64,000 bases of DNA. Origin: Verrucomicrobiota bacterium. Lineage in GTDB: Bacteria; Verrucomicrobiota; Verrucomicrobiia; Opitutales; UBA2995. The notes beneath the pieces are model-generated. The model saw only the letters and a program-made list of their open reading frames with translations. It searched no databases and had not been told where the DNA came from. The stretch spans positions 10,108 to 74,107 of the forward strand of contig JAQBYJ010000001.1 in NCBI GenBank assembly GCA_027622555.1, in the 5' to 3' direction. Position numbers and translations under genes: made by a program. How positions within the stretch are numbered: the stretch's first letter is position 1; every line of letters starts with the position of its first letter. This document shows, in pieces, positions 1 through 64,000 of the stretch.

Positions 1-543
1 TCGCGATTGAACTTCTTGTAGACGAATGTTGAGGGAATTCGCTTCTGCCCTGATTCGGGCCAGTTCCTTTTTCAAGGAAAGAATCTCAGCGTCTTTTTGT
101 TCTATGACATTGAGCATATCCATACGCTCAAGCTCAGCATCGAAGAGATTGGCTGGAAAGGTTCGTGCAAATTCTTTTTTGGCGGTGTCGATAAGCTCAC
201 GCACCATAGGGGCCTGCCTTGATGTAGGATTGAACTTAAGGTATTCGCGGAAATGATAAATCGCCAGAACAGGATCTTTGGCATGTTCCAAATAAAGCTG
301 TCCAACATTCAGATGGGACTCAGGTGCAACCGTCACGGTATCAATGACCTTAAGGAAAGCAGTAAGCGCCTGGTCGTGTCGACCCTGCCGCAAATAATCC
401 TCTCCATTTCGAAAACTTGCCAAACTTTGTTCAGAAACTTCTTCTCCTTTTGGCGGAATACAACCTGAAAGCCCAAGTAAGCAAGCTACCACGCCCAATA
501 CAGGCAGTCGTATTTTAAAAGCTAATTGGATAATAGAGGACAT
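1..543 (-). CDS. TPR/coiled-coil lipoprotein, N-terminal 181 codons (3' end runs off the window)
   Basis: Absent from the ORF track because no stop lies inside the window. Minus-strand ATG at 543 reads MSSIIQLAFKIRLPVLGVVACLLGLSGC (lipobox LSGC). TPR-like helices follow (GEDYLRQGRHDQALTAFLKVI, NVGQLYLEHAKDPVLAIYHFREYL), then a heptad-like tail (ELERMDMLNVIEQKDAEILSLKKELARIRAEANSL). The frame stays open to base 1. Confidence 0.7.
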   Translation of the reverse strand, partial: MSSIIQLAFKIRLPVLGVVACLLGLSGCIPPKGEEVSEQSLASFRNGEDYLRQGRHDQALTAFLKVIDTVTVAPESHLNVGQLYLEHAKDPVLAIYHFREYLKFNPTSRQAPMVRELIDTAKKEFARTFPANLFDAELERMDMLNVIEQKDAEILSLKKELARIRAEANSLNIRLQEVQSR

Positions 544-620
544 CGTTGAAAGGTATTGATAACCTAAATGAGTGAAATAGTGTGGGGGAAGTTAGAAGTA
601 ACTAACAATAGTATTTTCAC

Positions 621-1601
621 GTGAATTCTCAATCAATACTTCAAAGGGCCAAGCACTTTATGCAATTAGAGTCTCAGGCTATTCTCGATACCGCGGAAAC
701 GCTTGACGACTCCTTCGTTCAGGTTGTTGAGGCCATACAAAAAGTCGTAAACGGAAAACGTAAATTGATTCTTGCCGGCCTGGGGAAAAATGCAGGTATT
801 TGCCAAAAACTGGTGGGGACTTTCAATAGCATTGGAGTAAGTTCTGCATTTCTCGATCCCGTCCAAGCAGCACATGGTGACTTGGGCATGTGCCAGGAAG
901 AGGATTTAGCATTCGTTTTTAGTAATAGCGGTGAGACAAGAGAAGTCCTTGAGTTGATTCCCTTACTTCGGAGGGTCGGTGTTCAAACTGTGGCGATAAC
1001 CAGTGATAAAGAAAGTCGGCTAGCAAGTAATTGTGATAGGGTGCTGACTTATCTAGCCAAAGAGGAAGCCTGCCCGTTGAATCTTGCACCAACCGCTAGC
1101 ACAACCGCATCGCTGGCCCTTATCGATGCAGTGGCTATGGTTTTTTTAGACCAACGAGAATTTGACAAAGAAGATTTTGCAAAATTTCATCCCTCCGGAT
1201 CACTGGGAGCGAGTTTACTATTAAGGGTTAATGAAATCATGCGGAAAGGCGACCGGTTTGCCACCATCCTTGTAGGAGCCACCGTACAGGAAACTATCGT
1301 GGAGATGACTCGAGCAAAAGCCGGGTCGATAACAATAATAAATAATGAGGGCTTTTTAAAAGGGATCTTTACGGACGCTGATTTGAGAAGAGCCATTTTG
1401 AAGAACTCTGAAGTCTTCACGCGGCCAATCAATGATTTCATGACGACACATCCTATCACTATTCAGACGGGTGCGCTTGTTGCAGATGCCTTAAAAGTTT
1501 TTGAGGAAAATCCAATCGATGACCTGTTGGTAGTCAGCGAAGAAGGAAAACCCTTGGGAATGATAGACGGCCAGGATTTACCCAAGCTACGAGTCGTCTA
1601 A
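621..1601 (+). CDS. kdsD: arabinose-5-phosphate isomerase (KpsF/GutQ family, SIS + tandem CBS domains)
   Basis: 326 aa. SIS-domain motifs GLGKNAGICQKL and FSNSGETRE, followed by two CBS-like repeats (GIFTDADLRR, GMIDGQDL). GTG start. Confidence 0.85.
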   Translation: MNSQSILQRAKHFMQLESQAILDTAETLDDSFVQVVEAIQKVVNGKRKLILAGLGKNAGICQKLVGTFNSIGVSSAFLDPVQAAHGDLGMCQEEDLAFVFSNSGETREVLELIPLLRRVGVQTVAITSDKESRLASNCDRVLTYLAKEEACPLNLAPTASTTASLALIDAVAMVFLDQREFDKEDFAKFHPSGSLGASLLLRVNEIMRKGDRFATILVGATVQETIVEMTRAKAGSITIINNEGFLKGIFTDADLRRAILKNSEVFTRPINDFMTTHPITIQTGALVADALKVFEENPIDDLLVVSEEGKPLGMIDGQDLPKLRVV

Positions 1602-1604
1602 AGG

Positions 1605-2024
1605 CTATTCGCCCATGATGGTTACAGTTAGTTTCCGATTGTGAGGCGCTGTTCGATGCTCCCACAAGAACATTCCCTGCCAGGTACCCAGACTAGAGCG
1701 GCCATTCGAAAACGGAATATTTTCAGAAGAACGGGTAAGGGCCATTTTGATATGACTGGGCATATCATCGGGGCCTTCGTAGGTATGAGTGTAATGAGGG
1801 TCGTTTTCCGGAACTAATCGCTCAAAATAGTTTTCCAAATCTCGTCGTGCGGAAGGATCGGCGTTCTCCATAAGAACAAGACTGCAGCTGGTATGATGAC
1901 AAAAGACAGAAGCGATTCCTACCTGATAACCAGATGAAGCGATTTTGTCTTGAAGCAGATCACTTATTTCAACGGTACCTTTTCCTCTCGTCTGGATTGA
2001 AATAGTGGATTGAAAAACGGCCAT
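1605..2024 (-). CDS. YjbQ/UPF0047 family protein (secondary thiamine-phosphate synthase-like)
   Basis: 139 aa. Typical family size and motifs (CHHTSCSLVLMENADP, HIKMALT, GTWQGMFLWEHR). Confidence 0.8.
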   Translation of the reverse strand: MAVFQSTISIQTRGKGTVEISDLLQDKIASSGYQVGIASVFCHHTSCSLVLMENADPSARRDLENYFERLVPENDPHYTHTYEGPDDMPSHIKMALTRSSENIPFSNGRSSLGTWQGMFLWEHRTAPHNRKLTVTIMGE

Positions 2025-2057
2025 TTAACGAAGGCTCAATAAAAAGTGCTAGTAGCC

Positions 2058-3155
2058 TTAGGAAGGTTTTTCTTCCTCACCAACCGAGTCGCTATTTATT
2101 TCCTCTGCAGGATTGGTCATTTTTGCAGGTTCGGGGATTTTTGGTAGATCCTCGGGTCGCTCCGTAACTTTGACGGTGAAATCTTGAAGTACTCCATCTC
2201 TAAAAACCTGGACATCCAAAAATTGGCCGGCCCTGGCAAAAAACATGGCGTTGCGCACATCCGATATTGATTGGATTGAAAAATCTCCCATCCGGACCAA
2301 TACGTCATCTTTTCTCAACCCGGCCTGAGCCGAAGGAGAATTCGACATAACTTCTGTCAGATATATCTGACGGCCATCGCGAATAGTTGATCGAACTCCG
2401 AGATCGATACCAACCCAACCGTGAATAAATTTCCCGGCAAAAAGCAGATCGTCGCGGATTCTAAGTACAGATGTCGCTGGTAATACATACCCATAGCCAA
2501 TTTCAGCAGGAGTAGACCGAACTAAAATACCAAGAAATCGCCCATTCAGATCAAAAAGCGGAGCACCACCCTCTCCGCCTCGAACCGTATGGTTTATTCG
2601 AAAATGTGTAGTATCAAATTCCCTATTCGCAAAGCTCGTGTCTGCACCAGCTACCATCGTAAAAAGCGGAGAGGGATCAAAGGTCCAAGGGCAAGATACC
2701 ATTACGGCCATTGACCCGACCTCTGGAAGTGCCTGGTTTGGCTCTGGAATAAAGTAGGTAAAGTTTTCAGGAAGATTATTGGCTTTTAGAAGAGCGAGAT
2801 TGTTTGAGGCCTCTACACCTATTAGCTCCGAAGAATAATCAACTCCTTTGAATTTAAACCACGTCCGATCAGAGTTCATAACCACAGAGGCGTTAGCTAA
2901 AATGTGCCCCTCCCTGCTTATGAAGAACCCGGTACCGCTGGATTGCCCGATTTGCAGGTCTCCCTTCTCATCGTAGGTCGTATGGGCTGCCATTACACGA
3001 AACACGCCGTTCGAATTTTCAGCAAAGATCCCCGTAATACGCCGCTGAAGTGAGCTATACTCGCTATCAGACTGGGCAAACAAAGATCCTGACAATGTGA
3101 CCAATGAAACTACAAAACTGATTACCCGAACCTTCATGGCACGAGGATGGCTCAA
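2058..3155 (-). CDS. HtrA/DegS-like trypsin-fold + PDZ protein with a degenerate catalytic triad (predicted pseudoprotease), secreted
   Basis: 365 aa with a signal peptide (VISFVVSLVTLSGSLFAQS). Trypsin-2-like core aligns by eye to DegP: GTGFFISREGHILANASVV vs GSGVII..GYVVTNNHVV, NNLALLKA vs SDIALIQ, RGGEGGAPLFDLNGRFLGI vs RGNSGGALVNLNGELIGI. C-terminal PDZ (GWVGIDLG...SPSAQAGLRKDDVLVRMGD). Overlaps the upstream anti-sigma gene by 4 nt. Confidence 0.75.
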   Translation of the reverse strand: MSHPRAMKVRVISFVVSLVTLSGSLFAQSDSEYSSLQRRITGIFAENSNGVFRVMAAHTTYDEKGDLQIGQSSGTGFFISREGHILANASVVMNSDRTWFKFKGVDYSSELIGVEASNNLALLKANNLPENFTYFIPEPNQALPEVGSMAVMVSCPWTFDPSPLFTMVAGADTSFANREFDTTHFRINHTVRGGEGGAPLFDLNGRFLGILVRSTPAEIGYGYVLPATSVLRIRDDLLFAGKFIHGWVGIDLGVRSTIRDGRQIYLTEVMSNSPSAQAGLRKDDVLVRMGDFSIQSISDVRNAMFFARAGQFLDVQVFRDGVLQDFTVKVTERPEDLPKIPEPAKMTNPAEEINSDSVGEEEKPS

Positions 3156-3733
3156 AATCCCACTGCCTGCTGGCGCATTGCCATGCCAAATGTGGGAGAA
3201 TCGTGAGCAATAGTGTAGGAAACTAATGCAGCGACAAATCGATTATCGGCTGGTATAGTAGATGTTGGAAATTCCCGAGTATAAGACAGCGATTCGGGCT
3301 CATCATTGGGAATCAAATCCATCACGAAGATGGCAGATGCCGTGGACGCCGACTGATCGGTAATTGATTCAGCAATTACGGGTATTTCAGATTCTTCAAC
3401 GGAGTTGTCCGTATAGCTACTCAACTGAGTCCCGATTTCTTCTGCCATGAGGACGGCATCGTAGTATTCGTTCTGACGCGGAGCATTTTCTTGAAAATTG
3501 ACTATAAGAACAAACAACGCAACAGCTGCACAAGACAGAGGCACCAAAACACTGGAGCGAGCAAAGAATGCAGGTACGAGACGACTCCAGGAAGATTCTT
3601 TCTTAATAAGAGTCTGTAATTGACGCTGGCGGAAGTCTTTCTGAAACCCATCCCAAAAATCTTCAGCTGGCTTTTCAGCCCTTTTAAGGTCAAAAAGCTG
3701 ATCTAAATCTAATTTGTTAGAACTATTCGGCAT
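3152..3733 (-). CDS. putative anti-sigma factor (single-pass membrane protein)
   Basis: 193 aa, starting 9 nt downstream of the ECF sigma gene. Short cytoplasmic N-terminus, one TM helix (VLVPLSCAAVALFVLIVNF), extracytoplasmic C-terminus. No ZAS HxxxCxxC motif. The call rests on position and topology only. Confidence 0.55.
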   Translation of the reverse strand: MPNSSNKLDLDQLFDLKRAEKPAEDFWDGFQKDFRQRQLQTLIKKESSWSRLVPAFFARSSVLVPLSCAAVALFVLIVNFQENAPRQNEYYDAVLMAEEIGTQLSSYTDNSVEESEIPVIAESITDQSASTASAIFVMDLIPNDEPESLSYTREFPTSTIPADNRFVAALVSYTIAHDSPTFGMAMRQQAVGF

Positions 3734-3742
3734 GAAAGGATA

Positions 3743-4408
3743 TTAATCTAAAAGGTCTTGAAGTTCTGATTGAAGCTGCTTTTTGGCGTAGTGCAGTCGG
3801 GAGCGCACAGTGCCTACTGAACAGTTCATAATTTCGGCGATGTCTTGATGCGATAGTTTATCAATTTCAAACAACACAATTACGGTTCTATGCTTAACAG
3901 ACAACGTTTGCAGCGCTTCGTTCAATTTATGTTGTAATTCTTTTATTAACGTTGGTCTTTCAGCGCTGGTCTTGGTAGCTAGAACCTCAAGAACATCGCT
4001 GGACCCAGTTTCTTCGGCTATGTGCTCATAGCTAAGAAATCTGCGGTGACGGTTCTTTTTCAAGTGTGAAAGGCTGGTGTTTACAGCAATTCGATAAAGC
4101 CACGTGAAAAATGAGGATTTCCCCTGAAAGCGCCCAATAGATTGAAAGGCCTTAATAAAGGAATCCTGCGAAAGATCATAGGAATCCTCCTTATTGGAGG
4201 TGAGGTTATAAATAACCGAGTAGATACGCTCCCGGTATTTAATAACTAACTCGTCGAATGCAGCTACATCCCCACTTTGCACACGCTGAACAACCACCCA
4301 GTCAGAGTCTCTCTCGGACAATGCCTTTGAAGTTCCAGCGAATGGATGTGTTATAGCTTTAACGAGATTCACAAAATAGAGAGTTAGGCGAGAATTTCCT
4401 AAAATCAA
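3743..4408 (-). CDS. ECF (group 4) sigma-70 family RNA polymerase sigma factor
   Basis: Region 2 (FDELVIKYRERIYSVIYNLT, DLSQDSFIKAFQSIGRF, FFTWLYRIAVNTSL) and region 4 HTH (LSHQDIAEIMNCSVGTVRSRLHYAKKQL). The N-terminus of the 221-aa ORF may be over-extended. Confidence 0.85.
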   Translation of the reverse strand: MILGNSRLTLYFVNLVKAITHPFAGTSKALSERDSDWVVVQRVQSGDVAAFDELVIKYRERIYSVIYNLTSNKEDSYDLSQDSFIKAFQSIGRFQGKSSFFTWLYRIAVNTSLSHLKKNRHRRFLSYEHIAEETGSSDVLEVLATKTSAERPTLIKELQHKLNEALQTLSVKHRTVIVLFEIDKLSHQDIAEIMNCSVGTVRSRLHYAKKQLQSELQDLLD

Positions 4409-4496
4409 CCTAAAACATAGGGGCAGATTTCTCGTTATTATGAATTTTAAATAATATTCTTTCCAAACCCCCGTAGACCCGTTTCGGTCAACCCTT

Positions 4497-5105
4497 ATGG
4501 ATTCTCCCCTTATACAGCTGTGTTTTTTAGGAATAGTAGCCTATGTCTTTTACCTTTGGCTTTCAGATCTCAAAAAAAACAAGGGCGGGGTTGCAGTGCC
4601 GGGTGCCTTGCCGGGAGCAAGCAGCACTTCATTTAAGTGGATTGCGATTGGGGTTATTGGCGCAGTCACTCTTGTGATTGCTGAAACGATCGGAGAGAAT
4701 GTGCTTGGAGTCAGTTCTGAGCAAACGTCGATGACTCTCCTTCTTGCCCTGGTAACAATAGCCGCAGGATTTGGAGAGGAACTCATATTCCGAGGATATC
4801 TGGTTGTTCAAAACAAAGGCAGTTCAACCCTTTGGCTCAGTGTGTTAGCTTTTTCTATTATTTTTGCTCTGATTCACCCTTACCTTTGGAGTTGGGAAGA
4901 TGGAACCCTTCATATAATTCTAACCAGCAAAGCCATCTTCAGCACAAGCGTAGTCCTCCTAAATTCAATTTGGTTCTACTATCTCAGGTTTTCAGTATTT
5001 AACGAAAATAAAAGCTTGTGGCCGTGTATAGCTGCACACGCTTCATCCAACGCGGCAGTTTTCGTTGTCAAGTTGGCCCAAGGACATGTGAGTGGACTTT
5101 ACTAA
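4497..5105 (+). CDS. CPBP family intramembrane glutamic endopeptidase (CAAX protease-like)
   Basis: 202 aa, multi-pass membrane protein. The three CPBP motifs are visible: EELIFRGYL, FALIHP, HASSNAAV. Divergent from the ECF sigma gene, 88-bp spacer. Confidence 0.8.
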   Translation: MDSPLIQLCFLGIVAYVFYLWLSDLKKNKGGVAVPGALPGASSTSFKWIAIGVIGAVTLVIAETIGENVLGVSSEQTSMTLLLALVTIAAGFGEELIFRGYLVVQNKGSSTLWLSVLAFSIIFALIHPYLWSWEDGTLHIILTSKAIFSTSVVLLNSIWFYYLRFSVFNENKSLWPCIAAHASSNAAVFVVKLAQGHVSGLY

Positions 5106-5140
5106 AAAAAAGCGAAGGAATACATCCTCCGCTTCTTTTA
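5104..5140. terminator. bidirectional rho-independent terminator between the convergent CPBP and secretin genes
   Basis: aaaaaaaAGCGAAGGAatacaTCCTCCGCTtctttta: imperfect 8-9 bp stem flanked by an A-run and a T-run. Confidence 0.55.
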
Positions 5141-5162
5141 TAAAATCTGCTATGATATTTTT

Positions 5163-7037
5163 TTAACGAAGCTTCAACATGAAAGGACGGTCATCTGTTT
5201 CACCTGATACTTCGGATTGTTCACGCTCTCTTTCGCGGCGGGCCTCAAGGTCTTTAAGGTCGCCAAGTTGGCCTTGAAGTTTCATTTGGTGCTCAATATC
5301 AGACACTTGATTCCGATACTGCTCTACTGCCTGTAAGAGTTCACGCTCCCGGCTGCTAAGTTCGTAGCCTGGGATATCTTCAGCGCGAATATCCATATTA
5401 TGGAGCATACGAGGATCAATAACCTCTTCGTAAGAACTACCATCTGGATTTAGTGTTTTCGCGGTGATAAAGATAATCAAATTACGCTGCGTAAGTGAGT
5501 TTGACTCAGACCTGAACAAGCGTCCAAGGCCGGGGATATCTCCAAGTAACGGCACTTTGCTGGTCTCAATCGTGTCGGTGCTTTCGATCAAACCACCAAT
5601 GGCTAGCGTGTAACCGTCTTTGATGGTGATATGGGTAGATGTTTTCCGAGTTGAAATAATTGGAACTTCAGTTCCGCTGGCTCCACCTAAAGGAACGGTG
5701 CCTGCGCGAGCGCTCACTTCAGGTTGAATGTCCAAGTTAATGAAACCTGCACTGTTCACCTGAGGTGTAACATTCAGATTAATACCGATAGACTTGTATT
5801 CGATGTCACTGATCTCAAACGTGCCACGTTCTTCATTATAGGTGAATTTTGGAATTGGATAATCTTCACCAATATTGATCGTCGCCTTACTGTTGTTAAG
5901 GGTAACCAACGTCGGATTAGAAACGAGTTTTACGTCAGTATCGGTCTTCAATGCACTCAAAACAACCTGGAATTGGTCAGCCGAGTATACCGAAGTTGAC
6001 ATACGATCAAAGGAATTACCTGCAGTCATTCCGCTCAACAAATTATTAGTTGTAAGGCGTTCGCCAATCACTTCATTCGCAATGTTGGTCGATGAAGTGG
6101 AACGGTTACTTGTAGGCAACCCAGTAAGATTGTCGACAACTGCTTGATTCAACAAAGAGGTACCATTGGTTGTGGTCCTTTCATCCGTGTTATTAAAACC
6201 GTTTGATCCATTGACATTGCTACCATGGTTATTCCCACTCGAATCCGTTTGCGAGAAAGGACCCGCCTGAACACCATAACCACTCAATGAAGCCCAGTTA
6301 ACTCCAATATTACTGAGATCTCGGTCAGAAGCTTCAATGAACTTGGATTCAATCATAATCTGATCCGTTGGCTTATCAAGGCGATCAATGATCTCTTGAA
6401 TTTTATCCATACGAGATGGGCGCTCAGTTATAACGAGTGCGTTACTCCGCACATCAACCTGAACACGTCCACCAATCTCCGGACTTACCAAAGGTTCAAT
6501 AGTCTTATGAATATCTTCAGCCCTTGCAAAATTGATTAAAAAGACCCGAGTATCCGTAGGTTCAAGAGCCAACTCTTCGCGGCTAACGACCTTAATGATA
6601 TTCGTATCTTTTACATAGGTATATCCGACCGGTGCGAGAACTACTTCAAAGACCTGCTCCCAAGTAACATCACGCAACTTTACGCTGGTCCTACCAACCA
6701 ATGTGTCAGGAATAACAAGATTGAGCTCATAAAGATCGGCCACATTACGAAGGACAGAACGAATTTCCTCGTCGGGGAAATCGATGGTTATGGTTTCGTC
6801 GGATTGCAAAAGCGTTCCGGCTCCACTGCCTTCGTCTCCAAAATCAATCAAGTCAACTACCTGATCGCCAGAGGATCCAGGCTGAGCCAAACCGGAGTTC
6901 AGAACTTCGTCTGAATCTGCGACACGATCCTCAGCTTGAATGATGACTTCCTCGGCCCGTTGAATGGGACTTTGCCCGACAGCCAAACTGGAAGGCAGCA
7001 AAGGAATTGTGAACAGAAGTATTAGTTTTTTGGTCAT
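5163..7037 (-). CDS. pilQ: secretin (type IV pilus PilQ / type II secretion GspD family)
   Basis: 624 aa with signal peptide and N-terminal secretin_N-type repeats. C-terminal secretin core has VPLLGDIPGLGRLFRS and NLIIFITAK. Last gene of the pilMNOP-like operon. Carries an S/N/T-rich insert and a charged coiled-coil tail. Confidence 0.85.
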   Translation of the reverse strand: MTKKLILLFTIPLLPSSLAVGQSPIQRAEEVIIQAEDRVADSDEVLNSGLAQPGSSGDQVVDLIDFGDEGSGAGTLLQSDETITIDFPDEEIRSVLRNVADLYELNLVIPDTLVGRTSVKLRDVTWEQVFEVVLAPVGYTYVKDTNIIKVVSREELALEPTDTRVFLINFARAEDIHKTIEPLVSPEIGGRVQVDVRSNALVITERPSRMDKIQEIIDRLDKPTDQIMIESKFIEASDRDLSNIGVNWASLSGYGVQAGPFSQTDSSGNNHGSNVNGSNGFNNTDERTTTNGTSLLNQAVVDNLTGLPTSNRSTSSTNIANEVIGERLTTNNLLSGMTAGNSFDRMSTSVYSADQFQVVLSALKTDTDVKLVSNPTLVTLNNSKATINIGEDYPIPKFTYNEERGTFEISDIEYKSIGINLNVTPQVNSAGFINLDIQPEVSARAGTVPLGGASGTEVPIISTRKTSTHITIKDGYTLAIGGLIESTDTIETSKVPLLGDIPGLGRLFRSESNSLTQRNLIIFITAKTLNPDGSSYEEVIDPRMLHNMDIRAEDIPGYELSSRERELLQAVEQYRNQVSDIEHQMKLQGQLGDLKDLEARREREREQSEVSGETDDRPFMLKLR

Positions 7038-7044
7038 AGCAAGA

Positions 7045-7533
7045 TTACTCCATGGAAATCGTCTTCGATTCAGAGTTTAGGTTGAGAGTGAACGAATTAT
7101 TTTTGATATTGTTTATTTCTATAGCGTAGCGCTTTTGTTCATGTATAAAATTAAAGGACACTCCGTCCTCTACCTTTTTCCCGTTCAGGATAAGGTATTG
7201 CTGGCCTCCTTGGTCGATAAAACCGGAAGGTCTTAATTGTTTCGCCGCCAAGGCCAGAATCTCGCTATCTGTAATTTCGTGAACTTCTGCGACCTCCTCT
7301 TCCACTGCAACGACCTCTTCTACCGGATCTTCCTTAACTAATAGATGAAAGGGATCATTGAGTGATTCAGGATTGAATTCGCTCGAAGCTGGTGTAGTTC
7401 CAAGAAGCTTCCGGGCAGTCTGAAGAACATCGTTCTGCTTTTCCTTGGTAATCACGACCCGAGCTTGCACACTGCAAAGCCCAGAAATGAAAATCATCAA
7501 TGCGGCTGTTTTGACTATTAAGTTATTTGTCAT
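7045..7533 (-). CDS. PilP-like pilus/secretin assembly protein
   Basis: 162 aa. Signal/anchor helix, acidic linker (VEEVVAVEEEVAEV), C-terminal beta domain (GGQQYLILNGKKVEDGVSF). Sits between the PilO-like gene and the secretin. Assignment is by position and architecture. Confidence 0.5.
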   Translation of the reverse strand: MTNNLIVKTAALMIFISGLCSVQARVVITKEKQNDVLQTARKLLGTTPASSEFNPESLNDPFHLLVKEDPVEEVVAVEEEVAEVHEITDSEILALAAKQLRPSGFIDQGGQQYLILNGKKVEDGVSFNFIHEQKRYAIEINNIKNNSFTLNLNSESKTISME

Positions 7534-8095
7534 TCAAGGAAAGTAGTTCTAAATTTAAAGTCAGAGAAATTGTTTTTGTTTCCTCTGTAGCAGGCTTTGA
7601 AGAAACTTTAAGACCGTTATATCGATATAGAAGCGGGCTATTCTCAAGTGAGTGGATAAATTTTAAGACATTTTTAAATGTGCCAGAAACCGTGACTGCC
7701 ATGCTCAACGGCTGATACTCAACCTTAACACCCGTTGGAATGATTGGTTCAGCTATCATTTCTGGTCTTTGAAAGCTCTCCAACGAAACCCCGGATTCAC
7801 GCTCAAGAGTATAAAACACATCGTGAATATCAGCCAGGTTTTGTGAAATGAACCGGTCATTCATCAAACTGGTGTACTGCTTGATAGTGTCTAGATTCGC
7901 AGCTAAGTCAGTGCCGTTTTTCTGATTTGAAATTAATAAATTAACCTCATCTCGCAGTTCATCGTACTGAGTTTTAAGATCAGTTGCGGGACCTGTCCGG
8001 ATGAAATAGACTCCTATCAGTATTATGGTGGCGATAATTCCAAACAATAGGACACGAAATTCTTTTATTTTTTCAGTTAAATATTCTTTGTTCAT
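7523..8095 (-). CDS. PilO-like bitopic inner-membrane pilus assembly protein
   Basis: 190 aa. N-terminal TM (LLFGIIATIILIGVYFI), coiled coil, C-terminal alpha/beta domain. 4-nt and 11-nt overlaps with its neighbours. Confidence 0.5.
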   Translation of the reverse strand: MNKEYLTEKIKEFRVLLFGIIATIILIGVYFIRTGPATDLKTQYDELRDEVNLLISNQKNGTDLAANLDTIKQYTSLMNDRFISQNLADIHDVFYTLERESGVSLESFQRPEMIAEPIIPTGVKVEYQPLSMAVTVSGTFKNVLKFIHSLENSPLLYRYNGLKVSSKPATEETKTISLTLNLELLSLNDK

Positions 8096-8757
8096 TTTTC
8101 GTCGCTCCCTTCGGATTGTGTTCCTTCAGACATAGTAATGCTAACTACGAAATTCAGAGTATCCGTAATTTGATCCCTAGCCAGGTTATCGAGAAATGCT
8201 TCATTCAAATGAGCAGCCAATAGTTCCTCTTTTCGCAAATCTTCAACGAACTTATTGACATGTGAAACCGCACTCTGGCCTTCCTGGACGACGTACCCAG
8301 ATATCCGCGACTCCCAAGTATCGACTACATCATCCCCATCAACGCGATTTGACTTTTTGAGGTCCATGGAGGAGATAACCATATCAACTGGAACCTGCAC
8401 AGCGATCGCTTCCAGGTAGTCACTCAATGGGAAAAGATTGTGGTAATATTTCTCAAGAGATTCCACCTTGGAGGACTCTTTCAAAAAATCGCGGCTTAAG
8501 CTTACAAGCTCAGTGTTGGAAGAATCCAAGGCAGCTTGTTCATCTTCGAGTTTTCCTATATCATCACGAATCGAGGACAACGAAAGCTCTTGTTGCACCC
8601 ACAGTATAGCTACAAATAGAGGAACAACAATTGCCACAACGTTCACAAAGAACCTGGTACGTATGACTTTAATGTCCGGAAGAGCGTCCGGATTCCTGAA
8701 GTCTTGATGCCAAGCGGCGACTGCCTTCTGTTTTCTTTTCTTAATGTTAATCTTCAT
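8092..8757 (-). CDS. PilN-like bitopic inner-membrane pilus assembly protein
   Basis: 221 aa. Basic N-terminus, one TM (FFVNVVAIVVPLFVAILWV), coiled coil (IGKLEDEQAALDSSNTELVSL). Lies between the PilM-like and PilO-like genes. Confidence 0.5.
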   Translation of the reverse strand: MKINIKKRKQKAVAAWHQDFRNPDALPDIKVIRTRFFVNVVAIVVPLFVAILWVQQELSLSSIRDDIGKLEDEQAALDSSNTELVSLSRDFLKESSKVESLEKYYHNLFPLSDYLEAIAVQVPVDMVISSMDLKKSNRVDGDDVVDTWESRISGYVVQEGQSAVSHVNKFVEDLRKEELLAAHLNEAFLDNLARDQITDTLNFVVSITMSEGTQSEGSDEK

Positions 8758-9826
8758 TCGAACCTTCGGAGGAATAAGTGCCTAGAGAAGTAAAAAAACG
8801 GAAATCACGGTTACCGTCTACTTGAGATGCGACTTCATCGGAAAGTTGAATGCCTAGATGCTCAAGCCAGGGAACCAGATCGATTTCCAAAGTGCTGACA
8901 CTGAGGGATTCTAGAAGTATATCTACTATCCAACTGAAGCCTTCAGGTATTATTGGAGTGAAACACAAACCAACGGAGATGCCGGTTTGAACTTCGAAAA
9001 ACCCGGTAGATGCTTGGAGCTCATGCATCAATTTTCGGAGCAAACGAGCCCCGATATCTTCAAAATCAAGTGTCTCAGAAAATAGTAGCTTCTTTGCCGC
9101 TTCTTCATCTTCCAGGCCCAACTCTTTTTGCAGTTTTGGGACCATTGAGTTTATTCCATGATCAACTTTCTTTGAAAGAAGCAGGCCTTTTTGACTAACA
9201 ATGAAGACATTTGAAAAATCACCTTGAATTTCAACCGAAAGAACAGGAGTGGAAATATTCTTCCACTTGAGATAATCCACAATTCCTCCCAAACACGAAA
9301 TAGAACCAATCTCAATTGAACGAGGGTATATACCCATCTCGACAAGAGATTCCTGGATTGAATCCAATTCTTTGGTATTACTACCGCAATAAAGTATGTT
9401 TTTGCCGAAGTTCGTTTCAAGATCGATCTCCGTACCCATTCCTGGGTGAAGTATACGAACATCTGAAACTTCGGATTCAATTTGAAACTCGGACTTAAGA
9501 TGATCTGAAAGAAAGTTTGGATCTTTCAGTTTCTTGGGATCAATGGAACTGCGACAAATAAATCGAGATTCAGGATAGACGGTACAATTTCCCTGAACAA
9601 TGCGACGTTTCCCATTTCCACTCGCCATTCCATCTATAATAGAACGAAACTTTTGTTCTTCAGTGCGGGGAAGCAGAACGAACTCTTGAACCGTTAATGG
9701 CGCTTCGAAAGCAGTTGCGGTTGCTCCGTAGTATGAGAACTCGGAGGCTTCGTAGAAAAATCCTTTTCTTTTTGAGGATAGCATGAGGACAACATTAGGG
9801 TACTCATCCTGATCCTGACGACCCAC
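8747..9826 (-). CDS. PilM-like actin-fold (ASKHA) pilus assembly ATPase-like protein
   Basis: 359 aa, cytoplasmic, first gene of the operon. Size and operon position match PilM. The sequence is divergent, so the family call is moderate. Confidence 0.5.
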   Translation of the reverse strand: MGRQDQDEYPNVVLMLSSKRKGFFYEASEFSYYGATATAFEAPLTVQEFVLLPRTEEQKFRSIIDGMASGNGKRRIVQGNCTVYPESRFICRSSIDPKKLKDPNFLSDHLKSEFQIESEVSDVRILHPGMGTEIDLETNFGKNILYCGSNTKELDSIQESLVEMGIYPRSIEIGSISCLGGIVDYLKWKNISTPVLSVEIQGDFSNVFIVSQKGLLLSKKVDHGINSMVPKLQKELGLEDEEAAKKLLFSETLDFEDIGARLLRKLMHELQASTGFFEVQTGISVGLCFTPIIPEGFSWIVDILLESLSVSTLEIDLVPWLEHLGIQLSDEVASQVDGNRDFRFFTSLGTYSSEGSNED

Positions 9827-9949
9827 TCAAGGTCTCTTTAAAGGTAATTAACACATATTTTTCTCGGAAGGAGTCTTTGAGCGGTGGATCTTTAAGTTTT
9901 CAGTAAAATATGAAGGAAGTGAAAATTACAAAACTACGCAGTTTCGTGA

Positions 9950-9995
9950 CAAAAAGAAAAAGCATTTCCCTACTAGGAGGAAAATGCTTTTTCAA
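9950..9995 (-). terminator. rho-independent terminator downstream of the bS22-like micro-ORF
   Basis: aaaaagaaaaAGCATTTCCctactaggaGGAAAATGCTttttc: about 9-bp stem (one bulge) with a T-run in the minus-strand sense (and also on plus). Confidence 0.55.
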
Positions 9996-10026
9996 AATTC
10001 AGTTTTAAAAGGTTAAGAACAGATTC

Positions 10027-10125
10027 CTAACCCCAAGAACGCTTCTTATGGCGATTTGAGCGTGAACGCTTACGGCGCTTATGCTTAGCGATCTTTTTGC
10101 GGCGTTTTTTCTTAAGATTACCCAT
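10027..10125 (-). CDS. 32-aa hyperbasic peptide, bS22-like (AURKAIP1/COX24-type small ribosomal protein candidate)
   Basis: Too short for the ORF track. Hand translation of the minus strand gives ATG..TAG = [32 protein letters not shown] (21 of 32 residues are K/R/H). It resembles the mycobacterial/Bacteroidetes bS22 pattern (M-G-x-x-KKRRK..K.KHRK...R). Has its own terminator. Confidence 0.6.
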
Positions 10126-10189
10126 AGAAATTAAAAATAAGGGCTGGAAAGTGGCTAATTTGAAAAGCCGAGTAAAGGCTATTTTTCAA

Positions 10190-10984
10190 TTAATCCTCAC
10201 AAAGCAGCCCAGACTTAACAAGTAAGGTTGATAACGGCGGAGGAACCTTAGCCTCCAAGTTGGATATTTCAGGAAAAACCCGGGAAATATTAATCTGTAT
10301 AAGAGATAGACCAACACCCGAAAATCGTGCCGACGGCTTTTGACTTTGTCTCTTGGTAGGTGGTTCAGGTTGCATTCTTCTTTGACAATATAGGCTTTCT
10401 CCGAAGGCCGGAATACCTGCCTCAAAAGCATGGAGACGGATTTGATCCATTCGTGGAAGCGAGGTTGTCGCCTTCCAAAGCGTCAATGAATCGGATTCAT
10501 TGATTTTGTTAAATCGAGTCGAAGATTTCTTCCCATACTTGTGGGAAATGACGGCTTTGGGTTCAATGGGATCCTGAGCAATTGGAAGGGCACATTCTAA
10601 ATAGCTTTCATCAGTTCTGGAAGCTGTCACCAAGTAATAAGTGAAGGAAAGCAAGTCCGATCCGAGAGCATTTTTAAGGCAATCTGCAGCAGATTTGTGT
10701 TTTGCGAAAAGTATGGGACCCCCAAAATCCGGTTCCGGACTAAAGACAAAATAAGCTCCATCGATATGTAATCGCTCAAGCTCACCCTTTCCCGAAGAGA
10801 TTTGATGACGAATCGCTGAACTGACATCTCGCCTACCAGGGAACCACGGATGAGCCTTACCCACCAATCCTGGCAATTTGTTTAGGGCAAACAAGTCAGG
10901 AGTATTCTCCAAAACAGGTAAACGCACCGGTTTTTCCAGAAGCATACCTTCTGGAAATCCGATAAATGATTGAGATTTAGACAT
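10190..10984 (-). CDS. RluA-family pseudouridine synthase homologue (divergent)
   Basis: 264 aa. [10 protein letters not shown] resembles the VVNKPxGL motif, [13 protein letters not shown] resembles TSGxxxxAK, and [23 protein letters not shown] resembles GRTHQIRVHxxxxGxPIxGDxxY. The HRLD catalytic motif is not recognisable. Confidence 0.5.
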
Positions 10985-11016
10985 AAAAAAGCCCCGGTAA
11001 GCAATTTACCAGGGCT
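10985..11016 (-). terminator. rho-independent terminator of rpsT
   Basis: Minus strand reads GCCCTGGTAAattgcTTACCGGGGCTTTTTT: 10-bp stem with one mismatch plus a T6 run, ending just before the next ATG. Confidence 0.75.
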
Positions 11017-11034
11017 GGAAAAAGAAAGACAGAT

Positions 11035-11292
11035 CTATGCAAAAATATACTTTGAGCAAGTAGACTTAAGCCGGCGCGCAGCATTGACATGAATAATCTT
11101 GGTCTTGGCTGCTTTGTCCAAGGCAGATACGAATGCAATTGCAGCTGATTTTGCTAGCTCTTTGTCGTCCGACAGTGCTGCAGCCCTAAACTTTTTATTT
11201 AAAGTCTTCAGACGAGTCTTTATACCGCGGTTACGTTCAGTCTGACCGGCGGTCTTACGGATATTTTTTATTGCTGATTTAGTGTTCGCCAT
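11035..11292 (-). CDS. rpsT: 30S ribosomal protein S20
   Basis: 85 aa, MANTKSAIKNIRKTAGQTERNRGIKTRLKT... Canonical bS20 N-terminus and size. Confidence 0.95.
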   Translation of the reverse strand: MANTKSAIKNIRKTAGQTERNRGIKTRLKTLNKKFRAAALSDDKELAKSAAIAFVSALDKAAKTKIIHVNAARRLKSTCSKYIFA

Positions 11293-11349
11293 AGTCGAAA
11301 ATTGTGGAACGCATCACGATGAAAGCGGTTCGCCTCATGTCAAGCGGTT

Positions 11350-11737
11350 AATGGAGTTAGCTTTGGACTTCGTAAGCCGGATTTTGTCGTCCCGAAGGAC
11401 GGGTATTCATTTATCTAACAGACGAGTCTGTTCTCCGCAAGCGAAGCGCGACATACCCGGGATCATTAAGCGGGCCACTTGATCCCCTATTTTGTCTTGC
11501 ACCAGAATGGGTTTATCCTGCCACTCCGATTACTCGGAAGTGCGGTAGGCTCTTACCCCACCTTTTCACCCTTACCTCTCGCAAGCGAAAGGCGGTATAT
11601 TTTCTGTGACACTAGCCGTCACCTCGGTTTGATCCGAAGTGCCCCCGTTTTCACGGGGAATCCTACCCTTTGGTGTCCGGACTTTCCTCTCATATTCAAA
11701 AGAACAAAAGCGAATACCTGAAATCCAAAGCTAACTC
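11350..11737 (-). ncRNA. rnpB: RNase P RNA, bacterial type A
   Basis: The minus-strand transcript contains the universal blocks GAGAGGAAAGUCCGGACACC (CR-I), GGUAAGGGUGAAAAGGUGGGGUAAGAGCCUACC, AGAUAAAUGA and ACAAAAUCCGGCUUAC. A P1 helix forms between 5'-GAGUUAGCUUUGGA (11737..11724) and UCCAAAGCUAACUC-3' (11367..11354). The ends are approximate. Confidence 0.92.
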
Positions 11738-12438
11738 GCTAAGTAAACAACCCTTCCGCAATTATCGCAAGTCGTCAATTCTTCTCCTTTACGAGATTGC
11801 TCGAGTGTTTCGTTTGAAACACGCAAGTGACAACCCCCACAATTTTGGATATTAATCGGCACGACAACCGGGAGCCTTATTCGACTTCCAAGGCGCTCAT
11901 AAGCTGATAAATATCCAGCAGCGATTGAGGTCTTAGCATCCGCCATTTTCGTAGTCGCCACCGTCAACTGCGCTTGTACCTCGATCTTCTTTGCCTCTAA
12001 TGTGGAAATTTCATTGCGAATGTTGGTCATCGCTGAGTCAAAAACAGATTCTCGCCTGGAGAATTCATTTGATTCCTCGTCTATCTCTAGCATTAAGCCA
12101 ATTTCCTCCTCCTCCCAGACCAAGATTTTTTTTTCTGTAAGTTCGATCTCGTGAGTCAGAGCCTGGTACTCTTCATTTTTCTTAACCAATAGTTGCTGGT
12201 TCTTGTATTTTAAAATTTTGTCCTGTGCAGATTTCACCTCCAGGTCGAGTTCGTTGCGTTGAACCTCCAAATGCTGGAGCTTAGCTTTCGAATCCTCCAG
12301 CGCTTTTGTATCAGCCTCCATTTCCGATTCTAACGTTTGAATTCCAGTTGGGATGGATTCCAGTTGGTCTTGGAGGCGACGGACTACCTGGTCACGATCC
12401 TGAAGAATAAGGAGTTTTTCGATCTGCTGATTTATCAT
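11731..12438 (-). CDS. COG1579/DUF164 zinc-ribbon coiled-coil protein
   Basis: 235 aa. Long coiled coil followed by a C4 zinc ribbon (CGGCHLRV...CDNCGRVVY). Confidence 0.8.
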   Translation of the reverse strand: MINQQIEKLLILQDRDQVVRRLQDQLESIPTGIQTLESEMEADTKALEDSKAKLQHLEVQRNELDLEVKSAQDKILKYKNQQLLVKKNEEYQALTHEIELTEKKILVWEEEEIGLMLEIDEESNEFSRRESVFDSAMTNIRNEISTLEAKKIEVQAQLTVATTKMADAKTSIAAGYLSAYERLGSRIRLPVVVPINIQNCGGCHLRVSNETLEQSRKGEELTTCDNCGRVVYLAS

Positions 12439-12452
12439 AGCCTGTTGTTTGG

Positions 12453-12866
12453 CTAGATGTAATACATACCATCCGTTTCTTCAGGCAAGAAGGATTCCAA
12501 AGAATAACTCATCGTTTTTTTCTTCAAGGATTCCACCACCTCTTTCCAGACCTTCTGAACTCCTGCTCCGGAAGCACCATTGCGACCTAAATTGATACCG
12601 AGTAACTCACCGTCAATCACGGTGATTATTTCGTAAAGAGAAATTTCGGAAGGCGCTTTGGCCAAAGAATACCCTCCCTGCTTGCCCCTTCTACTTTTAA
12701 TAAGTCCGCCATTTCTTAACTCGGTCAGAATCTGAACCAAATAGTTAGCGGGAATCTGTTCCAGAACTGCAAGCTCATCAATATGGGAAAATTTATGGTT
12801 TCCATAGGTACGACTAAGCTGCGCCAAAACACGGCAGGCATACTCAACTTTAAGGGACAATTTCAC
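12453..12866 (-). CDS. Rrf2 family transcriptional regulator
   Basis: 137 aa. MKLSLKVEYACRVLAQLS and a winged HTH (LVQILTELRNGGLIKSRRGKQGGYSLA). No C-terminal Cys cluster, so probably not Fe-S binding. Confidence 0.85.
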   Translation of the reverse strand: MKLSLKVEYACRVLAQLSRTYGNHKFSHIDELAVLEQIPANYLVQILTELRNGGLIKSRRGKQGGYSLAKAPSEISLYEIITVIDGELLGINLGRNGASGAGVQKVWKEVVESLKKKTMSYSLESFLPEETDGMYYI

Positions 12867-12980
12867 GCCAAAAACAAGAACCGCAGACTACAAGCTTTGT
12901 AAACATAAATAAAGACTCGCAAATGCCAAATACCTCAAAAAAATAAGTCGCTTTTATCTTCCTAGATAGCACTCTTATAA

Positions 12981-15509
<2,529 letters not shown>

Positions 15510-15540
15510 GTACGCCGAATTGAATTCATAATTTTTGTTG

Positions 15541-18033
15541 ATGAACTTGGAAAAAGATAGATCCACTCCGACTAGTATTACCGAAATAATGCAGAAGGCT
15601 TACATCGATTATTCGATGTCCGTCATCATAGCACGCGCCCTTCCGGACGCGCGCGATGGATTAAAGCCCGTGCAGCGAAGAATCCTCTACGCGATGCTGC
15701 GAGAAGGGTTACTTCACAACCGGCCCTTCGACAAATGCGCCGGTGTGGTTGGGGAAGTGCTTAAAAATTACCATCCCCATGGCGATATTTCCGTATACGA
15801 TACACTCGTTCGTATGGCGCAACATTGGGTGATGCGTTATCCCATGATCATTCCTCAAGGAAACTTTGGTTCCATCGATGGTGATCCTCCGGCGGCATAT
15901 CGTTACACTGAAGCGAAGCTACACGAGATTGCCGAAGACCTGATGGCTCAGATAGACGAAGATACGGTAGACTTCGTACCCAATTACAAAGAGAGCACAA
16001 CAGAGCCATCGGTAGTCCCGGCAGCGCTTCCAAATCTCTTGATGAATGGTTCGACCGGAATTGCAGTTGGGATGACAACCAATATCCCGCCGCATAACCT
16101 TGCCGAGCTCATCGACGCCACTTGCGCGATTATCGAAAATCCGATGATCTCGATTGATGACCTGATAACCATTATACCTGGTCCTGATTTTCCAACAGGA
16201 GGCACCATCGCCGGCCGTGAAGGAATACATAAATACCTAAGAACAGGCCGAGGTATTGTCCGAATCAAAGGAACTGTCACCACGGACGAGCTCAAGAGCG
16301 GTAAAGAACAAATTATCATAACAGAGGTTCCTTACACCGTAAACCGTGCCACCTTAGTCACAAAAATTGCTGAACTGATCTCACATAAAGTATTGCATGA
16401 GATCAGTGACCTTCGGGACGAGTCTGACGAAAATACACGTGTGGTTATTGAGTTAAAACGTGGAGAATCATCACGCGTAGTCATTAATAAACTCTATAAG
16501 CATACGCCGCTGGAGTCTTCTTTCGGTGTTATCCTGCTTGCTCTGGTCAAACGTCGTCCAAAACAAATGAACATCAAGGAAGTCCTTGAAGTTTATATTG
16601 AGCATCGGCGCGAAGTCGTAGTCCGAAGAACCCATTTCCGCTTAAGAAAAGCTGAGGCACGGGCCCATCTCCTAGAAGGCTACAAGATTGCCCTGGATAA
16701 CCTGGATGACTTTGTGAAAATCATCCGCGCTTCCCGAAATAGGGAAGAGGCCAAACAGGCATTGATGGCGAAGTATCCACTCTCCGAACGCCAGACAGAT
16801 GCGATCCTGGACTTACGTCTTTACCAACTAACCGGGTTGGAACGAGAGAAGATTGAAGAAGAATATCTGAATCTCATGCAGTTGATAGAGGAGCTGAAAT
16901 ATATTCTGGATAACGAAGGGAAACTCCTTTCCGTAATCAAGGAAGAGCTTCTAGCAATGAAGGACAAATACCCTTCTGAACGCCGAACCCAAATCGTGGC
17001 AGCAGAAGGTGAGTTCAGGATGGAAGACGTTATTGCCAACGAAGGCTGCGTGATATCCGTTTCTCATCTGGGCTTCATCAAGCGAACCAGCGTCAGCGAA
17101 TATCGTTCTCAAAAACGCGGAGGTAAAGGAGTCAAAGGTTCAGGATCCTACGAAGAAGATTTTATCGAGCACGTGTTCACTGCCAGCACTCACGACAACA
17201 TCATGTTCTTCATGAACAATGGCCGTGTGTATGTTGAAAAGGTTTACGAAATCGTTGAAGGAAGCCGTATTTCCAAAGGCCGTTCACTCGTCAATCTACT
17301 ACAGATGCAAGAAACCGAAAAGATTGCGGCGATGATCTGCGTCCCCGAGTTTTCCGAAGATTTAAACCTGATCAAAGTTACACGTAAGGGGATTGTTAAG
17401 AAAACAAATCTTGGAGCTTATTCAAACTACCGTCGAGGAGGCCTAATCGGCATCAACATCGATAAGGGAGATCAACTTAACAACGTGCTCCTTACAGATG
17501 GCGAAAACGAAATTCTACTTGTCACACACAATGGTATGTCGATCCGCTTTAATGAAAACGATTTGCGGAACCAAGGTCGAGCCACCAGAGGGGTGAAAGG
17601 CATTCGATTGAAAAAGCGGGACTATGTTAAATCGGCTGTGGTCGTTAACAATGAGGCAACCATTTTGATTGTCGGTGAAAACGGACAGGGAAAACGAAGT
17701 GACTTTGAAGATTACCGGCTGCAAAACCGTGCAGGAAGTGGCGTAATCGCCATGAAAACAGATGGTGTCGCTGGAGCTCTTTCCGTTAAGGAAGACGACG
17801 AGATCATGATTCTAACTTTAAGCGGTCAAGCCATTCGATCTCCGGTCAAGGACGTCCGCGTAATCGGAAGAACTACGCAAGGCGTTCGAATGATGAATCT
17901 TGCACAGGATGATAAAATAGTCGCGATTGCTGAGGTCGTTGAAACTGATGACATCGACGAGGAAGAAGAAGAAGATGAAGAAGAAAACGATGCCGAAACC
18001 ACAGAGGCGATTGAAGACACCAGCTCAGAGTAG
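15541..18033 (+). CDS. gyrA: DNA gyrase subunit A
   Basis: YIDYSMSVIIARALPDARDGLKPVQRRILY, the AAYRYTEAKL active-site Tyr region, a beta-pinwheel CTD and an acidic tail (DDIDEEEEEDEEEND). ATG at 15541; the track starts 6 nt earlier at a TTG. Confidence 0.97.
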   Translation: MNLEKDRSTPTSITEIMQKAYIDYSMSVIIARALPDARDGLKPVQRRILYAMLREGLLHNRPFDKCAGVVGEVLKNYHPHGDISVYDTLVRMAQHWVMRYPMIIPQGNFGSIDGDPPAAYRYTEAKLHEIAEDLMAQIDEDTVDFVPNYKESTTEPSVVPAALPNLLMNGSTGIAVGMTTNIPPHNLAELIDATCAIIENPMISIDDLITIIPGPDFPTGGTIAGREGIHKYLRTGRGIVRIKGTVTTDELKSGKEQIIITEVPYTVNRATLVTKIAELISHKVLHEISDLRDESDENTRVVIELKRGESSRVVINKLYKHTPLESSFGVILLALVKRRPKQMNIKEVLEVYIEHRREVVVRRTHFRLRKAEARAHLLEGYKIALDNLDDFVKIIRASRNREEAKQALMAKYPLSERQTDAILDLRLYQLTGLEREKIEEEYLNLMQLIEELKYILDNEGKLLSVIKEELLAMKDKYPSERRTQIVAAEGEFRMEDVIANEGCVISVSHLGFIKRTSVSEYRSQKRGGKGVKGSGSYEEDFIEHVFTASTHDNIMFFMNNGRVYVEKVYEIVEGSRISKGRSLVNLLQMQETEKIAAMICVPEFSEDLNLIKVTRKGIVKKTNLGAYSNYRRGGLIGINIDKGDQLNNVLLTDGENEILLVTHNGMSIRFNENDLRNQGRATRGVKGIRLKKRDYVKSAVVVNNEATILIVGENGQGKRSDFEDYRLQNRAGSGVIAMKTDGVAGALSVKEDDEIMILTLSGQAIRSPVKDVRVIGRTTQGVRMMNLAQDDKIVAIAEVVETDDIDEEEEEDEEENDAETTEAIEDTSSE

Positions 18034-18747
18034 TTCCAATTGATTCCCGTCGGTTATTCCACCTTTGCCGGGCTGGCTCCATTTAAGAAGTTGCTCCAGG
18101 GTAAGGGCCCTTAGTTCATCGTAAGTATGAAGTTGAAGAATTAAGACGGAAGAGGCCAAAGCATCGTATGGCGCGCAGTGAAAGGAATTTCTGGATTCGG
18201 GGCAAAATCGCTGAGCCAGAGCTTCCAGTTTTTCATTAAGGTCAAAGTTCGAGATGAGCTTAGAAAGATTGTAGCTTTCTAGATCTGGGAATAAAGCTCT
18301 ATACAATGCACAGGTGTCTAGCCAAGGTCCCCAATCTACATCCAGGGTACCTGTAATAAAATTCGGGCATTGAGTAACGAAAGGCCATACAGATTTAATT
18401 AATCCATTCTCCACTCCCGCATGATGTGCTGCAAAAGGTCCCTCCAATCGTTTGTCCCTGAATAAATTCCAGGATTCCGAAAAAGGGTCACTCAATTCAA
18501 CATCCGTTTGACGGATTTGGTGAGTAGCGGCCTCCATTTCTGGAATAGGCCCAATGGCTTGGCAGAGCCTGGTTTCCATTGCCACCACTTCCAAATCAAG
18601 AATTGTCACCAACCCATATTCAACAATGCCGCTTCGACGACTTCCTTCAAAATCCAAACAATGGATCGCATGCTTATGCCATGGCCTCGGGGTTTCTAAA
18701 ATGTCTTCAATCATTCTTTGCTTCCCAAGAAATGAGAAAGAAGACAT
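18025..18747 (-). CDS. DEDDh-type 3'-5' exonuclease (DnaQ/PolIII epsilon-like)
   Basis: 240 aa. ExoI-like LDFEGS, ExoII-like AAHHAGVENGL, ExoIII-like HCAPYDALAS (H-x4-D). Overlaps the gyrA 3' end by 9 nt (convergent). Confidence 0.65.
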   Translation of the reverse strand: MSSFSFLGKQRMIEDILETPRPWHKHAIHCLDFEGSRRSGIVEYGLVTILDLEVVAMETRLCQAIGPIPEMEAATHQIRQTDVELSDPFSESWNLFRDKRLEGPFAAHHAGVENGLIKSVWPFVTQCPNFITGTLDVDWGPWLDTCALYRALFPDLESYNLSKLISNFDLNEKLEALAQRFCPESRNSFHCAPYDALASSVLILQLHTYDELRALTLEQLLKWSQPGKGGITDGNQLELL

Positions 18748-18762
18748 AAAGCCAACTCAAAG

Positions 18763-19527
18763 ATGAATACCGATTCTTTCCTGCCGTTTCTGTCAGAGCT
18801 CCTCATTCAAAGTGGAGAGATCATAAAGCCATACTTTTTCAATCGGAAGTATTCGGTGGACCTCAAGTCGGATAACTCACCAGTTACCAAGGCTGATAAA
18901 GAAGCAGAGGAGTGCATAAGAAATCTGATACAAAAAGAATTTCCCCATCACGGAATAATCGGGGAAGAATTTGGCCAAGAAAACGAAGAATCAGAGTATA
19001 CCTGGGTGATTGATCCAATCGATGGGACCAAGGCCTTCATCACAGGTTCACCGCTTTTTACGACCCTTGTGGGACTCCTTTACAAAGGCGACCCCATTCT
19101 AGGCGCCATCCACCAACCCATTCTCGGCCTCAGCTGTATTGGTAATAATACAACGACTTCTCTGAATGGTGACCGCGTACGTTGCAGAACGACCGATAAA
19201 CTGGAAGAAGCGACGGTGCTGGCCTCGAGTATCAGAACAGCTGACCAATATCAGGATGGTGAAGCCTTTACGAAATTGGTAAAAACAGCCCGACTATTTA
19301 GAACCTGGGGAGACGGGTACGGATATCTTTTAGTAGCAACTGGACAGGCTGATGTCATGCTCGATCCCATTATGAATCCTTGGGATGTTTTACCTGTGAT
19401 ACCTGTTATACGCGGATCGGGAGCCCGAATTGGAAATTGGCAAGGGGGAGAAGACCATTGGAACTCTTCGATAGCAGCAACTCCGGCTCTATTCGATTCT
19501 GTAGTTAAGAAGCTTAACGGCGCTTAA
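18763..19527 (+). CDS. inositol monophosphatase family protein (possible HisN-type histidinol-phosphatase)
   Basis: 254 aa. IMPase motifs IIGEEFG, WVIDPIDGTKAFI, WDVLPVIPVIRGSG. Confidence 0.8.
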   Translation: MNTDSFLPFLSELLIQSGEIIKPYFFNRKYSVDLKSDNSPVTKADKEAEECIRNLIQKEFPHHGIIGEEFGQENEESEYTWVIDPIDGTKAFITGSPLFTTLVGLLYKGDPILGAIHQPILGLSCIGNNTTTSLNGDRVRCRTTDKLEEATVLASSIRTADQYQDGEAFTKLVKTARLFRTWGDGYGYLLVATGQADVMLDPIMNPWDVLPVIPVIRGSGARIGNWQGGEDHWNSSIAATPALFDSVVKKLNGA

Positions 19528-20197
19528 TGATACGCATTTCTTGTTTTACGGCAGCAATGGAATCTGCCTCAAGGACGCCATCGAAAGACATTGAAGGATA
19601 AACAATCGATCTTTTTCCAAGAACCGCTCCAGGATTCAATACGGTATTGCAGCCAATCTCTGCTTCATCTCCAACTAAAGCTCCTAGTTTTCTAAGTCCT
19701 GAATCAACGTGCCCTGTGTTGAGTTTGATTGGAACGTTGGCTTGGTCCAGCCTCAGGTTTGAACAAATAACTCCAGCGGCAAGGTGAGCTCCGTTTCCAA
19801 GAATAGAATCTCCCACATAGTTATAGTGGGGTGCCTGAACATTGTTGAGTAAAAGACAGTTTTTAAATTCAGAACAATTCCCTAAAACGCAATTCTCACC
19901 AACAATTACATTACCCCGAATAAATGCACCCGGGCGAATCTCTGTGCCTGCACCGATATACGCAGGACCTTGAATCACTACATTTGGACTGAGAACAACC
20001 GATGGATCTATAAAAACAGCTCCTTCTATAACAACACCCGGAGGAATAGAAGCGGGAATCGGAATCTGAGCCACGAAATCCGAGCTTTCCAAGGCAAGCC
20101 GAATTTGACCCACCCAAGACCAGGGAGTATCATCCCCTCCAAAGTAGGATTTGAACGGAAAATTGTCGGGGATTGAAAATAACTCCTCAGCTATCAT
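19514..20197 (-). CDS. left-handed beta-helix (hexapeptide repeat) protein, GlmU C-terminal-like acyltransferase fold
   Basis: Hexapeptide repeats are visible (VVIEGAVFIDPSVVLSPNVVIQGPAYIGAGTEIRPGAFIRGNVIVGENCVLG; PHYNYVGDSILG). Start taken at the internal ATG at 20197; the track ORF extends to 20269. Confidence 0.65.
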   Translation of the reverse strand: MIAEELFSIPDNFPFKSYFGGDDTPWSWVGQIRLALESSDFVAQIPIPASIPPGVVIEGAVFIDPSVVLSPNVVIQGPAYIGAGTEIRPGAFIRGNVIVGENCVLGNCSEFKNCLLLNNVQAPHYNYVGDSILGNGAHLAAGVICSNLRLDQANVPIKLNTGHVDSGLRKLGALVGDEAEIGCNTVLNPGAVLGKRSIVYPSMSFDGVLEADSIAAVKQEMRIIKRR

Positions 20198-20306
20198 AAG
20201 CAGACACAAGCGGTTAACCCTAAAAGGATCAATGGAAATGGTTCGAACCTTAGTCCTACTTTCTCCCACCTAAAAGGTCCGTTTCAACTCTGAAGCTGAA
20301 ATGGAC

Positions 20307-20335
20307 GAGGCCCACCGGATTAACCGGTAGGCCTC
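20307..20335 (-). terminator. strong hairpin immediately 3' of tRNA-Met (terminator or processing structure)
   Basis: Minus strand GAGGCCUACCGG-uuaau-CCGGUGGGCCUC: 12-bp stem including one G-U pair. No clear U-tract follows. Confidence 0.4.
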
Positions 20336-20337
20336 GA

Positions 20338-20414
<77 letters not shown>

Positions 20415-20650
20415 ACAAAGGAAAGAGGACGAATAGTTTTCAGATTCGCAATTGGTTCAAGGCTTTTTTTCAGCCATTTCATATTTTTAATTCCAAGCCC
20501 CGCTATATCTGGATTTCAAAGCCAAAATACACCTTGCTTTTCCAAATCAAAATACTACCTTGGCCTACTTTTTCCACTTCTGGAGAAAGACAACATTAAC
20601 CTTAAAAGCTCAGTAAGGAATCCACTAACATTAGGATTCCTGCAATTATT

Positions 20651-21499
20651 ATGAATATAACTGTTAGAGACCTATTCGATGCCGGCGTCCATTTCGGCCA
20701 CCAAACAAAACGCTGGAATCCAAAATCCAAACCATTCGTGTTCGATCACCGCCAAGGGATCAGCATAATGGATCTTGGTAAAACCTTCGAACGCCTGGAA
20801 GCAGGATCCGCTTTTCTTGAAAATATTGTAGCGAGTGGCGGCAAAGTTTTGTTGGTTGGAACAAAAAAACAGGCCCAGGAAGTTATGCGCGAGGCCGCAG
20901 CCGCTTGTGAGATGCCATTTTGCGTGAGTCGCTGGTTAGGTGGAACACTGACAAACTTCCCAACGATTCTGAACAGTATTGCTAAATATAAAAAATATCT
21001 GGCAATGGAAGCCGATGGAAGCCTGGACAAGCTACCGAAAAAAGAGGTGGCCGCTATTCATCGCGAAATGAGCCGAATGAACAGAAATTTCGAAGGTTTA
21101 CTCGAAATGCCTGAATTGCCTGATGCGATGTTCATTATCGACATTAATCGCGAAGACATTGCAGTGGCAGAGGCAAAACGCCTAGGAATCCCTGTGGTAG
21201 CTTTGGTTGATACCAATTCGGATCCAACTTTGGTTGACTACCCGATTCCAGGAAATGACGATGCGGTAAAATCTATCCGTATCATTGTCGAGACAGTCCT
21301 GGAAGCTCTGCAAAATGGCCTGGCTAAACGTGAATCAAGGAAAACTCCAATGACCTATGTGACCGAAACGGTTATGGAATCATATTCCGACCAAATGGCA
21401 GCTGAGGCAGCTGAAAATATGGAAGAGATCACGGTAACCATCGATCCTGAACTCATGGTTGACCAAGATGCCAAAAGAGAAATTGGCTCAGAGTCTTAA
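20651..21499 (+). CDS. rpsB: 30S ribosomal protein S2
   Basis: 282 aa. LFDAGVHFGHQTKRWNPK, LLVGTKKQA, GIPVVALVDTNSDP. Acidic C-terminal tail. Confidence 0.97.
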   Translation: MNITVRDLFDAGVHFGHQTKRWNPKSKPFVFDHRQGISIMDLGKTFERLEAGSAFLENIVASGGKVLLVGTKKQAQEVMREAAAACEMPFCVSRWLGGTLTNFPTILNSIAKYKKYLAMEADGSLDKLPKKEVAAIHREMSRMNRNFEGLLEMPELPDAMFIIDINREDIAVAEAKRLGIPVVALVDTNSDPTLVDYPIPGNDDAVKSIRIIVETVLEALQNGLAKRESRKTPMTYVTETVMESYSDQMAAEAAENMEEITVTIDPELMVDQDAKREIGSES

Positions 21500-21523
21500 A
21501 ACCAAATTTTAATAGATAATATA

Positions 21524-22117
21524 ATGAGTGTACAAATAACCGCCTCAATGGTAAACGACTTACGCCAGAAAACTGGTGTGGGTTTAATGGACTGCAAAAG
21601 AGCTCTTGTTGAAAGCGAAGGAGACCTGGAAAAAGCGATTACAGCTTTGCGAAAGAAGGGTGTTTCGACTGCTGAGAAAAAGGCCGGAAGAGCCGCCAGT
21701 GAAGGGCTCATTGAGCAATACATTCACATGGGAGGTAAAGTGGGTGTTTTGATCGAATTGAACTGCGAAACTGATTTCGTGGCGAAAACGGATGATTTCA
21801 AAGCTTTGGCGAAAGACATCTGCTTACATGTCGCCGCAGCTAATCCGTCATTCTTAAGGCGCGAACAGGTTTCGGAAGAACTGACTAACCAGGAAAGGGA
21901 TATCGCTATAGGACAAGCCGAAGGGAAGCCACCTCAAGCAGTAGAAAAGATCGTTGAAGGTAAACTCGATAAATTCTATTCTCAAATCTGTTTGATAGAG
22001 CAACCGTTTATCAAGGACCCAGCCAAAACAGTTAAAGAGCTCATCAATGAGAAGATCAGCCAATTAGGTGAAAACATTGTGATCCGTCGTTTTTCACGAT
22101 ATCAGTTGGGGCAATAA
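21524..22117 (+). CDS. tsf: translation elongation factor Ts (short form)
   Basis: 197 aa. ITASMVNDLRQKTGVGLMDCKRALVESEGDLEKAITALRKKG, LIELNCETDFVAKTDDF. Confidence 0.95.
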   Translation: MSVQITASMVNDLRQKTGVGLMDCKRALVESEGDLEKAITALRKKGVSTAEKKAGRAASEGLIEQYIHMGGKVGVLIELNCETDFVAKTDDFKALAKDICLHVAAANPSFLRREQVSEELTNQERDIAIGQAEGKPPQAVEKIVEGKLDKFYSQICLIEQPFIKDPAKTVKELINEKISQLGENIVIRRFSRYQLGQ

Positions 22118-22142
22118 TAGGTTCCGGCACAATAACATTTGC

Positions 22143-22176
22143 AAAAAAGCCTGCCTCAATGAGGCAGGCTTTTTGT
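22143..22176. terminator. bidirectional rho-independent terminator (tsf / TPR gene convergence)
   Basis: aaaaaaGCCTGCCTCaatGAGGCAGGCtttttg: perfect 9-bp stem, A6 upstream, T5 downstream. Confidence 0.85.
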
Positions 22177-22199
22177 TGTTTAAAATGTGTCAGGTTTGA

Positions 22200-23597
22200 C
22201 TAGCGGCTACCAAGACGCTGATTACGACAGGCCCGTTCGACTCTGTCCAAATAGTCCTCAACAGAAACCGTATATTCTATATCTAAGGCATCCCTCAATA
22301 AAGGGACTGCGTCACAATAGAGTTTTTCTGGAACCAGAGTCTGAGCGTATTCAATAAGAGCTCTATATTTGAAATCTTCGAGTTCCATAGCTAGCTCAAA
22401 ATACTTTCTTGCTTCTTCTATATCTTTTTCAGAAGCACTAAATCTAGCCAAAAGAAGCAAGGTCTGCCCATCATCCGGCTCAAGGGAAAGAATTTCTTCA
22501 AGGTAAGCAATTACGACCGTTGATTCAGCTTGTTCAGCGATAGCAATTTGAGCCTCAAGGCGGAGAAGGATGAGATGGTTTTCAGGAAGAAGCGCCTCAC
22601 CAAAAGTCTTACGAATAACATCGATTAAAACCTTTGAGTTTTTCCAGTAACCTCGACCCGTCATTATATTCGCTGAATTAACTGGAATATCCTGTTTTTG
22701 CTCGGGATCTAGTTCGATCGATTCGATGTAGGCACCAGTGGCTAATTCTACTTGATTTTCGTTCAAGTAAATATCACCGAGCCTCCCAAGAGAATCAGAA
22801 TTCCCCAAGCCCATGCGACGAACAATTTCGTAATTTGCCGCGGCTTTGAGGGTCTGGTTCAATGCAATGAAAGAATTCGCCTGGAGAAGCAGAAAGTCTT
22901 TTTCAGCCACTGCATCAGGTGCTCGAGCAACCATTTCTTCAAACAAGGATATTAACTCCAAATGCTTACCTTGAGGAATTAGCGTAGAAGCCAAACCTTT
23001 GTACCAGTCGAGCGTTTCAGGATCAGCGACAATTGCTTTTTTATAGGCACTTTCAGACTCTAACATTTTCTCCTGGTTAAGATAAATCATTCCAAGAAGA
23101 CCAAAAGTACGGGCATCGTCCTCACCTAAGGAAGTAGCAGTTGAAAATGCAACGGATGCACCTTTCCAATTTTGTGTTTGAAGGTGACAATAACCAAGAA
23201 GCCTGTGCGCTGATTGGAATGTGGGCCACTTATCCACCGCGCGTTTGAAATAAATGGCAGCGTTTTTAATATCATCTTCTCGGTAATAGTGAAGACCCAG
23301 TGTGAAGTCCAAGGCGGAACTCGCTTGTGGAGTTATGACCGAAGCCAGGTAGGCCAACGCTCTTTTGCTACTAGCCTCATCCTGATTCAGGGCAGAATAT
23401 TGCTCCAGGACTTCCTTCTCATCAGTTTTGATGGTGGGTACTTTGGCTTCTACCGCATTTAGATCCGCATAATAACTATCAAAATAGCCAGGTTTCTTCC
23501 AAAACTGCATGTCTAATTCGCCTGAGGCTGGAATGGTTACACCAGCGACAACAAACATAGATGCGAGAATACGCAGATAGAGATTAAAAGATTTCAT
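22200..23597 (-). CDS. secreted TPR-repeat protein (TtpD position of a TonB2-type cluster)
   Basis: 465 aa with signal peptide and multiple TPR units. Last gene of module 1. Paralogue of 27619..29007. Confidence 0.7.
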   Translation of the reverse strand: MKSFNLYLRILASMFVVAGVTIPASGELDMQFWKKPGYFDSYYADLNAVEAKVPTIKTDEKEVLEQYSALNQDEASSKRALAYLASVITPQASSALDFTLGLHYYREDDIKNAAIYFKRAVDKWPTFQSAHRLLGYCHLQTQNWKGASVAFSTATSLGEDDARTFGLLGMIYLNQEKMLESESAYKKAIVADPETLDWYKGLASTLIPQGKHLELISLFEEMVARAPDAVAEKDFLLLQANSFIALNQTLKAAANYEIVRRMGLGNSDSLGRLGDIYLNENQVELATGAYIESIELDPEQKQDIPVNSANIMTGRGYWKNSKVLIDVIRKTFGEALLPENHLILLRLEAQIAIAEQAESTVVIAYLEEILSLEPDDGQTLLLLARFSASEKDIEEARKYFELAMELEDFKYRALIEYAQTLVPEKLYCDAVPLLRDALDIEYTVSVEDYLDRVERACRNQRLGSR

Positions 23598-23604
23598 TTA
23601 TTTT

Positions 23605-24261
23605 TTAGCGACGAAGAGTGAAAGATAAAGGCAACCTCACTCGGGTTTTCACTTTCTTGTTGTCCTTTTCACCAGGTTCAAATTTCCACTGACGGACGGC
23701 CTTAAGCGCATTTTCATTAAATTCACGATTCGAAGACTTCTCGATGCTAGGACGTTTTACGTTTCCTAATTCATCTACGATAAATACTACGTTTACCGTT
23801 CCTTGAACGCGATTGCGTTTCAATTCAGGAGGATAAACGGGAGCAATCCGCACTAAAGGGACCGGTGCTTGGTCCAAGTCGGAAATTTCAAAAATCATAT
23901 CGTCAAAATTATCGGCGATATCGAATACCTGAACTGAGACTCCGTTCGAAGACATTCCTCCGTCGCCTGCATTCAAGGCCATATTGATCTGATCCAGAGA
24001 TAATTGCTGATTCTCTTTTTTCATTTCAATTTCTTCGTCCTGCTCCTCCTCTTCTGGTGGATCAGGGATCTCAGGAGGTGGAGGTGGTGGTGGCTGCACT
24101 TGAACACTTGAACCCTCGTCATCCTTTAAAGCATCTAATGGATTGGATAATATTTGGGTAAGAGTCAGTGAAACAAATAAAACAACAGTAATGATGATTC
24201 CCGATGGCAACGATATCGGTAAGGAACCGCCTTGGTAATTTGAAGAGAATACTTTTTTCAT
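23605..24261 (-). CDS. tonB: TonB family energy transducer
   Basis: 218 aa. N-terminal TM, Pro/Glu-rich spacer (PPPPPPPEIPDPPEEEEQDEE), C-terminal TonB domain (YPPELKRNRVQGTVNVVFIVDELGNV, ALKAVRQWKFEPG). Confidence 0.88.
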   Translation of the reverse strand: MKKVFSSNYQGGSLPISLPSGIIITVVLFVSLTLTQILSNPLDALKDDEGSSVQVQPPPPPPPEIPDPPEEEEQDEEIEMKKENQQLSLDQINMALNAGDGGMSSNGVSVQVFDIADNFDDMIFEISDLDQAPVPLVRIAPVYPPELKRNRVQGTVNVVFIVDELGNVKRPSIEKSSNREFNENALKAVRQWKFEPGEKDNKKVKTRVRLPLSFTLRR

Positions 24262-24297
24262 GGCTATTTGGGGTTTTAAATAAGTTACGAAATCCTT

Positions 24298-24702
24298 CTA
24301 ACGCATATCCGAAGAAATAAATATATTATTGGCCGAACCCATTTTAGCTTCATCGATAACTCGAATAACAGTTATCGTACTTGCGTTTTTATCTACCTGA
24401 AGAATTACAGGCATTGGGTTACGAGTATTTAATCGGCGAACGATGGAACGAATTCCTGTTATTCCGACTTCATTACCTCCATAAACAACTTGGTTGCTTC
24501 CAGTGATAGCAATCAAAATGGAATTTTTTTCCAATCGATCGGAAGTAGCAGTTAAAGGCTTTTCAACATCCACGCCGGGTTCCTGTACAAATACAGTGGT
24601 TACAATAAAGAAAATCAGGAGAATAAAGACCATGTCGATCATAGGCGAAATGTTGATTTCGCTTAACTCTTCGTTTTCAGCTAGTGATTTGCGGCCGCCC
24701 AT
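24298..24702 (-). CDS. exbD: ExbD/TolR family biopolymer transport protein
   Basis: 134 aa. INISPMIDMVFILLIFFIVTTVF TM motif with the conserved Asp. Confidence 0.9.
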   Translation of the reverse strand: MGGRKSLAENEELSEINISPMIDMVFILLIFFIVTTVFVQEPGVDVEKPLTATSDRLEKNSILIAITGSNQVVYGGNEVGITGIRSIVRRLNTRNPMPVILQVDKNASTITVIRVIDEAKMGSANNIFISSDMR

Positions 24703-24706
24703 GGTG

Positions 24707-25348
24707 CTATACGGTGGAAGAATTAAATGATGTGGTCTCGGTTTTTTGCAGTTTTTGGAGCATATAACTTTCTAAATGCACAAGGAAAGCAGAATATTGA
24801 TTTCGTTTCTTTTGAATAAGTGAAACGAGAAGATAACCTGGAATGGCAATAACCAGTCCGGTTTGGGTGGTAATAAGTGCTTCTGAAATACCTTCAGCGA
24901 CCAAATCGATGGTTTTACCTGAACCACTCGCCAACGCTTTAAATGTAGAAAGCATCCCAATGACTGTTCCAAGTAGGCCCATTAGCGGAGAAACCGTAAC
25001 CAGGATATTAAGAAACATTAGCCGAGCATCTACTATAGGCAGTGAAGCGATAGATATTTCCATGAAGCGATTTCTAACTTCATCAGGATCCCCTCCGCTC
25101 TCTTCTTTAATGTAGCTAATTATTTCTCCGACGTGGCCTGTTCCTTGAGAAGGATCGTCTATCCATTTATCATAGGAAGCTTCAGTAACTTTTGTATGAT
25201 TCCCACGTCGGAAGAACAGAATAAGTTCCATCGCGGTAAAAAAGATTATGAATGCGAGAAATACTAGCGGAATCATCACCCAGCCACCGCTGAGCCAAAC
25301 CGCTGATACTTTTTCGAAGGTAATATTTATTTGTCCAAAAACAGGCAT
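24707..25348 (-). CDS. exbB: MotA/TolQ/ExbB proton-channel protein (short ExbB)
   Basis: 213 aa, three TM helices. LGLLGTVIGMLSTFKAL and ISEALITTQTGLVIAIP. Confidence 0.88.
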   Translation of the reverse strand: MPVFGQINITFEKVSAVWLSGGWVMIPLVFLAFIIFFTAMELILFFRRGNHTKVTEASYDKWIDDPSQGTGHVGEIISYIKEESGGDPDEVRNRFMEISIASLPIVDARLMFLNILVTVSPLMGLLGTVIGMLSTFKALASGSGKTIDLVAEGISEALITTQTGLVIAIPGYLLVSLIQKKRNQYSAFLVHLESYMLQKLQKTETTSFNSSTV

Positions 25349-25360
25349 TATTATTTTGGA

Positions 25361-26740
25361 TTAGTTTTTCTTTGGAAGACCGTTAACGAGACCAAGCGCG
25401 GTTCGCTCCATACTCCCAAGAACACTTTTGGTCATTCGGGTAAGCATTGCGTGTGCAATGAGTGTCGGAATTGCGATTATTAATCCGGATTCTGTAGTAA
25501 TAAGTGCTTCTGAAATACCGGTAGACAATTGTTTGGCATCTCCAGTTCCGAAAATCGTGATCAATTTGAAAGTATTAATCATACCGGTAACAGTTCCCAG
25601 CAGACCAAGCAGTGGAGCCGTAGCAGCGGTAACGGCAATAAAAGGCAGAAATCGCTCTAACTTCGGTTGGGTGTTAAGCATTTTCTCATAAAGAATTTCT
25701 TCGATCAAATCTTCGGAGTAATCAATATGTTCCATAGCGGCCGTTAACATTTCACCCACCGGTCCTTTAACGCCTCTGGCATATCCTAAAGCATCTTCTT
25801 TGCGATCATTGTTGAGGTGGTCCAGAATCACAGCTAAATCTTTGGGATTACCCTTCTTTACAGCAGCAATCTCGATTACCTTGAAAACCGATACAATGAA
25901 AGCAGCTGTGGCCAGGACCAGAATCGGCCACATGACCAATCCGCCTTTATTGAAATGCTCAACAAGGGTTTCCTCGAGTTCTAAAATATCATACGCCTGA
26001 CCTAGTTTTGCATCCAGGAAAAGAGTGCCGGAGCCGGTTGAAGTAACCTCGGCCATTTGGGCCTCAGGCACCACAACTTTATCCGTTAGTTTCTGTCTGG
26101 GGCCTGCAGATTGACGATTTAACTCAACCCACCCGGTTCTGCCATTACCAGTAAACATACCAATTGGACCGATTATCGCGTAATCTCCATCGATGATTTC
26201 ACCACCAGCAATTTCAGATTTTCCTTTGAAGGTATAACCACCAACTGCCTTGAAGATACGGTCAAAAGAGGCATTCAATGCATTCACTTGAAGTTGTAAT
26301 CTATCCTTCAACGAAGCGTCGTTTGTCTCGACTTTCGACGCTTTAACAACGTCGGTGTAGAGTTGGATTTCACCCACATGAAGCGCCGTGGCTGCAAACT
26401 CAGAAATATAATTACCCAGGGCAGTATAGAGATAATCGGTTTGTTTCACCAAAGCTGCTTGCTTCTCTTGAAGTTCAGCCTTTTTACGATTTCCACCAGA
26501 TGCTCTTTCAACTGCATCATTCCGTTCAGCAGTTAACACGATCTTTGTGTCTTCGAGTTGGTTAATAGATTTCGCCATCGGTATCTTGGCTGCACCAATT
26601 TTATTTCTTAGCTCTGTTAACTCAATAAGCGCACGTTCCAGATCGGCTTCAGTTGTTTTGGCGGCGGTGTCATAACGAGTTGTTTGAGCACTCAGCGATA
26701 ACACAGGAATGAGTAGGCTAAGAATAAAAAGTTTTTTCAT
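25361..26740 (-). CDS. TtpC-like long MotA/TolQ/ExbB family protein (periplasmic coiled-coil N-domain + ExbB channel)
   Basis: Signal peptide MKKLFILSLLIPVLSLSAQT from the ATG at 26740 (track ORF extends to 26788). About 280-aa N-terminal domain, then LGLLGTVTGMINTF and ISEALITTESGLIIAIP. Confidence 0.8.
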   Translation of the reverse strand: MKKLFILSLLIPVLSLSAQTTRYDTAAKTTEADLERALIELTELRNKIGAAKIPMAKSINQLEDTKIVLTAERNDAVERASGGNRKKAELQEKQAALVKQTDYLYTALGNYISEFAATALHVGEIQLYTDVVKASKVETNDASLKDRLQLQVNALNASFDRIFKAVGGYTFKGKSEIAGGEIIDGDYAIIGPIGMFTGNGRTGWVELNRQSAGPRQKLTDKVVVPEAQMAEVTSTGSGTLFLDAKLGQAYDILELEETLVEHFNKGGLVMWPILVLATAAFIVSVFKVIEIAAVKKGNPKDLAVILDHLNNDRKEDALGYARGVKGPVGEMLTAAMEHIDYSEDLIEEILYEKMLNTQPKLERFLPFIAVTAATAPLLGLLGTVTGMINTFKLITIFGTGDAKQLSTGISEALITTESGLIIAIPTLIAHAMLTRMTKSVLGSMERTALGLVNGLPKKN

Positions 26741-26784
26741 AGAAATTTGTTTTTTGAAAATCATTAGATTTACTCTTTCTTGTT

Positions 26785-27567
26785 TCATTGTTGGATGGCC
26801 ACAGGCACATTTACGAAAACAGCGGGGAGCCGATTATCGGCGACTAGAACTGCGTTGTGGACCGCTTTAGCAATCTCGGGCATTTCCACCCATTCCCAAC
26901 CTTTTCCGATTACGGGGTATCCATATCCTGCAGTCGTTTGATTTTCATCCACGAAGTAGGCCTGACCAAATCCAACGTAAATTGTTTTCACTTCTGATAT
27001 TTCTCCATCCGACTCACGAAGTTCACTGCTCAGAGTAACAATACTATTAAAGTATTCAATATTCTTAAGAATGGAAATTACATTTTGAATTCTATCTTCC
27101 ACAGAGACGTTTAGGACACGACCTGAACTCGGATCAGGAATTCGACGAAGCTGAGTAGAAACTTTTTGCAGAAACACCGCAGGAAATATAGTAGCTAGTT
27201 CTACGATCTTTTTTTCAAAGGTGGGAACCGCAGCTTCGATAACTGCAAGGGCTTCTTCATTAGCCTTAATATCCTCCTGCAGTTCCTTTTGCGTGTTGTC
27301 CTGGGTTCCAATGTCCGTGTTCGCCGCAGCTATCGCCTCATCAAGATTTTTTATTTCAATCTTAATAAACTCGATATTGTCGAGAAGGGTCTTTTCTTCA
27401 GCCAACCAGGTTGTTTTTTCTTGAGCGATGATTTGCCGCGTCTCGACCCATTTTTGCAGAGTACTGCGAGCATTGGTCAATACTTCGGCTCCTTGGGCGA
27501 GGGAGATACTTCCTAAAAAGGCTATCAAAGCGAACAGTGGAATTCTTTTCTTCATGGTCGGTGTCAT
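26785..27567 (-). CDS. DUF3450-like periplasmic coiled-coil protein (TtpB position)
   Basis: 260 aa with signal peptide, long coiled coil and a C-terminal globular part (GQAYFVDENQTTAGYGYP..GWEW). First gene of module 1. Paralogue of 31007..31774. Confidence 0.65.
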   Translation of the reverse strand: MTPTMKKRIPLFALIAFLGSISLAQGAEVLTNARSTLQKWVETRQIIAQEKTTWLAEEKTLLDNIEFIKIEIKNLDEAIAAANTDIGTQDNTQKELQEDIKANEEALAVIEAAVPTFEKKIVELATIFPAVFLQKVSTQLRRIPDPSSGRVLNVSVEDRIQNVISILKNIEYFNSIVTLSSELRESDGEISEVKTIYVGFGQAYFVDENQTTAGYGYPVIGKGWEWVEMPEIAKAVHNAVLVADNRLPAVFVNVPVAIQQ

Positions 27568-27618
27568 TTCTGGGAACTGGGAGAAAATGGTATTATTTTT
27601 AAAGGTGAATAAATTAAA

Positions 27619-29007
27619 TTAGTTTCGGACAGCACGAACAACGTTTCGGACTCCGTTGAGGTATTCTTCCACATGGTCTTTCGGATTGATATCTTGTGCA
27701 CGTTCAATAGCCCGAAGTGCATCACGATACTTCTCTTTTGCAACTAAGGCTTTGCCATAGTGAAAAAGGGCTTTGTCTTCAAATCGTCCAATGTTTTGTG
27801 CTCGTTCATAGAGAAACTCAGCTTTTTCAAAATTTCCTGCTGTTGAATAATAATCGGCCAACAGAATCAACACGTCACCATCCAATGGGTTTTGGGAAGC
27901 CATTTCCTCCAATACGGGAATAATATCGGCGGATGCTTGACCAGATTCTGCCTGGATTTTGGCTTTTAGCTTACGAACCTGAAAAGACAGCTTGCTGTCG
28001 AGGCTACCGCCATAAGTTTTGTCAATTTCTGCTAAAACTTCAGAGGCCGCATCGACGAAACCAGCTTCGATAAGGGTAGCCGCAGCTGCAATCGGTTTTT
28101 CAACATTCAATCGGCCTTTTTGCTGAATTGCTTCTTTATAAACGCTGAGAGAAGCTTCAATAAATCCATGTTCCACATAAATATCACCCAAGGTAATAAG
28201 GTTTTCCGCAGTAATTTTCTTCATCCGACGAAGAACTTCATAGTTGGAAGCTGCAGAAAGCATATCATCCAAACCAATGTAAGCATCTGCTTGGAGTCTC
28301 CAATATTCTGCTTGTTCGGGTGCGCCGGTTATTAACCGATCAAATAATCCAGCAGCATCTTGGAACTTCCGCTGGAATAGAATGCTTTTTGCCAATCCAT
28401 ATTCCCAATCTTCGTTTTCTACTTCGTAAATTAAAGCAGACCGGTAAGAGGTTTCAGCAGCTATGAATTGCTCTTTCTCAAAGAATAGATACGCCAAAAT
28501 TGCGTATATGTTCTTGTCAACTGCGCCAAGTTTTACCGCAGAGGTGAAATGCTCAAGCGTCTTTTCTTTGTTTCCTAATTGGAAATAAAGGAATCCAAGG
28601 TTTTCGTGTGCGCGGGCAAAGTCTTTGTGTTTACTAATAGCATCTTCGTAACTCCTGACCGCTTGTTGAAGTTGCCCACCCTGGTAATACATATTAGCCA
28701 AGATCATGCTGTAAGTTGCATTTGAATCAGGATTTTTAGTCTTTTCAACCAACATTGCCTGGGCAGCTACTTTGTCAGTCAAAATGACCGGAAGAAACTC
28801 TTCCTCCAAAAAAGTCTTATCCTCTGGTCCCAACCTGGGCTCTACGGTTATCCGAGGAGACATGGTTCCGAGAAAGCGGTCTAGGAATTCTGGATCGCTC
28901 CAAAAGTTTGCATCGGGAACCTGAGCATAGGAAATGGATGACCCCAAACTGCCTATGGCAAGCAGGAAGATAGTGACTATTTTGGATTTTTTGATTTGGC
29001 GTAACAT
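27619..29007 (-). CDS. secreted TPR-repeat protein, paralogue of 22200..23597
   Basis: 462 aa with signal peptide. Collinear with the module-1 TPR protein (ANFWSDPEFLDRF vs MQFWKKPGYFDSY; YEVLRRM vs YEIVRRM). Confidence 0.7.
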   Translation of the reverse strand: MLRQIKKSKIVTIFLLAIGSLGSSISYAQVPDANFWSDPEFLDRFLGTMSPRITVEPRLGPEDKTFLEEEFLPVILTDKVAAQAMLVEKTKNPDSNATYSMILANMYYQGGQLQQAVRSYEDAISKHKDFARAHENLGFLYFQLGNKEKTLEHFTSAVKLGAVDKNIYAILAYLFFEKEQFIAAETSYRSALIYEVENEDWEYGLAKSILFQRKFQDAAGLFDRLITGAPEQAEYWRLQADAYIGLDDMLSAASNYEVLRRMKKITAENLITLGDIYVEHGFIEASLSVYKEAIQQKGRLNVEKPIAAAATLIEAGFVDAASEVLAEIDKTYGGSLDSKLSFQVRKLKAKIQAESGQASADIIPVLEEMASQNPLDGDVLILLADYYSTAGNFEKAEFLYERAQNIGRFEDKALFHYGKALVAKEKYRDALRAIERAQDINPKDHVEEYLNGVRNVVRAVRN

Positions 29008-29140
29008 GTGAACTAAGAGTTATCGTCTTAAAGTGAAAGCGACTGATCCCGCACTTGGGACCACTTGTTTAAATTTGTTTGTTTATCGAAATTCATTTTC
29101 TTATTTCCAGGCTCAACGAAATGAGCATCTGTAACATAAT

Positions 29141-29557
29141 TTAATCAGGGGCAGAAGTTAGGCTGATTACTTCGGCGCCTCCTAATCGGGCTTCATCCAT
29201 AACCATTACAACAAGCCCCGCAAGGGCAGCGTCTTGAGCTTCAACCACTACTGGCGCTTCTTTGTTAGCTTGTAAAACTTGACTTACTTTCGGCCGAATA
29301 GATCCACGATCAATTTTTTCGCCGTTGTAGAAAATCTGGTTATTCTTATCCACGCTGAGCTTAACTGACTCCTTCTCCTCATCTTGTTCTTCTGGCTCAG
29401 CAACCGGGTTGGGTCGATCGACAGCAAAACCCGATTCTTCAACAAAGACAGTTGTCACAATGAAAAATATGAGCAGGATGAAGACCATATCAATCATCGG
29501 GGAGATGTTGATTTGGCTGGTGTCGTCTCCACCGGATAATGATTTACGATTTTTCAT
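29141..29557 (-). CDS. ExbD/TolR family protein, second copy
   Basis: 138 aa. Shares the 24-residue TM block INISPMIDMVFILLIFFIVTTVFV with the first ExbD. Has an acidic insert (EPEEQDEEKE). Confidence 0.88.
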   Translation of the reverse strand: MKNRKSLSGGDDTSQINISPMIDMVFILLIFFIVTTVFVEESGFAVDRPNPVAEPEEQDEEKESVKLSVDKNNQIFYNGEKIDRGSIRPKVSQVLQANKEAPVVVEAQDAALAGLVVMVMDEARLGGAEVISLTSAPD

Positions 29558-29590
29558 TCCTATTAAGTAACGATTGAGATGACCAAGTTA

Positions 29591-30967
29591 TTATTTGCGT
29601 CCGGGCATTCCGTTTATGAAGCCGATGGAAGTTCGTTCCATACTGCTAACGACACCTTTAGCTTTTCTTGAAAGAAGTGCGTGAAAGATCAAAGCGGGAA
29701 TAGCCACAATCAAACCAAACTCAGTTGTGATCAAAGCTTCGGAAATACCAGTCGAGAGTGATTTTGCATCACCTGTGCCAAAAATAGTAATCAATTGAAA
29801 CGTTTTGATCATACCCGTCACTGTTCCAAGTAGTCCAAGTAGTGGCGCAGTTGCGGCTGTTACCGCAATGAAAGGTAGAAAACGTTCCAAACGAGGCTGC
29901 GCTTCGATAAGCTTTTGAAAAAGTACTTCTTCAACATGCCCTTTGTCACGGTCGTAGTTTTCAACCGCTGCTTTGAGCAAAGCGCCGACAGGTCCTTTAA
30001 TCTTTTGGGCATATTGTAGTGCTTCTTCCGGTTTTCCTTGGCTGAGTGCTTCCATAATGAAAGCAAGGTCCTTAGGCCGTGCACGGCGAACGCCTGAGAT
30101 TTCGATAAATTTAAAAATAGCAATCAAAAGAGCGAGGCCTGCCATACCTAAAATGAAGTACATCGTGCGACCACCTTTCTTAATAACTTCTAACACAGTA
30201 TCACGAGCGGCGAGGATTTGAATGGCAGCTCCCAAAGTAGAATCTAGAACGATTTGGCCTGATTGAGATTGGGCGTAGCTGGCAATCACAGCGTCAGTTA
30301 ATTCACCAGTGCTCACAACCGACGGCTGTGATGAACCAAATTCAAGATTAGCAAGTCCGGCCACATTGTCTTCTGGCCGGGTGTAATAGACCACTGGTCC
30401 AATCATTGAATAGGTTCCGTCCTTTAGTAACCCGCCCGGAATTACTCCTTTTCCTTTAAATTGATGGCCACCTATAAGATTTTCCATACGCGAAACGGCG
30501 GTATCGATAACTTCAAGCTGTGTGGCAAATCGTTCAGCAGCCGACAAGTTAATGTCTTCGGTTGTAAGTTTGGCGTTTTCAACCAGTTTTGAATAAAGTT
30601 GCAGCTCGCTAATGTGAAGGCGATTGTCAAAGGCGCGAATGAACTCACCCATAAGGCTGGTGATATAAGCATTGAGATCGTTCAGGGATTTGACCTCGTT
30701 TTGCAATGAACTTAAATCACGGTCTGTGTTATCCCTACGGCGGAGAATTCGGTCCAATTCAGATCTCAGACCAAATGCAACGTCTTTCAATTGGCTTTCC
30801 TGAGCCTGTAACGGCTGACGTTCTTTGACAGTTTGTTCTTTAAGAGTTTCCAGCTGATTAATGGAAGCTGTAATATCTTCTTTTACAGAAACGGCCACTT
30901 GTTCGAAGGTCTGCCCCTGAAGTGCAGTTAATCCAATTAGGAGGAATGAGGCGATGAGTTTTTTCAT
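29591..30967 (-). CDS. TtpC-like long MotA/TolQ/ExbB family protein, second copy
   Basis: 458 aa with signal peptide MKKLIASFLLIGLTALQG. C-terminal channel is nearly identical to copy 1 (RFLPFIAVTAATAPLLGLLGTVTGMIKTFQLITIFGTGDAKSLSTGISEALITTEFGLIVAIP). Confidence 0.8.
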   Translation of the reverse strand: MKKLIASFLLIGLTALQGQTFEQVAVSVKEDITASINQLETLKEQTVKERQPLQAQESQLKDVAFGLRSELDRILRRRDNTDRDLSSLQNEVKSLNDLNAYITSLMGEFIRAFDNRLHISELQLYSKLVENAKLTTEDINLSAAERFATQLEVIDTAVSRMENLIGGHQFKGKGVIPGGLLKDGTYSMIGPVVYYTRPEDNVAGLANLEFGSSQPSVVSTGELTDAVIASYAQSQSGQIVLDSTLGAAIQILAARDTVLEVIKKGGRTMYFILGMAGLALLIAIFKFIEISGVRRARPKDLAFIMEALSQGKPEEALQYAQKIKGPVGALLKAAVENYDRDKGHVEEVLFQKLIEAQPRLERFLPFIAVTAATAPLLGLLGTVTGMIKTFQLITIFGTGDAKSLSTGISEALITTEFGLIVAIPALIFHALLSRKAKGVVSSMERTSIGFINGMPGRK

Positions 30968-31006
30968 GCGAGAAAGAGTGAGTAAATTTATCTGATTGGA
31001 TGTGGA

Positions 31007-31774
31007 CTAATTACCTACAGGGAGAACCACAAACTCTGCCGGAATGTCATTTTGATATACTTTGATAGCTTTTGAGACCGATTCGACCAGAGAATCATCT
31101 TTTGTCCAGGTCCATCCGGATTCCGTATTAACTGACCCAACCCCCGCTACGCCTTGTTCCACATTCACGTAGTAAGCGTGAGCCAACCCTATGTAAATAA
31201 CTTGGACAGTGATATCTATCCCGTTTTCTTTGCGGCCTTCGCTCATTACATGTATGGCACCATTGAAGACCTCAAGTTGGTCGAGCAAAGAAACGATATT
31301 GAGCATACGTTCTCCTAAGCTGGCACGAATTCTACTTTCAGGAGTATTTCTGTCGGGAATCCGACCGATCAAACTTTCCAGCTTACTTTTAAGGTCGGCC
31401 GGAAGTGCGTTGACTAACTTAAGAATACGCTCTTCTAAACTCCGAATCACTGTCGCGATTACTGCTGAAGCTTCCTTTAATTCCTCAATTTCGCCGTTGA
31501 GGCGGATGCGATCCCTTTCAGCTTGGGTTGATTCAGCCTCAGTTGCTTCAATCCTGGTTTCAAGAAGTTCAATCTCAAGATTAAGAAGATCGATTGTATC
31601 GAGTAAGGATTGCTTTCCCACACGCCAGAGAGCTTGTTCATCAGCAATTTTTTGGCGAGAATTCACGAGTTCTTGGAACACGTTTCGGGTTTCCTCTAGT
31701 TGATTTTGTCCCCAGCTAAACGTTGTAAAGCTGGCTAAGGTAATTGTTGCTATCGCGAGTAATTTCCTGGTCAT
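31007..31774 (-). CDS. DUF3450-like periplasmic coiled-coil protein, second copy
   Basis: 255 aa with signal peptide and coiled coil. The C-terminus matches copy 1 (GLAHAYYVNVEQGVAGVGS..GWTW). Confidence 0.65.
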   Translation of the reverse strand: MTRKLLAIATITLASFTTFSWGQNQLEETRNVFQELVNSRQKIADEQALWRVGKQSLLDTIDLLNLEIELLETRIEATEAESTQAERDRIRLNGEIEELKEASAVIATVIRSLEERILKLVNALPADLKSKLESLIGRIPDRNTPESRIRASLGERMLNIVSLLDQLEVFNGAIHVMSEGRKENGIDITVQVIYIGLAHAYYVNVEQGVAGVGSVNTESGWTWTKDDSLVESVSKAIKVYQNDIPAEFVVLPVGN

Positions 31775-32265
31775 AAGAAGTGAAAAAAAATCGAAGGTAA
31801 GTAAAAACCCATTCGATGTATAGATTTTTTTAAAGAAAAATAATGAACAAATATTGAGCTTAAATTATCCTTAATGTTCAATAAGTAATTATGCAGTTAA
31901 ATTGGGATAGTGTGCGGGATTTAGCCCGAATCGAGAAATCGATTTTTGTTCAAGTCGGGCTTCTGAATGAAATTGAGGCGTATGGTAAAAAGAGAAAGCT
32001 GAGCTTTTAGCAAGGATCATCTTTAACTGACAAAATAAATAATGGTTAACCCCTATATCATGGTGCGGATTAGCGATAAGTTAAGCGGTGTTGAAAATAA
32101 ATTCCCATTGGTCTTGGAACTTGGTTATGATCCATTACACGATTAACCCTTACAATATCTTAATGAGTTGTCAGGATTTATTATAAGTAATCATTTGTAA
32201 GCTCTGGGACTATCCAACCTTCTTATTTTTAATTCAATACATTGCCACCACCTCTAGAAAGACCC

Positions 32266-33015
32266 ATGGAAAACGATATTCAAACTGCCATCATAGTTCC
32301 AGCAAGACTTGCCAGCACAAGGTTTCCAAGAAAGTTGCTTCATCCCATTCAAGGAAGAAGCCTAATTATGCACGTCGCAGAACGAATTAGTACTCAGACT
32401 CCCGACATCCCACTAATTTTTGCCGTGGATGACCCAGAACTTGAAAAAGAAATTCTAGAAAACGGTTTCAAATGCATAATGACATCTACAACTCATTCTA
32501 GCGGAACTGATCGTATTGCTGAAGCGAACCGGGAAATTGGGGCAAAATATGTAGTTAACATCCAAGGAGATGAGCCTCTGGTTACGGCGGATCAGATTCG
32601 TAAGCTAATACAAATGGTTGAAAGAGGAGCTTTAATGAGCACCTTGGCGACAGTATTTTTGAATCCCGAGGATTTCGCCGATCCCAATCAAGTGAAGGTA
32701 GTGTTAAACCAGAACAGCCAAGCACTCTATTTTTCACGATCTCCCCTCCCCTTTTTTAGAGAAAAAAGCGGGAAGCCAAGTAACAACGACCTGAGTCACC
32801 ATCTCTGTTATCGCCATTTGGGCATGTACGCTTATGAAGCAGAATTTCTGCAGAAGTTCTCATTAATGCCCAAGGGTCGACTGGAAGAATTAGAAAAGCT
32901 GGAACAGCTTCGAGTTTTGGAAAATGGATACTCAATTGAAGTTGATATTACCTCTGACCCATCGATCGGAATCGATACCAGCTCAGATTCAGAGCGGTTC
33001 GAAGAATTGCTTTAG
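32266..33015 (+). CDS. kdsB: 3-deoxy-manno-octulosonate cytidylyltransferase (CMP-Kdo synthetase)
   Basis: [40 protein letters not shown] at 32266; the track starts at a TTG at 32242. Confidence 0.9.
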
Positions 33016-34166
33016 CTAAGCTTGGAAACCAGCTGGTAAAAATCATCAAAAAGCGGATCCGAATCATGAGGGCCAGGAGAAGCTTCCGGATGATATTGAA
33101 CAGAAAAAACGGGAAGATCCTTATGTCGTAAGCCTTCGACCGTTTCGTCGTTCAAATTTATCTCTGTAACAATGGCGCCGCGATTTTCCAAATCTTCCTT
33201 AGTGGAAGCAAACCCGTGATTTTGGGAAGTGATTGAGACTTTACCGGTCTCAAGGTTTTTCACCGGTTGATTTCCACCCCGATGCCCGAATTTCAGTTTA
33301 AATGTTTCAGCTCCCAAGGCATGGGTAAGCATCTGATGACCCAGGCAAATCCCAAACGTAGGTAATACTTCAATCAACTTTGCAACTGTCTTATGAACGT
33401 AGGTCACCGCCGCTGGATCACCCGGACCATTGGATAAAAAAAGTCCGGTGGGGTTACGCTCCAAAACTTCCTCCGCAGAGGTGGATGCTGGAACAACTTC
33501 CACTTCAAAACCGTGGTATCTAAGTTTGCGGTAGATATTATACTTCGCGCCCAAATCAAATGCCACTATACGGAACTGGGGTCTTTCCAAAACCGGCGGC
33601 TCAAGCAATGTACCCGGGACAGTGAATGGAGTTTTTTCCAATCCTTCTGAATCCCAGAAAAATGCCTCCTTGCAGGTCACCTCTTTTACATAATCCGCGC
33701 CAACCAATCCACCCCAGGTTCTGGCCTTTTCAACCGCTTCTTCGTCGGAGATATCTTCAGTCGATATGCACGATTTCAGCGCACCATGTACACGAAGCCG
33801 CTTGGTAATGGTTCGCGTGTCTACTCCAGATACTCCCGGAATTCCATTTCGAGCCAAATAAGCGTCCAAACTCTCTTTGCTTTGCCAATTGCTGGTCACG
33901 GGACTGAGATCCCTTACAACAAATCCAGCAACTTTTGGTCCCGAGGATTCTTCATCTCCCGGATTGATCCCATAGTTACCTATCTGGGGAGTTGTCATTG
34001 TGACGATTTGTCCGTAATAGGATGGATCAGTAAGGATCTCCTGGTAACCAGTCATACTGGTGTTGAACACCCCTTCTCCCAGCACAGTTTTTTGTGCGCC
34101 AAATGATATTCCCCGAAAGACGCTGCCGTCTTCGAAAGCTAAAACACCGGTCCTCTTTTTTGACAT
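33012..34166 (-). CDS. carA: carbamoyl-phosphate synthase small (glutaminase) subunit
   Basis: 384 aa. [45 protein letters not shown]. Confidence 0.95.
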
Positions 34167-34293
34167 TAGCGCTCTAGCAAAAGGGCTGATGTAAGGTCTG
34201 CAATCAATTTCTCACTAACAGGCTTAGTTTTGTTTAACATTATTTTTTAGAAGGCTTGCCCAGCTATCGAATAAATAGAATATCTCAACATTT

Positions 34294-35475
34294 ATGGCTC
34301 AAACACACCAATCTCAACCCTGGTTTAGCGGACAAGGACTTTGGGTAGATACTCCATCCGACCAATGGAATAATTGGAGCTGGCAACTGCGTAATAGGAT
34401 AACATCAAAGGAACAACTCGAATCCTACATGACCTTGACTGAGGCCGAAGATGAAGGCTGTGAATACGCCAGCAAGAAACTGGCCCTCGCGATAACTCCC
34501 TATTTTTTCAATCTCATTGATCGAGAAGACAAAGATTGCCCCATTCGTAAACAGCTCATTCCTCAAAAAAATGAGATGACAGTGGCACCTTGGGAAACCC
34601 TCGATCCTCTTGCGGAAGATAGTCACCTGGTGGTTCCCGGTTTGGTGCACCGCTATCCTGATAGGGCATTATTTTTAGTAACTGATCGTTGCGCCGCTTA
34701 TTGCCGTTACTGCACTCGAAGCAGGTTGGTAAGCAACAGCCAGGGATACGACTTTTATCCACAAATCGAACAAGCATTTGAATACTTAGAAAAAACGCCG
34801 CAAATCCGTGATGTGCTTATAAGCGGCGGAGACCCACTTCTTCTATCAGACAAAAAAATCGATTATTTGCTGAGCAGACTCAAAGCGATCAAGCACATAG
34901 AATTTGTCAGAATTGGATCCCGAATTCCTGTTTTTCTGCCTCAACGAATAACTCCCGAACTGTGTGAGATATTTTTAAAGCACGAACCCCTTTGGATGAG
35001 TATTCACGTAAACCATCCGAGAGAATGCACCGAGGAACTGAAGGAGGCAACTGGAAGGCTGGCTCGTGCAGGCGTCCCGTTAGGCAACCAATCAGTATTA
35101 CTAAAAGGAGTGAATGATGAGGTGGATATCATGAAAGATCTCGTTCATCGCTTACTGCAAATGAGAGTACGACCGTATTATTTGTACCAACTCGACGCCA
35201 TCACCGGAAGTAGTCACTTCAAAGTAGATATAAAAAAAGGTATTGAAATTATTCAGGGTCTGCGAGGCCATACAACCGGATACGCGATTCCGCAATACGT
35301 CATAGATGCTCCCCAAGGAGGTGGAAAAATTCCAATCAACCCAGATTACGTGGAGTGTATCAACGATGACGAAATCGTTTTGCGAAATTTCGAAGGTAAA
35401 ATATTCCGATATTCTACAGGTACTCTGCCCCAAAAAGGGCAAAATACATCTTACCCAACGGAATTGTACGCCTAA
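34294..35475 (+). CDS. KamA family radical SAM protein (lysine 2,3-aminomutase-like)
   Basis: 393 aa. CAAYCRYCTRS radical-SAM cluster, ISGGDPL, and a PLP-lysine region typical of KamA/EpmB. No ablB, epmA or efp neighbour to fix its role. Confidence 0.8.
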   Translation: MAQTHQSQPWFSGQGLWVDTPSDQWNNWSWQLRNRITSKEQLESYMTLTEAEDEGCEYASKKLALAITPYFFNLIDREDKDCPIRKQLIPQKNEMTVAPWETLDPLAEDSHLVVPGLVHRYPDRALFLVTDRCAAYCRYCTRSRLVSNSQGYDFYPQIEQAFEYLEKTPQIRDVLISGGDPLLLSDKKIDYLLSRLKAIKHIEFVRIGSRIPVFLPQRITPELCEIFLKHEPLWMSIHVNHPRECTEELKEATGRLARAGVPLGNQSVLLKGVNDEVDIMKDLVHRLLQMRVRPYYLYQLDAITGSSHFKVDIKKGIEIIQGLRGHTTGYAIPQYVIDAPQGGGKIPINPDYVECINDDEIVLRNFEGKIFRYSTGTLPQKGQNTSYPTELYA

Positions 35476-35740
35476 ATTCCAAGGCTGACTTATTGGATTT
35501 AGCATACCCGGAGTTTTTCAGATTGAGAGCCCAAGCTCAAATTACCCTATGATAAGGCTATTTTGTGTATTAATTCCCTCAAAGGCTTGTTCACGCTCAA
35601 TTAAGCCGAACCCATAAATAACGAATTAAACACAAAAATTAAGTGTTTCTATATTTTTTTATTAATGTTTTTACTTGATCTATAATTTTTTCTCTTAATT
35701 ATGAGTTGTAAATTAAATGATAAACCAAAAAGAATGCTTT

Positions 35741-35992
35741 ATGAAACTGCTCACCTTATTCACCGCACTTCTACTTTGTGCAAATCTTACGCTTTTAAGT
35801 AAAATTGCCGAACCAGTTGATCTAAGCACGGTTCACATATTTTCGTCAGCATCATCAAATCGTTCAGAGGAGAGCGAACCTTCAGGCTACCAATTTGCCA
35901 CACACGCACTTGAATCATCAACCTATGGCGTCATTGGCGCCACCTTCTTAGGGATCATGGTTCTTGTTCGTCGCCGAGATTTAAGCTCCTAG
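35741..35992 (+). CDS. small secreted protein with a PEP-CTERM-like sorting signal
   Basis: Signal peptide MKLLTLFTALLLCANL. The C-terminus ESSTYGVIGATFLGIMVLVRRR matches the PEP-CTERM architecture (degenerate PEP, then TM, then Arg cluster). Confidence 0.6.
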   Translation: MKLLTLFTALLLCANLTLLSKIAEPVDLSTVHIFSSASSNRSEESEPSGYQFATHALESSTYGVIGATFLGIMVLVRRRDLSS

Positions 35993-36016
35993 ATCATCTC
36001 AGCGTCGAATTCATAA

Positions 36017-36052
36017 CAAAAAACGTAGCCACAACTCGGGCTACGTTTTTTT
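36017..36052. terminator. bidirectional rho-independent terminator
   Basis: caaaaaACGTAGCCacaactcGGGCTACGTttttttg: 8-bp stem, A5 upstream, T7 downstream, between convergent genes. Confidence 0.8.
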
Positions 36053-36060
36053 GTGCTCAA

Positions 36061-37089
36061 TTACACAAAGTAGTTCGCTACGAGGAAAGTTAGATAAATC
36101 CCAAGAAGAATACCGCCAAACAGACGACTTAGATGCGTCTTACAAACAACGATTCCTACTCGAAAAACAATTAGAAGCCCCAACATGACCGGAAAGTGAA
36201 TTGTGAAAAAGTCCGGAGGAACTTCCAACCCGCCAGTTGTAACTGCCGCTGCTGCCCCGGCTACAAAAAGGACATTTAAGATATCGGCCCCAATAATGTT
36301 ACCGATAGCCAACTCCCCCTGCCCCTTTTTAATGGAGCTCATAACAGTAACCAATTCAGGAAGCGATGTCCCAAAGGCGACTAAAGACGCTGCAATAACA
36401 CTCTCGGGAACATTCAACCGATAAGCGAGCTCCTCAGCGCAAACAATCAATACTTTGGAGGAGAGAATGACAGCTCCTATAGCCGCTCCCATAATGATCA
36501 GATCCTTGCTTATGGTCTGCCAAGTTAAAACGTTATCAGCCCCGTTAGACTCCCGATTCTCGGCCTTCATTGCAGCAAGATAGCTCCAGAAAAAGTATGC
36601 TACCAACAACATCAGAAAAATAAATCCACCGATTCGAGGTAACTGTCCTCCGGTATCGAAGATCCGATTAATATGCGAAAACGGTAAGCAAAACAGTATT
36701 AAAAGAATTCCAGACCCCAACTGAATCCAACCTTGTCGATTTACAACCCGTCGGTCCAACGGAAGTGGCTTAAGCAAAGCTCCTAATCCCAATATCAAGC
36801 CAGTATCGCAAATGATAGATCCGACAGCATTCCCCAAAGCAAGACCTGCATTACCCTCAATAGCAGCTAAAACAGAAACGGAGGCCTCGGGCAGTGTGGT
36901 TCCCAAACTAACAATGGTTGCTCCAATGAGAGCCTTTGGAATTCCAGCGGTATGAGAGATCTCCACCGCCTTATCGACAAGTGAGTCAGCACCTTTGGCT
37001 AGGATGAAAAGCATCACTGCTAAAATGCCCAACAGGATCAGCGTAGATCGCTCGGCAACAAACTCGTGGAGAAAAGATTCCATGTGCAT
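36061..37089 (-). CDS. Ca2+/Na+ antiporter (CaCA family, YrbG-like)
   Basis: 342 aa, about 10 TM helices. Two alpha-repeats: GTTLPEASVSVLAA..GNAVGSIICDTGLILG and GTSLPELVTVM..GNIIGADILNVLFV. Confidence 0.85.
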   Translation of the reverse strand: MHMESFLHEFVAERSTLILLGILAVMLFILAKGADSLVDKAVEISHTAGIPKALIGATIVSLGTTLPEASVSVLAAIEGNAGLALGNAVGSIICDTGLILGLGALLKPLPLDRRVVNRQGWIQLGSGILLILFCLPFSHINRIFDTGGQLPRIGGFIFLMLLVAYFFWSYLAAMKAENRESNGADNVLTWQTISKDLIIMGAAIGAVILSSKVLIVCAEELAYRLNVPESVIAASLVAFGTSLPELVTVMSSIKKGQGELAIGNIIGADILNVLFVAGAAAAVTTGGLEVPPDFFTIHFPVMLGLLIVFRVGIVVCKTHLSRLFGGILLGIYLTFLVANYFV

Positions 37090-37156
37090 AAAAAAAACTC
37101 TACCTAGGGGCAGAGAATTGAAACTCTCTTTCTTGGAAATTCTCCATTAAATTAAA

Positions 37157-37232
37157 TGGAGCGGGCGATGAGATTCGAACTCACGACCCCAACCTTGGCA
37201 AGGTTGTGCTCTACCAACTGAGCTACGCCCGC
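37157..37232 (-). tRNA. tRNA-Gly (GCC), CCA encoded
   Basis: Minus strand GCGGGCGTAGCTCAGTTGGTAGAGCACAACCTTGCCAAGGTTGGGGTCGTGAGTTCGAATCTCATCGCCCGCTCCA. Canonical cloverleaf. Confidence 0.95.
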
Positions 37233-37260
37233 AAAAAAGAAGTTGCCGAGTAAGCGAAAA

Positions 37261-38145
37261 TTAAAAATCCAAGTCAAACTCTAAAAGAACCTGTTTTTGT
37301 ATGTTTTGTGGGACATCGATCAAGCCGGCAATACGAAGGGAATTGACCCGATTTTTCTCGAAGAAATCCCGAACAAACGCTCGAACACCTGGATCACTTG
37401 AATCCCGAACAACCAGGTATAACGTGGTCTTCAAAGAATAGTCTCCGAAAAACAAATTTTCACCCGATGGAGGAAACCCGACATTTTGATTATCTTCAAT
37501 TAAAGACAAAGCACGCAGACCTCTACCGGGTTCGGGAAGACGCGACATAACAACAAGATTTGAGGCTCCTGCAAGATAAGGATTATCAAGCTGATCACCT
37601 AACGAAGAAAAGTTTTGTGGATTTTCGTTTTCGAAAAATCGATTCAATAAGATGGGATAAGAGGGATCGGTTCCGCGAATGTCGAAGGATACAAAAATCA
37701 ATCGATTGGCCCATTTCGGATGTTCGGGAAGTAGCGATCCCCATTCCGATTTCAATCCATCTTTGGTCCTTTGGAGAATATCGGAGAGTTTGGATGTGGG
37801 TACTTCATTCAGAGGGTTTTCTTCCTGAACAGCAAAATAAACTCCCCAGAATCCAAGAGGGATTGTTGTCAATCCTTCCATTGCCGGATAACCTTCAGCT
37901 GTTTGCAGAACGAAGGCTACGTCGGCAAAATTTTCTTGAAGTTTGATGAGTCCGATTAAACTGCCAGTCATATGGTAGTGGAAGGAATGGGTCCCCATTT
38001 TCTCTTCTGAGTTTGGAGCTTCCCCCATCGCATTGCCCGCGAAGTTACTACCAACAATCCTCACAGGATTTGCATTTAAGGAAATCACACCCAGACACCC
38101 TGTCAGGAAAACAGACCTGAGTATGTATTTGAAGAAACAATTCAT
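37261..38145 (-). CDS. secreted periplasmic-binding-protein-like (PstS/PBP-like) protein
   Basis: Signal peptide from the ATG at 38145 (MNCFFKYILRSVFLTGCLGVISLNA); the track ORF start at 38199 would overlap the regulator gene. Two-lobe PBP-like pattern. Function unknown. Confidence 0.5.
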   Translation of the reverse strand: MNCFFKYILRSVFLTGCLGVISLNANPVRIVGSNFAGNAMGEAPNSEEKMGTHSFHYHMTGSLIGLIKLQENFADVAFVLQTAEGYPAMEGLTTIPLGFWGVYFAVQEENPLNEVPTSKLSDILQRTKDGLKSEWGSLLPEHPKWANRLIFVSFDIRGTDPSYPILLNRFFENENPQNFSSLGDQLDNPYLAGASNLVVMSRLPEPGRGLRALSLIEDNQNVGFPPSGENLFFGDYSLKTTLYLVVRDSSDPGVRAFVRDFFEKNRVNSLRIAGLIDVPQNIQKQVLLEFDLDF

Positions 38146-38152
38146 AAGACGA

Positions 38153-39526
38153 TCAGGATCCTGCTTTCCCCGTGGTATCCAACTCCGGCCATTGAACAAG
38201 TTTTCGATGGAGTGTTCTGCGAGAGATCCCCATCAATGCAGCAGCCTTTGTTCGGTTACCTTTAACTTGAGTCAGTGCTTTGCGCAAAAGATGTTTTTCA
38301 TTCTCCTCAACCGAAAGGTTCGATTGAACACCTTCAGTATGCACCATGACTGGAGCGCCTTCCCTGAACCTGTTGTCGAGATCGTATTCGGTAATGATTC
38401 CTCCTCGGTGTAAAACTACGGTATTCTCAGCAAAATTTCTCAGCTCCCGAATATTTCCAGGCCATTTGTACTCCTGCAAAACGTGAACCGCACTGGTGTC
38501 AAGTTGAGGTAATGGAACTCCATTTTCTTTCGCATAAAATTTGAGGAAATGATTTAGCAACAAGGGAATATCATCTTTTCTTTCACGCAAGGGCGGTAAG
38601 AAAATGGGCACTACGTTTAACCGGTAGTACAAATCTTCCCGAAACTCTCCTTTCTCAACCATATCCTTAAGATTTTGATTCGTCGCACAAACGAGACGGG
38701 TATCAACAGAAATAGGCTTGATGCTGCCGACACGCTCAAACGTTTTTGTTTCAAGAAAACGAAGAAGCTTAATCTGGATAGAGGCATCAATCTCTCCAAT
38801 CTCATCTAAAAATAAGGTGCCGTCGTTGGAGGCTTCGAAACGCCCAATGCGTTTTTCAACGGCTCCGGTAAATGCACCCTTTTCATGGCCAAACAATTCG
38901 CTTTCGAGGAGATTGGATGAGAGCGCTGCACAATTCACCGCAATAAACGGCTTTCTGGAACGATCACTATTTTGATGAATGGCCTGAGCAATTAACTCTT
39001 TCCCAGTTCCTGTTTCACCTTCCAACAAAACAGTTGCCCTGGAAGGTGCTACCAACTTTACCCGATCAATAACCGCAGCCAGGGCAGCTGAATTTCCAAC
39101 CAGCCCCTTGAAACTGAACTTCGTGTCCAAACGCTGATGAAGCTCGTGGTTTTCGGTTTCAATTTTCCGTGAGTTTAGCGCCCGTTTTATCAAAATTTCG
39201 AGCCGCTCCAAGTTCACCGGTTTTGTAAGAAAATCAAAGGCGCCGCGCCTCATTGCCTCAACGGCTGTCTCGACATTCCCATAGGCCGTCATCATAATGC
39301 ATACGGGCTTTTTCGGTAATGTAAGCGCGTAATCAATAACCTTAAGGCCGGATTTCCCCGACATTCGTAAGTCAGTGAGTACGACATCGAATGGTTCACT
39401 GTCCATGAGATTAAATGCCTGATCCGCATCACTCGCCAAGTATACATCGTAGGTATCCTCCAGAGCGAATTGCAGGCCTTCCCGCGTGTGTTTTTCATCA
39501 TCTACTATGAGAATGGAAGCAGGCAT
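38153..39526 (-). CDS. sigma-54-dependent response regulator (NtrC/Fis family)
   Basis: 457 aa. Receiver domain (ILIVDDE, DVVLTDLRMSG), AAA+ domain (GETGTGKE, ESELFGHEKGAFTGA, GTLFLDEI), C-terminal Fis HTH (AAALMGISRRTLHRKL). Confidence 0.92.
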   Translation of the reverse strand: MPASILIVDDEKHTREGLQFALEDTYDVYLASDADQAFNLMDSEPFDVVLTDLRMSGKSGLKVIDYALTLPKKPVCIMMTAYGNVETAVEAMRRGAFDFLTKPVNLERLEILIKRALNSRKIETENHELHQRLDTKFSFKGLVGNSAALAAVIDRVKLVAPSRATVLLEGETGTGKELIAQAIHQNSDRSRKPFIAVNCAALSSNLLESELFGHEKGAFTGAVEKRIGRFEASNDGTLFLDEIGEIDASIQIKLLRFLETKTFERVGSIKPISVDTRLVCATNQNLKDMVEKGEFREDLYYRLNVVPIFLPPLRERKDDIPLLLNHFLKFYAKENGVPLPQLDTSAVHVLQEYKWPGNIRELRNFAENTVVLHRGGIITEYDLDNRFREGAPVMVHTEGVQSNLSVEENEKHLLRKALTQVKGNRTKAAALMGISRRTLHRKLVQWPELDTTGKAGS

Positions 39527-39557
39527 AAGTAATAATTCTACGTGCGGATTGAACCGT

Positions 39558-40739
39558 TTATTCGGATTGAGGCAAAAGCCGAATCCGTCGATGTTTTTTA
39601 GGAAACTTTAGAGAAATTACCGTGCCCATGCCAGGTTTGCTGTCAATGCCTACTTGGCCACCGTGATCCCGTAAAATACGGTTCACAATCATCAGACCTA
39701 ACCCGCTTCCCGAATCCTTGGTTGAATAGTATGGCTGGAACACGCTGGCTAAATCTTCCTTCTCAATGCCTTCACCTGAATCTGCAATAATAACATAAAA
39801 ATAATCATCATCCGAGCGAGTTTGAATCTGCAATGTCCCGCCCTCTTTCATCGCTTCTCTCGCATTCTTGATGATATTAAAAAACACCTGCTTCATTTGG
39901 TTCATGTCCCCAGCGATCACCGGTGCTTCATCTCCGATTTCCATTTCAACGGTCACCTTCGAATTGAGCAGTTCCTGCTCCTGTACTTGAAGAACGGATT
40001 CCAGAACCTCTGTCAGGTTTGTGTCCTGGAAATCCGGCGGGGAAGGACGAATTGCCTCAAGGAAATGGGTAATAATTCCATCCTGGCGCTCAACTTCTCC
40101 GATGCAAATTTTGAGAGACCGCTCCAGTTTTGCTCGAACTTTCTCATCCCGGATCTGATCCAGTTGCCGCTCCATGAGTTGCAAATGGATGGTTAAAGAA
40201 TTTAGAGGATTTCCCAACTCGTGGGCTACGCCCGCAGCTAAAAGAAAGATAGAGGATATTTTTTCGGATTCGATCTTTTCCTCCGTCGACATGACATCCT
40301 TTGTTATATCCGAGAGGATGACAACAAAGTGTGGATCCATATCCTGAAATCCTTCAAAAGGGACCATGTAGGCTCGAACAAATCGATGATCAGGATAAGT
40401 CATTTCAATTTCACGAGTCACCGAAGCAAGGTCTGCAAAGATCGGCTCTTCTCCATCCATGTTGATAACTGGAGCCAAATCCGGAATCCATTTCCACAAA
40501 ATCGCTGACCCAATATTTGATTCCTTAAGTCCAACAATTTTCATGCCCTCTTTGTTCGTATATTCAATGATGCCTTCCCGGGAAACTACTAATATTCCCT
40601 CTCGAACCGTATTAAATATGCCTTCAAACAAGGCTCGCTCCTGAGCAAGTCGATTGATCAGGTTTTGTAAGTTGGTCTCATCCAGATGGTCCAACTGACC
40701 TAAAACACGATCAAGGGGAGAGTGGCGTTTTTCTTTCAT
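39558..40739 (-). CDS. cytoplasmic PAS-domain sensor histidine kinase
   Basis: 393 aa with no TM segment. PAS region, H-box ([15 protein letters not shown]), N and G boxes ([22 protein letters not shown]). Confidence 0.88.
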
Positions 40740-40855
40740 AAGAGAAATTAGAAGTCTAGGTCATAATCCAATAGCAAACATTAGATTAAGCAGTCAAATA
40801 AACGCCTGTCTTATTGAGGTTGCCAAGTCTTTTAGGGACTAACACTGTGCCCCAA

Positions 40856-41602
40856 ATGACCGAACACCATAGTCCCAAATCTCAACAAAAAAGGGAAAAT
40901 CTGTTACTGAGCCTGGCATTCAACATTGCGATTCCGTTGTTTGTCCTCACCAAATTAAGCAGCCCCGATCGGTTGGGCCCAGTTATTGCGCTCATAGTTG
41001 GACTTTCATTCCCGCTTTGTTACGGAATCTGGGATCTTCTTAATAGGAAACAGATAAATTTCGTATCTGTACTTGGGATAATAAGCGTTGGGCTGAGCGG
41101 CACATTTGGATTGATTGAAGTAGATCCTTTTTGGCTGGCAGTTAAGGAAGCCTCCATACCTTTGGTTATTGGAACCATGGTTTTGTTAACTTTCAAAACC
41201 AAACGCCCCTTGATTAAAACATTTCTATATAATCCCCAAATCCTGAATGTTGAATTGATTGATAGAAAACTGGATGAAACAAACACCCGACCCTCTTTCA
41301 ACAGGATTTTTGCTTACTGCAATTGGTTACTGGTTCTTTCCTTTGGAATAAGTGGAATCCTGAATTACTTTCTCGCAAGAATCATCGTAACCACCCACCC
41401 AGCGAGTGACCTGGCAGCCTTCAATGCAGAACTAGGTAAAATGAGTGCGTTAAGTTGGCCGGTTATCGCGGTCCCGAGTACGGTGATAATGATGTTGGCA
41501 CTTTGGAAACTCATATCTGGACTTACCAAACTCACTGGTCTGAAGTTCGAGGAAATGATGCACGAGCCTCCGAAAAAGGTGCCAAAAAAACCGAAAGAGT
41601 AG
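40856..41602 (+). CDS. multi-pass inner-membrane protein (IspZ/YciB-like septation-protein family candidate)
   Basis: About 6 TM helices and a basic C-terminal tail (PPKKVPKKPKE). The N-terminal block NLLLSLAFNIAIPLFVLTKLS resembles VC0807/YciB-type proteins. The family call is weak. Confidence 0.45.
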   Translation: MTEHHSPKSQQKRENLLLSLAFNIAIPLFVLTKLSSPDRLGPVIALIVGLSFPLCYGIWDLLNRKQINFVSVLGIISVGLSGTFGLIEVDPFWLAVKEASIPLVIGTMVLLTFKTKRPLIKTFLYNPQILNVELIDRKLDETNTRPSFNRIFAYCNWLLVLSFGISGILNYFLARIIVTTHPASDLAAFNAELGKMSALSWPVIAVPSTVIMMLALWKLISGLTKLTGLKFEEMMHEPPKKVPKKPKE

Positions 41603-41620
41603 TCTCGGTCTTTACTGCTT

Positions 41621-42907
41621 TCAGCGTTCGTCTATGGGGACGAAATGCTGGTCTACTTTTCCGGTGTAGATCTGACGTGGACGATGTATCCGTTTTGATC
41701 CAAGAGCTATTTCACGCCAGTTCGCAATCCAACCAGGCATACGGCCAATGGCGAACATCACCGTGAACATTTCAATCGGAATGCCGATACTCTTGAGAAT
41801 AATACCGCTGTAAAAATCCACATTGGGATAGAGTTTCCGTTGAACGAAGTACTCATCTTCGAGTGCGGCTTTTGCCAGATTGCGAGCGATATCGAGCAGA
41901 GGGTCCGGCTCGCCCAAGCTACTCAATAAATCCTCAGCAGCTTTACCCAGAATCTTAGCTCGTGGATCAAAGTTTTTATAAACCCTGTGACCAAATCCCA
42001 TTAACCGCGCTTTGCCTGTTTTGGCGGCTTCGATAAACTTGCTTCCATCATCCCCGGATTCATGAATCGTCTGCAGCATTTTAATTACTGCTGTGTTTGC
42101 GCCACCATGAAGCGGTCCCCAGAGCGCAGATACGCCCGCTGAAACAGAAGCAAACATATTGGCTCCGCCACTGGCGACCATGCGCACGGTCGAGGTTGAA
42201 CAGTTTTGTTCATGATCGGCGTGCAACAGAAAAAACAGGTCTAGCGCCTTGGAGATTTCCGGAGAGGTTTGGTACTCAGAATCTTCCCGGGTAAACATCA
42301 TATGCAGAAAGTCTTCCACGTAATCGGCCTTGAGCCGTGGGTCAACGAAAGGGAGCTTAGCTCCCATGCGGTACGTCATGGCGGCAATCGTTCGCACTTT
42401 GGAAATCAAAAACGCGGCTGACTGGTCAAAATGTTCAAGATCCCGGGCCCGATCATTTGAGGTCATCTTCGGATAATAACAGCCAATGGCATTTAGCATT
42501 CCACTTAACACAGCCATGGGGTGTGCATCCGAGGGAAATCCGGAAAAATGATGCCTGAAACTTTCAGGGAGCGCTGCGTTATTACTTACGTTTCCTGCGA
42601 ACACGCCATATTCTTCTTTGGTCGGCAAGTGCCCATAAATAACCAGATGAGCGACACTTAAGAAAGAGGAATGCTCAGCCAGTTCTTCAATAGGAATACC
42701 TCGGTAGCGTAATATGCCGGCCTCACCATTTACAAAGGTGATGTCGCTGAGACAGGATCCCGTGTTACCATATCCATCGTCAAACGTTATGTAACCGGTA
42801 TTCGATCGTAATTTTCGTACGTCTACCGCTTTTTCTCCTTCCGTCCCGGAAATGACGGGATATTCGTAGTCCTTACCGTCAACGGTAATTGTCGCTGTTT
42901 CTGACAT
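41621..42907 (-). CDS. gltA: citrate synthase (type II)
   Basis: 428 aa. [40 protein letters not shown]. Confidence 0.95.
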
Positions 42908-42962
42908 TTGTTAAGGCTGATAAAAATGATTCCTAAAAAGAAAAGAAGATACTCAACACAGA

Positions 42963-43592
42963 TTAAGTATTTTCAACTAATTTCAGAAAATTTCCGTATA
43001 ACTGCAGCCCTTTTGCCTGACTTTTTTCTGGGTGGAATTGAGTAGCCACACAATTCCCGACTTTTATCCCACTCGCGAAGCTGCTGCCGTACTCGGTTTG
43101 GAAGAAAGCTGAACCCACTTCTTCGGGTGAAACGAAGTAACTGTGAACGAAATAAAACTGATCTTCTTCAGATTTAAGCCCAGCAACAATTGGATCATTG
43201 CTATCCTTAAAAGAGACCGTGTTCCATCCCATGTGGGGAACTTTATATTCTTTAGGAAGTTGGAACCGTTTAACCAGACCGGGGAAAACACCCAATCCGT
43301 CAACTGACCCTTCTTCAGAAAAATCATAAAGTGCTTGAAACCCCAGACAGACACCGAAAAACGGGCGGTCTTCTGCGATCCAACCTTTAACGGTATCCAC
43401 CAACTGGCATGCTCGAAGCCCTGCGATACAATCGCCGAGCGCCCCAACGCCAGGTAAGACCAAGCCCGCCGCATCTTTGATTTCTTCAGGCGAAGTTACC
43501 AAGCTAACGTCTGCGCCACACACTTCAAATGCTTTGGAAACGCTACGGAGGTTTCCCATGCCGTAGTCGATTACTGCCAATTTAGGTTTCAC
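42963..43592 (-). CDS. hisH: imidazole glycerol phosphate synthase, glutaminase subunit
   Basis: 209 aa. IDYGMGNLRSV, LPGVGA, GVCLGFQAL, HSYF, QFHPEKS. Confidence 0.93.
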   Translation of the reverse strand: MKPKLAVIDYGMGNLRSVSKAFEVCGADVSLVTSPEEIKDAAGLVLPGVGALGDCIAGLRACQLVDTVKGWIAEDRPFFGVCLGFQALYDFSEEGSVDGLGVFPGLVKRFQLPKEYKVPHMGWNTVSFKDSNDPIVAGLKSEEDQFYFVHSYFVSPEEVGSAFFQTEYGSSFASGIKVGNCVATQFHPEKSQAKGLQLYGNFLKLVENT

Positions 43593-43602
43593 TAATTTCG
43601 CC

Positions 43603-44202
43603 TCAAGTCAGTTTTTCTTTAGTCGAGGGTAACTTTCCTTCAGTCCTGGGATCAACAGAGGTTGCCACATCCAAAGCGCGGGCGAAGCATTTAAATAAAG
43701 CTTCCACGATGTGGTGAGGTTCATCTCCATACTCAACCTTCAAGTGAATGTTCGCACTCAAACTATTAACTACTGCTTGGAAAAACTCCCGAATAAGCAC
43801 GATGTTGAAATCACGGATGTAATTCGTGGGGGATTGGACATCGTATTTCAGAAATGGCCTATTACTCAAATCCATCGTAACACGTGCGATTGATTCATCC
43901 ATGGGTAGAATGAAAAATCCGTAGCGTCGAATTCCGAGCTTCTCGCCAAGTGCTTGCTTGATGGCGTCACCCAACACAATACCAACATCCTCAACGGTGT
44001 GGTGATAATCAACCTCGATATCCCCAACAGCCTTGAGATCGAGATCAAATAAACCATGTTTTGCAAACAGACATAGCATGTGGTCGAAGAACGGGATACC
44101 CGTATCCACTTGATACTCGCCGGTTCCATCGAGGTTTATCGTCAATGCGATATCGGTCTCCGCAGTTTTTCGGGAGATAGAAACTATGCGTTTTTCTGCC
44201 AT
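43603..44202 (-). CDS. hisB: imidazoleglycerol-phosphate dehydratase (monofunctional)
   Basis: 199 aa. [14 protein letters not shown], Dx[15 protein letters not shown]. No HAD phosphatase domain. Confidence 0.93.
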
Positions 44203-45284
44203 TGGTCCATCGATTCATTTAAGGTTAACATTTCAGACTCAGAACCTACACTGATTCTAAGAAAAGATTCAGTAAGCACATCATTGCCAAAATACCGCAC
44301 TAGAATTTTTCGCCCGAGCAGAAAGTCAAACAGGGATTTAGCGACTTCAGGGCCTTTTTCACCTCGAAAGTTACTTGGTTCAGTAAAGATATAGTTGGCT
44401 TGAGAGGGATAGGTTTTCCAACCGTTCCGGTCCCACAGGTTGACGTAAAAATCCCGAGTACGCTTTATTTTCTCAATAACTTCCTCGTAATAATCGGTGT
44501 CGGAGAGCGCTGCGATACCTGCGGCCTGGGAAAGAAGATTCACATTATAACTATCCCGAACTTTGTCGAGCAGTTCAACAATCTCGGGATTTCCCAACAG
44601 ACATCCAATACGCACGCCGGCCAAACCGTGAGATTTTGAAAAGGTCCGAGTCACACAAAGAGATGGGAACTCTTCGATCAGGGAGATCGCGTCTTCTTCT
44701 GCAAATGCAGCATATGCCTCATCGATAACCAGAATCCCTGGAAAAGACTCTGCCAATCTGCGAATCGTCTCGGAAGGAATGCCAACCCCGGTTGGAGCAT
44801 TCGGAGAAGTCAGAAAGAAAATATTTGCACCACAGGTCGCGACAGCCTCCACCGGAATACTCATTGAGGAATCATAACGAACCGGCACCGCTTTTGCATT
44901 CTGAATTGAAAGTAACACGGGATATAAGGAATAGCTCGGGACCATGTAGCCGCCATTTCTTTCCCCGCCGCAAAACACACGCATTAAAAGATTCAATATT
45001 TCATCAGACCCATTTCCTACAAATGCCCAATCTGAATTTGGTAATCCGAAATGCCGCGCCAGATTTTCGCGTAAATTGGCACTGATTGGACTTGGATACT
45101 TCCTCATGGAATCCCCGGACACTTCAGCAATCGCAGCTTCAACGCGTGGACTCGGTGGATAAGGATTCTCATTGGTATTCAGTTTTATCCAATCCGTATC
45201 CTGTGGTTGTTTACCAGGTACATAGGATTCCATAGCTTGGACATGCTCAAGCGCCCGGTCTGATATTGACGGATTCGGTTTCAT
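44184..45284 (-). CDS. hisC: histidinol-phosphate aminotransferase
   Basis: 366 aa. [31 protein letters not shown] (PLP lysine). Confidence 0.92.
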
Positions 45285-45305
45285 GAAAACGAATGGTTAA
45301 ACTCG

Positions 45306-46601
45306 CTACTTTGCCCGAATAGATACTGATCTTCCGTGAGCGTCGAGATTTTCTAACCGCGCGAAAACCTCTATGGTTTCCGCAGCATTCTGGAGATGGG
45401 CTTGCTCATACCGCACAATGCTGCTTCTTCGAAAAAAATCTCCAATGGTTAATCCACTCAGGAAACGTCCCACTCTTCCAGTTGGGAGCTCATGACTCGG
45501 ACCAGCCGTAAAGTCTCCCAAAGCAGTGGCGGAATAACGGCCCTGCAAAATAGCACCAGCTGTCGTAATGGCGTTTGAAAGATAGGAAATCTTATTCGGT
45601 TCCACTTGTAATTCCATATGCTCAGGTGCGATGAAATTGGCCACGTCAATGGCCGCATCAAGATCTGGCACGGGAATAATAGCATAGTTTTTTTTCAGCA
45701 CCTTTGAAATCGAATCTTTGTGACCAAGACTTGGCAATTGTTCCTTGAGACACCCATTCACTGCCTCGATCAGTTTCTCAGAAGTTGAAACAAGGTAAAC
45801 ACGCTCCTTTCCGGAACCATGTTCAGCCTGGGCCAATAAATCGGCAGCAACAAATCGCGGTTCAGCAGTCGAATCTGCAATCACCATCAACTCGCTTGGT
45901 CCTGGAAGGAGATCGATACCGACTCTCCCAAACAACTGACGCTTTGCTTCATTCACATAGGCATTTCCTGGCCCATAGATTTTATCCACAGGTGAAACGG
46001 ATTTGGTACCGTAGGCCATGGCAGCAACAGCTTGGGCACCACCAATTTTATAGACCTCCTTTATTTCGCACATGGACAGAACGCCCGCCATGGCAGGTGC
46101 GATTTCCCCTTCCACATTGGGCGGAGTGCACACGCAAATTTCAGGTACCTTGGCTATCCTGGCCAATGTGGTAGTCATTACTACCGTTGAAACCAAAGGA
46201 ACCGTACCACCGGGAACATAAATCCCGACGCGCCTAATAGGATAGTAACGCTCACCAACAGTTGCCCCATGTAGATTCTTTTTGGACCAGTTCTTGGGTA
46301 GAGATTCATGGTTAAAGAGCTGAACATTCTTAATCGATTCTCGAATAGCCTTTCGATCCTTAGCCGAAAGACTCTTTTCACCCGCTTTCAATTCGGCTTC
46401 ACTTACTCGAAGGGATTTGGAATTCAGTTTGGCACCATCCAGCCTTTCGGTGATTTCGAAAAGCGCCGAGTCCCCTGATGTTTCAATAGCCTTGAGAATG
46501 TCCGATACGATAATCTCAACCTGCGAAGAGCCCGCAGCATCTTCAGCAAAGGATTTCAAACGCTTGTAGAAACCAGCTGCCCCATATTTGAAAGTCGGCA
46601 T
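45306..46601 (-). CDS. hisD: histidinol dehydrogenase
   Basis: 431 aa. YVPGGT, GPGNAYV, QAEHG, APEHMEL. Confidence 0.94.
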   Translation of the reverse strand: MPTFKYGAAGFYKRLKSFAEDAAGSSQVEIIVSDILKAIETSGDSALFEITERLDGAKLNSKSLRVSEAELKAGEKSLSAKDRKAIRESIKNVQLFNHESLPKNWSKKNLHGATVGERYYPIRRVGIYVPGGTVPLVSTVVMTTTLARIAKVPEICVCTPPNVEGEIAPAMAGVLSMCEIKEVYKIGGAQAVAAMAYGTKSVSPVDKIYGPGNAYVNEAKRQLFGRVGIDLLPGPSELMVIADSTAEPRFVAADLLAQAEHGSGKERVYLVSTSEKLIEAVNGCLKEQLPSLGHKDSISKVLKKNYAIIPVPDLDAAIDVANFIAPEHMELQVEPNKISYLSNAITTAGAILQGRYSATALGDFTAGPSHELPTGRVGRFLSGLTIGDFFRRSSIVRYEQAHLQNAAETIEVFARLENLDAHGRSVSIRAK

Positions 46602-47384
46602 TTACTTTTTTCTTATCCCAGGAAGAGCAGGCTGAGCGAAAAGCGAATCATCAAAGACAGGATTCACCTCCACGGAATCGAAACTTATGCGGTGGACCTC
46701 TTTACCATCAATCAAAGAAATTAAAGTCTTGGGAAATTTGATGCCACTCACCTTTATTTCACCACTTTCCTGAATTTGTTCGCCAGTTTCAATTTCAGTA
46801 AGAATTAACTGGCCGGTCGAAGCTTTGAAATTACGAATATAATACATCGATCCGTAGACAACTTTCACTCGCTCCACCAACTCACCGGAAATAGTCTCCC
46901 GCCCCAGGTATTCAAGTTTGCGTTGGTAATTTGAATCGCTGGAAAAGAACTTAAGATTTTCAAAGGTATTTGCCCGAACCCGTTTTAACTGGTCGGGATT
47001 AGAGGGGATTAAGTTATATTCTTCAGGATTATCTGAACGATAGACTTTCTTCCATGCCTCATAGTCGTTTAATCCAAACTCTTGAACAACGCCGTTACCA
47101 GAAAGGATCTGTAGCTGTTGATATGGGGTCCTTAAATGTATTTCTATTCCACCTTCCTCACCGTTGGCGGTTGTTATGGTTCCAATAAATCTCAGAGACT
47201 TCACATTATTGAGAACAGATTCCTCACCAACGTAGCTTCTGGCTTTTGCCAGGATTGCGAGAATTTCAGGGTCGGGGGTGCCCATAAGATTCTGGAAGCT
47301 GAAGAGTAAGGATGCAAGCATGGCCGCCAAAACCTTTAAAAACCGACTTTCCGGAACAGGTGTCTTTTTCAATAAAAAATACAT
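46602..47384 (-). CDS. secreted LolA-like / lipoprotein-sorting-fold hypothetical protein
   Basis: 260 aa with a signal-like N-terminus (FLKVLAAMLASLLFSF). Beta-rich pattern typical of LolA/DUF4367-like proteins. Its stop codon directly abuts the hisD start. Confidence 0.45.
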   Translation of the reverse strand: MYFLLKKTPVPESRFLKVLAAMLASLLFSFQNLMGTPDPEILAILAKARSYVGEESVLNNVKSLRFIGTITTANGEEGGIEIHLRTPYQQLQILSGNGVVQEFGLNDYEAWKKVYRSDNPEEYNLIPSNPDQLKRVRANTFENLKFFSSDSNYQRKLEYLGRETISGELVERVKVVYGSMYYIRNFKASTGQLILTEIETGEQIQESGEIKVSGIKFPKTLISLIDGKEVHRISFDSVEVNPVFDDSLFAQPALPGIRKK

Positions 47385-47451
47385 ACGGGAATAAGATTAA
47401 TAGAACGCTATAGGACTCTATTCCTCCTCCAATGTTCAACTCAATTCTTCC

Positions 47452-48996
47452 TTATTCCCACTCGATCGTGCTGGGGGGTTTTGAACTAATATCAAGCACA
47501 ACTCGATTTACCCCCTTAACTTCATTAATGATTCTGTTTGAGATCTTCCCCAATAATTCATGGTCGAGCCGTGCCCAGTCTGCGGTCATTGCATCGACAC
47601 TTTCAACGATCCGTAAGGCAATCACATTGTCGTAGGTTCTTTCGTCCCCCATGACTCCCACGGTTCGAACCGGCAGAAACACGGCAAAAGATTGCCATAC
47701 TTTATAATAAAGATCGGCCGATTTCATTTCCTCCAAAAGAATGGCGTCCGCTTCACGAAGTACTTTAAGGATATCTTCTGTAATTGCACCCAATACACGA
47801 ACGGCTAGGCCGGGTCCTGGAAAAGGCTGTCTCCAAACCACATTATCCGGGAGCCCCAAACTTTTGCCCAATACACGAACTTCGTCTTTAAACAACTGGT
47901 TGAGTGGTTCCAAAATCTTTAGTTTCATCCGCTCCGGCAAACCACCTACATTGTGATGACTCTTAATTAAAGAAGCAGGATTCCCGTCAATAGGAACCGA
48001 TTCAATAATGTCAGGGTAGATAGTTCCCTGAGCGAGAAAGTCGACTTCGCCTATTTTCTCAACCTCGGCTTCGAATACATCAATGAATGTATTTCCGATA
48101 ATCTTGCGCTTTTGTTCGGGATCGGTGACCCCGGCAAGGCGCGACAAAAATAAATCCGCTGCTTTTGAGACAACCAGGTTGATTTGAAAATGATCGCCGT
48201 AGAGTTTTTCAACCGCTTCCCGTTCATTTTTGCGAAGCAGCCCATTGTCCACAAATACACAGGTTAACTGGGTACCAATGGCCTCGTGAATTAATTTTGC
48301 AGCAACCGAGCTGTCGACTCCTCCACTTAATCCCAAAATTACTTTCTTGTCTCCGACGGTTTCTTTGATTGTGGCAATCGAGCTTTCAATGTAGTTTTCC
48401 ATCGTCCAATCGCCGGTACAATCGCAGATCGAAAATACAAAATTCCGGATGATATCCGTTCCTTGTTCTGTATGGAAAACTTCTGGATGAAATTGAAGCC
48501 CATAAAAATTCCGCTTACAATTTTGTATCGCAGCAAAATTGCTGTTTTCAGTTTTCGCGACAGGAACAAATCCTTCAGGTAACACCGTCAACTTGTCCCC
48601 ATGTGAATTCCAAACCTGGATTGTTTTTTCAATCCCTTGAAAAAGCGGGCTATCCCCGGTGATCTCCAAGGTTCCTTTACCATATTCACGTTCTTCACTG
48701 TGTTCCGTTTTGCCACCAAGAAGGAAACCAAGCAATTGTATCCCGTAACAAATACCAAGGACGGGCACGCCTAGATCAAAAATGGCAGTATCCGGTTTGG
48801 GTGCGTTATCTGCATAAACCGAGGACGGGCCGCCGGAGAGTATGACTCCTTTAACTCCATCTTTCTTGAGTGCTTCGGCTGTAGTCGAGAACGGATATAC
48901 CTTTGAGTAAACTTTGCATTCCCTCAAGCGACGAGCGATTACTTGTGTATATTGTGAACCAAAATCCAGGACTGCAACTACTTCAGGCATAATCAA
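47452..48996 (-). CDS. guaA: GMP synthase (glutamine-hydrolysing)
   Basis: 514 aa. GATase ([15 protein letters not shown]), ATP-PPase ([13 protein letters not shown]), C-terminal PPSTIEWE. Confidence 0.97.
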
Positions 48997-49226
48997 AATT
49001 GTAAATGGGTGTTCTTGAATTCACAACGCGGACAGTTCGATTGTTTAACTCCCATTTTGTCGGCGTAAATTTTCCCACATTTCACACAATGGTAAACTGT
49101 CTTAGAGCGCTCTGATTGATATAAATTTTTATCTCGGATGTCGTAATACACCCACAAGCATAGGACAGATCCAATCCCTAAAAGAAGATAAATAAGAAAT
49201 CCGTCTGCCAAACTAATGGGTATCAT
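48993..49226 (-). CDS. small membrane-anchored zinc-ribbon protein
   Basis: 77 aa from the ATG at 49226: one TM ([20 protein letters not shown]), then CVKCG..x13..CPRCE. Its stop overlaps the guaA start by 4 nt. Confidence 0.55.
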
Positions 49227-49236
49227 TGTAAACACA

Positions 49237-49262
49237 AACGCGCCCGAAATTCAGGCGCGTTA
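49237..49262 (-). terminator. hairpin terminator after rplQ (end of alpha operon)
   Basis: Minus strand AACGCGCCugaauuucGGGCGCGUUUGUGUUU: GC-rich 7-8 bp stem plus a U-rich tail. Confidence 0.6.
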
Positions 49263-49295
49263 TAAAAGTGTTGATGGTGTGGGAAATCTCCAAGG

Positions 49296-49916
49296 TTATT
49301 TCTTGGATTCTTCCTCCGCTTCAGGTTCAGGTTCGTCAGCCACTGCTTCGGCTTCCAGTGTTACCTCCGCTTCAGCTACGGGTTCTTCCACTTTAGCTTC
49401 TTCGGCTTCAGCTTCTGGCTCCTCGACAACAACGGCCTCTGCTTTGGCTTCACTTTCAGAAGTTTCTACCTCTTCAGCAACGACCGCTTCAACTGCCTTG
49501 GCCGCAGCAGGTTTTTTGGCAGCTTTTTTAGCTTTCCGCTTCTTGCCGTAACCTTCGTCACCAGCAGGAATCAATTCGATGAGCGCCATTTCAGCAGCAT
49601 CACCTATACGGTTACCAATTTTGTAAATCCGTGTATATCCACCTTGACGATCTTTAAACTCTTCAACCTTTTCGTTGAAGAGAATTTGAACGGCTTCCTT
49701 GTTGCGGATCCGAGAGTTTGCCAACCGACGATCAGCAAGAGTTCCCCGTTTAGCCAAGGTAATTAGCTTTTCAATGAAAGGTCGGAGTGCTCTGGCTTTT
49801 GCCAATGTTGTTTTGATTCGGCCTTCCTTGATGATGGCCATCGCAAGATTGGCCATCAGGGCCGGGCGGTGGGCTTTTTTTACCCCGAGTTCGTGTCTAT
49901 GTTTTAAATGGCGCAT
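49296..49916 (-). CDS. rplQ: 50S ribosomal protein L17 with ~85-aa acidic Ala/Glu/Val-rich C-terminal extension
   Basis: MRHLKHRHELGVKKAHRPALMANLA...GGYTRIYKIGNRIGDAAEMALIELI is the canonical bL17 core. It is followed by KKRKAKKAAKKPAAAKAVEAVVAEEVETSESEAKAEAVVVEEPEAEAEEAKVEEP... Confidence 0.93.
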   Translation of the reverse strand: MRHLKHRHELGVKKAHRPALMANLAMAIIKEGRIKTTLAKARALRPFIEKLITLAKRGTLADRRLANSRIRNKEAVQILFNEKVEEFKDRQGGYTRIYKIGNRIGDAAEMALIELIPAGDEGYGKKRKAKKAAKKPAAAKAVEAVVAEEVETSESEAKAEAVVVEEPEAEAEEAKVEEPVAEAEVTLEAEAVADEPEPEAEEESKK

Positions 49917-49940
49917 TATGAATGATCAGTAAACTACTTT

Positions 49941-50939
49941 TTAGTCCATGCGAGAATCGAGGAGACGCTCATCGATTTTCATTCCCAAAGACAGACCGAG
50001 TTGCTCAAGTTTGGCTTTAATTTCATTCAGTGATTTCTTACCGAAATTACGATATTTGAGCATTTCTTGCTCAGACTTCATCGCCAACTCCCCAACGGTG
50101 GTTATGTTGGCGTTATTCAAGCAATTAGCTGCACGAACAGAAAGTTCGATTTCGTTAACGCTCATATTAAGCAGTTTGCGAAGCTTGTTCTGCTCTTCGC
50201 TAACTTCGGAGCCTTCACTTTCAAATTCTACACTTTCGTCATTAACCTTATCGAACACATCCAGGTGATGTTTAAGGATTGAAGCAGCATGCTTCATCGC
50301 GTCATCAGGTGTTATTCTGCCATCAGTGGAGATTTCAAAAATCAATTTGTCGTAATCGGTCATTTGACCAACCCGAGTGTTCTCTACGCTGTATTTCACA
50401 AGACGAACCGGGCTGTAAAGACAGTCAATTGGGATGACACCGATAGGATCATCTTCACTCTTGTTGTCCTCACCTGGGACATAGCCACGACCTACTTTAA
50501 TTTCAAGCTCAGCGAAAAAACGTTTTTCGTGATCAAGTGTGCAAATCAATTGATCAGGATTAATGATCTCAATATTTGAGTCCGGCTGAATATCTGCCGC
50601 AGTGACTGGACCTTCTTTTGTCACATCGATAAGCAATTTTATAGGCTCGCGCTTATGATTAATCAAAAGAATTTTCTTAAGGTTCAAAACCAGATCGGTG
50701 ATATCTTCAACAATACCCTCGATGCTTTGAAACTCATGACTAACTCCCTCAATTTTAATAGAAGAGATTGCTGCTCCTTCGATAGAGCTCAGAAGAACTC
50801 GGCGCAAAGAATTGCCAATGGTGTGTCCGTACCCGCCTTCAAAAGGTTCGGCTATAAACCGGGCAAACGTTTCATTTGAGCCCTCTTCGTCCTTAGTAAG
50901 GCGGTTGGGTATTTCGAATTTTCCTAATCGGGTGGCCAT
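49941..50939 (-). CDS. rpoA: DNA-directed RNA polymerase alpha subunit
   Basis: 332 aa. FIAEPFEGGYGHTIGNSLRRVLLSSIEGAA. C-terminal domain with ELSVRAANCLNNANITTVGEL. Confidence 0.97.
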   Translation of the reverse strand: MATRLGKFEIPNRLTKDEEGSNETFARFIAEPFEGGYGHTIGNSLRRVLLSSIEGAAISSIKIEGVSHEFQSIEGIVEDITDLVLNLKKILLINHKREPIKLLIDVTKEGPVTAADIQPDSNIEIINPDQLICTLDHEKRFFAELEIKVGRGYVPGEDNKSEDDPIGVIPIDCLYSPVRLVKYSVENTRVGQMTDYDKLIFEISTDGRITPDDAMKHAASILKHHLDVFDKVNDESVEFESEGSEVSEEQNKLRKLLNMSVNEIELSVRAANCLNNANITTVGELAMKSEQEMLKYRNFGKKSLNEIKAKLEQLGLSLGMKIDERLLDSRMD

Positions 50940-50982
50940 GGATCTATTTGAAGATGGTGTGTTAACTTAGCTGCAGACCGGA

Positions 50983-51591
50983 TTAACGGTTATAGAATTC
51001 AACAATGAGCAGCTCATTGATGCCTACCTCTATCTCTTCACGAGTAGGTAGACGGTTTATTTTACCTTTGAAAGTATCTTCGGTGAGAGACGCCCATTCG
51101 GGAATGGTACGAGCCCGGGTTTCGTCAAGAGCGCGGGTCGCAAGTTGCTTTGAAGAGGTGGAGTCTTTAACTTCAATCTCGTCCCCAGCTTGAACTTGGT
51201 AACTTGGAATGTCTACTTTGTGGCCATTCACTTTGATGTGACCGTGGTTCACAAATTGGCGAGCACCCGAACGTGTCTTGGACAGATTTAATCGATAAAT
51301 AACGTTATCCAAGCGAGTTTCCAACTTTTGCAAAAATACTTCACCAGTAACACCTTTGGCGTGTTTGGCTTGCTCATAGGTGCGACGGAATTGCTTTTCT
51401 GTCATACCGTACATATAACGAAGTTTTTGCTTTTCGTTCAGACCGATAGAGTAGTCGCTTTGCTTGCGGCGAAGGCGAGGTCCATGAACCCCGGGGGGAT
51501 AGCTTTTGCGCTCAAAAGCCTTATTAGGTGGGAAAATCGCCATTCCAAAACGGCGATTAATACGTGTAGTGGGTCCTGTGTAACGAGCCAT
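50983..51591 (-). CDS. rpsD: 30S ribosomal protein S4
   Basis: 202 aa. MARYTGPTTRINRRFG, LETRLDNVIYRL, ARQFVNHGHIKVNG. Confidence 0.97.
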   Translation of the reverse strand: MARYTGPTTRINRRFGMAIFPPNKAFERKSYPPGVHGPRLRRKQSDYSIGLNEKQKLRYMYGMTEKQFRRTYEQAKHAKGVTGEVFLQKLETRLDNVIYRLNLSKTRSGARQFVNHGHIKVNGHKVDIPSYQVQAGDEIEVKDSTSSKQLATRALDETRARTIPEWASLTEDTFKGKINRLPTREEIEVGINELLIVEFYNR

Positions 51592-51609
51592 TCTAAGTAA
51601 TTTAAAGGA

Positions 51610-52485
51610 TTAAACGCGACGGCGTTTCGGTGGGCGGCATCCGTTGTGTGGAACGGGCGTTTTATCAACAATAGAGACAATGATCATTCCGAGCGCTTGA
51701 AGTGCACGAACAGCTGAGTCTCTTCCAAGGCCAGGGCCTTTAAGATGAACGGAAACTTCTCTCAATCCATGAGCCATGGCGGCGCGTGTGGCTTCTTGAG
51801 TCACAACCTGTGCAGCATATGCGGTTGATTTTCGTGATCCACGGAAATTGCATTTTCCAGCACTGCTCCAGGAAATAACATTTCCTTTTGTATCAGTAAC
51901 CGAGACCTTCGTATTATTAAATGTAGCGATTACATGTACGATTCCATGGGTAACATTCTTACTACCCTTCGCTCTGCGAATTTTAACACCACTGAGATCA
52001 TCCCCCAGTAATTCTTGAAGCGCAGAAGTTTCTCCCTTCTTTTCTTCAATTTTACCATCGCCGGAATCCTCTTCATCCGACGCGGTTGCTACCTTGGGTG
52101 ACTCTTCGGAAACTTTGGCAGGTTTTGCGGCCTTCGCAGCAGGCGCCTCTTCCTTCTCCGCTTTCGCAGGTGCTTTAACTTTAGGCGCTTCTTCCTTAGT
52201 TGCAGCTTTCGGTGTTTTCTCGGTCGCCTTTGCTGGAGCTTTCGCTTTCTTCGCTACCTTTTTGGTTTTCGCTGGAACGTCTTCTGCAGGAGCCTCTTCT
52301 TCAGCTTTCACTACAGGAACTTCGGCTTTTGGAGCCTCTTCCTTAGAATCCACTTCGCTTGTTTCTTCAACTACCTTTTCGGATTTTTTAGCTTTTGGCT
52401 TATCAACCTTAGCTTCGGCTGCTGGAGCTTCTTGCTTGGGTTCTTCGGCATTTGCCTCTTCGTTCTCTGGATTGTCAGTGCTCAT
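51610..52485 (-). CDS. rpsK: 30S ribosomal protein S11 with ~160-aa Lys/Ala/Glu/Pro-rich N-terminal extension
   Basis: The C-terminal ~130 aa are canonical uS11 ([22 protein letters not shown]...[11 protein letters not shown]...[16 protein letters not shown]). The only in-frame ATG is at 52485, 11 nt after the rpsM stop. Confidence 0.9.
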
Positions 52486-52496
52486 TTAGTGCAAAA

Positions 52497-52871
52497 TTAT
52501 TTTTTGGTTACTACGCCCACAGTTCTACGGCCGCCTTTACGAGTTCTAGCATTAGTGCTGGTACGCTGACCGCGGACTGGAAGTCCCCGGCGATGGCGAT
52601 AACCCCTGTAGCACTGGATGGCTTGAAGACGCTTTAAATTCGATGCAATATCACGACGTAGATCACCTTCAGTCATCCATTGATTACGTATTATTATCTC
52701 CGAAATCTGGTTAATCTGCTCTTCAGAAAGTTCATGCGCCCGGTGGGCATGATCGAGCTTAAGCTCAGTAACAATCGCAGTTGAGCGAGTCGGGCCGATG
52801 CCGTAAATATAACGAAGAGCGAACTCGGTTCGCTTGTTATTTGGAATGTCTACACCTAGTAATCGAGGCAT
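52497..52871 (-). CDS. rpsM: 30S ribosomal protein S13
   Basis: 124 aa. MPRLLGVDIPNNKRTEFALRYIYGIG. Confidence 0.97.
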   Translation of the reverse strand: MPRLLGVDIPNNKRTEFALRYIYGIGPTRSTAIVTELKLDHAHRAHELSEEQINQISEIIIRNQWMTEGDLRRDIASNLKRLQAIQCYRGYRHRRGLPVRGQRTSTNARTRKGGRRTVGVVTKK

Positions 52872-52936
52872 TGCTTATTGCTTGTTTGGAAATTGTGAAA
52901 AGTGGCCAAAATAACAGCTGATTAATGATTGAAAAG

Positions 52937-53704
52937 CTATTTTTTCGGTAAAGTTAATATTTCTGGACCGTCCTCTGAAATAAGGACTGTGTGCTCAAAA
53001 TGGGCTGAAGGTTTGCTATCTAGAGTGACAGCAGTCCATCCATCGGAAAGAACGCGGACGCTTGGAGTTCCGAGATTGACCATTGGCTCAATAGCCAAAG
53101 TCATTCCTGGTTTTAGTTTCTCACCTTTACCTTTACGACCGTAATTGGGGATTTGCGGTTCTTCGTGCATGGATCTTCCGACTCCGTGACCTACAAAATC
53201 TCTAACGATCGCTAAACCGCGAGATTCGATGTAAGTTTGAACAGCATTGGAAATATCCCCTACTCGACCACCAGGTTTGGCAAAACCTATGGCGAATTCG
53301 AGTGATTTGCGCGTTTCTTCGACAAGGAATTGAACGTCCTCAGAAGCTTCCCCAACAATAATAGTTTTAGCATTATCGCCGATGAACCCATCTAAGCGAA
53401 TGACAACGTCGAGTGATACAACGTCCCCATTCTTGATTGTTCGTTTCATACTTCCAATTCCGTGGACGACTTCTTCGTTCACAGAAATGCAAATATAACC
53501 GGGATACACTTTGCTTCCGTTACGATAATTGTAACAGGCGCTTGTGGCTCCCAATTCTTGAATGAACCGTTTCCCAGCTTGGTCGAGATCGTAAGTGTTA
53601 ACTCCGGGTTCTACGAGCTGAGTGACTTTATAAAGAACAGTGGCTGCAACCTCACAGGCCGCCCTCATTTTAATGATTTCAGCGCTGTTTTTGACAGGAA
53701 TCAT
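52937..53704 (-). CDS. map: type I methionine aminopeptidase
   Basis: 255 aa. Metal ligands in context: VVSLDV, GFIGDNA, GHGVG, AIEPM, FEHTV. Confidence 0.95.
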   Translation of the reverse strand: MIPVKNSAEIIKMRAACEVAATVLYKVTQLVEPGVNTYDLDQAGKRFIQELGATSACYNYRNGSKVYPGYICISVNEEVVHGIGSMKRTIKNGDVVSLDVVIRLDGFIGDNAKTIIVGEASEDVQFLVEETRKSLEFAIGFAKPGGRVGDISNAVQTYIESRGLAIVRDFVGHGVGRSMHEEPQIPNYGRKGKGEKLKPGMTLAIEPMVNLGTPSVRVLSDGWTAVTLDSKPSAHFEHTVLISEDGPEILTLPKK

Positions 53705-53740
53705 GGATTCAGAGTCATGCAGTAAACTAACAGATATAGA

Positions 53741-55249
53741 TCAGAGAACCCAGGTCCTTAGGACCCAAGAAATAATTCCAATCAGAAAAATTGCACCGAG
53801 AACGAGCATTAATGGACGTAGGTTGCCCATTTCAGACGTTACGGAAAGTTGTGGACGAGCTTTGGTAGCTGGATTGCGACCACGAATACGGCCCTTTTTC
53901 AAGAAGCCATCATAGTGGCGTTGCAAAAGATAAGTCTCAACTTGTTGTAAAACTTGAAGAATAACTCCCACCGTAATTAACATCCCGGTTCCTCCAAAGA
54001 AATTGGAGATTTGGTATGGAACGTTGAGGGAGAAAAGAAGAACATCAGGAAATAAAGCAATCAAAGTGAGGAACGCAGCACCCGCGAAGGTTAGACGAGT
54101 CATCACAAAGTCTAGAAACTTTGCAGTCGGCTCACCAGGACGAACGCCGGGAATGTAGCCCCCATTCTTTTTCAGATCATCAGCAACCTGGATCGGCTTA
54201 AACATGACCGATACCCAGAAGTAACTGAAAACCAATATTAGGAATCCAAAAATGAAATAGTAGGAGACCGTTCCTTGAACAAACCAACCGGAAATAGTTC
54301 CTAAAAATGAAAGACTGTTGAAACTGGCAGAAAGGGAAGACAGGATCTGTTGTGGAAACATCAAGATCGCACTGGCAAAAATCACAGGCATTACACCGGA
54401 GTAATTTACCTTCAGTGGAAGGAAAGAACTTTGTCCACCATAGACCTTGCGACCAACTACGCGTTTGGCGTACTGAACCGGAATTTTCCGCATGGCTTGA
54501 ATAACAGCGACAAGTCCAGCCGTTACAACCAGCAGTAACACGAACATCAACGCGAGTTCGGGAACCTCAATTCGACTGGTGCCGATAGGCGCGAAAACCA
54601 TGCGGTAAAGCGTGGCCATCGCACTGGGAAGATCGGAAATAATACCGATCATAATCAATAATGAAACTCCTTGGCCGATTCCTTTTTCAGTAATCTGCTC
54701 TCCGAGCCACATGAGAATGATAGTCCCCGTTGTTAATATGACGACCGAGCTCATTACAAACCAGGCACTATCACTCAGAATGATGGAACCATAGACCTCT
54801 TTCTCAAATCCGGAAAACAATCCTCCAGGATTTTTTAGTCCAATAATTAGCAGAGTCCCCTGGACTAAACAGATAACAATAGTAGCAAGTCGCGTGTATT
54901 GGGTAATCTTTTGTCGACCCACATCGCCTTCTCTGGCGAGACGAGCCAAACTGGGAACTACCGCTGTCATTAACTGAAAGATAATGGACGCCGATATGTA
55001 AGGCATGATGCCCAAAGCAAAAACCGCACCTTTCAGAAGTGCGCCACCCGTAAACATGTTGTAGAGACCAAGTACACCCGAGGAGCCCGATGCCGTTTGA
55101 TCTGCAAAGAAATCTTGAAGCGGCGTAGGATCTATACCGGGAAGCGGAATATTGGCACCGATCCGTGCCACAAACAGCATAGACAAGGTGAAGAAAATCT
55201 TGTTACGCAGTTCCGGTATTTTGAAACTATTTGTAAAGGCGGATAGCAT
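53741..55249 (-). CDS. secY: preprotein translocase subunit SecY (with extra C-terminal hydrophobic segment)
   Basis: 502 aa. LRNKIFFTL, GIMPYISASII, GGYIPGVRPG. A canonical-looking end (LLQRHYDGFLKKGRIRGR) is followed by 44 more residues including LRPLMLVLGAIFLIGIISWVL. Confidence 0.95.
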   Translation of the reverse strand: MLSAFTNSFKIPELRNKIFFTLSMLFVARIGANIPLPGIDPTPLQDFFADQTASGSSGVLGLYNMFTGGALLKGAVFALGIMPYISASIIFQLMTAVVPSLARLAREGDVGRQKITQYTRLATIVICLVQGTLLIIGLKNPGGLFSGFEKEVYGSIILSDSAWFVMSSVVILTTGTIILMWLGEQITEKGIGQGVSLLIMIGIISDLPSAMATLYRMVFAPIGTSRIEVPELALMFVLLLVVTAGLVAVIQAMRKIPVQYAKRVVGRKVYGGQSSFLPLKVNYSGVMPVIFASAILMFPQQILSSLSASFNSLSFLGTISGWFVQGTVSYYFIFGFLILVFSYFWVSVMFKPIQVADDLKKNGGYIPGVRPGEPTAKFLDFVMTRLTFAGAAFLTLIALFPDVLLFSLNVPYQISNFFGGTGMLITVGVILQVLQQVETYLLQRHYDGFLKKGRIRGRNPATKARPQLSVTSEMGNLRPLMLVLGAIFLIGIISWVLRTWVL

Positions 55250-55270
55250 TTAGTTTTGGGTCAAAAAAGC

Positions 55271-55717
55271 TTAAGCAAGTTCGGTTACTTCACCACCAGC
55301 CGCTTCAATCTTTTGCTTGGCAGTAACAGAAAATTTATGAGCACTGACCTTGTAGGCTTTGTCTACTTCGCCAGTTCCCAAGATCTTTACCAGCTTCGAT
55401 CCAGGACGCAAAACGCCCACCTTCGATAAGGTTTCGGGATTTGCTTCTGTCTCATCTCCGAGTTTTGCCAGATCACTGAGGTTCACAACTTCATACGAGG
55501 TCGTAAACTGGGCGTTACTGAAACCACGGTGCGGCAACTTACGATAAAGAGGCATTTGACCACCTTCAAAACCGATGCGAATTCCACCGCCAGTCCGTGC
55601 TTTCTGTCCTTTGTGGCCTTTCCCACAGGTCTTGCCTGTTCCGGAGCTTTCTCCGTTGCCAAGACGTTTTTTGCGGTGAACAGCACCAGGTGTATTTTTA
55701 AGATTATGTAATCTCAT
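55271..55717 (-). CDS. rplO: 50S ribosomal protein L15
   Basis: 148 aa. MRLHNLKNTPGAVHRKKRLGNGESSGTGKTCGKGHKGQKAR. Confidence 0.96.
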   Translation of the reverse strand: MRLHNLKNTPGAVHRKKRLGNGESSGTGKTCGKGHKGQKARTGGGIRIGFEGGQMPLYRKLPHRGFSNAQFTTSYEVVNLSDLAKLGDETEANPETLSKVGVLRPGSKLVKILGTGEVDKAYKVSAHKFSVTAKQKIEAAGGEVTELA

Positions 55718-55734
55718 TGCGAAAATCTCGTTGA

Positions 55735-56214
55735 TTAATCTGCGTTGCGAATTGCAGCAATATGTTCCTTTGAGCGTAATTGCCTCAATCCATCTAAAGT
55801 GGCGTTGATCATGGCCCGGTGGTTGTTTGAACCAAGGGACTTAGAAAGAATATTTTTAACTCCAACTGCTTCGAGCACAGCGCGAACCCCGCCTCCGGCA
55901 ATGACTCCGGTTCCCGGACCGGCTGGGCGCAAAATAACTTTTCCGCCTCCGGACACACCGATAACGGCATGAGGTATGGTGTCATTACGCAGCGGAACAG
56001 TAACCATATTTTTGTGTGCTTTTTCCGTTCCTTTGCGAATTGCTTCAGGTACTTCTTTTGCTTTACCCATTCCAACACCTACGCGGCCATGGAGATCACC
56101 GGTTACTACGGTGGAGGAAAAACTAAAACGACGTCCACCCTTTACGACTTTCGCGCAACGGTTGATGTTGACAACTTTATCTACCAATTCTGGTGCTTCT
56201 TCTGGAGTAGCCAT
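55735..56214 (-). CDS. rpsE: 30S ribosomal protein S5
   Basis: [46 protein letters not shown] at 56214; the track TTG at 56232 abuts the rplR stop. Confidence 0.95.
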
Positions 56215-56232
56215 AATAAATTCGTTTAACAA

Positions 56233-56595
56233 TTAGAATGTTAGGCCACCCTCCCGAGCAGCATCTGCGAATGCTTTTACGCACCCGTGGTATATACGTC
56301 CACTACGATCAAACACGACCTTTTCAACTCCTGCGCCTTTCGCCCGTTCGGCAACAATTTTGCCAACGGCTTGGGCACCTTCAACATTTGCCTTTAGGTT
56401 TTGACCCTTGAGGTCTTTGCTCAACGAGGACACATAGACCAAGGTCTTACCCGCATTGTCGTCAATGAGTTGGCCATAGACGTGTTTGTTACTGAGGTGA
56501 ACAGCAAGACGAGGGCGTTCAGCTGAACCGATAATTTTCTTACGGATGCGCCAGCGACGTTTTTGTTTTTGAATAATTTTTTTATTAACTTTCAT
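56233..56595 (-). CDS. rplR: 50S ribosomal protein L18
   Basis: Start at the ATG at 56595, preceded by GGAGG. KRRWRIRKKI..RPRLAVHLSNKHVYGQLIDD, FDRSGRIYHGCVKAFADAAREGGL. The longer track ORF overlaps rplF. Confidence 0.95.
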   Translation of the reverse strand: MKVNKKIIQKQKRRWRIRKKIIGSAERPRLAVHLSNKHVYGQLIDDNAGKTLVYVSSLSKDLKGQNLKANVEGAQAVGKIVAERAKGAGVEKVVFDRSGRIYHGCVKAFADAAREGGLTF

Positions 56596-56608
56596 GATCA
56601 GTCCTCCC

Positions 56609-57148
56609 TTATTTACCGGCTGTTTTACCTTCCTTACGGCGGACGTATTCACCGACAATCTTCACCCCTTTGCCTTTGTATGGCTCTGGTGGGTAAAACG
56701 CGCGGATCGACGCAGCGGCTTCACCAACCATTTGCTTGTCGATGCCTTCGACTTTCAACTTGGTGTTGTCTTTAACCGTGATAGTTATTCCCGAAGGAAT
56801 TGCATAAAGACACGGGTGAGAGTAACCCAGGTTCAGATCGAGATTATTGCCGTTTAACGCAGCTCGAAAACCTACTCCACTGATCTCAAGGTCTTTGCTG
56901 TATCCATCAACAACACCAGTCACCATATTGGCGATCAGTGAGCGGACAGTTCCATACATAGCCTTTGAAAAGCGTGAATTGCCAGAAGGTGCCACAATGA
57001 TCTGAGCCTCTTCTTTTGTTATAGTTACAGCATTGGGGAACTCTTTTTTCAGTTTACCTTTAGGGCCCTCGACGGACACTACATTGGCTTCAACTGAAAC
57101 AGTTACTTGTCCCGGAATGTCTACTGGTAATTTTCCAATTCTACTCAT
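56609..57148 (-). CDS. rplF: 50S ribosomal protein L6
   Basis: MSRIGKLPVDIPGQVTV from the ATG at 57148, preceded by GGAGG. PEPYKGKGV. The longer track ORF overlaps rpsH. Confidence 0.95.
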   Translation of the reverse strand: MSRIGKLPVDIPGQVTVSVEANVVSVEGPKGKLKKEFPNAVTITKEEAQIIVAPSGNSRFSKAMYGTVRSLIANMVTGVVDGYSKDLEISGVGFRAALNGNNLDLNLGYSHPCLYAIPSGITITVKDNTKLKVEGIDKQMVGEAAASIRAFYPPEPYKGKGVKIVGEYVRRKEGKTAGK

Positions 57149-57158
57149 CGTATCCTCC

Positions 57159-57551
57159 TTATTGGACTTTGCAGATAAGTTCGCCACCCACGTTTTGCTG
57201 ACGTGCCTGGTAATCCGTCATCAAACCCTGCGATGTAGTTAGAATGCCAGTACCCATGCCACCAAGTACTTTTGGTACTTCGCTCGCGGCAAAATAGATA
57301 CGGCGACCTGGACGACTGAAGCGCTCAATGGATGAAAAGGCAGGTTCGCCATCTACGAATTTGAGCTCAACTTTCAGGAATTTCTTGTTTCCCGGCATGT
57401 CGATATCCTCGTAGCCTCGAATGTAACCACTCGCTTTTAAAATGCGGGCGATTTCGCGCTTCATTTTTGAATGCTGTACTTGGCAAGACTCCTTGTTCGC
57501 CGCGGATGCATTCCGTATTTGTGTTAAAAAATCTGCAATCGGATCTGTCAT
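57159..57551 (-). CDS. rpsH: 30S ribosomal protein S8
   Basis: 130 aa. MTDPIADFLTQIRNA, GGELICKV. Confidence 0.96.
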   Translation of the reverse strand: MTDPIADFLTQIRNASAANKESCQVQHSKMKREIARILKASGYIRGYEDIDMPGNKKFLKVELKFVDGEPAFSSIERFSRPGRRIYFAASEVPKVLGGMGTGILTTSQGLMTDYQARQQNVGGELICKVQ

Positions 57552-57601
57552 GGATTAATTAGGTGAAGTTGGATGATATCCGTATTCCCAACGTGTTTAG
57601 T

Positions 57602-57907
57602 TTACCAAGAGGATTTAGTTACCCCAGGGATACGACCAGCAAGAGCCAGTTCGCGGAAAGTTATACGAGAAAGACCGAAGCGCCCCATATAAGCACGGGG
57701 ACGACCGGTGATGTTGCAACGGTTGCGCAAACGTACTGCAGAAGAGTTGCGTGGCAACTTTATGAGCGCACGTTGTGCCTGGAAAAACTCTTCGTCCTTT
57801 ACGTCAGGGCTCGAGAGAATTTTCTTAAGTTCAGCACGACGCTCAGCATATTTTGCAACGAGGCGTTCGCGTTTCTTATTTCGATGAATTGCAGAGATCT
57901 TTGCCAT
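57602..57907 (-). CDS. rpsN: 30S ribosomal protein S14 (long, zinc-independent form)
   Basis: 101 aa. [48 protein letters not shown]...W. No CxxC pairs. Confidence 0.95.
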
Positions 57908-57919
57908 AATATAAGAGAA

Positions 57920-58474
57920 TTAAGCTGAAGGAGTAACCTTGCGAAAAGGCATACCCAGAAGCGTTAGAAGTTCGAGACCCTCATCGTCGGTAGATGCACT
58001 GGTGACGATACAAACATCCATTCCGACCAAGTGCTTATGGGTATCGACGTTGATTTCTGGGAAAATGGTATGATCGGCGATTCCGAGGGTATAATTACCA
58101 CGGCCATCCAATTTTTTACCAATTCCTCGGAAATCCCGAATTAAAGGAAGGGAGACAGTGATCATACGATAAAGAAATTCCCACATGCTGTTACCCCGAA
58201 GCGTAACTTTAACTCCTACGGGCATTCCTTCGCGTAATTTGAAATTCGAAATGCTGACACGCGAAAGGGTAATGACTGGTTTTTGGCCGGTTATAAGACC
58301 TAGGTCCTTGGCGATGTCGTTGATAACATTCTTATCGTTACTGGAACCAACGCCCGAGTTTAGGACGATTTTGGTTACCTTGGGAACTTGCATTACGTTC
58401 TTATATCCGCGGCTCTTTATTAGCGCTGGAACGATTTGCTCGTTATAAGTAGTTTTAAGTGCTGGTTGATTCAT
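57920..58474 (-). CDS. rplE: 50S ribosomal protein L5
   Basis: 184 aa. NVMQVPKVTKIVLNSGVG, RDFRGI, GNYTLGI. Confidence 0.96.
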   Translation of the reverse strand: MNQPALKTTYNEQIVPALIKSRGYKNVMQVPKVTKIVLNSGVGSSNDKNVINDIAKDLGLITGQKPVITLSRVSISNFKLREGMPVGVKVTLRGNSMWEFLYRMITVSLPLIRDFRGIGKKLDGRGNYTLGIADHTIFPEINVDTHKHLVGMDVCIVTSASTDDEGLELLTLLGMPFRKVTPSA

Positions 58475-58583
58475 TTTGTTTTTTGCCGGACTTTTAACCC
58501 GGCGGCTAAACCTTTGAGCCTAATTAGAAAGGTGGTGGAGAAAGACAAAGTTAAGATACCTTGGCAAGCGGTTAATCAATGGA

Positions 58584-58838
58584 TTATTTTGAGCGTCGAG
58601 CGTTGTAGCGCGACTCTTCCATTAGGTTCGAATTGTGGATGCTAGCCTCACGTTCAATGATGCCACCAGACTGACGATCCTCGGCACTCGTTTGTTTTTG
58701 GTGACGCTTGACCATATTGAGGCCTTCAACGATAGACCGTTCTTTGTTCTTGTTGATCTGAAGAACTTTGCCGGACTTGCCCTTTTGGCTTCCGCTAATA
58801 GCGACGACGGTGTCGCCGGTTTTAAAGTGCATTTTCAT
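58584..58838 (-). CDS. rplX: 50S ribosomal protein L24 (short)
   Basis: 84 aa. [24 protein letters not shown] (KOW motif), EASIHNSNL. Confidence 0.92.
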
Positions 58839-59204
58839 TTATAGAACCTCCGGTGCTAAAGAAATAATTTTCATAAACCGCTTGCGGCGCAATTCACGGG
58901 CTACGGGACCAAAGATTCGAGTACCTTTGGGATTCTTTTTGTCATCGATAATGACGATGGCGTTGCTATCGAAGCGAAGGTAACTACCATCAGCCCGACG
59001 AATCGGCGCCTTGGTTCGAACTACCACCCCACGGACGACATCTCCTTTTTTAACGGACGCGTCAGTGGTGCTTTCTTTGATATGAACCACGACGATATCA
59101 CCAACGCTGGCGGTTTTTTTCATCTGGCCGAGGCGACGGATCATCTTCGCTTTTTTGGCGCCGGTGTTGTCCGCAATGTCTACACTACTTAGAAGCTGAA
59201 TCAT
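58839..59204 (-). CDS. rplN: 50S ribosomal protein L14
   Basis: 121 aa. [27 protein letters not shown]. Confidence 0.97.
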
Positions 59205-59230
59205 TGTAAATTTTCTCTCTGTTAGAAGGG

Positions 59231-59500
59231 TTAGTCCAGGACGGGTGCCACTTCAATAACACGGGTAATACGAAAGCGTTTGAGCTTACTTATGGGACGT
59301 GTCTCCATGATCTCGACTTTATCGCCGGCCTTGGATTCGTTTTTCTCGTCATGCACGTGCAATACGGTCTTCCGGTTAATCACCTTATGATAACGTGGGT
59401 GTGGAATTTTATAAGCCACTGTCACTTTGACGGACTTGTCTCCAGAACGGCTTGAAACCACTCCTTGCAAAACTTTTCGACTATTTCTTTCTTCTGCCAT
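59231..59500 (-). CDS. rpsQ: 30S ribosomal protein S17
   Basis: 89 aa. [43 protein letters not shown]. Confidence 0.96.
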
Positions 59501-59514
59501 GATAAATACTCCTG

Positions 59515-59715
59515 TTACTTGGCGGCGGCTACGGCGCGTTCTTTCAAAATGGTTTCCATACGGGCGATATTCCTTCGCAGAACTCGCAATTCGGAGGGCG
59601 TTTCCACCTGTCCCGATTGTTTACGTAAACGAAGGTGCAGCAATTCGCTACTAGTGTCGCGCAGTTGCTTTTCTATTTCTTGTTCGGAAAGGTTTCTAAC
59701 TTCTTTAGCTTTCAT
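59515..59715 (-). CDS. rpmC: 50S ribosomal protein L29
   Basis: 66 aa. MKAKEVRNLSEQEIEKQLRDTSSELLHLRLRK. Confidence 0.94.
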   Translation of the reverse strand: MKAKEVRNLSEQEIEKQLRDTSSELLHLRLRKQSGQVETPSELRVLRRNIARMETILKERAVAAAK

Positions 59716-59726
59716 GATAATAATTC

Positions 59727-60146
59727 CTAATCGATTGTCTCACGGACAACAAAACGGCATCTAAAAGGTAATTTCCCATCGGCAAGTCGCATGCCTTCGC
59801 GAGCGATAGTCTCACTGACACCTCCCACTTCGAACAACATGGTGCCGGGTTTGATGACAGCTACCCAATGGTCAACGCTACCTTTACCCTTACCCATCCG
59901 TACTTCTAATGGTTTTTTGGTAATTGGCTTTTGTGGGAATATACGAATCCACACTTTACCTTTTCTTTTTAAATAACGGGTCACAGCAACACGAGCAGCT
60001 TCAATTTGCTGAGCAGTCATGGCACCACGCTCGAGTGATTGGATGCCAAAATCTCCAAAGGCAAGGGTGTTCCCACGTTGGGCTATCCCATTAACGCGGC
60101 CTTTGTGCTGCTTGCGATACTTGGTTCTAGATGGTAATAAAGGCAT
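59727..60146 (-). CDS. rplP: 50S ribosomal protein L16
   Basis: 139 aa. [36 protein letters not shown]. Confidence 0.97.
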
Positions 60147-60173
60147 GATTCAAATTCTCTTTTTCAGTCCGAT

Positions 60174-60800
60174 TTATTCTTCGTTTTCTTTTAGTATCCA
60201 GCATTTCACACCGATAATTCCATATACGGTACTGGCTTCCGCAAATCCATAGTCGATATCTTCACGCAGGGTATGAAGAGGAACCCGACCTTTTTTTACC
60301 ATTTCAGCGCGGGCGATATCAGTACCTCCCAGACGCCCGGCAACGCGGATCTTAATTCCTTGGACGCCGAGGCTATCAGCAATCTGCACGGCTTTTTTCA
60401 TGGCGCGGCGAAATGAAATGCGTCGCTCAAGTTGAAGAGCCACATTCTCAGCGACCAATTGTGCTTCAATCTCAGGTTTTTTGACCTCCTGGATGTCCAG
60501 CATAACTTCGCGCTTTACCAGCTTGTTTAATTTCGCTTTGAGCTTTTCAAGCTCCTGACCTTTACGACCAATAACGATACCTGGACGAGCGGTATAGATT
60601 TTTACGCGAATACGATTGGACGCACGCTCAATAAAAATACGTGGCACAGAAGCGAACCTGAGTTTGTCGGTGAGTATCTTCCGGATACGGTAATCCTCTT
60701 CGAGGCAAATGCTGAAATTCTTCTTATCGGCATACCAGCGTGACTCCCAGTTACGGCGGACCGCTAGGCGAAAACCAATTGGATGTGTTTTTTGTCCCAT
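60174..60800 (-). CDS. rpsC: 30S ribosomal protein S3
   Basis: 208 aa. MGQKTHPIGFRLAVRRNWESRWYA, KH domain, GRLGGTDIAR. Confidence 0.97.
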   Translation of the reverse strand: MGQKTHPIGFRLAVRRNWESRWYADKKNFSICLEEDYRIRKILTDKLRFASVPRIFIERASNRIRVKIYTARPGIVIGRKGQELEKLKAKLNKLVKREVMLDIQEVKKPEIEAQLVAENVALQLERRISFRRAMKKAVQIADSLGVQGIKIRVAGRLGGTDIARAEMVKKGRVPLHTLREDIDYGFAEASTVYGIIGVKCWILKENEE

Positions 60801-60818
60801 GTTGCTTGTGTCTCTAAA

Positions 60819-61154
60819 TTATTTGTCGTCAGAAAGGATGATGCGAATGTGGCTCGTACGCTTAACGAAAGGTTTAGCAGAACCACGGGCACCAGCACGA
60901 AAACGTTTAAGGCTAGGGCCTTCCTCAATAACTGCTTTTTTAATGATAAGATCCTCGCCGGAAAGGTTGTTGTTATTTTCGGCGTTCGCTATAGCTGAAT
61001 GCAGGGTCTTTGCCACTAGACGAGCCGACTTGCGTGGAATAAACTTTAACAGTTGTTCTGCTTCAGCGGCGCGACGACCTTGAATCTCGCGAATAACTTC
61101 GCGGGCCTTCTTAGGTGATACCCGAACGTATTTTGTGAGTGCCTGGACTTCCAT
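60819..61154 (-). CDS. rplV: 50S ribosomal protein L22
   Basis: 111 aa. RVSPKKAREVIREIQGR, GPSLKRFRAGARGSAKPFVKRTSHI. Confidence 0.96.
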   Translation of the reverse strand: MEVQALTKYVRVSPKKAREVIREIQGRRAAEAEQLLKFIPRKSARLVAKTLHSAIANAENNNNLSGEDLIIKKAVIEEGPSLKRFRAGARGSAKPFVKRTSHIRIILSDDK

Positions 61155-61166
61155 GATTACTTCGTT

Positions 61167-61508
61167 TTAAAGAGTTTGTACTTTGATTTTTGCCCGATCT
61201 CCAATTGCTAGAGATTCATGGGGACTAATTTGCGTAATGAGTGCTGCGGAGCAGTCTTTGTCTGAGCGAGTTACCAACAACTCCCCAATTTTACGACCTT
61301 CGCGAAAGACGGATAAAAGCATGCCACGTTCAATGCCCTGTTGGAGGCCGCCGCTGATCGCGACGAGATCCGCCAATTCACCGGCTTCGATAGCAGCAAC
61401 AAGTATTCCATTCTGGGAGCCGTGATTATCCGCATACAGGCTGGCAGAGCTTGCTCCGAAAACCAGAGAAGCAACTAACAGCGAGCGTATACAAATAATC
61501 AGATTCAT
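61167..61508 (-). CDS. small secreted hypothetical protein embedded in the S10 operon
   Basis: 113 aa from the ATG at 61508, which lies 7 nt after the rpsS stop. Its own stop is 12 nt before the rplV start. Signal peptide MNLIICIRSLLVASLVFGASSASLYA. The mature ~87-aa part is beta-rich (GMLLSVFREGRKIGELLVTRSDKDCSAALITQI..LAIGDRAKIKV). No family recognised. The track ORF start at 61571 would overlap rpsS. Confidence 0.6.
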   Translation of the reverse strand: MNLIICIRSLLVASLVFGASSASLYADNHGSQNGILVAAIEAGELADLVAISGGLQQGIERGMLLSVFREGRKIGELLVTRSDKDCSAALITQISPHESLAIGDRAKIKVQTL

Positions 61509-61515
61509 CCTAAAA

Positions 61516-61785
61516 TTATTTCTTGGTATGAGTTCCGTGACTCTTGAATGTGCGGGTTTGAGAAAATTCACCTAACTTGTGTCCCACCATATTCTCAGTT
61601 ACGTATACCGGCAAAAATGCTTTGCCGTTGTGCACGTTGATTGTCAGGCCGACAAAGTCTGGAGTGATAGTAGAACGGCGTGACCAAGTATTAAGTGGTT
61701 TGCGTGAGTTAGCCTTTTGAGCGATCGCAACCTTATCCATCAACTTGGGATCTATGAAAAAACCTTTTTTTAGTGAACGAGCCAT
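61516..61785 (-). CDS. rpsS: 30S ribosomal protein S19
   Basis: 89 aa. [38 protein letters not shown]. Confidence 0.97.
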
Positions 61786-61790
61786 GTGAA

Positions 61791-62633
61791 TTAACGCTTA
61801 AACTTTTTACCGTTACGATTAACGAGAATGAATTTGTTGGTCGTCTTCGACTTACGACGTGTGGGGAAGCCCTTAGACAATTGACCCCACGGTGAAGTGG
61901 GATGTCCACCACCAGAGGTACGACCCTCACCACCACCCATAGGGTGATCGACAGGGTTCATCGCAACACCGCGAACACGAGGACGTTTTCCTAACCAGCG
62001 AGACCGACCTGCTTTACCGATTGTGCGACTTTGGTGTTGGTGGTTACCAACTTCTCCAATCGTGGCGCGGCACTTCAGATTCACCAAACGAATTTCTCCA
62101 CTTGGCATTTTAACAGTCGCATAACCTCCATCAAGGCCCATCAACTGAGCAGCAGTTCCAGCAGCGCGAGCAACTTGTCCTCCCTTTCCGGGAATAAGCT
62201 CAATGTTGTGAATCTTGGTTGAGGGCGGAATATTGGAAAGAACTAATGAGTTGCCTGGATTGATCTCACTTGAAGTTTCAGAAGCAACAATACTGTCACC
62301 GATCTCTAGACCACGTGGGGCTATAATGTAGCGTTTTTCTCCATCCGCATACGCGAGCAATGCAAGATTGGCCGAACGATTTGGATCATACTGAATGTCC
62401 TGGATCTTCGCCGGGATATCCAACTTCTCTCTACGGAAATCAATGATACGAATGTGGCGTTTATGTCCTCCGCCTCTTCGGCGAGTGGTAATACGACCAT
62501 AAGCATTACGTCCACTAGACCGCTTCTTGTGAATGGTCAGTCCACGCTCTGGGCGGGCTTTCGACAGTTCCACTTTGTTCTGCTTATAAAATCTCTGACT
62601 AGGAGTTATGGGTCTTTTTTCTACGAGTGCCAT
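61791..62633 (-). CDS. rplB: 50S ribosomal protein L2
   Basis: 280 aa. [38 protein letters not shown]. Confidence 0.97.
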
Positions 62634-62652
62634 TTTGAAAGTTCGGTGTGTG

Positions 62653-62943
62653 TTATACTATTTCGATGGTGTCGCCGTCCTTCAAAGACACGATGGCCCT
62701 TTTGACAGATGCAGTCTGGCCGAATTTGCCACGACGTTTACGATCACTCTTTCTCTTACCTTTACGGTTAAGAATATTAACGCGAGTTACAGTCACATTG
62801 AATGTCTTTTCAACAGCATGCTTAACAGAGATCCTGTCGGCTTCTGGAAAGACTTCGAAAGTATACTGTCCAAGATTGGAAGACAGGATATTCGATTTCT
62901 CCGTGATACTAAATTCTTTCAATACTTGATACGCAGGTTTCAT
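62653..62943 (-). CDS. rplW: 50S ribosomal protein L23
   Basis: 96 aa. [41 protein letters not shown]. Confidence 0.94.
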
Positions 62944-63575
62944 GAATTGTCGGCCTCCATCCGTTGCATGAGGGTGGCGATTGCTGCTTCAGTTATAACA
63001 ATAGTGCTATAAAGTGAAAGTTGCAGTGTGTTGAGATAGGCAGCATCTTCAGTGTCCAACCCGGCGATATTGCGTGAAGCAAAAACCACTTCGTCTTGAA
63101 ACCCGCTGTCTACGATGAGAATGGATCCGCGCGTTGGAACAACCTGCTTGATCACATCCACAAATAGCTTGGTCTTTGGCTCAGCAATTTTGAACTCTTT
63201 AATGACAACGAGAGATCCATCGACTGCCCGGTCGAAAAGTGCACGCTGGAAGGCAAGTGACTTAACCTTCTTGTTCACCTTTTTGGAATAGTCGCGTGGT
63301 TTAGGACCCATGGCAACACCACCACCAGAATGAAGGGGTGACCTGGAACTTCCCTGGCGAGCCATACCCGTGCCTTTTTGGCGGAAAGGTTTCTTACCTC
63401 CACCTCGAACCTCTGCGCGAGTTTTCGTGCTGGCGGTTCCGAAGCGCTTGTTCGCGCGAATGGCAATTATTACTTCCTTAATGGCTTGAACGCCTCTGTC
63501 TCCTTCGAATGAAGGGAAGGCAAATTCTTTATTACCGCTGGAAGATCCGTCTGATTTAAAAGTCTTCAGTTTCAT
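62940..63575 (-). CDS. rplD: 50S ribosomal protein L4
   Basis: 211 aa. RGGGKKPFRQKGTGMARQGSSRSPLHSGGGVAMGPKPRDY. Confidence 0.96.
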   Translation of the reverse strand: MKLKTFKSDGSSSGNKEFAFPSFEGDRGVQAIKEVIIAIRANKRFGTASTKTRAEVRGGGKKPFRQKGTGMARQGSSRSPLHSGGGVAMGPKPRDYSKKVNKKVKSLAFQRALFDRAVDGSLVVIKEFKIAEPKTKLFVDVIKQVVPTRGSILIVDSGFQDEVVFASRNIAGLDTEDAAYLNTLQLSLYSTIVITEAAIATLMQRMEADNS

Positions 63576-63590
63576 GATTTAATGCTCCTG

Positions 63591-64000
63591 TTAGGCTCTC
63601 GCTGTGCGGGTTTTCTTTGAAGTACGGATAAGAACCTGAGAACCGTTGAACCCAGGAGTGCTTCCTTTAACAAGAATGAGGTTTTTGTCCTCATAAATCT
63701 TAACAACCTTCAAGTTTTGAACGGTCCGCTGCTTGTCACCCATATGACCAGGCATGATTTGCCCTTTAAACACATGGCCAGGATCTTGACACAGACCGAT
63801 GGAACCAATCCGGCGATGGAACATAGATCCATGAGAGGCAGGACCACCTTTAACGTTCCAACGTTTTACTACGCCTTGGAAGCCACGGCCCTTAGTAGTT
63901 CCAACCACATCGACTTTAGCTCCTTCGACAAATCCAGATACTGTTAAAGTGTCTCCAACTTTTACCTCTGGTACTGAAGTGCAGCGAATTTCTCTCAATT
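63591..64000 (-). CDS. rplC: 50S ribosomal protein L3, C-terminal part (5' end beyond the window)
   Basis: GTTKGRGFQGVVKRWNVKGGPASHGS..HRRIGSIG, MPGHMGDKQRTVQNLKVV. The frame is open to the window edge. Confidence 0.95.
   Translation of the reverse strand, partial: LREIRCTSVPEVKVGDTLTVSGFVEGAKVDVVGTTKGRGFQGVVKRWNVKGGPASHGSMFHRRIGSIGLCQDPGHVFKGQIMPGHMGDKQRTVQNLKVVKIYEDKNLILVKGSTPGFNGSQVLIRTSKKTRTARA

Follow-up and report, generated by a model that had tools for sequence, protein, structure and literature searches.

A conserved gene for a putative exported β-barrel protein between rpsS and rplV in the S10 operon of Opitutales-like Verrucomicrobiota

Introduction

The order rplB-rpsS-rplV-rpsC is a near-invariant landmark in bacterial genomics, and the gene order of the S10 operon is notoriously rigid. 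We know of no reported interruption of the rpsS-rplV pair, and a literature search on rpsS/rplV insertions in Verrucomicrobia or in S10 operons found no relevant description. In the 64,000-nucleotide stretch of verrucomicrobial DNA analyzed here (the window), a 113-codon ORF fills this junction. The locus raises the question of whether the ORF is a genuine gene, what kind of protein it encodes, and whether its place among the ribosomal protein genes matters. We addressed this question with comparative genomics, sequence profile searches and structure prediction.

Results

Layout of the junction

The initial annotation had placed the ORF on the minus strand between rpsS and rplV, with gaps of a few nucleotides on either side, and these coordinates were reproduced (Table 1). 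The outer end first reported, 61571, corresponds to a GTG from which the longest mechanical ORF (134 aa) would run, overlapping rpsS at its 3′ end; close orthologues share the ATG at 61508 as their start. The product sequence also agreed with the earlier description, with a mature part that is mildly acidic, contains a single Cys (C86) and is rich in β-structure in the AlphaFold model.

Table 1. Features at the rpsS/rplV junction, in window positions
Feature	Position	Strand	Size, evidence or remarks
rpsS (ribosomal protein S19), upstream gene	61516..61785	-	89 aa; Pfam PF00203 Ribosomal_S19, E=1.3e-34; ORF coordinates
Gap from rpsS stop (TAA) to inserted-gene ATG	61509..61515	-	7 nt; no Shine-Dalgarno motif
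Inserted ORF	61167..61508	-	113 codons, 113 aa; ATG at 61508, stop at 61167-61169
Residues 1-26, Sec-type signal-peptide-like N-terminus (MNLIICIRSLLVASLVFGASSASLYA)	61431..61508	-	AlphaFold helix and family-wide sequence properties
Residues 27-33, variable linker DNHGSQN	61410..61430	-	Low conservation; pLDDT <50 over residues 20-32
Residues 34-113, predicted six-stranded β-barrel domain of FlgT_C / MreC-barrel type	61170..61409	-	AlphaFold, Foldseek, dN/dS, invariant columns
Inserted-gene stop codon (TAA)	61167..61169	-	Sequence and ORF list
Gap from inserted-gene stop to rplV ATG	61155..61166	-	12 nt; no conserved RNA structure
rplV (ribosomal protein L22), downstream gene	60819..61154	-	111 aa; Pfam PF00237 Ribosomal_L22, E=7.3e-35

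Transcription, translation and RNA structure

The tiny gaps leave no room for transcription signals belonging to the inserted gene alone, and the coding strand showed no promoter-like or terminator-like site, either in the ORF or in the gaps flanking it. We therefore infer that the gene is co-transcribed with the other genes of the S10 operon, as had been proposed initially; this is the only reasonable reading of the layout. The distance from rpsS to the ORF was 6-7 nt in close relatives and ranged from -1 to 44 nt in distant ones. Downstream, seven of the eight close-clade loci had a 12-nt gap to rplV and the eighth (L014) had 11 nt; in distant relatives this gap reached ~83-116 nt. SD-like motifs were scarce throughout the window.

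A structured RNA in the spacer, with the ORF fortuitous, had been named as an alternative. A search of Rfam found no match within positions 56000-64000 at E≤1, and the spacer was rejected as a structured RNA element on this result. At the gathering threshold, the whole window gave only RNase P RNA and two tRNAs. The ORF-rplV junction showed no conserved RNA structure either, with an RNAalifold consensus of -4.9 kcal/mol, one covarying pair and a single-sequence z-score of +0.60. These results and the protein-level conservation described below argue against the structured RNA.

Homologues and conservation of the position

Homologues of the inserted protein formed about 450 protein clusters at 90% identity, with identities down to ~25-30%; the close relatives of the window protein comprised 32 clusters at 56-100% identity. 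A family search of 1.84 billion proteins yielded 179 representatives after clustering at 50% identity (E≤1e-3), and two further searches returned 451 and 444 homologous clusters at 90% identity. In the family records that we saw, the protein was labelled hypothetical or the gene was left uncalled.

The position of the gene was kept in these relatives. Among 12 genomic-context look-ups, which took in members matching the family profile only at E around 1e-4, rpsS lay directly upstream in all 12 and rplV downstream in 11; the contig of the remaining one ends within the inserted gene. The same picture emerged from 39 metagenome loci, where, counting loci with enough flank, S19 was upstream in 33/33 and L22 downstream in 33/34. 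The sole exception came from a 1.3-kb contig, L063; there the gene gives way to unrelated sequence after ~70 residues, probably through chimeric assembly or because the copy is truncated. Two other sequences from metagenome assemblies were defective copies, one with a frameshifted tail (P0030) and one with an internal deletion (P0032).

Across the loci, identity of the flanking L2, S19 and L22 proteins falls to 59-64% and the GC content of the locus varies from 42% to 62%, which implies that the junction arrangement is old. All labelled loci belonged to Opitutales, Opitutaceae or Verrucomicrobiota, according to the labels of the flanking ribosomal proteins and genome records, including MAGs. 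A phmmer search from a soil Opitutaceae member found no cultured source among its best 120 matches, all of which were uncultured.

An assembly error was ruled out. The window protein is found unchanged on 5 contigs, the longest of them 147 kb, and homologues sit at the same junction in dozens of independent assemblies, spread over NCBI, JGI, ENA, Tara and Logan.

Selection and codon usage

The dN/dS ratio was 0.05-0.15 for the barrel part and 0.3-0.9 for the signal part, and it was 0.01-0.08 for rpsS and rplV. These ratios indicate that the C-terminal domain is under purifying selection and that the N-terminal part is relaxed, as signal peptides are. Synonymous sites among the homologues were saturated. 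The codon adaptation of the inserted gene was intermediate: its value of 0.74 lay between the medians of ribosomal genes (0.77) and of other genes (0.72). Neither this value nor SD usage is informative here, since the genome as a whole has weak codon bias and few SD motifs.

The recurrence of the gene at one junction together with conservation of its protein is far beyond chance. The comparison of S10 operons in related genomes, suggested at the outset as a check, thus found a conserved ORF under purifying selection, and the proposal of a real gene inserted between rpsS and rplV held. A chance ORF in the spacer, a regulatory RNA or an assembly error would each reduce the gene to an artefact. 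Such a reading is refuted by the comparative data: amino-acid conservation persists down to 25-30% identity while synonymous sites are saturated, and the Rfam search and the independent assemblies point the same way. We assign it a negligible likelihood, and it is nearly certain that the gene is real, conserved and co-transcribed.

The N-terminal segment and export

The initial annotation had described a classical signal peptide, and Sec-like properties held across 351 homologues, as judged by heuristic sequence tests only. A hydrophobic N-terminal segment was present in 99% of these members. Its uncharged run had a median length of 12 aa (IQR 10-16) and reached at least 20 aa in only 4.6%, and the flank on its N-terminal side was more positive than that on its C-terminal side in 98%. 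By the same heuristics, the segment has the features of a Sec (SPase I) signal peptide, namely a positive n-region, an h-region of 7-15 residues, a polar c-region and small residues at -3 and -1. In the window protein, K/R residues precede the core, and the candidate cleavage sites lie after ASSA and after LYA. In the AlphaFold model, residues 3-18 form a helix and residues 20-32 are disordered.

A lipobox-like motif occurred in 30 of the 351 members (~9%). The window protein has no lipobox ([LVI][ASTVI][GAS]C) at the end of its h-region and failed the SPase II test; its non-conserved Cys6 falls within the n-region. Among the Cys positions of the alignment, the two commonest, 65 and 86, co-occurred in the raw set (p=6e-5), but this association was lost after filtering to <60% identity (p=0.42). 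Because the commonest Cys pair does not co-vary after redundancy filtering, the family carries no disulfide signature of an oxidizing compartment. Taken together, the N-terminal properties make export of the product likely.

A signal peptide ahead of a ribosomal protein gene also invites comparison with secretion-monitoring leader peptides of the SecM, MifM or VemP type, where Sec-dependent stalling would set the translation of rplV and the ribosomal genes after it. The 12-nt gap to the next cistron, the missing Shine-Dalgarno motif and the presence of secY in the same gene cluster would suit such a device. However, conservation here does not come down to a short C-terminal arrest motif but extends over an 80-residue folded domain, confidently predicted and strongly constrained by purifying selection. 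No conserved RNA structure is able to mask the rplV start, and the gap widens greatly in distant relatives. Moreover, known secretion-monitoring substrates regulate sec or yidC genes, not ribosomal ones, whereas the gene downstream here is rplV. A leader peptide is therefore highly improbable.

The mature domain is predicted to be a small barrel

Residues 34-113 carry the conserved motif ADLV-x-GG-x3-G-x3-GM ... GELLV ... SAALI ... GD. For the mature ~80 residues, AlphaFold with a 65-sequence alignment predicted a six-stranded β-barrel with high confidence (pLDDT 93.1, pTM 0.81). This model superseded an earlier one of the full-length protein with 30 close sequences, which had a pLDDT of 72 and mostly generic barrels as Foldseek matches.

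With the mature-domain model, Foldseek gave no match at E≤1e-3. The Vibrio LPHT ring 8z5n ranked second (8z5n_0, E=1.2e-2), and the MreC structures 7eft and 2j5u ranked fourth and sixth. FlgT (3w1e) ranked third (E=1.4e-2, TMq 0.64, rmsd 5.9 Å), with generic barrels scoring alike. Scores similar to those of FlgT and MreC were also obtained for the F1-ATPase N-domain, riboflavin synthase, IF2 domain II and eL33/L35Ae-like ribosomal proteins.

Sequence profiles pointed to the same periplasmic relatives at a distance. In the search of 1.84 billion proteins, the family profile matched repeats in multidomain periplasmic proteins, and FlgT_C was the best Pfam match (E around 1e-4) for four of the five segments tested from such proteins. 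Singly, the related repeats scored 18-24 bits against FlgT_C, and >27 bits was reached only by whole proteins (P0108 and P0167). An hhalign comparison gave a probability of 97.8%, which is partly circular, as the comparison set had been found with the family's own profile. At the gathering cut-off of 27 bits, FlgT_C (PF16538) did not match the window protein, and among 56 diverse members one gave E=0.0059. MreC (PF04085 / TIGR00219) likewise did not match the window protein, nor any member at cut-off, though sub-threshold MreC matches recurred among the members (best NCBIfam E=3.1e-5; best Pfam E=0.0012 and best Pfam score 19.1 bits against a cut-off of 28 bits). Searching PDB sequences with two profiles produced no significant match; the FlgT-like domain of TsaP came closest (E=0.35) and has a visibly similar motif.

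The suggested profile search and structure prediction thus gave a confident barrel and, for the window protein and 56 diverse members, no Pfam or NCBIfam family at threshold. The statement that no family could be recognized holds at that level. It does not hold for the fold, as the modeled mature domain is a small closed β-barrel whose closest relatives appear to be, at a distance, the FlgT C-terminal, TsaP CI/CII and MreC barrels, all of them periplasmic scaffold modules.

The product had further been described as not ribosomal-looking. This was borne out: no ribosomal protein family in Pfam or NCBIfam matched it, the net charge of the mature domain is -2 (family median +2), and the resemblance to eL33-like ribosomal barrels in Foldseek is weak and at the level of the fold. 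It might nevertheless face the ribosome, if the N-terminal segment were an uncleaved anchor and the barrel stayed in the cytoplasm. Binding to nascent chains or to ribosomes, which it might for instance anchor at the membrane, would then explain the fixed place among ribosomal genes, and both the strict conservation of that place and the translation-related barrels in the Foldseek list favor this idea. Against it, the hydrophobic run is too short for a typical transmembrane helix, the charge bias predicts an N-in, C-out topology, and the lipobox-like motifs are sensible only for exported proteins. In addition, the relatives at the sequence level are periplasmic domains, and the mature domain lacks the basic character typical of RNA-binding ribosomal proteins. 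We consider the ribosome-facing arrangement very improbable, and an exported barrel remains the preferred reading.

Comparison with known proteins and passenger genes

The inserted protein resembles the C-terminal domain of FlgT, a Vibrio flagellar H-ring protein (PF16538, PDB 3W1E), in its predicted small β-barrel (β-roll) of ~75 residues with a G-x3-G-x3-G loop after strand 2. The "finger" subdomain of FlgT_C was not apparent in our compact barrel model, as a general impression. The CI/CII domains of TsaP (PDB 6VE2) are likewise small periplasmic β-barrels, and the TsaP domain has been termed FlgT-like (bioRxiv 10.1101/2020.05.29.123786). In contrast to FlgT and TsaP, the inserted protein has a single domain in 113 aa, without the N-terminal or middle domains of FlgT and without a LysM domain, and its gene belongs to a ribosomal operon, not to a flagellar or pilus locus. 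No flagellar or secretin genes were found near it, all examined loci having ribosomal neighbors only.

With MreC (PDB 2J5U, 7EFT) it would share an N-terminal membrane-targeting segment followed by a small periplasmic barrel. MreC itself is larger (250-370 aa), combines a coiled coil with two barrels and is a product of the mreBCD operon. The inserted protein differs in its size, its single barrel, the absence of a coiled coil, its below-threshold score and its location in the S10 operon.

Another small lineage-restricted protein of PVC bacteria, the signature protein CT421.2, has 53 to just over 80 aa and occurs in all PVC phyla (PMC3444138). The inserted family is longer (~105-125 aa), has a putative signal peptide, and its labelled members are all Opitutales/Verrucomicrobiota. 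Judged from the published description of its length and distribution, CT421.2 is a different, shorter protein, and we rejected it as the identity of the family.

Non-ribosomal genes with envelope-directed products are also co-transcribed in other ribosomal operons. Passengers such as secY, adk, map and infA at the distal end of spc, and secE-nusG by rplKAJL, are near-universal and have known functions. The inserted gene, in contrast, is lineage-specific and splits the rpsS-rplV pair inside S10. The initial remark that an exported protein made with ribosomal proteins would be unusual was overstated in this respect: the adjacent spc operon in this window contains map and also secY, a gene for a membrane protein.

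Discussion

We propose that an ancestor of a deep verrucomicrobial clade, which would be Opitutales by every available label, acquired the gene at the rpsS/rplV junction of its S10 operon, and that the gene has kept this place ever since. It would be transcribed on the S10 polycistron. Considering the close-clade gaps of 6-7 and 11-12 nt and the lack of a Shine-Dalgarno motif, translation probably passes from rpsS to the ORF and on to rplV by termination-reinitiation coupling. With such coupling to the polycistron, synthesis of the inserted protein would track ribosome synthesis and growth rate. The product would be exported through Sec and, in most lineages, released into the periplasm; the lipobox-like motif suggests lipid anchoring in ~9% of members. 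There the barrel may serve the cell envelope as a protein-protein scaffold or adaptor module, a role that its structural relatives play at secretins, flagellar rings and peptidoglycan synthases, and it may be needed in amounts that scale with growth. We give this explanation as a whole, that is, a conserved, co-transcribed, exported periplasmic scaffold or adaptor barrel encoded in the S10 operon, a probability of about 0.68. The specific scaffold or adaptor role, drawn by analogy with the relatives, is tentative and on its own rather doubtful.

A bolder version of this proposal sees the gene as a coupling device. An abundant periplasmic structural protein, lipid-anchored in some lineages, would be co-produced with ribosomes in stoichiometric amounts, so that the envelope grows in step with ribosome synthesis. 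Through targeting of the nascent protein to the membrane, the S10 mRNA would also become tethered there, with an effect on where or how efficiently the downstream proteins L22, S3 and L16 are made. We consider this quite improbable.

The location could also be of no consequence. An ordinary periplasmic protein with a function unrelated to growth coupling might have been inserted once and kept ever since, as rearrangements of the S10 operon are strongly counter-selected. Every demonstrated step is common to this account and to the proposal above, and the two differ only on whether the location matters. The insertion is apparently of single origin and lies at the same junction in every sampled lineage, which together with the rigid gene order and the intermediate codon adaptation would fit a neutral passenger. 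On the other hand, no sampled lineage has lost or moved the gene, although the ribosomal proteins have diverged to ~60% identity, and the close-clade coupling distances have been held. This constancy suggests that the arrangement itself is maintained. A neutral passenger is therefore unlikely, though it is the most serious competitor of the growth-coupled exported barrel.

The finding is a mildly surprising break, across the Opitutales lineage, in one of the most fixed gene orders of bacteria. As a clean rare genomic change, the insertion is usable as a taxonomic marker for Opitutales-like Verrucomicrobiota, and an inserted gene should be allowed for wherever annotation pipelines or marker-gene tools take rpsS and rplV to be adjacent. 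An unannotated family outside Pfam and NCBIfam would also join the FlgT_C/MreC-like periplasmic barrels. Finally, the locus offers a natural test case, in which a putative exported protein would share its mRNA, and probably the coupled ribosomes translating it, with core ribosomal proteins.

Gene order at the junction

ORF calls and Pfam placed the S10-spc string on the minus strand. Upstream of the junction, L3, L4, L23, L2 and S19 followed in the usual order. Beyond the junction came L22, S3, L16, L29, S17, L14, L24, L5, S14, S8, L6, L18, S5, L15, SecY, Map, S13 and S11. The initial annotation had a 113-codon ORF filling the space between rpsS and rplV, and this observation was confirmed as written, with 7 nt from the rpsS stop to the ORF's ATG and 12 nt from the ORF's stop to the rplV ATG. 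The upper coordinate given initially, 61571, marked the GTG at which the longest mechanical ORF, overlapping rpsS, begins; the start common to the close orthologues was the ATG at 61508.

Several other features of the window were noted. Within the spc/alpha region, no L30 ORF was seen between S5 and L15, and no adenylate kinase ORF between secY and map. SecY was long (502 aa), with the Pfam SecY domain ending at residue 433. In the 291-aa rpsK product the Ribosomal_S11 domain covered only residues 181-290, and the first ~165 residues formed a low-complexity, histone-H1-like extension rich in Lys, Ala, Glu and Pro. The rpsK ATG lay 11 nt past the rpsM stop, so this extension looks translated. 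The RNase P RNA and the two tRNAs were ordinary RNA genes.

Coordinates of the junction gene and of other features in the window
Feature	Position	Strand	Remark
rpsS	61516-61785	-	upstream of junction ORF
Junction ORF	61167-61508	-	113 codons; TAA 61167-61169
rplV	60819-61154	-	downstream of junction ORF
spc/alpha region	52497-58474	-	
rpsK (S11) ORF	51610-52485	-	
tRNA-Gly(GCC)	37157-37232	-	
tRNA-Met(CAT)	20338-20414	-	
Bacterial RNase P RNA class A	11358-11729	-	227.6 bits

The junction ORF is a conserved coding gene

Among 5.8 billion proteins searched, 32 clusters had 56-100% identity to the window protein, nearly all of 113 aa, and an identical protein occurred on five contigs, the longest of 147 kb. 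A profile built from the close clusters matched 179 proteins at E<=1e-3 among 1.84 billion representatives. Most of these had 100-130 aa and shared one plan, in which a conserved domain of ~75 residues follows a hydrophobic N-terminus. Two further searches each gave ~450 clusters at 90% identity.

Synonymous sites were saturated among the close orthologues (pS 0.55-0.78), and non-synonymous change was low in the C-terminal 80 residues. The dN/dS ratios, all approximate because dS is saturated, were 0.05-0.15 for the barrel (residues 34-113), 0.3-0.9 for the first 33 residues, as expected of a signal peptide, and 0.01-0.08 for rpsS and rplV. The barrel value answered a question raised by the initial annotation, showing that the ORF is under purifying selection in its relatives. 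No Rfam family matched the junction region at E<=1, and no conserved RNA structure was found at the ORF-rplV junction. The conserved protein, the selection and these two null results therefore exclude chance, an RNA leader and misassembly as explanations of the ORF.

The position is as deeply conserved as the protein

Genomic context was examined for 12 family members, ranging from 56% identity down to members that only the profile matched, at E around 1e-4. In all 12, rpsS lay directly upstream; in 11, rplV lay directly downstream, the remaining contig stopping within the junction gene. A scan of metagenome contigs added 39 loci; where the flank sufficed, S19 lay upstream in 33/33 and L22 downstream in 33/34. 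The ORF is thus conserved in related S10 operons, the other point on which the initial annotation depended. The sole synteny exception was L063 (35-928, +), on a 1.3-kb metagenome contig, where the family gene was intact for ~70 residues and then ran into unrelated sequence with a 271-aa ORF on the opposite strand. Either the assembly is chimeric here or the copy has been truncated and relocated.

Compared with those of the window, the flanking L2, S19 and L22 were only 59-64% identical in the most divergent of these loci, and locus GC spanned 42% to 62%; the insertion is therefore old. In the sampled loci, conservation of the junction position reaches as deep as that of the protein itself. 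Every taxonomic label recovered, from genome-record titles or the names of the junction protein and of neighbouring ribosomal proteins, was Opitutaceae, Opitutales or Verrucomicrobia/Verrucomicrobiota.

Predicted barrel and its relatives

AlphaFold, run with 65 diverse sequences, modelled residues 31-113 with pLDDT 93.1 and pTM 0.81 as a closed barrel of six strands, in which the conserved GG-x3-G-x3-GM loop makes a short helical turn, in agreement with the beta-rich mature part described initially. Neither the window protein nor any of 56 diverse members reached the cut-off of a Pfam or NCBIfam model. The window protein is thus not assigned to Pfam family FlgT_C or MreC, and the initial failure to recognise a family was borne out.

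Three independent lines point the same way. First, the family profile also matched repeats in periplasmic proteins of several domains, among them a BlaR1/M56 peptidase and a Secretin_N protein. FlgT_C (PF16538) was the best Pfam match of the matched stretch in four of five segments tested (E around 1e-4) and passed its threshold on two of these proteins taken whole; profile-profile comparison gave 97.8% probability, a partly circular value, as the comparison set was chosen with the family's own profile. Second, the MreC barrel was the most recurrent weak NCBIfam/Pfam match among family members (best E 3.1e-5, sub-threshold). Third, Foldseek with the confident model ranked the Vibrio LPHT ring 8z5n 2, FlgT 3w1e 3 (TMq 0.64), and MreC 7eft and 2j5u 4 and 6. 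Its E-values were all around 1e-2, and generic small barrels (F1-ATPase N-domain, riboflavin synthase, IF2 domain II, eL33-like proteins) scored about equally, so we relate the window protein only distantly to the periplasmic barrels of the FlgT_C/TsaP/MreC class. In a sequence search of the PDB the top match, not significant at E=0.35, was a domain of TsaP. This TsaP domain has been called FlgT-like (bioRxiv 10.1101/2020.05.29.123786).

The barrel repeat occurred two to at least four times in large periplasmic proteins (P0108, P0154, P0074, P0047 and P0088 of the profile search), among them the BlaR1/M56 peptidase with three C-terminal repeats, the Secretin_N protein, and a protein of 1272 aa with its repeats at the N-terminus. 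The single-domain junction gene may have come from a protein of this kind.

Predicted N-terminal export signal

In the window protein, AlphaFold gave a helix at residues 3-18 and a disordered stretch at 20-32. Among 351 single-domain members, 99% had a strongly hydrophobic N-terminal segment, 92% a net-positive n-region, and 98% a charge difference across the segment favouring N-in, C-out. The uncharged run had a median of 12 residues (IQR 10-16) and reached at least 20 in only 4.6%. A lipobox-like motif was present in 30/351, and none in the window protein. By these heuristics, the signal peptide called initially holds across the family, and the properties are those of a cleavable Sec signal peptide, not of a transmembrane anchor. 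The short hydrophobic run, the charge bias, the lipobox-like motif of some members and the periplasmic relatives speak against a cytoplasmic, membrane-anchored ribosome tether.

Proposed expression and role

The conserved coding gene, its fixed position, the signal-peptide-like features and the predicted barrel fold form the firm part of our proposal. The junction gene would be co-transcribed on the S10 polycistron. As the initial annotation anticipated from the lack of room, neither the ORF nor the two gaps showed a promoter-like or terminator-like site on the coding strand. Translation would proceed by termination-reinitiation coupling. The gene had no Shine-Dalgarno motif, and such motifs were scarce throughout the window (6/20 ribosomal genes, 7/42 other genes). 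Many S10-operon genes in the window and in the compared loci L001-L024 were <25 nt apart or overlapping. Together, scarce motifs and short spacing suggest that genes of the lineage normally initiate translation by coupling or without an SD motif. A SecM-like secretion monitor is disfavoured, as the domain is predicted to be folded and is under selection, and no RNA switch was found at the junction.

Sec would carry the product to the periplasm, where it may act as a scaffold or adaptor between envelope proteins; in a minority of lineages it would be anchored by lipid. This specific role, the weakest step, is drawn by analogy with FlgT, a protein of the H-ring, TsaP, which encircles the PilQ secretin as a ring, and MreC, which scaffolds peptidoglycan synthases. 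Placement in the S10 operon would tie its amount to ribosome synthesis, i.e. growth rate. A neutral hitch-hiker would differ from this proposal solely in that the location is meaningless. We consider that less likely: no sampled lineage showed loss or relocation of the gene, and spacing varied little in the close clade (6-7 nt upstream, 11-12 nt downstream). Distant relatives ranged from -1 to 44 nt upstream and from 5 to about 116 nt downstream.

Novelty and implications

The searchable literature yielded no account of the junction gene or of the rpsS|rplV interruption. Neither Pfam nor NCBIfam contains the family, and its gene was labelled 'hypothetical protein' or left uncalled in the source records seen. 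Non-ribosomal, even membrane-directed, genes are known to ride in ribosomal operons, secY in the window being an example. Given this precedent, the initial view that an exported product among ribosomal genes would be unusual is overstated. Such passengers and the structural class of the domain were already known; the place within S10, where S19 is split from L22, the fixation across the lineage as sampled and the single-domain form with predicted export are new. The junction gene is useful as a rare genomic change and, as an oddity, lends itself to experiment; it would challenge current understanding only if its location proves functional.
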